A stretch of 64,000 bases of DNA, taken from positions 20,832,001 through 20,896,000 of the forward strand of contig OZ116708.1 of assembly GCA_964199315.1 (NCBI GenBank), given 5' to 3'. Shown one piece after another: positions 1-64,000 of the stretch. Under the pieces are notes generated by a model, which was not told where the DNA came from, ran no database searches, and saw only the letters and a program-made list of their open reading frames with translations. How positions within the stretch are numbered: position 1 is the first letter of the stretch; every line of letters begins with the position of its first letter. Source of the DNA: Orbicella franksi. Taxonomy: Eukaryota. The position numbers and the translations under genes were made by a program.

Positions 1-454
1 GAATACAAAGAGAGTAAAATGCACTATTTCGTTTGGTGAACTCTTTAATAATTACAACAAAAGACCTTAATTTGTGAAATTTTCTCACTTCTGGAGTAAT
101 TATGGAAGAAAGAAGCGTGCGAAGAATGGAGCTGTGCGACGATAAGATAACATTGTTAAAGTGCTTTTCAAAGTCGCATAAGACGAGATTTGTTTCGTTT
201 TTATCAATTTTAGAAGAGAACTTATAGTGTTTGTGGTACAGTTATCGCTTATCAAAAAAAAAAAAAAAACATTTTCTGATCTATATCGCTTTTTTTCGCC
301 ACAATCTGACAAAAACTCCTTAAGCGTCCTTGCTTATTTGTGAAACCATAATTGCATGCAATTTATAATTAGTACGTCTAAGTATTTGTCAGTCTTGTAC
401 AGTTATAAAGTAATTTTACTTTCTACCAGTCCTGTTCTTTGGTAGGCCTTACAT

Positions 455-505
455 GTTGGTCATTGACTTTTTTAGAATGAGTGGCTCCTAAAAGAACCGT
501 TTGTT
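455..505 (-). terminator. Histone-type 3'-end signal of copy A: stem-loop 483-498 plus ACTCA and downstream element
   Basis: Minus strand reads CAACAAAC GGTTCT TTTA GGAGCC ACTCA TTCTAAAAAAGTCAATGACCAAC. Confidence 0.65.
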
Positions 506-645
506 GGCACAGAAGCCTGTCTTCCTAACTCCATACCGGCATCGGGAACTGTTGACCTGTTGACCTGTTGCACGTCGGGGCTTATTTTCCTCTTGATATT
601 CTCGAAGAACCATTTCCTACAGCCGGTCCTTGAAGAGCTAAAACC

Positions 646-876
646 TTAGAATATGAGCTTTCGTTTCACACGGCTAGTTTTGTTCTTCGCCCTCTCAAAC
701 TTCATAATTTGTAGCTGCTGGGCAAAACGGGAGTGTACCAGAGTGTCCTTGACGCCTTCATCGATGGCAGATTCCTTCTCTAAAGATGTTTCTGCTGATT
801 TCCTGCATTCATCACACAGAAGGTTTTCTAGACAAGATTGTAGAAAAGCCTCGCAGACGATACATACGTCAGCCAT
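646..876 (-). CDS. Small intronless CxxC-x12-CxxC protein, family copy A (76 aa, C-terminus RVKRKLIF)
   Basis: ATG-to-stop ORF with upstream CCAAT (1014-1018) and TATAAAA (967-973) and a downstream stem-loop (483-498). 63/76 aa identical to copy B with no indels; only synonymous changes in the first 26 codons. Confidence 0.8.
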   Translation of the reverse strand: MADVCIVCEAFLQSCLENLLCDECRKSAETSLEKESAIDEGVKDTLVHSRFAQQLQIMKFERAKNKTSRVKRKLIF

Positions 877-966
877 CAGGCAATCGTTGTATACTTCTCT
901 AGTTGCTCTAGTATGAGGTCAACGAGTGAAACAGTTTTGATTGACCAAGAAAACAGCAGACAGGCT

Positions 967-1087
967 TTTTATACCTTTTAATAACAAAGGCAAAAAAACA
1001 TCGTGTTGTTTTGATTGGTGAATCATTGATAAACTCGTTAACAACGACAACAATAGCACTAAACTTGTGAAATGTTCTCACCTCGCG
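967..1087 (-). promoter_or_regulatory. Family promoter module of copy A
   Basis: GAGGTGAGAACATTTCACAAGTT (1062-1085), CCAAT and TATAAAA with about 45 bp spacing; same order as copies B and C. Confidence 0.65.
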
Positions 1088-2794
1088 TGTTCAACCAACA
1101 ATCAGTTATGTGAGCCTATTCATATTGCAATGAACCAGCAACAAAACATAGGTCAAAACAACAAGCACAAACCACAACTAAATATAAGGCAACATGAAAC
1201 TAAGTGAAACTGTGTTAATTTTGCTCTACGAGTAGTCCTTCTTTCGCTTAGGCTGTATATAGCATAGTCTATAGACAACTGGAACGACTAGAGAATTTTC
1301 AAAGACGATTGTGATTTAACTTAGAACCCAAGATTAAATAAACACCTCAAAACCAATCTTATCGAAACTTTCCGACTTGACTTTGACTATCTCGTTTAGT
1401 TATTGATGTTCTTATACCAGCAGGTTAGCATAAGCAACACACGCCGGCGAAGTAATGTACTGCCAAGTAGCTCTTTTTATCAGGAAATTGTCCTCACAAA
1501 AGGCGCTACTATCGACATTTTACAGCGTCAAAAGGTAACTGAAAATTTGGATGACCTAATTTAATAATCTAAAAGCACTTAACGCGCGGGTTGTATTGTA
1601 AGCGGGAGGTGAGAAAATATCACAACTTCACAGACCTTTAGCGTTGTAGTGACTAAGAAAATGTCGTCCGTATTACTCCAAACTGAGCCAAAACTAAATC
1701 GTTAGGAAAAATACTTGACGCAAGTTTAAAGAGCGATTTAATATGCTACCTTGGAGGGGGGGGGGGGGGGGGGTGGGGGTTGATTGGGTGTGACATGATC
1801 AACATGTCGAAGCAAGCTTTATTGGATTCAATAAGTCTGCATTTTACTAGGACCGTAATACGCGATTCAATGCCCAGTTAAGTTTTAATATGGATATATA
1901 GAGCGAAATTACATGAACACGCTGGTTTTATTGAGGGTCTGAAATGATAAAAATGTCACAATTTCAGATGTTTTGTTGAAATCGTTTGCGAGTTTTCCAT
2001 TGAAAACGAATGAAAAATTACTGGAAGTGAACTTCAGATTTACAAGATAAATAAGCCGGCTCTGCGTGCGAGATTCCGCTGGAAACCTGTGTGTTTCGCT
2101 GGCCAAATCGAAACGTTGGGATAAAGGCGTTCGTTCCCCTACGCGTGCTGTTCATAAACTCGCTCGTGCGCCAGGGCAAAAAGCCAGATGACAGGGCTTC
2201 AGTGCGACACTCAAGCACTAAAGCCTGCTCGTAGACTAGGATAAATTACAAACAAACAACTTGCCTCGAAAAGACAACTTTACAAATTTGCCGCGGAGAG
2301 AATTTATCATATACATTAATAACTTTAACATAAGTATTTTTTTAGTAATCTCATTGAAAATTACAACGTTACAATGAGTCTAAATTTATGACATTTTCAC
2401 ACCTCGCACGCACGCTAGAATAAACGCACGCGCATCCAGCCATTTAGATCGTAACTTAAGTTGATAGAGGCACTGAGGAAAACTATTCTGTTAACAAAAA
2501 ATTGCTCTACTGACACTTTTTTGTTAAAACCAGAAATATTCTCTGACATGCGTACATAAAATAAAGTGAATTTTTCAACTTTGTTTGACCTTATATTCCT
2601 AATCAGTAGCTCAGTTCAAAGTTAATTTTCCAGCAATTCCATGAAGACTCACTTCAGGCTGATAATCAGATGAGTAAGATAAAATGATTAAAATCTCATC
2701 GGAAATGCATCTGAAGAAAAATTAACACAGTTTCACTTACGTGATTTGTGCTTGGCGTTCTTTTTCGTTTAATTAGGCTTCATCAGATACATCT

Positions 2795-2924
2795 ATTGTA
2801 TTCGCGAGGTGAGAACATTTCACAAGTTCAGTGCTGTTGTTGTCATTTTTAACCAGTTCATCAATGATCCACCAATCAAAACGACGCAATTTTTTCTCCT
2901 TTGTTCCTTGTTGAAGGTATAAAA
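2795..2924 (+). promoter_or_regulatory. Family promoter module of copy B
   Basis: CTATTGT, GAGGTGAGAACATTTCACAAGTT (2806-2828), CCAAT (2872-2876), TATAAAA (2918-2924). Confidence 0.65.
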
Positions 2925-3014
2925 TGCCTGTCTGTTGTTCACTTCTTCAATCAAATCTGTTTCACTCGCTGACCTGATAATAGAGCTTTTAGAGAAGTAT
3001 ACAACGATTGCAGG

Positions 3015-3245
3015 ATGGCTGATGTATGTATCGTCTGCGAGGCTTTTCTACAATCTTGTCTAGAAAACCTTCTGTGCGATGAATGCAGGAAACCAGCAGA
3101 AACATCTTTGGAGAGGGAATCTGCCATCGATGAAGGCGTCGAGGACACTCGTTCACACTCCGGTTTTTCCCAGCGGTTCCAAATTATGAAGTTTCAGAAC
3201 GCGAAGAACAGCAGTAGCCGTGTGAAACGAAAGTTAATATTCTAA
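3015..3245 (+). CDS. Small intronless CxxC-x12-CxxC protein, family copy B (76 aa)
   Basis: Paralog of 646-876 with conserved length; synonymous substitutions GAC/GAT, TGT/TGC and CTC/TTA (the Leu of KLIF). Confidence 0.8.
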   Translation: MADVCIVCEAFLQSCLENLLCDECRKPAETSLERESAIDEGVEDTRSHSGFSQRFQIMKFQNAKNSSSRVKRKLIF

Positions 3246-3372
3246 AGTTTTAGCTTTTCAAGGACCGGCTGCAATGGTTCTTCCCGAAGATCAAGAGGAA
3301 AGCAAGCCCCGTATGTACAACAGGTCAGCAGTTCTCGATGCCAGTCTGAAGTTAGGAGGACAAGCTTTCTAC

Positions 3373-3424
3373 CAAAAAACGGCTCTTGTAGGAGCCACTC
3401 AATTTGAAAAAGTCAATGACCAAC
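3373..3424 (+). terminator. Histone-type 3'-end signal of copy B: stem-loop 3381-3396
   Basis: CAAAAAAC GGCTCT TGTA GGAGCC ACTCA ATTTGAAAAAGTCAATGACCAAC. Confidence 0.65.
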
Positions 3425-3629
3425 ATGCATGGCCTAACTGAATAAGAGAACTTTAAAACTCTTACTTTAAACTTAAATAGATTCATCTCCTCTAACGTTT
3501 TTCAAAACTGTATACAATAATAATCATAAAAAGAAAAAAAATGTTTTCTAATATAAAAAAACGCTCTCTAAATGTCATGATAGAAAAATAATAGGTCAAA
3601 TTAAGGCTATGAAACAGTTTTTACCCAGC

Positions 3630-3880
3630 AGCTATAAATGTCTTTAGGGATTTGATTCCCTTACTGACTTTATCTAAGCTATTCCAGATATTAGTCGCTC
3701 TATACTTGAAGCGGGTGCGTTGGCCGATGGCAGTTTTAGATATATGTAGCACGTCACACGTCCGAGTTTCACGGATATGAATGTTAGAACGCTTGATAAA
3801 TTTCTTGTTGAGATGTTCAAGATAGCCAGTTAAACTTGTGAAGTAGAGGAGTAACATGATCGTATTTCCTAGTTTCAGGA
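3630..3880 (-). mobile_element. 3' remnant of a CR1/L2-type LINE ORF2
   Basis: Translation KRSNIHIRETR...TAIGQR..FKYRATNIWNSL...SLKTF matches the C-terminal tail pattern of CR1/L2 reverse transcriptases. Confidence 0.7.
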
Positions 3881-4800
3881 CGCGAAGAAGGTAAAAAAGT
3901 AGACAGTAAAATTCCTTCCTAACCGTACAAGACTGGCAAACACTATAGTTAACTTTGCAAACACTGATAACTGATAAAATTAATTCACTAACGAGCAAGG
4001 ACGTTTAAGGAGTTTGTGGCAAATCAGAAAGCTCTTTTAGACAAGGGATAACTGTACCACGAACGATATAAGGTAATCTCAGGTGTTCTCTTCGGAAATT
4101 CTCAGTAGGTCTCTGTAAACCTCATAAAATTGAAACAAATGGCGTCTTATGCAGCGTTGAAAAGCACAAAGCAATGTCATCTTATCGTCAAACTGTTATC
4201 AGACATCGCAATGTTTATTTCAGGTTTTCTCTAGTTAACTAGTAATGCGCAATTCTTCGTACATTTCTATAATTACTCCACCTCCCAACAAAAATTGCTG
4301 CGTCGGTAGTCTTAACACTTGTACTAGTGTACGACGGGCTAACGATTGAAAGGTAAGTTTCACATGAAGACACACCTTTTCAGTTAATTTTCCTTTGTTC
4401 AATTTCCATTGATAAATAGCTAGCCAAGCTAAACAATTACCAAGTAATTAACATCGAATTGAGGTTGATAAAACTAAGAGGAAAGTCAAGCGCTCTGTCA
4501 AATTTGGCCCCTGACGTTTCGTGTAATGGCTCTCAGTATTAAATGACGTTTTTCAGAGTGTGTTCATCCCTAAGCTAAAAAAAACAGCAACCTAGTTTAT
4601 TGTTTATAACCGGTGATTTCATACTTTTTGCAGAAAATTTGTAGCAGCTGCAATTTTTCAATAGAAAGCCAAACCGAAGCCAATCTTATCGAAATTTCAA
4701 CCCTCACTCCAGACTAGACCTTGCTTTCTGATCTATGTTGCTCTTGTTGTTGTTTACGAATGGCTATTGTTGCTTTGCTTTTTCATTAGAATTTAAATAG

Positions 4801-6344
4801 GCAACCACCTCTTAGACCCATTGTATCCTCTATTGGAGCTTACAATTATAATTTAGCTAAGTACTTAAGTTCTCTTCTTGTTCCGCTTTTGCCTGATAAA
4901 TATTCGGTTAAGGATTCCTTTTCTTTTGTTGAAGAGCTCAGGAGTTTCGATTTTAACAACAAGTTCCTTATTTCCTTCGATGTTGAAAGCCTTTTTACAA
5001 ACATTCCGCTAAATGAAACTATCGATATTGCCGCTGACCTTATTTTGAAACATCATCCCAAATTTTCCATCAAAAAACCCGACCTTAAGAAATTGTTTTC
5101 ATTTGCCACATCCGAGACTCATTTTCTTTTCAATGGTAAATTTTATGATCAAGTCGATGGGGTAGCTATGGGCTCCCCTTTAGCACCTATTTTAGCTAAT
5201 CTTTTTCTTGGATTTCACGAAGAAACATGGCTAAATAATTTTAACAAGGCCGACATCTTACTCTATAGGCGTTATGTTGACGATACTTTTTGCGTCTTTA
5301 AAAATGAGCGGGATGCCATGTCTTTCTTTGAATTCATCAATTCTCAACAACCCAACATCAAATTTACTTTCGAGAAACAGAACGACGGTAAACTTTCCTT
5401 TTTGGATGTTCTAATTGACAACTCTTCGCATGACTGCGTTTTTTCAGTTTTTCATAAAAAAACCTACACTGGTCTCTTAACAAATTTTTTTAGTTTCGCT
5501 CCGTTTCGCTATAAAATTGGCCTTGTCCGTACTCTCATTGACCGAACTTATAAAATCAACAACACTTCTTCCGGTTTTGAAAACGATTTGATCAAGCTTT
5601 CGGACACTCTAAAACGTAACTAGTTTCCTTCACACATCATTGAAAAAACCTTCAAGCGGTATCTTAACAAGCCTTCTGATCAAAAAAGCCGCAACGTTAA
5701 TGATGAAAACAATATACGCTATTTTAAGCTTCCTTTTATCGGCCAGTATTCTAGAATAACGGAACTCAAACTACGGCAATTACTTAAACGTTTTTGTGAA
5801 ACGGATCTTAATATCAAATTAGTTTTTACTTCTTTCAAAATCAAGAATATGTTCAGTTTTAAAGATCGTACTCCTGATGCTCTAAAATCCATGGTAGTTT
5901 ATCAATTTACTTGTGCGGGATGTAATTCCTGTTATATTGGTGAAACCAGTCGCCATTTTTCTACCAGGATTAAAGAGCATACAGTAAGCGATAAAAACTC
6001 GCATATTTTTAAACATCTTTCTCAATTTTCTTCATGCAGGGGCATGTACACACCTTCTTGTTTTCGCATCTTAGACTCAGCGAATAGCTCTATTGATCTT
6101 AAACTTAAAGAAGCCTTTTATATTAGTAAGAACAAACCTGACCTTAACAAACAGTTACATCACTTCAACACCTTTTTAACTCTGTAATTTCCGTTTCCAC
6201 TGTTTTGTAATGCATATTGTAAATAATTTATTCATATTTTGTAGTATATAACTTGTGTCACGTATCATTAGTCACTCTATTAAACTGAAGATGGCATAAG
6301 CATGCCGAAACATGTCTTTAAAAACTGTTGTACGTTTTATGCAA
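4801..6344 (+). mobile_element. Penelope-like retroelement (5'-truncated): RT plus GIY-YIG endonuclease, one in-frame stop at 5621-5623
   Basis: PLRPIVS, SFDVESLFTNIP, GVAMGSPLAP, YRRYVDD (RT); VYQFTCAGCNSCYIGETSRHFSTRIKEH (GIY-YIG); frame continues after the TAG; near-identical flanks AATTTAAATAG (4790-4800) and AATTTAAAAAG (6345-6355) as candidate TSD. Confidence 0.95.
6281..6320 (+). ncRNA. Minimal type I hammerhead ribozyme at the Penelope 3' end
   Basis: TAAA CTGAAGA T GGCAT-AAGC-ATGCC GAAA CAT GTC TTTA: conserved core, 5-bp stem II, palindromic stem III (ACATGT), stem I TAAA/TTTA, GUC cleavage triplet ending at 6316. Confidence 0.8.
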
Positions 6345-6721
6345 AATTTAAAAAGACCTATCGTGCGCGTGAGTTGAGGAAACTTCACAACTTTACAAGC
6401 CTATTGTTGTTGACACTACGACATTTTAAAAACAACTCATTTTCCCCTGCTTTGTATTCTTAACGGTGTGTATAACATCCAAATAGTTTTTACTTTGTGG
6501 TAGTCCGTTCGCGCATTGAACCGCCGAGAAAAGAACATTAATGAAACTGAGAATGACGGAAGTTTAGAGAGCGAATAAAAATTCTATTTTAGTAAAAATT
6601 GATATTGGGTGAGACAGGGTTTTCCTGGACGCAACAAAATGGTTTATTTTGTTTTTTGTTTTTGTTTCCCAAATAAACTTTCTTTAACGACATGAGTTCT
6701 AAATTAAACGAACACGTGGAT

Positions 6722-6845
6722 TCTATTGTGCACGAGACTGGTGAGAAAATTTCACAAGTTTAGGTCCTTTTGTTGTTATCATTAAAGAGCCCACCAATCA
6801 AAACAGTGATTTTTTTTTGCTTTGTATTCTCTGATGTGTATAAAA
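6722..6845 (+). promoter_or_regulatory. Family promoter module of copy C
   Basis: TCTATTGT, GGTGAGAAAATTTCACAAGTT (6740-6760), CCAAT (6794-6798), TATAAAA (6839-6845). Confidence 0.65.
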
Positions 6846-6932
6846 ACAAATGTAACTGACAATGAAGTCATTTCCGCTTCATTCGGGTACTGCCCTTAAA
6901 TTCATTAGTAAGGAATCTTTTAGAACTGCGCG

Positions 6933-7148
6933 ATGGCCAATCAATGTAATGAAAGAGAAGCCTTTCTACAGCCTTGTCAAGAAAACACTCTGTGCGATGG
7001 ATGTAGGAAAACAGCAAAAACATCCTTGAAGAAGAAGTCTCCAGTGGTCGCCGAGGAGCTGGTACGTACAAAGTGTACCAAACGGCTGCGAAAATTCCAG
7101 ATCGTGGAGGTGAGACCTATCCGTGCAAGACGGAAGCTTAATTTTTAA
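6933..7148 (+). CDS. Diverged small family member, copy C (71 aa, C-terminus RARRKLNF)
   Basis: MANQCNEREAFLQPCQENTLCDGCRK aligns with copies A/B (second Cys lost); KFQIVE and terminal RKLxF are kept; same promoter and stem-loop. Confidence 0.7.
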   Translation: MANQCNEREAFLQPCQENTLCDGCRKTAKTSLKKKSPVVAEELVRTKCTKRLRKFQIVEVRPIRARRKLNF

Positions 7149-7256
7149 GGTCTGTTCAAGTAAAAGTATCGTTTCAAAGAAGTACATCGTATGGACCAAC
7201 TGCTCTTAAAGGTGCCTGAAAATCTTCTTCTGCTCCTGTCTCTTAGTTGCTGTGGC

Positions 7257-7307
7257 AATCAAATGGCTCCTTTAGGAGCCACTCAGTCTGAAAAGTCAAT
7301 GATTAAC
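7257..7307 (+). terminator. Histone-type 3'-end signal of copy C: stem-loop 7265-7280
   Basis: AATCAAAT GGCTCC TTTA GGAGCC ACTCA GTCTGAAAAGTCAATGATTAAC. Confidence 0.65.
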
Positions 7308-7633
7308 ATGCCTAGCTCATTACCAAGGGGTCTGGTAAGGTTTGCTGGCATCGAAGCAAACCATTCAGTTCTTTTGTAAGAGAGCTTTTTTTTTTTCATT
7401 TTCGATTTATGTAATCGCGTGATCTATGTAGCGCAGGATCGAACGTTAATGTCCGACCATGACATATTTATTTGAGTTCAAATTTGGTGTGACAGGGTTT
7501 TCCTGGTTGCAACAAAGTGGAAGCTGATCTATTTTTTTTGGTTTCACAAATCTTGCTTTTCACTAGCGACATAAAGCGATGCGCGCTTTCGAAGTGTGCT
7601 CTTTGAAGGCGAAAATTCCTTAACGTGGACGGG

Positions 7634-7636
<3 letters not shown>

Positions 7637-7677
<41 letters not shown>
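7637..7677. repeat. (TG)n microsatellite, about 20 units
   Basis: Directly visible. Confidence 0.95.
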
Positions 7678-7678
<1 letters not shown>

Positions 7679-8468
7679 TATTTTGTTTGTTTGTTTGTTT
7701 GTTTTTCATTTAATTATTCACCCCATATACAAATTTGAGTGTTGTTTACCTACATAAGTCTCTTGTGATTTTAATCGCTAGTAATCAGTGAGCTTACATT
7801 TTTGCGATGGAAGAAATCGTTTTCAAACTCTTTTCCCTCCAACTTGTCTCTCCCTTAAATTTGATCATTTTTTTGTGCCTTAATAAACTTTGATAAACAC
7901 TCGAAGTAGCACCGTCATGGTAATTTGATGGTACTTCAGTAAGTTATTTTGTCCCCGCGCATAATTACATTTAAATTGAGGGAAACCTGAAAATAGTAGT
8001 TTACTGAGACAGATAAACACTAAAGAGGTAATAATAAGCCACAAAGGAACAAGCATTGTTAAGATTAAAACGGTATAAAAACCACGAACTTGAAAAATTT
8101 GGGCTAAAATTTTCAAGATACGCAAACTGCAAAGTAGTTCCTTTAATTTCGAAGTTTCGCGTCAAAGAGATCATAGCAAGGAGGTTTTTATTTGGAGCAT
8201 TACGATTATGTGTTGTTGTTAATTTTTTTTAATGGTTGTTTTCTTTTTCGCAGGCGAAAAATGATATGAATGGACCTTAATTAGCAGTCAATAGGTGAAA
8301 GCGCGGCTTCTATTGTACGCCATCAAATGAGAAAAAATCACAAGTTTAGAACTGTTGTTGTCATCACTAACAACATCACCAATTAAAACAAAGCATTTTC
8401 CTGCTTTGCTTTTGATCCGACAGCTTGTATAAGCGACACTAAAATACGAAAACGCTAAGAAAAATAGG

Positions 8469-8998
8469 ATGACTCGGATTCTGATAGAGTTTTGCAACTG
8501 GATTAAGCAGAGACTACCGTTGCTTTCAGATTGTGGAGCGAGGCAACAACCGCGGAACCTCGAAACTTCTTGCCTGCGAACGGGCTCCCAGTTGGGATTT
8601 TGGGCAAGCGGAGCGAGTCGAGGGCGGTCTGAGGTGGAAGAGAAGGCGTGCTCATCCATCTCGACTCACTTCGCGCAACGAATTCTTCTTTATTCATTCA
8701 TTTATTTATTTATTTTGCGCTCTTTGGCTTGCTTCGCTCGCCCAACTGATTTCCCCCATCGCCGGGAGCCGCCTAGCAGGCTAAGAAACTTCTAAACAGC
8801 ATGGGGTCCCCATATACCGTGAGGAAATGGGATGTTAATTCGATCGCTTGACAATGTGCGGTTTCAACGGAAGCCTTCCGCTGCCCGGCTGCAGTAACAC
8901 AATAAAATGATGGCAGTGTCATGACTATCACAAGAACCCAAAACCACTGTTCATCTGTTGCAGCTGCTATAGTAGCCCGAGTTTCGTGTTATGTCTAA
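8469..8998 (+). pseudogene. FLYWCH family pseudogene, paralog of 15804-16322, interrupted by a MITE
   Basis: After removing 8571-8784 plus one TSD it reads EFCNWIK..DYRCFQIVERGNNRGTSKLLNSMGSPYTVRKWDVNSIA*QCAVSTEAFRCPAAVTQ*NDG..TQNHCSSVAAAIVARV. Lesions: a frameshift, two Trp-to-stop changes and HNH to QNH. Family promoter present at 8308-8433. Confidence 0.85.
8571..8784. mobile_element. MITE with imperfect TIRs and a 9-bp TSD
   Basis: Ends TGCCTGCGAACGGGCTCCC and GGGAGCCGCCTAGCAGGCTAA; GAAACTTCT duplicated at 8562-8570 and 8785-8793. Confidence 0.8.
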
Positions 8999-9566
8999 GA
9001 ATTTAGTAGAAAATTACAGTCAGTATCGTTGTATTAAAAGCTCTTAGACAATACGTAAAATTATACAATCAACAATTTTATATTAAATAGTCGCCATATA
9101 ACAACCAATTTATTCCTTCCTAATCGTTAAAATAAGATACAATTTTTACATCAATTTTCACAAGAGTTTATAAACAAATCATACTAAACACAGATTTTAT
9201 TTATTTTATGGAATATTTCACATGGAGTAATATTGACGCGTTTTTCGTCAGTTCATAACCGACATAGCTGGACATGAAAAATGCCCTCATTGAAATTTTT
9301 AGAACTTACTTTTCGAGGTAACAATTGAAAAGCAGACTCGGTCTTTGATTGTATTGTAGCTGACAATAAGCAATGTTTCGAGAGGCGCGAATTTTTTCCA
9401 TCCCCTATCCCCGCGCCTCCCTACCATACCCTCACTAAAATGCTAACAATTTTGTAAATTTAACTTCAAGCCGCAAGCTTTCTTTTTGAGTACTGGTGAT
9501 GAGTAACGTAGCAAGTTTTTGTTTTGTACTAGCTTTAAGTCGGAATTGAAGAGAATTGAAATTTTG

Positions 9567-10390
9567 TTACTGTTTAAAACTTGTTGTTTGTTCACTGTTA
9601 TTGAGTAGCGGTTGTACCGGAGCCAAATAATCATAACCAAATATTTCAAAATCACTGCGGTACAACTTTCCTAACCGAGTTATGTATCGAGTGGGAACCT
9701 GGGAATAGTACTCCAACACTTCATCTGAGCCGGTTGATTTGTGGATTGGCGGGAAAGTTACGCGGTCGTCAATTCCCGCCATTTTCAGTAGCAGAGGTGC
9801 GTCGTCTTCCAAAGTCTCTAAATGACCAATGAAATCGTAGTTAATAACACACGGATGACAGAGCTGCTCGTATTGTCGCCAATGTTGATCCCGCGGCACA
9901 TCATTGGAAAAATACTGAATAAATTCAGCGAAGGTGATGTTGATGTCATTATAATCTCCATTGGGTTTATAATCTTGTGGGCGGTATGCTTTGACGATTT
10001 CGTTCCGAGCGTCCTCGCTGCATTTCCTATCCCTTCTCATAAACTTATCTTTGTAAGCAGAAAGCAAGCGATGCAGGGGTTCCCGAACGAAGAGAAATTT
10101 AAAATAAGTTTCAACTCGTTGTAATCTTTCCTCCTCTCTATATTGATACAACCATCGCCACAAATACTTGCTATGGATCTTTTGTATGTTCTTGTCGAGT
10201 CCACGAAGATCCCCTAAAACTCGTTTCCACGTTGTTGAGCTCACTTTCGGAATTGTACAGTAGATGATCTTGTTTTCATCGTCCACAAGGATAAATTCAA
10301 AGTCCCTGCCAACTGGTTTTGTCTTGTATGAGTGCGTTAGACAGTAGTTTCTCATTACCTCTTTCCTGGTAATTTGTCTTTCTGAGGCAT
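9567..10390 (-). CDS. Carbohydrate sulfotransferase (CHST11/HNK-1ST family, Sulfotransfer_2) paralog A, catalytic exon; 5' exon(s) unresolved
   Basis: 5'-PSB motif PKVSSTTW, 3'-PB motif FVREPLHRLLSAY, HWRQYEQLCHPC..YDFIGHLETL; splice acceptor TTCTTAG at 10391; remnant of an exon-1-like end (GTTGCAG) at 10507-10540. Confidence 0.9.
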
Positions 10391-11052
10391 CTAAGAATAA
10401 AAATTTTATCGATCAAATAGATTTTTTTTTCCAGTGGCTTAAGTATCAACTTTTCTGTGTTCTTTTTGTTTGTTTGTTTGTTTGTTTTGTTTTGTTTTAG
10501 TAAAACCTGCAACGCCGTCAGGGGTGTCTGGAATCGGATACTAAATAACAACAAGTTTGGTTCTGTAAGTATACTCCAGTTCGTCTAAATAGCTTTACAA
10601 CTAGCCTAAATTGGGCTTTTTCTAGTTATGTGTCCACAATTAGTATACATTGTATGCTAGCGACTTCGACACGTTAATGAAGTTCTTATGTTATGTTATC
10701 TTATCTGAATTAGGAAACGCCTAAAGATGTAAAGTTTTCCTACCTGCATACTTTACATCCAGTCTATGCAATGTAAATGTTGAACTCCAGTATGAAAGGA
10801 GAATTATAGCTAAAACGGACAATCCAACAGAGGGAACGATCATGGACTTAAGGGATTTTAATTCCTTCATGACTTTCAGCAGGTAACCAGCACCGTGTTC
10901 TTGGTTCCTAGCAGTGTCTGTATTTCACACAAAGTAGACTTCTCTTGAACACAACCTTAATAAGAAAGATACAGAGTTAGATGGAGCAAAACTTTACAAT
11001 TAGTGGTTTTCACTGTCACGCCCTCAAAAATCAAAATCAAAACCGTTCAATA

Positions 11053-11215
11053 ATTAGGCCAGTACCTAACTGCGTTTTGCCTCTATTTGAAATGTGGAAA
11101 TACGTTCCGCCTATTGGTTCATTTTCATGTAAATCAAACTTATTTTCACAACAAAGTTTTTACACGAGGATTCGTTTTAAAACAGAGGCACAACTTAACT
11201 CGAAAATGGCTTATT
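11053..11215. mobile_element. MITE family with ATAGGCCA...TGGCCTAT ends; other copies at 30865-31050 and about 43540-43710
   Basis: Shared internal sequence (GAAAATGAGTTTGATTTGCATGAAAATGAACC) in three places; TIRs are clear at 30865-31050. Confidence 0.75.
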
Positions 11216-11598
11216 AAGTCAAGAATCTGGGTACGAGAGATGACTGAAATATAATAAAACCTCGCCAAGATTTAGGCCTGTGCAGTTTTTCATTCGAGCG
11301 TTATTTGGAGAAGTGTTTCACCCAAATTTGTAGAGCTTTCTTTGGCGGCAAAAAGTCAGAAAAATTTGTCATTGAATTTTGCTTTTGAAACAAAAAGTTA
11401 TTACTCTAGAGCTCCGACAATTAAAATTTATACTTTTTCTCGGGCAAGAACTGTTTAGTTAGCAAAAACTTAAGCGATAACTCATGATGACATCACATGA
11501 AAACGAGCAATTAAAACAGGTAATCACATACGATTTCTAGTGCATTTTGGTAAAATAGGCACGAGTAGATTTTTTTAAAAATATAACTTATCTATTAT

Positions 11599-11686
11599 CA
11601 TTCTCGTCCCCAGTGCTACTCGTCTTGAAATGTCCGTTTCGCCGACCACGGGACCAAAAGAAACGGAGACTTTAGGGACGAGAATG
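11599..11686. mobile_element. Short MITE
   Basis: TIRs CATTCTCGTCCC and GGGACGAGAATG. Confidence 0.7.
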
Positions 11687-13734
11687 CTCTCCCTCATGAT
11701 AATTTTCTAAGCATGAGCAGATATGCCGGCAAAAATTACGCACAAGTTACCGGATGTCCGTGATTTACCGACATCCGGACATCCAAAGAAGTTTCCTGGT
11801 TTTCTGCTGTGTCTTCGCTGGAGTAAAGCAAAGAAACAAGTTCTCTGTGCTTTTGGCATCACGTAACGAGTGTCGGCTGTCAAGCCAGTGGTTCAACCGA
11901 GTTGGTTCCCGTTCTGCAACGTTCCTCAGTGAAGATTGATCACTCTTTGCCGAACCATTTATCCGCTCACCCGTCAAGTGTTTTAGCTGTTAAGATATTT
12001 GCCAAGCTCCCAAGTCCAGGCAAATACGCGACCAGTGAGCCATAAAACTTATCGTTACAATACTGAATAAATTCAAATTGCACACCTTTCCATTTAGTTG
12101 TAAAACGGTATGAGATGAATTTTTGGTGTGAAAAAAAGAAAAGAAAGGCAGTTTCTACTACCATCACTAGACAAGTCGCTGTGGTTTTCTAGCTACCGCG
12201 CAGTGGTGTAGTCACTTATGCTTCGCGAATCCGTCCCTACGCGTGCAGGAAACTTGTAGTCCAATTCAAATCTCCAATAAAATTCTCTTTGACGGAGGAG
12301 ATCCTGATGTGAAACTTTTGATTCTTTGTCAAAATTTGGCTTTCTCATTGACACTTTAAAATTAGCATAACTGAATTTCGCGAAGTGAACAGAAACAAGT
12401 TTGAAAACTTAGGAATTATTCACATCCAGTTTCTTGACATTAGCCAGCCGAATGTACGGCTATTATAACTATTTAGAAGACCTAGTTGTAGGGTTGTAAT
12501 GGTTAGTTCGAAATGTGACTTACTGCACGGGTTAGAAGTTTCGTTTTCAATATTTTCCTTTTTATTCAGCAAAAGCTTCGTTACAGAGTATCGTTCTGTT
12601 GATAACTGGATGTCATGCGTGTCTGTCTGTCTTTCAAAATAAAACACAGGTACGTAACAACTGCTTTAAATTGCAAGCTGTGTTATTTGACTTTTTAAAT
12701 GCCCTCTGTGGTCACAAAATTTGAAAACATTTTCCGGTTCCTATTTAGGCTCTCTAAGTACAACCCAAGATTCTGTAAATAGATTTCTGCAACATTTGCG
12801 AGAGGAAATTTAGCTAAATTTCTTACAGGCAAGGAATTCCAAAGACGTATTGTTCACAGACGAATACGGGAACTACGAGCAAGAAGGTTTCATGGATTTT
12901 CGGATCATGGCGACGTTGATGATTTTCAGCAGAACGTTAAACAGCAGCATACGAATACGAAGGCCTGTAGCGATCATGAGACGCCGAGACTGAGATACAG
13001 TAACTCCTTACATGCATATTGTTTTGCGATAAATAACGATAATTAATAGCACTGAGTGGTGTCAAATTCGGCCTGTAACGGGTGCGAAACTGAAGACATC
13101 TGAATTATTAACGTATTGGAAATAAAGAAAACGAATTAATCAAAACTGTAATATAATCTGATGCTCATTACCGTCGGCTAAAGGTATCAATAACAATTAA
13201 AAGTTTCAGCAATTGAGTGTGTTTTTACCAGAGGCAGAGCACGAGAAATCTGTTTAAGGACATCGGTCCAAGAAAGAGCGTGCACAAAATGACGCGTGCT
13301 CTCCAATTACAATGCGTTACAAGCATACTGGCCAATTACAAACATTAATCAGCCTCTCCCCCTGGACTTTTTAAACCACATCTGCTAGTCATTTACTTTT
13401 TCCAACTTTAAAGGAGACATTTGTTGACTTTTTCCTCACGCTTAAGGAGGTCATTTATATTTCCGCCGGTCGTTGCTTCTCAAGGAAGCGCTTTGCTATC
13501 CTTGCGCGCCGAATTTGTAATTGAAGTTCTGATATGAACCTTTTCTTTTTCCAGCAGGCAGTATATACATTGGATCATCCAAAGGTTTTTTTTCCTACTG
13601 CAAGCTATTAAATAATGTCAAAAATTTATTTTTTCTAGTCTTTTTATGCGCAGTGTCTTAATTAAACGTTGTTTATATGACAGTGAGCTTTTCAAGTTGA
13701 GTGACTCCGTGGTTCCGATTCAATCGGATATACT

Positions 13735-13905
13735 ACCAACGTGAAAGACAGGGACGAACCTAACGACAGACAGGGAGCAGTTTACAAGATCAAATACTCC
13801 GACTGCCAGACTTCCTACATTAGTGAGACTGGCAGAAACCTTAACACGAGACTGACTGAACACAAACAAGCCACGAGAAATGGTGATGCCAGCAATCGCG
13901 TTGCT
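13735..13905 (+). mobile_element. Penelope GIY-YIG endonuclease fragment
   Basis: KDRDEPNDRQGAVYKIKYSDCQTSYISETGRNLNTRLTEH. Confidence 0.85.
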
Positions 13906-14648
13906 GTGTGCACCAAGAAAGGCGGCCAAAAAAGTCACAAAAAAATCTGTGATTGAATTTTGCTATAGTAACGAAAAGTTATTACTCTAGAGCTCCGACA
14001 CTTTGAAAATAATACTTCTTCTAGTACAGTGCAAGAACTGTTCAGTTAGCAAACTCTTAAGCGATAACTCATCCCTTGACCTACGCGAGAGCCTTAATTT
14101 TAATTTCACCCAACGCATAAACTTGGAAATTCAAACGTTTTCTATTACAAAGTGAAGAACCCTGTTGAGCTTAAACACTATTTATTATTCGTTGAGAGAT
14201 AATTGTTAAATATGCATTTTACTTTTTGCTAATTGTTTAATAAATTTTACTTTCTTGTAAGGTATCCAGCTTTCAATATTATCTGTATCTATCACTCGCT
14301 GTCTGGGTGTATTGCCAATCCGTTATTTCAACTTATAATTTTACGTGCTACAAGCTAAATATTCGTTTATGTTCAGCGTCTCTGCTGTTTGAAATTAAAG
14401 ATTGATTCACTGAATAATTACAAGAGACCATGATTCTCTTGATAATTACAATAATAAATACAGATGGCACAACTTTCCACTTAGGTTTAAAACGGTAAGA
14501 GATAAATTTTTGGTGTGAAAAATAGAAAAGAAAGACAGTTTCTGCTACCATCACTAGACAAGTCGCTGTGGTTTTCTAGCTACCGCACAGTGATGTAGTC
14601 ACTTATTATGCTTCGCGAATCCGTCCCTGCGCGCACAGGGAACTCGTA

Positions 14649-14746
14649 CTCCAATTCAAATCTCCAATTCAAATCTCCAATTCAAATCTCCAATTCAAAT
14701 CTCCAATTCAAATCTCCAATTCAAATCTCCAATTCAAATCTCCAAT
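14649..14746. repeat. 13-bp minisatellite CTCCAATTCAAAT, 7 full copies plus a partial
   Basis: Exact units from 14649 to 14739; the paralogous site at about 12260 has one unit. Confidence 0.95.
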
Positions 14747-15729
14747 AAAATTCTCTTTGATGGAGATCAAGATCTTAGTAAAAGAGATCGTACTATGAAA
14801 CGTTTCATTCTTTGTCAACATTTGGCTTTCTAATTGACACTTAAAAATTATAAGACCTAGTTGTTATAATTAGTGTTGTAATGGTTTGTTACAAATTTGA
14901 CTTACTGCATGGGTTAGAAGTTTCTCTTTCAATATTTTCCTTTGAAGTCAGCAAAAGCTTCGTTACAGGGCACAGTTCTGTTGATAACTAGTTGTCATTC
15001 GTGCTTAGGAGAGGCGAACTTTTTATCGGCAAGGAATTCAAAAGATCTCTTGTTCACAGAGGAATAAGTCGAATAGGAATTGCAAATGAAACGGTTTTAT
15101 GGATTTTCGTATCTACGGCGACGGTGACGATTTTCAGAAGAACGTTAAATGGCAGCATACGAATACGAAATTGTGAAGCGAATACAAGACGTGGAGACTG
15201 AGATACATCTTTATATGCACATTGTTTTCGGATAAACAACGGTAACAGGTCTGAGTGATGTCCAATTCGGCCAAATGCGAGAGAGGAACCGAAGACTGTC
15301 GAGTGACTACCTTTTCGTTAATCAGCCTCTCTCCCTGGACGTTTTACACCATGTCTGCTAGTTATTTACTTTTTCAAACTTTATAGGAGCCATTTGTTAT
15401 TTTTTTACTCTTTTTATGTGCAGTATCTAAATTTAGATATTGTTCATGTCCGTGAGCTTTCTGAAGGTGAGTAACCCCGTTGTTCCGGTTCACATGAATA
15501 TACTAAAATTGCGACTTGTTTCCTTTGTCAAATTTTCGTAAAAATTGAACATGTAAATCCATCATTGGTTATATCAGTTATGACTCACAGTTTGTTTGTG
15601 GCACGACAGACATTTAGCTAAGTTTTGATCTATAGAATACAACCTTTTTAACTAGAAGAAACATATGCGAGTACACTTTTGCTCGTGCAGGATAACAGTG
15701 ATTTCACTGATTCACTACTTATGTCATTC

Positions 15730-15781
15730 GTTGGTCATTGACTTTTTCAAATTGGGTGGCTCCTAAAGGAGCCGTTTGTTG
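15730..15781 (-). terminator. Histone-type 3'-end signal of the FLYWCH gene: stem-loop 15758-15773
   Basis: Minus strand reads CAACAAAC GGCTCC TTTA GGAGCC ACCCA ATTTGAAAAAGTCAATGACCAAC, 30 nt after the stop codon. Confidence 0.7.
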
Positions 15782-15803
15782 CTATCGTCTTAACTAAGAG
15801 ATG

Positions 15804-16322
15804 CTAAATCTTGCTGTCGCCTTTGAGATCCGCTAATCGCAACTTCTCTCGGAAGCGTTTTGCGATCTTCTCAAGACATTTAGGCCGTGGCAGACTGGGG
15901 CAAGGTGCATGTGGTAATTCCTCATGAAGTACCTGCTTGACGATCTCCGACGCCGGCTTGGAGATATCGGCAGCAGCCTCGTCCCTGACACGAGACTCGA
16001 TCCGGGCTACTATAAGAGATGCAACAGATTTGCAGTGGTTGTGGGTTCTTCGGCCGAATGTGAAATCACCATTATTCCATTGTGTTACTGCAGCCGGGCA
16101 GCGGAAGCCCTCTGTTGATACCGTACACTGCCAAGCGGTCGAGTTAGCCTCTCGTTTTCTCACGGTATATGTGTACCCCATGCTGTCTAGAAGTTTCGGA
16201 GTCCCAGGGGTTGTGGCTCGCTCGACGATCTGGAAACAACGGTAGTCTTGCCATCCCAACTGAAAAGTCGACTTGATCCGGTTGCAAAACTCTGCCTCGC
16301 AAATTGTACACTCAGTGTCCAT
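15804..16322 (-). CDS. Intronless FLYWCH zinc-finger protein (172 aa), MULE-transposase-like N-terminus without a DDE domain
   Basis: WQC-x8-C-x18-HNH FLYWCH signature; N-terminus MDTECTICEA resembles MADVCIVCEA; following helical region ..PSLPRPKCLEKIAKRFREKLR resembles the pre-catalytic part of MULE transposases; ATG at 16322. Confidence 0.8.
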   Translation of the reverse strand: MDTECTICEAEFCNRIKSTFQLGWQDYRCFQIVERATTPGTPKLLDSMGYTYTVRKREANSTAWQCTVSTEGFRCPAAVTQWNNGDFTFGRRTHNHCKSVASLIVARIESRVRDEAAADISKPASEIVKQVLHEELPHAPCPSLPRPKCLEKIAKRFREKLRLADLKGDSKI

Positions 16323-17708
16323 CACAATAAAATAACACACAAAAAAATCAGAATGAAGCAACGCGAACCTGAATAATCATACAAACAATTACATTAACTG
16401 CAATAGAATAAAAATATAACAGAAGAAAATGTTTCCATTTGATTAGTAAATATTAGGCATTACAACATTAAGCCTGGAAAGAAGTTAAACATTTAGGCCT
16501 CGCACACATAACGCCAAATTTCATCTCGATGGCTGGGCTTAAAAACTTGCTGTCAGAGTAATCAATGTAATCTTGCAGTTACATTTATTTGTCACGGGTC
16601 AGTTCATTTACAGCGTGTCACGTGTTGTGGTGTTTCAATTTGGGCCAATAAAAGGTCAAGAAAAGGCATTTGCATTATTTCTGTCAATCAAGGACTTATT
16701 GATGTTCAATTGCTTTCTATAAGGTGTTGTTGGTGTTTTAGATTAGTCCAACGAGAGATGAAGAAGCAATTTGAATCCCTTATTGACAATACTAATCAAG
16801 GTTTTTCTGATGTTACTATAGCAACCGCGTTTTCAATGGCTTTCTTTTTCACCAAGTCATCTAGGATATTATATTTCAATAGCATTTTTTTTTTTCACTT
16901 TAAAACGTTTCAAAGCTGTTTCTCACATCTTCTTGAGTCTTTATCCCAGTTCTTTCTACGTATACCATTCAAATCTTTTGTTAATGTTAATTTGATGGTG
17001 CGAAAACGCCAAGTAAAGTCCTGTTATTATATTTGATTATTATTAGTTATTCTCTGTGATTTATTTGTCCTTGGAAGGTTTGCCATATTTTCCTTTGTCT
17101 GTATGCTTAACGTCTTGAACTGTTTTATTAAGTCATGAGCCCTCTGTACCATACCATACATACCATACAGCCAGCGTAGCGTTTCACAGAGAGGACGAGA
17201 TTCAGTATTTGTCAGGACATTCAGCTATGTACGTTATGAATCTAAGTGTGACGTTAAGCATCTGTTTAAGTTTTTCCAACGGTCACTGCTTATGGAGTGT
17301 TTACTCTTTCACCCTCATTCTCTCTTGTATAACCAAATACGGAATTGTATGATCAGCGCTCAACCTTGCTTACGGCGGCTCTCTGCTGTACCTACGGCTG
17401 TTAATACCGTACTGTCCTATCGAGACGAGAATTCTGCGATTATTCTGGCTATTTTTTTGTTGGCCCTAGTTAACAGCTTTTCATTTATGAATTCTAAAAT
17501 TAATTTTAATTCAAAATTGGTAGCTATATATTTAGTTAATTACATTTCTAGTTTGTTTGTTTTAATATTTAAATTCATATTGTATATATTTTTTAATTTG
17601 TAGTTTTCATCCCGCACTCCTCATTTTTCGGAACAGCCATTGTTTTCTTGCCTATAATTTCGCTTTTATAAGGTCTGGGATTGTCTCTGGGTTTGAGAAG
17701 TAGAACGA

Positions 17709-20700
17709 CTAGTCTTTCGAGGATTGTTTCAAATGCTTTTTCACAGGACCAAGATATTCGTAGCCGAACATTTCAAAGTCATTGCGATACTGCTCTCCTA
17801 AGCGATTTATAGACTCAACGGGAACTTTTGAATAATACTTCAACACTTCAGATGGACCGGTTGATTTGTGGATTGGCGGGAAAGTTACGCGGTCGTCGAT
17901 TCCCGCCATTTGCAGCAACAAAGCCGCGTCCTCCTTTAAGGTCTCTAAGTGACCAATAAAATCGTAGTCGATAACACATGGGTGACAGAGTTTTTCATAT
18001 TGTCGCCAGTGCTGATTGCGTGACATATTGTTGGAAAAATACTGAATGAATTCTTTGAATTTAACGAAATTTTTTCCTTCTGGCTTAAAATCTTGAGGTC
18101 GAAGAGTTTGTACTATTCCTTTACGGAGGTCTTTGGTGTAGCTGGGAATTTGTAGAAACTTGTTCTTGTAGGCTGAAAGTAAGCGTTGTAGTGGTTCACG
18201 AACGAAGACAAATTTAAAATAAGTTTTAAGTCGCTCGTTCCTTTCTTCCTCAGTGTAATTGCTTAAACGTTTCCACATAATCCAGCGGTTGATTCCTGGC
18301 TTAATTTCGTGAGATTTTGCAATCACTCTTTTCCATGTCGAAGTTCCTACCTTGGGCACTACGCAGTAGATGAATTTTAAGTCATCGTCGACTGCAAGCA
18401 TGTGCACATCTTCTGTTCCAAGACTCTTGTTGCAGGTGTGTTTACGACAGTATTCTTGAAGGTGTTGCTTTCTGGCTGTTTGCCTTTCTTCGGCAGCCTT
18501 GTGCGGGTTATTGAGTTCTTCCTCAACTTGTCGCTCGCTGGGTGTTTGTCTTTCTCTGCGACTTACGTCCGAAAGATTGAGATTTCCCTTAACTTGTTCA
18601 TCTCTGGCTCTTTGTCTTTCTCCGGGACTTATGTCTGGAGCATTGGGGTTCTCCTTAACTTGTTGATCTCTTGCTGTTTGCCCTTTTTTGACTGTTATGT
18701 CCGGGGCATTGGTGTTTTTCTGCGTTAGGAAAAAATGTAGTTATGGGTCATTAACTTGAACAAGTGTTGGTGTGTTTAGTTTGCACTAAGTTAACCTCTT
18801 TTTTGGTTGTTCAAGGGATTAAATGTTCGTCCCAAGACAATACCCATGGGGAATTTTAAAAGAGCAACTTCGTAGATGCTGCATGTTGGCAAACTTTTAG
18901 TTTTGTCTTTCACTATCGGAAATTTAAACCAACCTTGTTGCTATTTAGTTTATTTCTTGAGATCTGTTTTCGTTTTTCTTTTTTATGGCCTTGTTTTGTT
19001 TGCTTGTTTGTTTTCCTATCTTACTAAGCGATTGTTTTAAGCTTTTCTTGTCATATGTTTGCCGTTTCAATATTTGGTCTGATAATTTGAATAAAACAGA
19101 TTCTTTACAGTTAATGATCTTCTTTAATCTCATCTGTCCGTTGACTAAGGTTTTCTTATTTCTTTATTTCTTTCTTTCTTTCTTTCTTTCTTTCTTTATT
19201 TATTCATTTATTTTATTTTTTTTTTTTTTTATGTGACAATGGTAAATAAGGTTTTGATCAATTCATTTTCTTGTTGTTTAACTTATGGCGAAGCAAAGGA
19301 GGCTGTAGTTACTTTCAGTCCTCGGAACCCTGTCTTTTCCTGTGGAAAAGTAGCTGAAAATGACAAAAAAGAAACATCTATTAAAAATAGTGCATATTGA
19401 AAGATGTAGATGAGTTTTTCAAGCTCGCCGTTCCTAATCTGTCTTAATCTTTCCAAACGTAAACAGCTATGCTCCAGCCAACTGGCTTTTTTGTACTCTG
19501 CTAAACTGTTATTTTTATGCTTTCTTTGATGTGACGTGATGTTATTTTCTGTGTCGACTTGGCAAAAAGGCGTGAGGTCAGGATGGCTGGATGTTGGCCG
19601 AGTTCTATTTTTTTCCGTTCATTTGGAAAAAAAAGAAAAGAAACGACAACGTCGTAAATATGTTCAGCCATCTTGACCGAACAAGCTTAGTCAATAAAGG
19701 ATTTATTATATGGAAAAAGAATACTGTTTTCTTCCGGGACACAGCGGTTAGTTCTGAGCGGGCAATATGGCGCTATCTTGCGCTAGATTAGCATATATGT
19801 TACACATCTAAAACCAACAGCCAGTTGTTTGAGTGGCAGAACTTAGTTAATTCATCCATGCAAACAATGTTGCAAGGTCAGCTGTAAAATTACCGTCGAC
19901 TAAACGCTACCGAGGAAACTCGATTCGATATTCAGATTGTAAGCTTTGACAAGTATTTATTTGTACTCCCCTTTTTTACTGTTTCGAAGGGTAAATATAT
20001 TGTGATGTCAGACATCGTTACAGTATTTATAGCGAACAATATGCTGTATTATCGAGTAATAGAATTCCCATTGTATGCAGTACTTGGATGTTGTTTAGCA
20101 AGTCATGGTTGCCATAGGAAATTGTTCAATACTTGAGTTTTCATTAGCTATGGGTGTTAAGATAAGTGGCTTTGAATTATTTTTTTAATTTAGTTGCTTT
20201 TAACGAACAGAATTGTCATGTGCTGCCCGTAATGTTACCATTTTAAACTGATAAAAAGCACAGTTTAGGGCGCAAGTTTTTTTTTTTTTTTTTTCTTTTG
20301 ACGCTATGTTATTTGATTTTCAAAGTCCTTAACATTCGATTCACATTCATGTACAGTCAATCTCTTGGCAGCAGTTCCGTTGATTACGGTTGAAACTTCA
20401 GCTATCGGTAATTAAAAATGCAGAGAAAAAGGCTTAAGTTTGCTTTGGTTATCATTTTATTGTTAGTCAGAGAATATTCGACCCAACAAATTTACTTGCA
20501 GAGACTTTTATGACTAAGTCCAGCTGTGAACTTTGTATTACCGCGCAACCAACCACAGTAAGTGACATTCGTTAATGCGTCTGACACTTTCTGACTCATT
20601 TCCAAGCGATCTAAAAACAAGAAGGCTACTATAGTAAAATGGAAAGGAAAGAAAGAAAAACGAAATCAAATGAACAGACAACAAAACGAGCGGCTACTGA

Positions 20701-64000: not shown

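Follow-up and report, generated by a model that had tools for sequence, protein, structure and literature searches.

A family of micro-protein genes with histone-type 3' ends in stony corals, related to the leader of a FLYWCH protein

Micro-protein genes and their family

The window is a stretch of 64,000 nucleotides of the Orbicella franksi assembly GCA_964199315.1 (contig OZ116708.1, positions 20,832,001 to 20,896,000). Three short open reading frames near its start, A, B and C, had been described in a first-pass annotation, and all were recovered as described, in position and in content. Each lies in a compact, intronless gene unit of ~470 nt, in which a conserved upstream motif is followed by CCAAT and TATA boxes and the ORF is followed by a stem-loop and a downstream element. 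The features, in window coordinates, are as follows.

69-87, minus strand: promoter motif belonging to a further C-type copy, the fourth family member, which is broken and has its ORF just outside the window
459-503, minus strand: stem-loop and downstream element of gene A; stem GGTTCT/GGAGCC with two G-U pairs, element AAAGTCAATGACCAA; RF00032 26.6 bits
646-876, minus strand: micro-protein gene A (AB-type), 76 codons, start MADVCIVCEAFLQSCLENLLCDECRK, end RVKRKLIF; from the ORF list
967-1080, minus strand: promoter of gene A, read from the sequence; motif TGAGAACATTTCACAAGTT at 1062-1080, CCAAT at 1014-1018, TATAAAA at 967-973, 97 nt before the ATG
2810-2924, plus strand: promoter of gene B; gene A's motif at 2810-2828, CCAAT at 2872-2876, TATAAAA at 2918-2924, 97 nt before the ATG
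3015-3245, plus strand: micro-protein gene B, likewise AB-type and of 76 codons, in head-to-head orientation to A; from the ORF list and the A/B comparison
3376-3420, plus strand: stem-loop and downstream element of gene B; loop TGTA; RF00032 25.5 bits, element matched
6742-6845, plus strand: promoter of gene C; motif TGAGAAAATTTCACAAGTT at 6742-6760, CCAAT, TATAAAA at about 6839-6845
6933-7148, plus strand: micro-protein gene C (C-type), 71 codons, without the first CxxC, conserved tail RLRKFQIVEVRPIRARRKLNF; from the ORF list
7260-7304, plus strand: stem-loop and downstream element of gene C; RF00032 32.1 bits, E 7e-6; conserved in nine C-type copies

The predicted proteins have masses of 8.3-8.7 kDa. 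A and B are identical at 63 of 76 residues with no indels, as had been reported, and differ at 23 nucleotides (6 synonymous, 17 non-synonymous). Only two changes fall in codons 1-26, namely GAC/GAT at codon 3 and TGT/TGC at codon 21, neither of which alters the residue, and the codon for Leu74 switches from CTC in A to TTA in B, again in agreement with the earlier description; differences number 2 in the first 78 nt versus 21 in the other 150 nt (Fisher p 0.005). The AB-type head is a Cys-rich module (C5, C8, C15, C21, C24), and H48 is not conserved. In AB-type proteins the first 45 residues are acidic (net -7 to -9) and the remainder is basic (+8). Copy C retains CDGC, FQIVE and RRKLNF, and reads C-N-E-R where the first CxxC is expected; the C4 set is therefore not family-wide. 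Cys8 is absent from all C-type copies and Cys21 from some.

Related proteins were found in other assemblies as 34 clusters at 67-95% identity; in a set of 1.84 billion representatives clustered at 50% identity, the family accounts for just 16 clusters. Its named members are exclusively NCBI 'hypothetical protein' entries, from Oculina patagonica and Desmophyllum pertusum, and it has no Pfam family, which bears out the annotation's view that the family is real but undescribed. Outside the source genome, at least two named coral families retain the micro-form. A, B and C thus belong to a gene family of stony corals with proteins of ~8.5 kDa.

Across the 497 Mb of this genome the family has only four copies, which share a single locus. 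The fourth has its ORF at G000:C11:20831670-20831876 on the minus strand, with two stop codons and a stem-loop with one mismatch. An AB-type copy followed by a C-type copy at a spacing of ~2 kb was seen in L030, L031, L034 and L039, and sulfotransferase genes adjoin the family in L032 and L033; the two sub-types form a conserved tandem pair beside sulfotransferase genes in several coral assemblies. Retroelement fragments adjoin several copies.

Conservation and selection

From the A/B pair alone purifying selection cannot be deduced, since the Nei-Gojobori dN/dS is 0.75 and not significant; a likelihood-ratio test with omega = 1 as the null, run on nine AB-type copies, gave 2.8 (p ~0.1). Codon models fitted to relatives gave omega 0.53 (p 3e-5) for 15 AB-type copies from other coral assemblies and 0.30 (p 5e-7) for 5 intact C-type copies, with relatives intact in L030-L033. 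The claim of purifying selection in the first-pass annotation thus stands with relatives included, and the AB-type value represents moderate constraint only. The same annotation had placed constraint at both ends, and this was confirmed in the 15 AB-type copies: omega was 0.37 for codons 1-26 and 0.19 for the last ten codons, with the middle near neutral. In the C-type, codons 46-71 gave omega 0.12 with codon-position diversities of 0.069/0.038/0.242, and a third-position excess was found in the conserved tails. Tempering the AB-type value, off-frame controls gave omega 0.63-0.77 in three frames, although the annotated frame was the lowest of six.

Coding identity between A and B is 90%, versus 80% upstream and 83% downstream. 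Across the 15 AB-type copies the mean pairwise difference is 0.137 in coding sequence versus ~0.33 in promoter and UTRs, so that the coding sequence is ~2.4-fold less diverged than the UTRs; synonymous sites are also less diverged (0.171) than the UTRs. In nine C-type copies the corresponding values are 0.129 for the promoter, 0.123 for the stem-loop and 0.183 for coding sequence. The promoters of A, B and C could be aligned and are conserved across copies and species, and over nine copies that of gene C ranks with the best-conserved segments of the C-type unit.

Omega was below 1 in both sub-types. Of nine C-type copies collected regardless of intactness, four were broken; promoter, stem-loop and the conserved sequence of the tail persist in these. 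In three AB copies the stop after KLIF is lost. The protein database is biased towards intact ORFs. Conservation of the family exceeds chance, and selection on the protein acts on the N-terminal Cys-rich module and the last ten residues (RVKRKLIF) in the AB-type and on the last 26 residues in the C-type.

Histone-type 3' ends and RNA coverage

A histone-type 3' end comprises a six-base-pair stem, a four-base loop and an ACCCA-like flank. The stem-loops of A, B and C score below the Rfam RF00032 gathering score of 34, and that of the FLYWCH paralog D (below) scores above it at 35.3. The stem variant GGCTCT/GGAGCC occurs in the canonical histone genes of this genome too. The downstream element, ~12 nt past the stem-loop, reads AAAGTCAATGATTAA for C and AAAGTCAATGACCAA for the other three (A, B and D), and the elements of all four match that of H3 in the C10 histone repeat of the same genome. 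This canonical H1/H2A/H2B/H3/H4 repeat carries the same stem-loop and the element AAAGTCAATGACCAA. The micro-protein genes further resemble replication-dependent histone genes in being intronless, ~470 nt long and equipped with TATA and CCAAT, but their product is not a histone, and the upstream motif TGAGAAAATTTCACAAGTT was not found in the canonical histone repeat. The stem-loop and downstream element behind the earlier suggestion of S-phase expression are present and conserved. Passages of PMC3763545 and PMC12775136 describe the histone stem-loop pathway as specific to replication-dependent histone mRNAs.

RNA support for the micro-protein genes is weak. Gene B is covered by a poly(A) RNA-seq contig at 2701-3268 (depth 24, one study), the ends of which match neither the predicted start nor the stem-loop of B, and 3 of 4 listed variants in the gene B ORF of RNA-run contigs are synonymous. 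Two 'RNA' runs cover the whole stretch in a DNA-like manner, and a run of raw reads gave no coverage of it. The runs compared consist of contigs or of poly(A)-selected RNA.

FLYWCH paralogs and origin of the family

The FLYWCH zinc finger (PF04500) spans ~60 residues with the pattern F/Y...W...C...C...H...H. The Pfam search returned no FLYWCH match for A, B or C. Related sequences with this domain lie downstream in the window.

8328-8998, plus strand: decayed paralog of FLYWCH type, downstream of C, with the promoter motif at 8328 and EFCNWIKQRL as the remnant of its N-terminus
15734-15778, minus strand: histone stem-loop and downstream element of paralog D; RF00032 35.3 bits
15804-16322, minus strand: intact FLYWCH paralog D, 172 aa, shortened leader MDTECTICEAEF ... 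FQIVE; Pfam FLYWCH 27.5 bits, cut-off 23.6

The decayed paralog contains a FLYWCH fragment (8780-8998) with three stops. D is the only intact FLYWCH paralog nearby and has lost most of its leader, including the second CxxC. A near-copy of D carries a TAG. The promoter motif of the micro-protein genes is common to the near-copy of D and to the relic downstream of C, and their 3' stem-loop to D and its near-copy.

In three relatives (P0045, P0046 and P0059) the whole leader is fused to a FLYWCH domain and a tail like that of D. The micro-proteins align full-length to this leader and end inside the first FLYWCH strand; the FLYWCH match of D begins at residue 44, and the micro-proteins stop at aligned D residues 43-46. 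With FLYWCH proteins, above all small single-domain ones such as D and Oculina patagonica KAL9960350.1, they share the ancestry of the leader (CxxC ... CDGC ... FQIVE ... KxL), but only the first three to four residues of the domain are left in them, and the domain profile does not match. KRKLIF aligns with GKRMLIDSLGYTY and TPKLLDSMGYTY, the first strand of the domain in full-length relatives. In Oculina patagonica, a full-length gene (ACROYT_G033797) and a micro-form (G033798) have consecutive locus tags.

On these alignments the micro-proteins correspond to the leader at the N-terminus of a leader-FLYWCH protein, truncated just after the domain begins; the KRKLIF tail thus goes back to the first FLYWCH strand, and is now strongly constrained. 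The first-pass annotation had offered this source of RKL as an alternative, and the full-length relatives show it to be right on origin. The family goes back to a small 'leader + FLYWCH + tail' gene that was duplicated in tandem and then lost everything beyond the first three to four FLYWCH residues.

Cysteine module

A PHD finger (PF00628) has eight zinc ligands in a C4HC3 order that bind two zinc ions in a cross-brace. The AB-type spacing CxxC-x12-CxxC fits its first half, and had been read as a half-PHD, but the His-Cys3 second half and a profile match are lacking and Cys8 is not conserved in the C-type. At E values up to 10, Pfam gave no PHD or zinc-finger family for A, B or C, the sole match being a RING model at E 0.048 for copy C. 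The family profile found nothing below E 3 among PDB sequences, hence no solved relative, and the AlphaFold model is all-helical with pLDDT 54. The half-PHD label finds no support in these searches, in the low-confidence fold or in the C-type, which lacks the first CxxC. Identity as a PHD finger was considered and rejected: the AB-type has five Cys only, no second half and no conserved H48.

Discussion

The reading preferred here, at a probability of about 0.55, is that A, B and C are a microProtein-type truncated FLYWCH paralog, probably nuclear and expressed in S phase. A microProtein is small and related to a larger regulator (PMC12329180), the working size being about 7-20 kDa, with the larger protein multi-domain and the functional (DNA-binding) domain missing from the small one. 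The coral proteins, at 8.3-8.7 kDa and aligned over their full length to the leader of leader-FLYWCH proteins, lie within this description. They resemble Id proteins, LITTLE ZIPPER and MIF in size, in homology to part of a larger DNA-binding protein, in the lack of the DNA-binding domain and in being a separate gene, here adjoining full-length paralogs. They differ in that the retained part is an uncharacterised leader with no recognised dimerisation domain, and in having a histone-type mRNA 3' end and a FLYWCH protein as parent.

On this microProtein reading, the mRNAs would be processed like histone mRNAs, so that expression would peak in S phase. The product would be nuclear, the KRK tail fitting a monopartite nuclear localisation signal, and the AB-type head is predicted to bind one zinc ion. 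Having kept the parent's leader and lost its DNA-binding domain, the micro-protein may compete for whatever the leader and first-strand motif of the parent bind, and such competition could modulate the co-clustered FLYWCH paralogs or their partners. D itself retains little of its leader, so that competition between leaders is not obvious in its case.

We know of no microProtein described for any FLYWCH protein, and as far as we are aware the family would be the first microProtein-type derivative of one. Genes this short often escape annotation or stay 'hypothetical'; for this family of 71-76 codons, conservation, protein-level constraint and a defined parent emerge from comparative evidence alone. 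With its parent, the family makes it possible to ask whether the histone stem-loop pathway is open to non-histone mRNAs, and for coral biology it points to a lineage-restricted factor with a probable link to DNA replication.

A cyclin A/E-CDK ligand or decoy, with the terminal [RK]R[RK]LxF as a working RxL docking motif, appears unlikely; the micro-proteins would then act in S phase, as a substrate or inhibitor or by competing for the hydrophobic patch of the cyclin. The RxL (Cy) pattern is [RK]-x-L-x(0,1)-hydrophobic in an accessible region. It is present at the conserved C-terminus (KRKLIF, RRKLNF, and KRRLHF and RRKLIF in the Oculina and Desmophyllum forms), where low pLDDT is consistent with disorder. 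The tail nearly equals 154-KRRLIF-159 at the C-terminus of p21(Cip1) (PMC11476297), also in position at the very end, basic context and likely S-phase setting, and it is the most constrained part of both sub-types (omega 0.19 and 0.12). The genome encodes a cyclin A with an intact MRAILVDW helix, and S-phase expression would follow from the histone-type 3' end. Against docking, RxL-type strings are short and common, KRK also fits a nuclear localisation signal, and the string was inherited from the first FLYWCH strand, so that no cyclin is needed for its presence; the micro-proteins are not homologous to p21, and any docking site is putative. A more novel scheme, also unlikely, is one in which stony corals recruited the histone mRNA pathway for a non-histone FLYWCH DNA-binding protein and its FLYWCH-less antagonists, confined to S phase, with KRKLIF as a p21-like cyclin A/E-CDK docking site, possibly assisted by an upstream QxxIxxF; the proteins would then form a lineage-specific class of S-phase regulator or CDK substrate.

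It is likewise unlikely that the genes are non-functional, decaying relics of duplicated FLYWCH genes, alike through recent duplication or gene conversion and encoding a peptide with no role. The non-significant A/B ratio would suit relics, as would the dead paralogs in the cluster (the broken C-type copy, the FLYWCH fragments with stops, the near-copy of D with a TAG), the breakage of four in nine C-type copies and the database bias towards intact ORFs. Such relics would not be expected to show omega significantly below 1 in both sub-types, a third-position excess in the tails, a coding sequence so much less diverged than the UTRs, retention in further coral families, or conserved promoters and stem-loops.

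Constraint on the transcript or locus, with the ORF incidental, is quite improbable; the product could be a regulatory module or a short stem-loop RNA titrating stem-loop binding protein or U7, and the ORF would be incidental above all in the C-type. The C-type promoter and stem-loop are indeed more conserved than its coding sequence and persist with the tail sequence in broken copies, and AB-type synonymous sites are less diverged than UTRs. However, the codon-position pattern and the tail omega of 0.12-0.19 are as protein coding predicts and unlike an RNA element, and none of the other five frames has an omega as low as the annotated one.

FLYWCH domains commonly derive from transposases, and with retroelement fragments beside several copies a mobile-element peptide (from a non-autonomous Mutator-like or FLYWCH-bearing transposon), conserved because its copies are young, could be proposed, but this is very improbable for a family with only four copies at one locus, a place beside sulfotransferase genes conserved between assemblies, and flanks that diverge gradually with no sharp repeat borders.

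Composition of the locus

The three intact ORFs A, B and C were recovered at the positions and on the strands reported by the first-pass annotation. In the 497-Mb assembly they were the only intact copies of the micro-protein genes, and one broken C-type copy with two stops lay directly left of the window. The local order was the broken C-type copy and A (minus), B and C (plus), a decayed FLYWCH copy, a sulfotransferase gene, the FLYWCH paralog D (intact, 172 aa) and two further sulfotransferase genes.

Features of the locus (window coordinates)
646-876, minus: ORF A, AB-type
3015-3245, plus: ORF B, AB-type
4889-6187, plus: Penelope-like retroelement fragment (RVT_1, E 4e-9, then GIY-YIG nuclease domain, E 7e-6)
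6933-7148, plus: ORF C, C-type
8328-8998: decayed FLYWCH copy, downstream of C
9567-10355, minus: carbohydrate sulfotransferase gene (Pfam Sulfotransfer_2, E 5e-54)
15804-16322, minus: FLYWCH gene D
17709-18407, minus: carbohydrate sulfotransferase paralog, judged by sequence similarity
25076-25822, minus: carbohydrate sulfotransferase paralog, judged by sequence similarity

The three paralogous sulfotransferase genes were interleaved with FLYWCH and micro-gene copies. A near-copy of D (G000:C11:20823363-20823878, plus), left of the window, shared 86% identity with D, contained a single in-frame TAG, and had its own promoter motif, a perfect stem-loop and the downstream element. A (TG)n microsatellite was located just downstream of C (about 7620-7680) and an N run (assembly gap) near 49.8-50.1 kb.

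Distribution in other corals

A protein search returned 34 clusters (67-95% identity), almost all 76-77 residues long, and an exhaustive profile search only 16 among 1.84 billion representatives; the family is thus genuine, though narrow. Its named members, listed as hypothetical proteins, came from two stony corals of the suborder Vacatina, Oculina patagonica and Desmophyllum pertusum, and a feature search of the ESM Atlas gave unnamed small clusters only. Ten loci from other coral-derived assemblies were searched by tBLASTn irrespective of ORF intactness and contained two sub-types: AB-type copies started with MADVCIVCEAFLQSCLENLLCDECRK and ended in RVKRKLIF, and C-type copies started with MANQC, continued with LCDGCRK and ended in RPKCAKRLRKFQIVEVRPIRARRKLNF. 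A C copy followed an AB copy at about 2 kb in four loci (L030, L031, L034 and L039), and sulfotransferase genes adjoined family members in two (L032 and L033), so not only the pair but also its position is conserved. In the window the B-C spacing was 3.7 kb because the Penelope-like fragment, with its reverse transcriptase and GIY-YIG domains, had inserted between them. Reverse-transcriptase ORFs also adjoined family members in L030, L034 and L038.

Derivation from a leader-FLYWCH gene

The profile search also returned P0045, a full-length relative of 196 aa whose cluster mate is O. patagonica KAL9960350.1; P0045 and P0059, its neighbour on one contig, were the only hits in a search for longer proteins with the leader, the part N-terminal of the FLYWCH domain. 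In all three the leader was complete (CIIC ... CDGC ... FQVAE or FQIVE) and was followed by GKRMLIDSLGYTY or NPKLIDSFGYTY, a FLYWCH domain and a D-like tail. A, B and C aligned to this leader across their entire length (33-44% identity) and ended at KRKLIF or RRKLNF, aligned with (G)KRMLID, where the first FLYWCH strand begins. The micro-proteins are therefore FLYWCH-less paralogs, and the view offered as an alternative in the first-pass annotation, that RKL is inherited from that strand, was correct. D is a separate derivative: its FLYWCH domain and tail remain, and the middle part of its leader is gone. In Oculina the locus tag next to the full-length gene, KAL9960351.1, is a micro-form ending VKRRLHFSIRKE; the tags being consecutive, full-length gene and micro-gene stand side by side.

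Promoter and 3' end

Gene signals were read by aligning the DNA of A, B, C and D; they show A, B and C to be whole small genes and not bare ORFs. In A, B and C the upstream motif TGAGAA(A/C)ATTTCACAAGTT preceded the ATG by about 190-205 nt. The motif scan also located it in the near-copy of D and in the decayed FLYWCH copy that follows C; D, poorly aligned at that position, gave no match in the scan. The aligned units shared a CCAAT box, TATAAAA at -94 to -97 and a stem-loop 117-148 nt past the stop. Splicing of the micro-ORFs into a downstream FLYWCH exon was rejected, the stop codon preceding any GT donor and this stem-loop lying beyond it. Scores with the Rfam histone 3' stem-loop model RF00032 were 35.3 bits for D, 32.1 for C, 26.6 for A and 25.5 for B (gathering score 34, exceeded by D only), and the downstream element AAAGTCAATGACCAA came after the stem-loop. 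For comparison, a single unit (C10:600000-606600) of this genome's canonical H1-H2B-H2A-H4-H3 repeat was taken. Its histone genes ended in the same stem-loop variants, with an identical downstream element in H3 and close variants in H1 and H2B. The upstream motif was absent from this repeat, so only the 3' end of the micro-genes is histone-like.

Further copies of the promoter motif TGAGAAAATNTCACAAGTT with no ORF behind them were observed in the window at 1610 (plus), 2401 (minus) and 6375 (plus) and at several sites in L030, L031, L033 and L034, and an AB-type gene was often preceded by more than one of them. Such copies may be what is left of dead units, or else a binding site that is repeated. 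Other non-histone ORFs carried the same stem-loop and downstream element, at G000:C9:21236800-21240200 (L040) and genome-wide. One was a Cys-rich ORF of 131 aa, and another resembled an ISXO2-like transposase domain weakly and below threshold (E 3e-4). Each of the 75 scored Rfam Histone3 matches was above threshold, and many were outside the tandem histone array (C10:600-770 kb). Literature searches for non-histone stem-loop genes and for FLYWCH with coral gave nothing relevant.

With the family, its origin and the selection on it demonstrated, our preferred reading, to which we give a probability of about 0.55, is that the micro-proteins are truncated paralogs of the microProtein type (PMC12329180). 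Their mRNAs would follow the histone mRNA pathway, so that expression would be weighted to S phase; the protein would be nuclear and would compete for the partners to which the leader and first-strand motif of the parent bind. We infer S-phase expression, nuclear location and competition, as we do the zinc binding considered below.

Expression

Public runs that contain the stretch carried either the label coral metagenome or a coded coral species. In one poly(A) RNA-seq study B was covered by a contig (2701-3268, depth 24) whose ends did not coincide with those of the predicted transcript, and 41-47% of the words in the C stretch occurred in runs of that study. Messenger RNAs with a stem-loop end should be depleted by poly(A) selection. 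The contig over B is weak evidence, and of transcription only. Runs X1 and X2 were not counted as expression, genes and spacers being covered alike, which looks like DNA carry-over, and no reads of the raw-read run X22 were placed on the stretch. Contigs of all runs broke at about 30 consecutive G (1757-1790).

Head and tail motifs

The half-PHD head proposed in the first-pass annotation was not borne out: Pfam and PDB sequence searches gave nothing significant for the micro-proteins, and AlphaFold2 on the family alignment gave a low-confidence helical model (pLDDT 54, pTM 0.24). Cysteines 5, 8, 15, 21 and 24 were each at least 90% conserved in the AB-type, in which a single, generic Cys4 zinc site is plausible; the C-type was without Cys8, and some of its copies also without Cys21. 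Copy C was found to keep CDGC, FQIVE and RRKLNF as had been noted, but with C-N-E-R in place of the CIVC of A and B.

The tail consensus, [RK]R[RK]LxF, fits an RxL docking pattern, a basic nuclear localisation signal or a retained beta-strand. Docking of the tail to cyclin, a reading that draws on the resemblance to KRRLIF of p21 (PMC11476297), is unlikely. A complex prediction for residues 40-76 of A with residues 1-100 of a cyclin A exon of this genome (L043:1450-1839, minus) scored 0.03, which counts neither for docking nor against it.

Residues 54-60 of the AB-type, Q-L-Q-I-M-K-F (697-717 in A, 3174-3194 in B), fit QxxIxxF, which was common in the AB-type and absent in the C-type; ten residues (61-70) separated it from KRKLIF. 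QxxIxxF is a degenerate, one-aromatic form of the PCNA-interaction box, and the string, a putative match to it, stands in the same order relative to KRKLIF as in the p21 C-terminus.

Selection on the coding sequence

A and B were identical at 63 of 76 residues without indels, and their 23 nucleotide differences comprised 6 synonymous and 17 non-synonymous changes. Only two, both synonymous, fell in codons 1-26, against 21 in the remainder (Fisher p 0.005); A encodes Leu74 as CTC and B as TTA. Omega (dN/dS) was estimated with the GY94+F3X4 codon model on a fixed tree for 15 AB copies and five intact C-type copies.

Omega by sub-type and region
AB-type, whole ORF: 0.53, p 3e-5 against omega = 1
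AB-type, codons 1-26: 0.37, p 6e-4
AB-type, codons 27-66: 0.78, not significant
AB-type, last ten codons: 0.19, p 6e-5
C-type (five intact), whole ORF: 0.30, p 5e-7
C-type, codons 46-71: 0.12, p 8e-6

The purifying selection claimed earlier does not follow from A and B alone (dN/dS 0.75) but holds for the larger sets, and the claim of constraint at both ends stood. Support for it was moderate in the AB-type and clear in the C-type tail. Diversity by codon position was 0.069/0.038/0.242 in the C-type tail and 0.090/0.087/0.214 in the AB tail. That the copies are non-functional relics is improbable given these estimates, even with four of nine C-type copies broken. Three AB copies had lost the stop after KLIF and read on for a few or more residues. 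Nine AB copies alone gave an omega of 0.68, not significant.

Function at the level of the RNA or the locus is still more doubtful. The best conserved parts of the C-type were the promoter (0.129) and stem-loop (0.123), and in a six-frame control three other frames reached 0.63-0.77, so the control is only moderately discriminating; the annotated frame nevertheless had the lowest omega. Difference per site in the AB family was 0.137 in coding sequence, about 0.33 in promoter and UTRs and 0.21 in the stem-loop region. A mobile-element peptide is hardly credible, and a transposon origin of the present copies was discarded, four copies lying at one syntenic locus. In contigs from RNA-labelled runs, three of the four listed variants inside B were synonymous.
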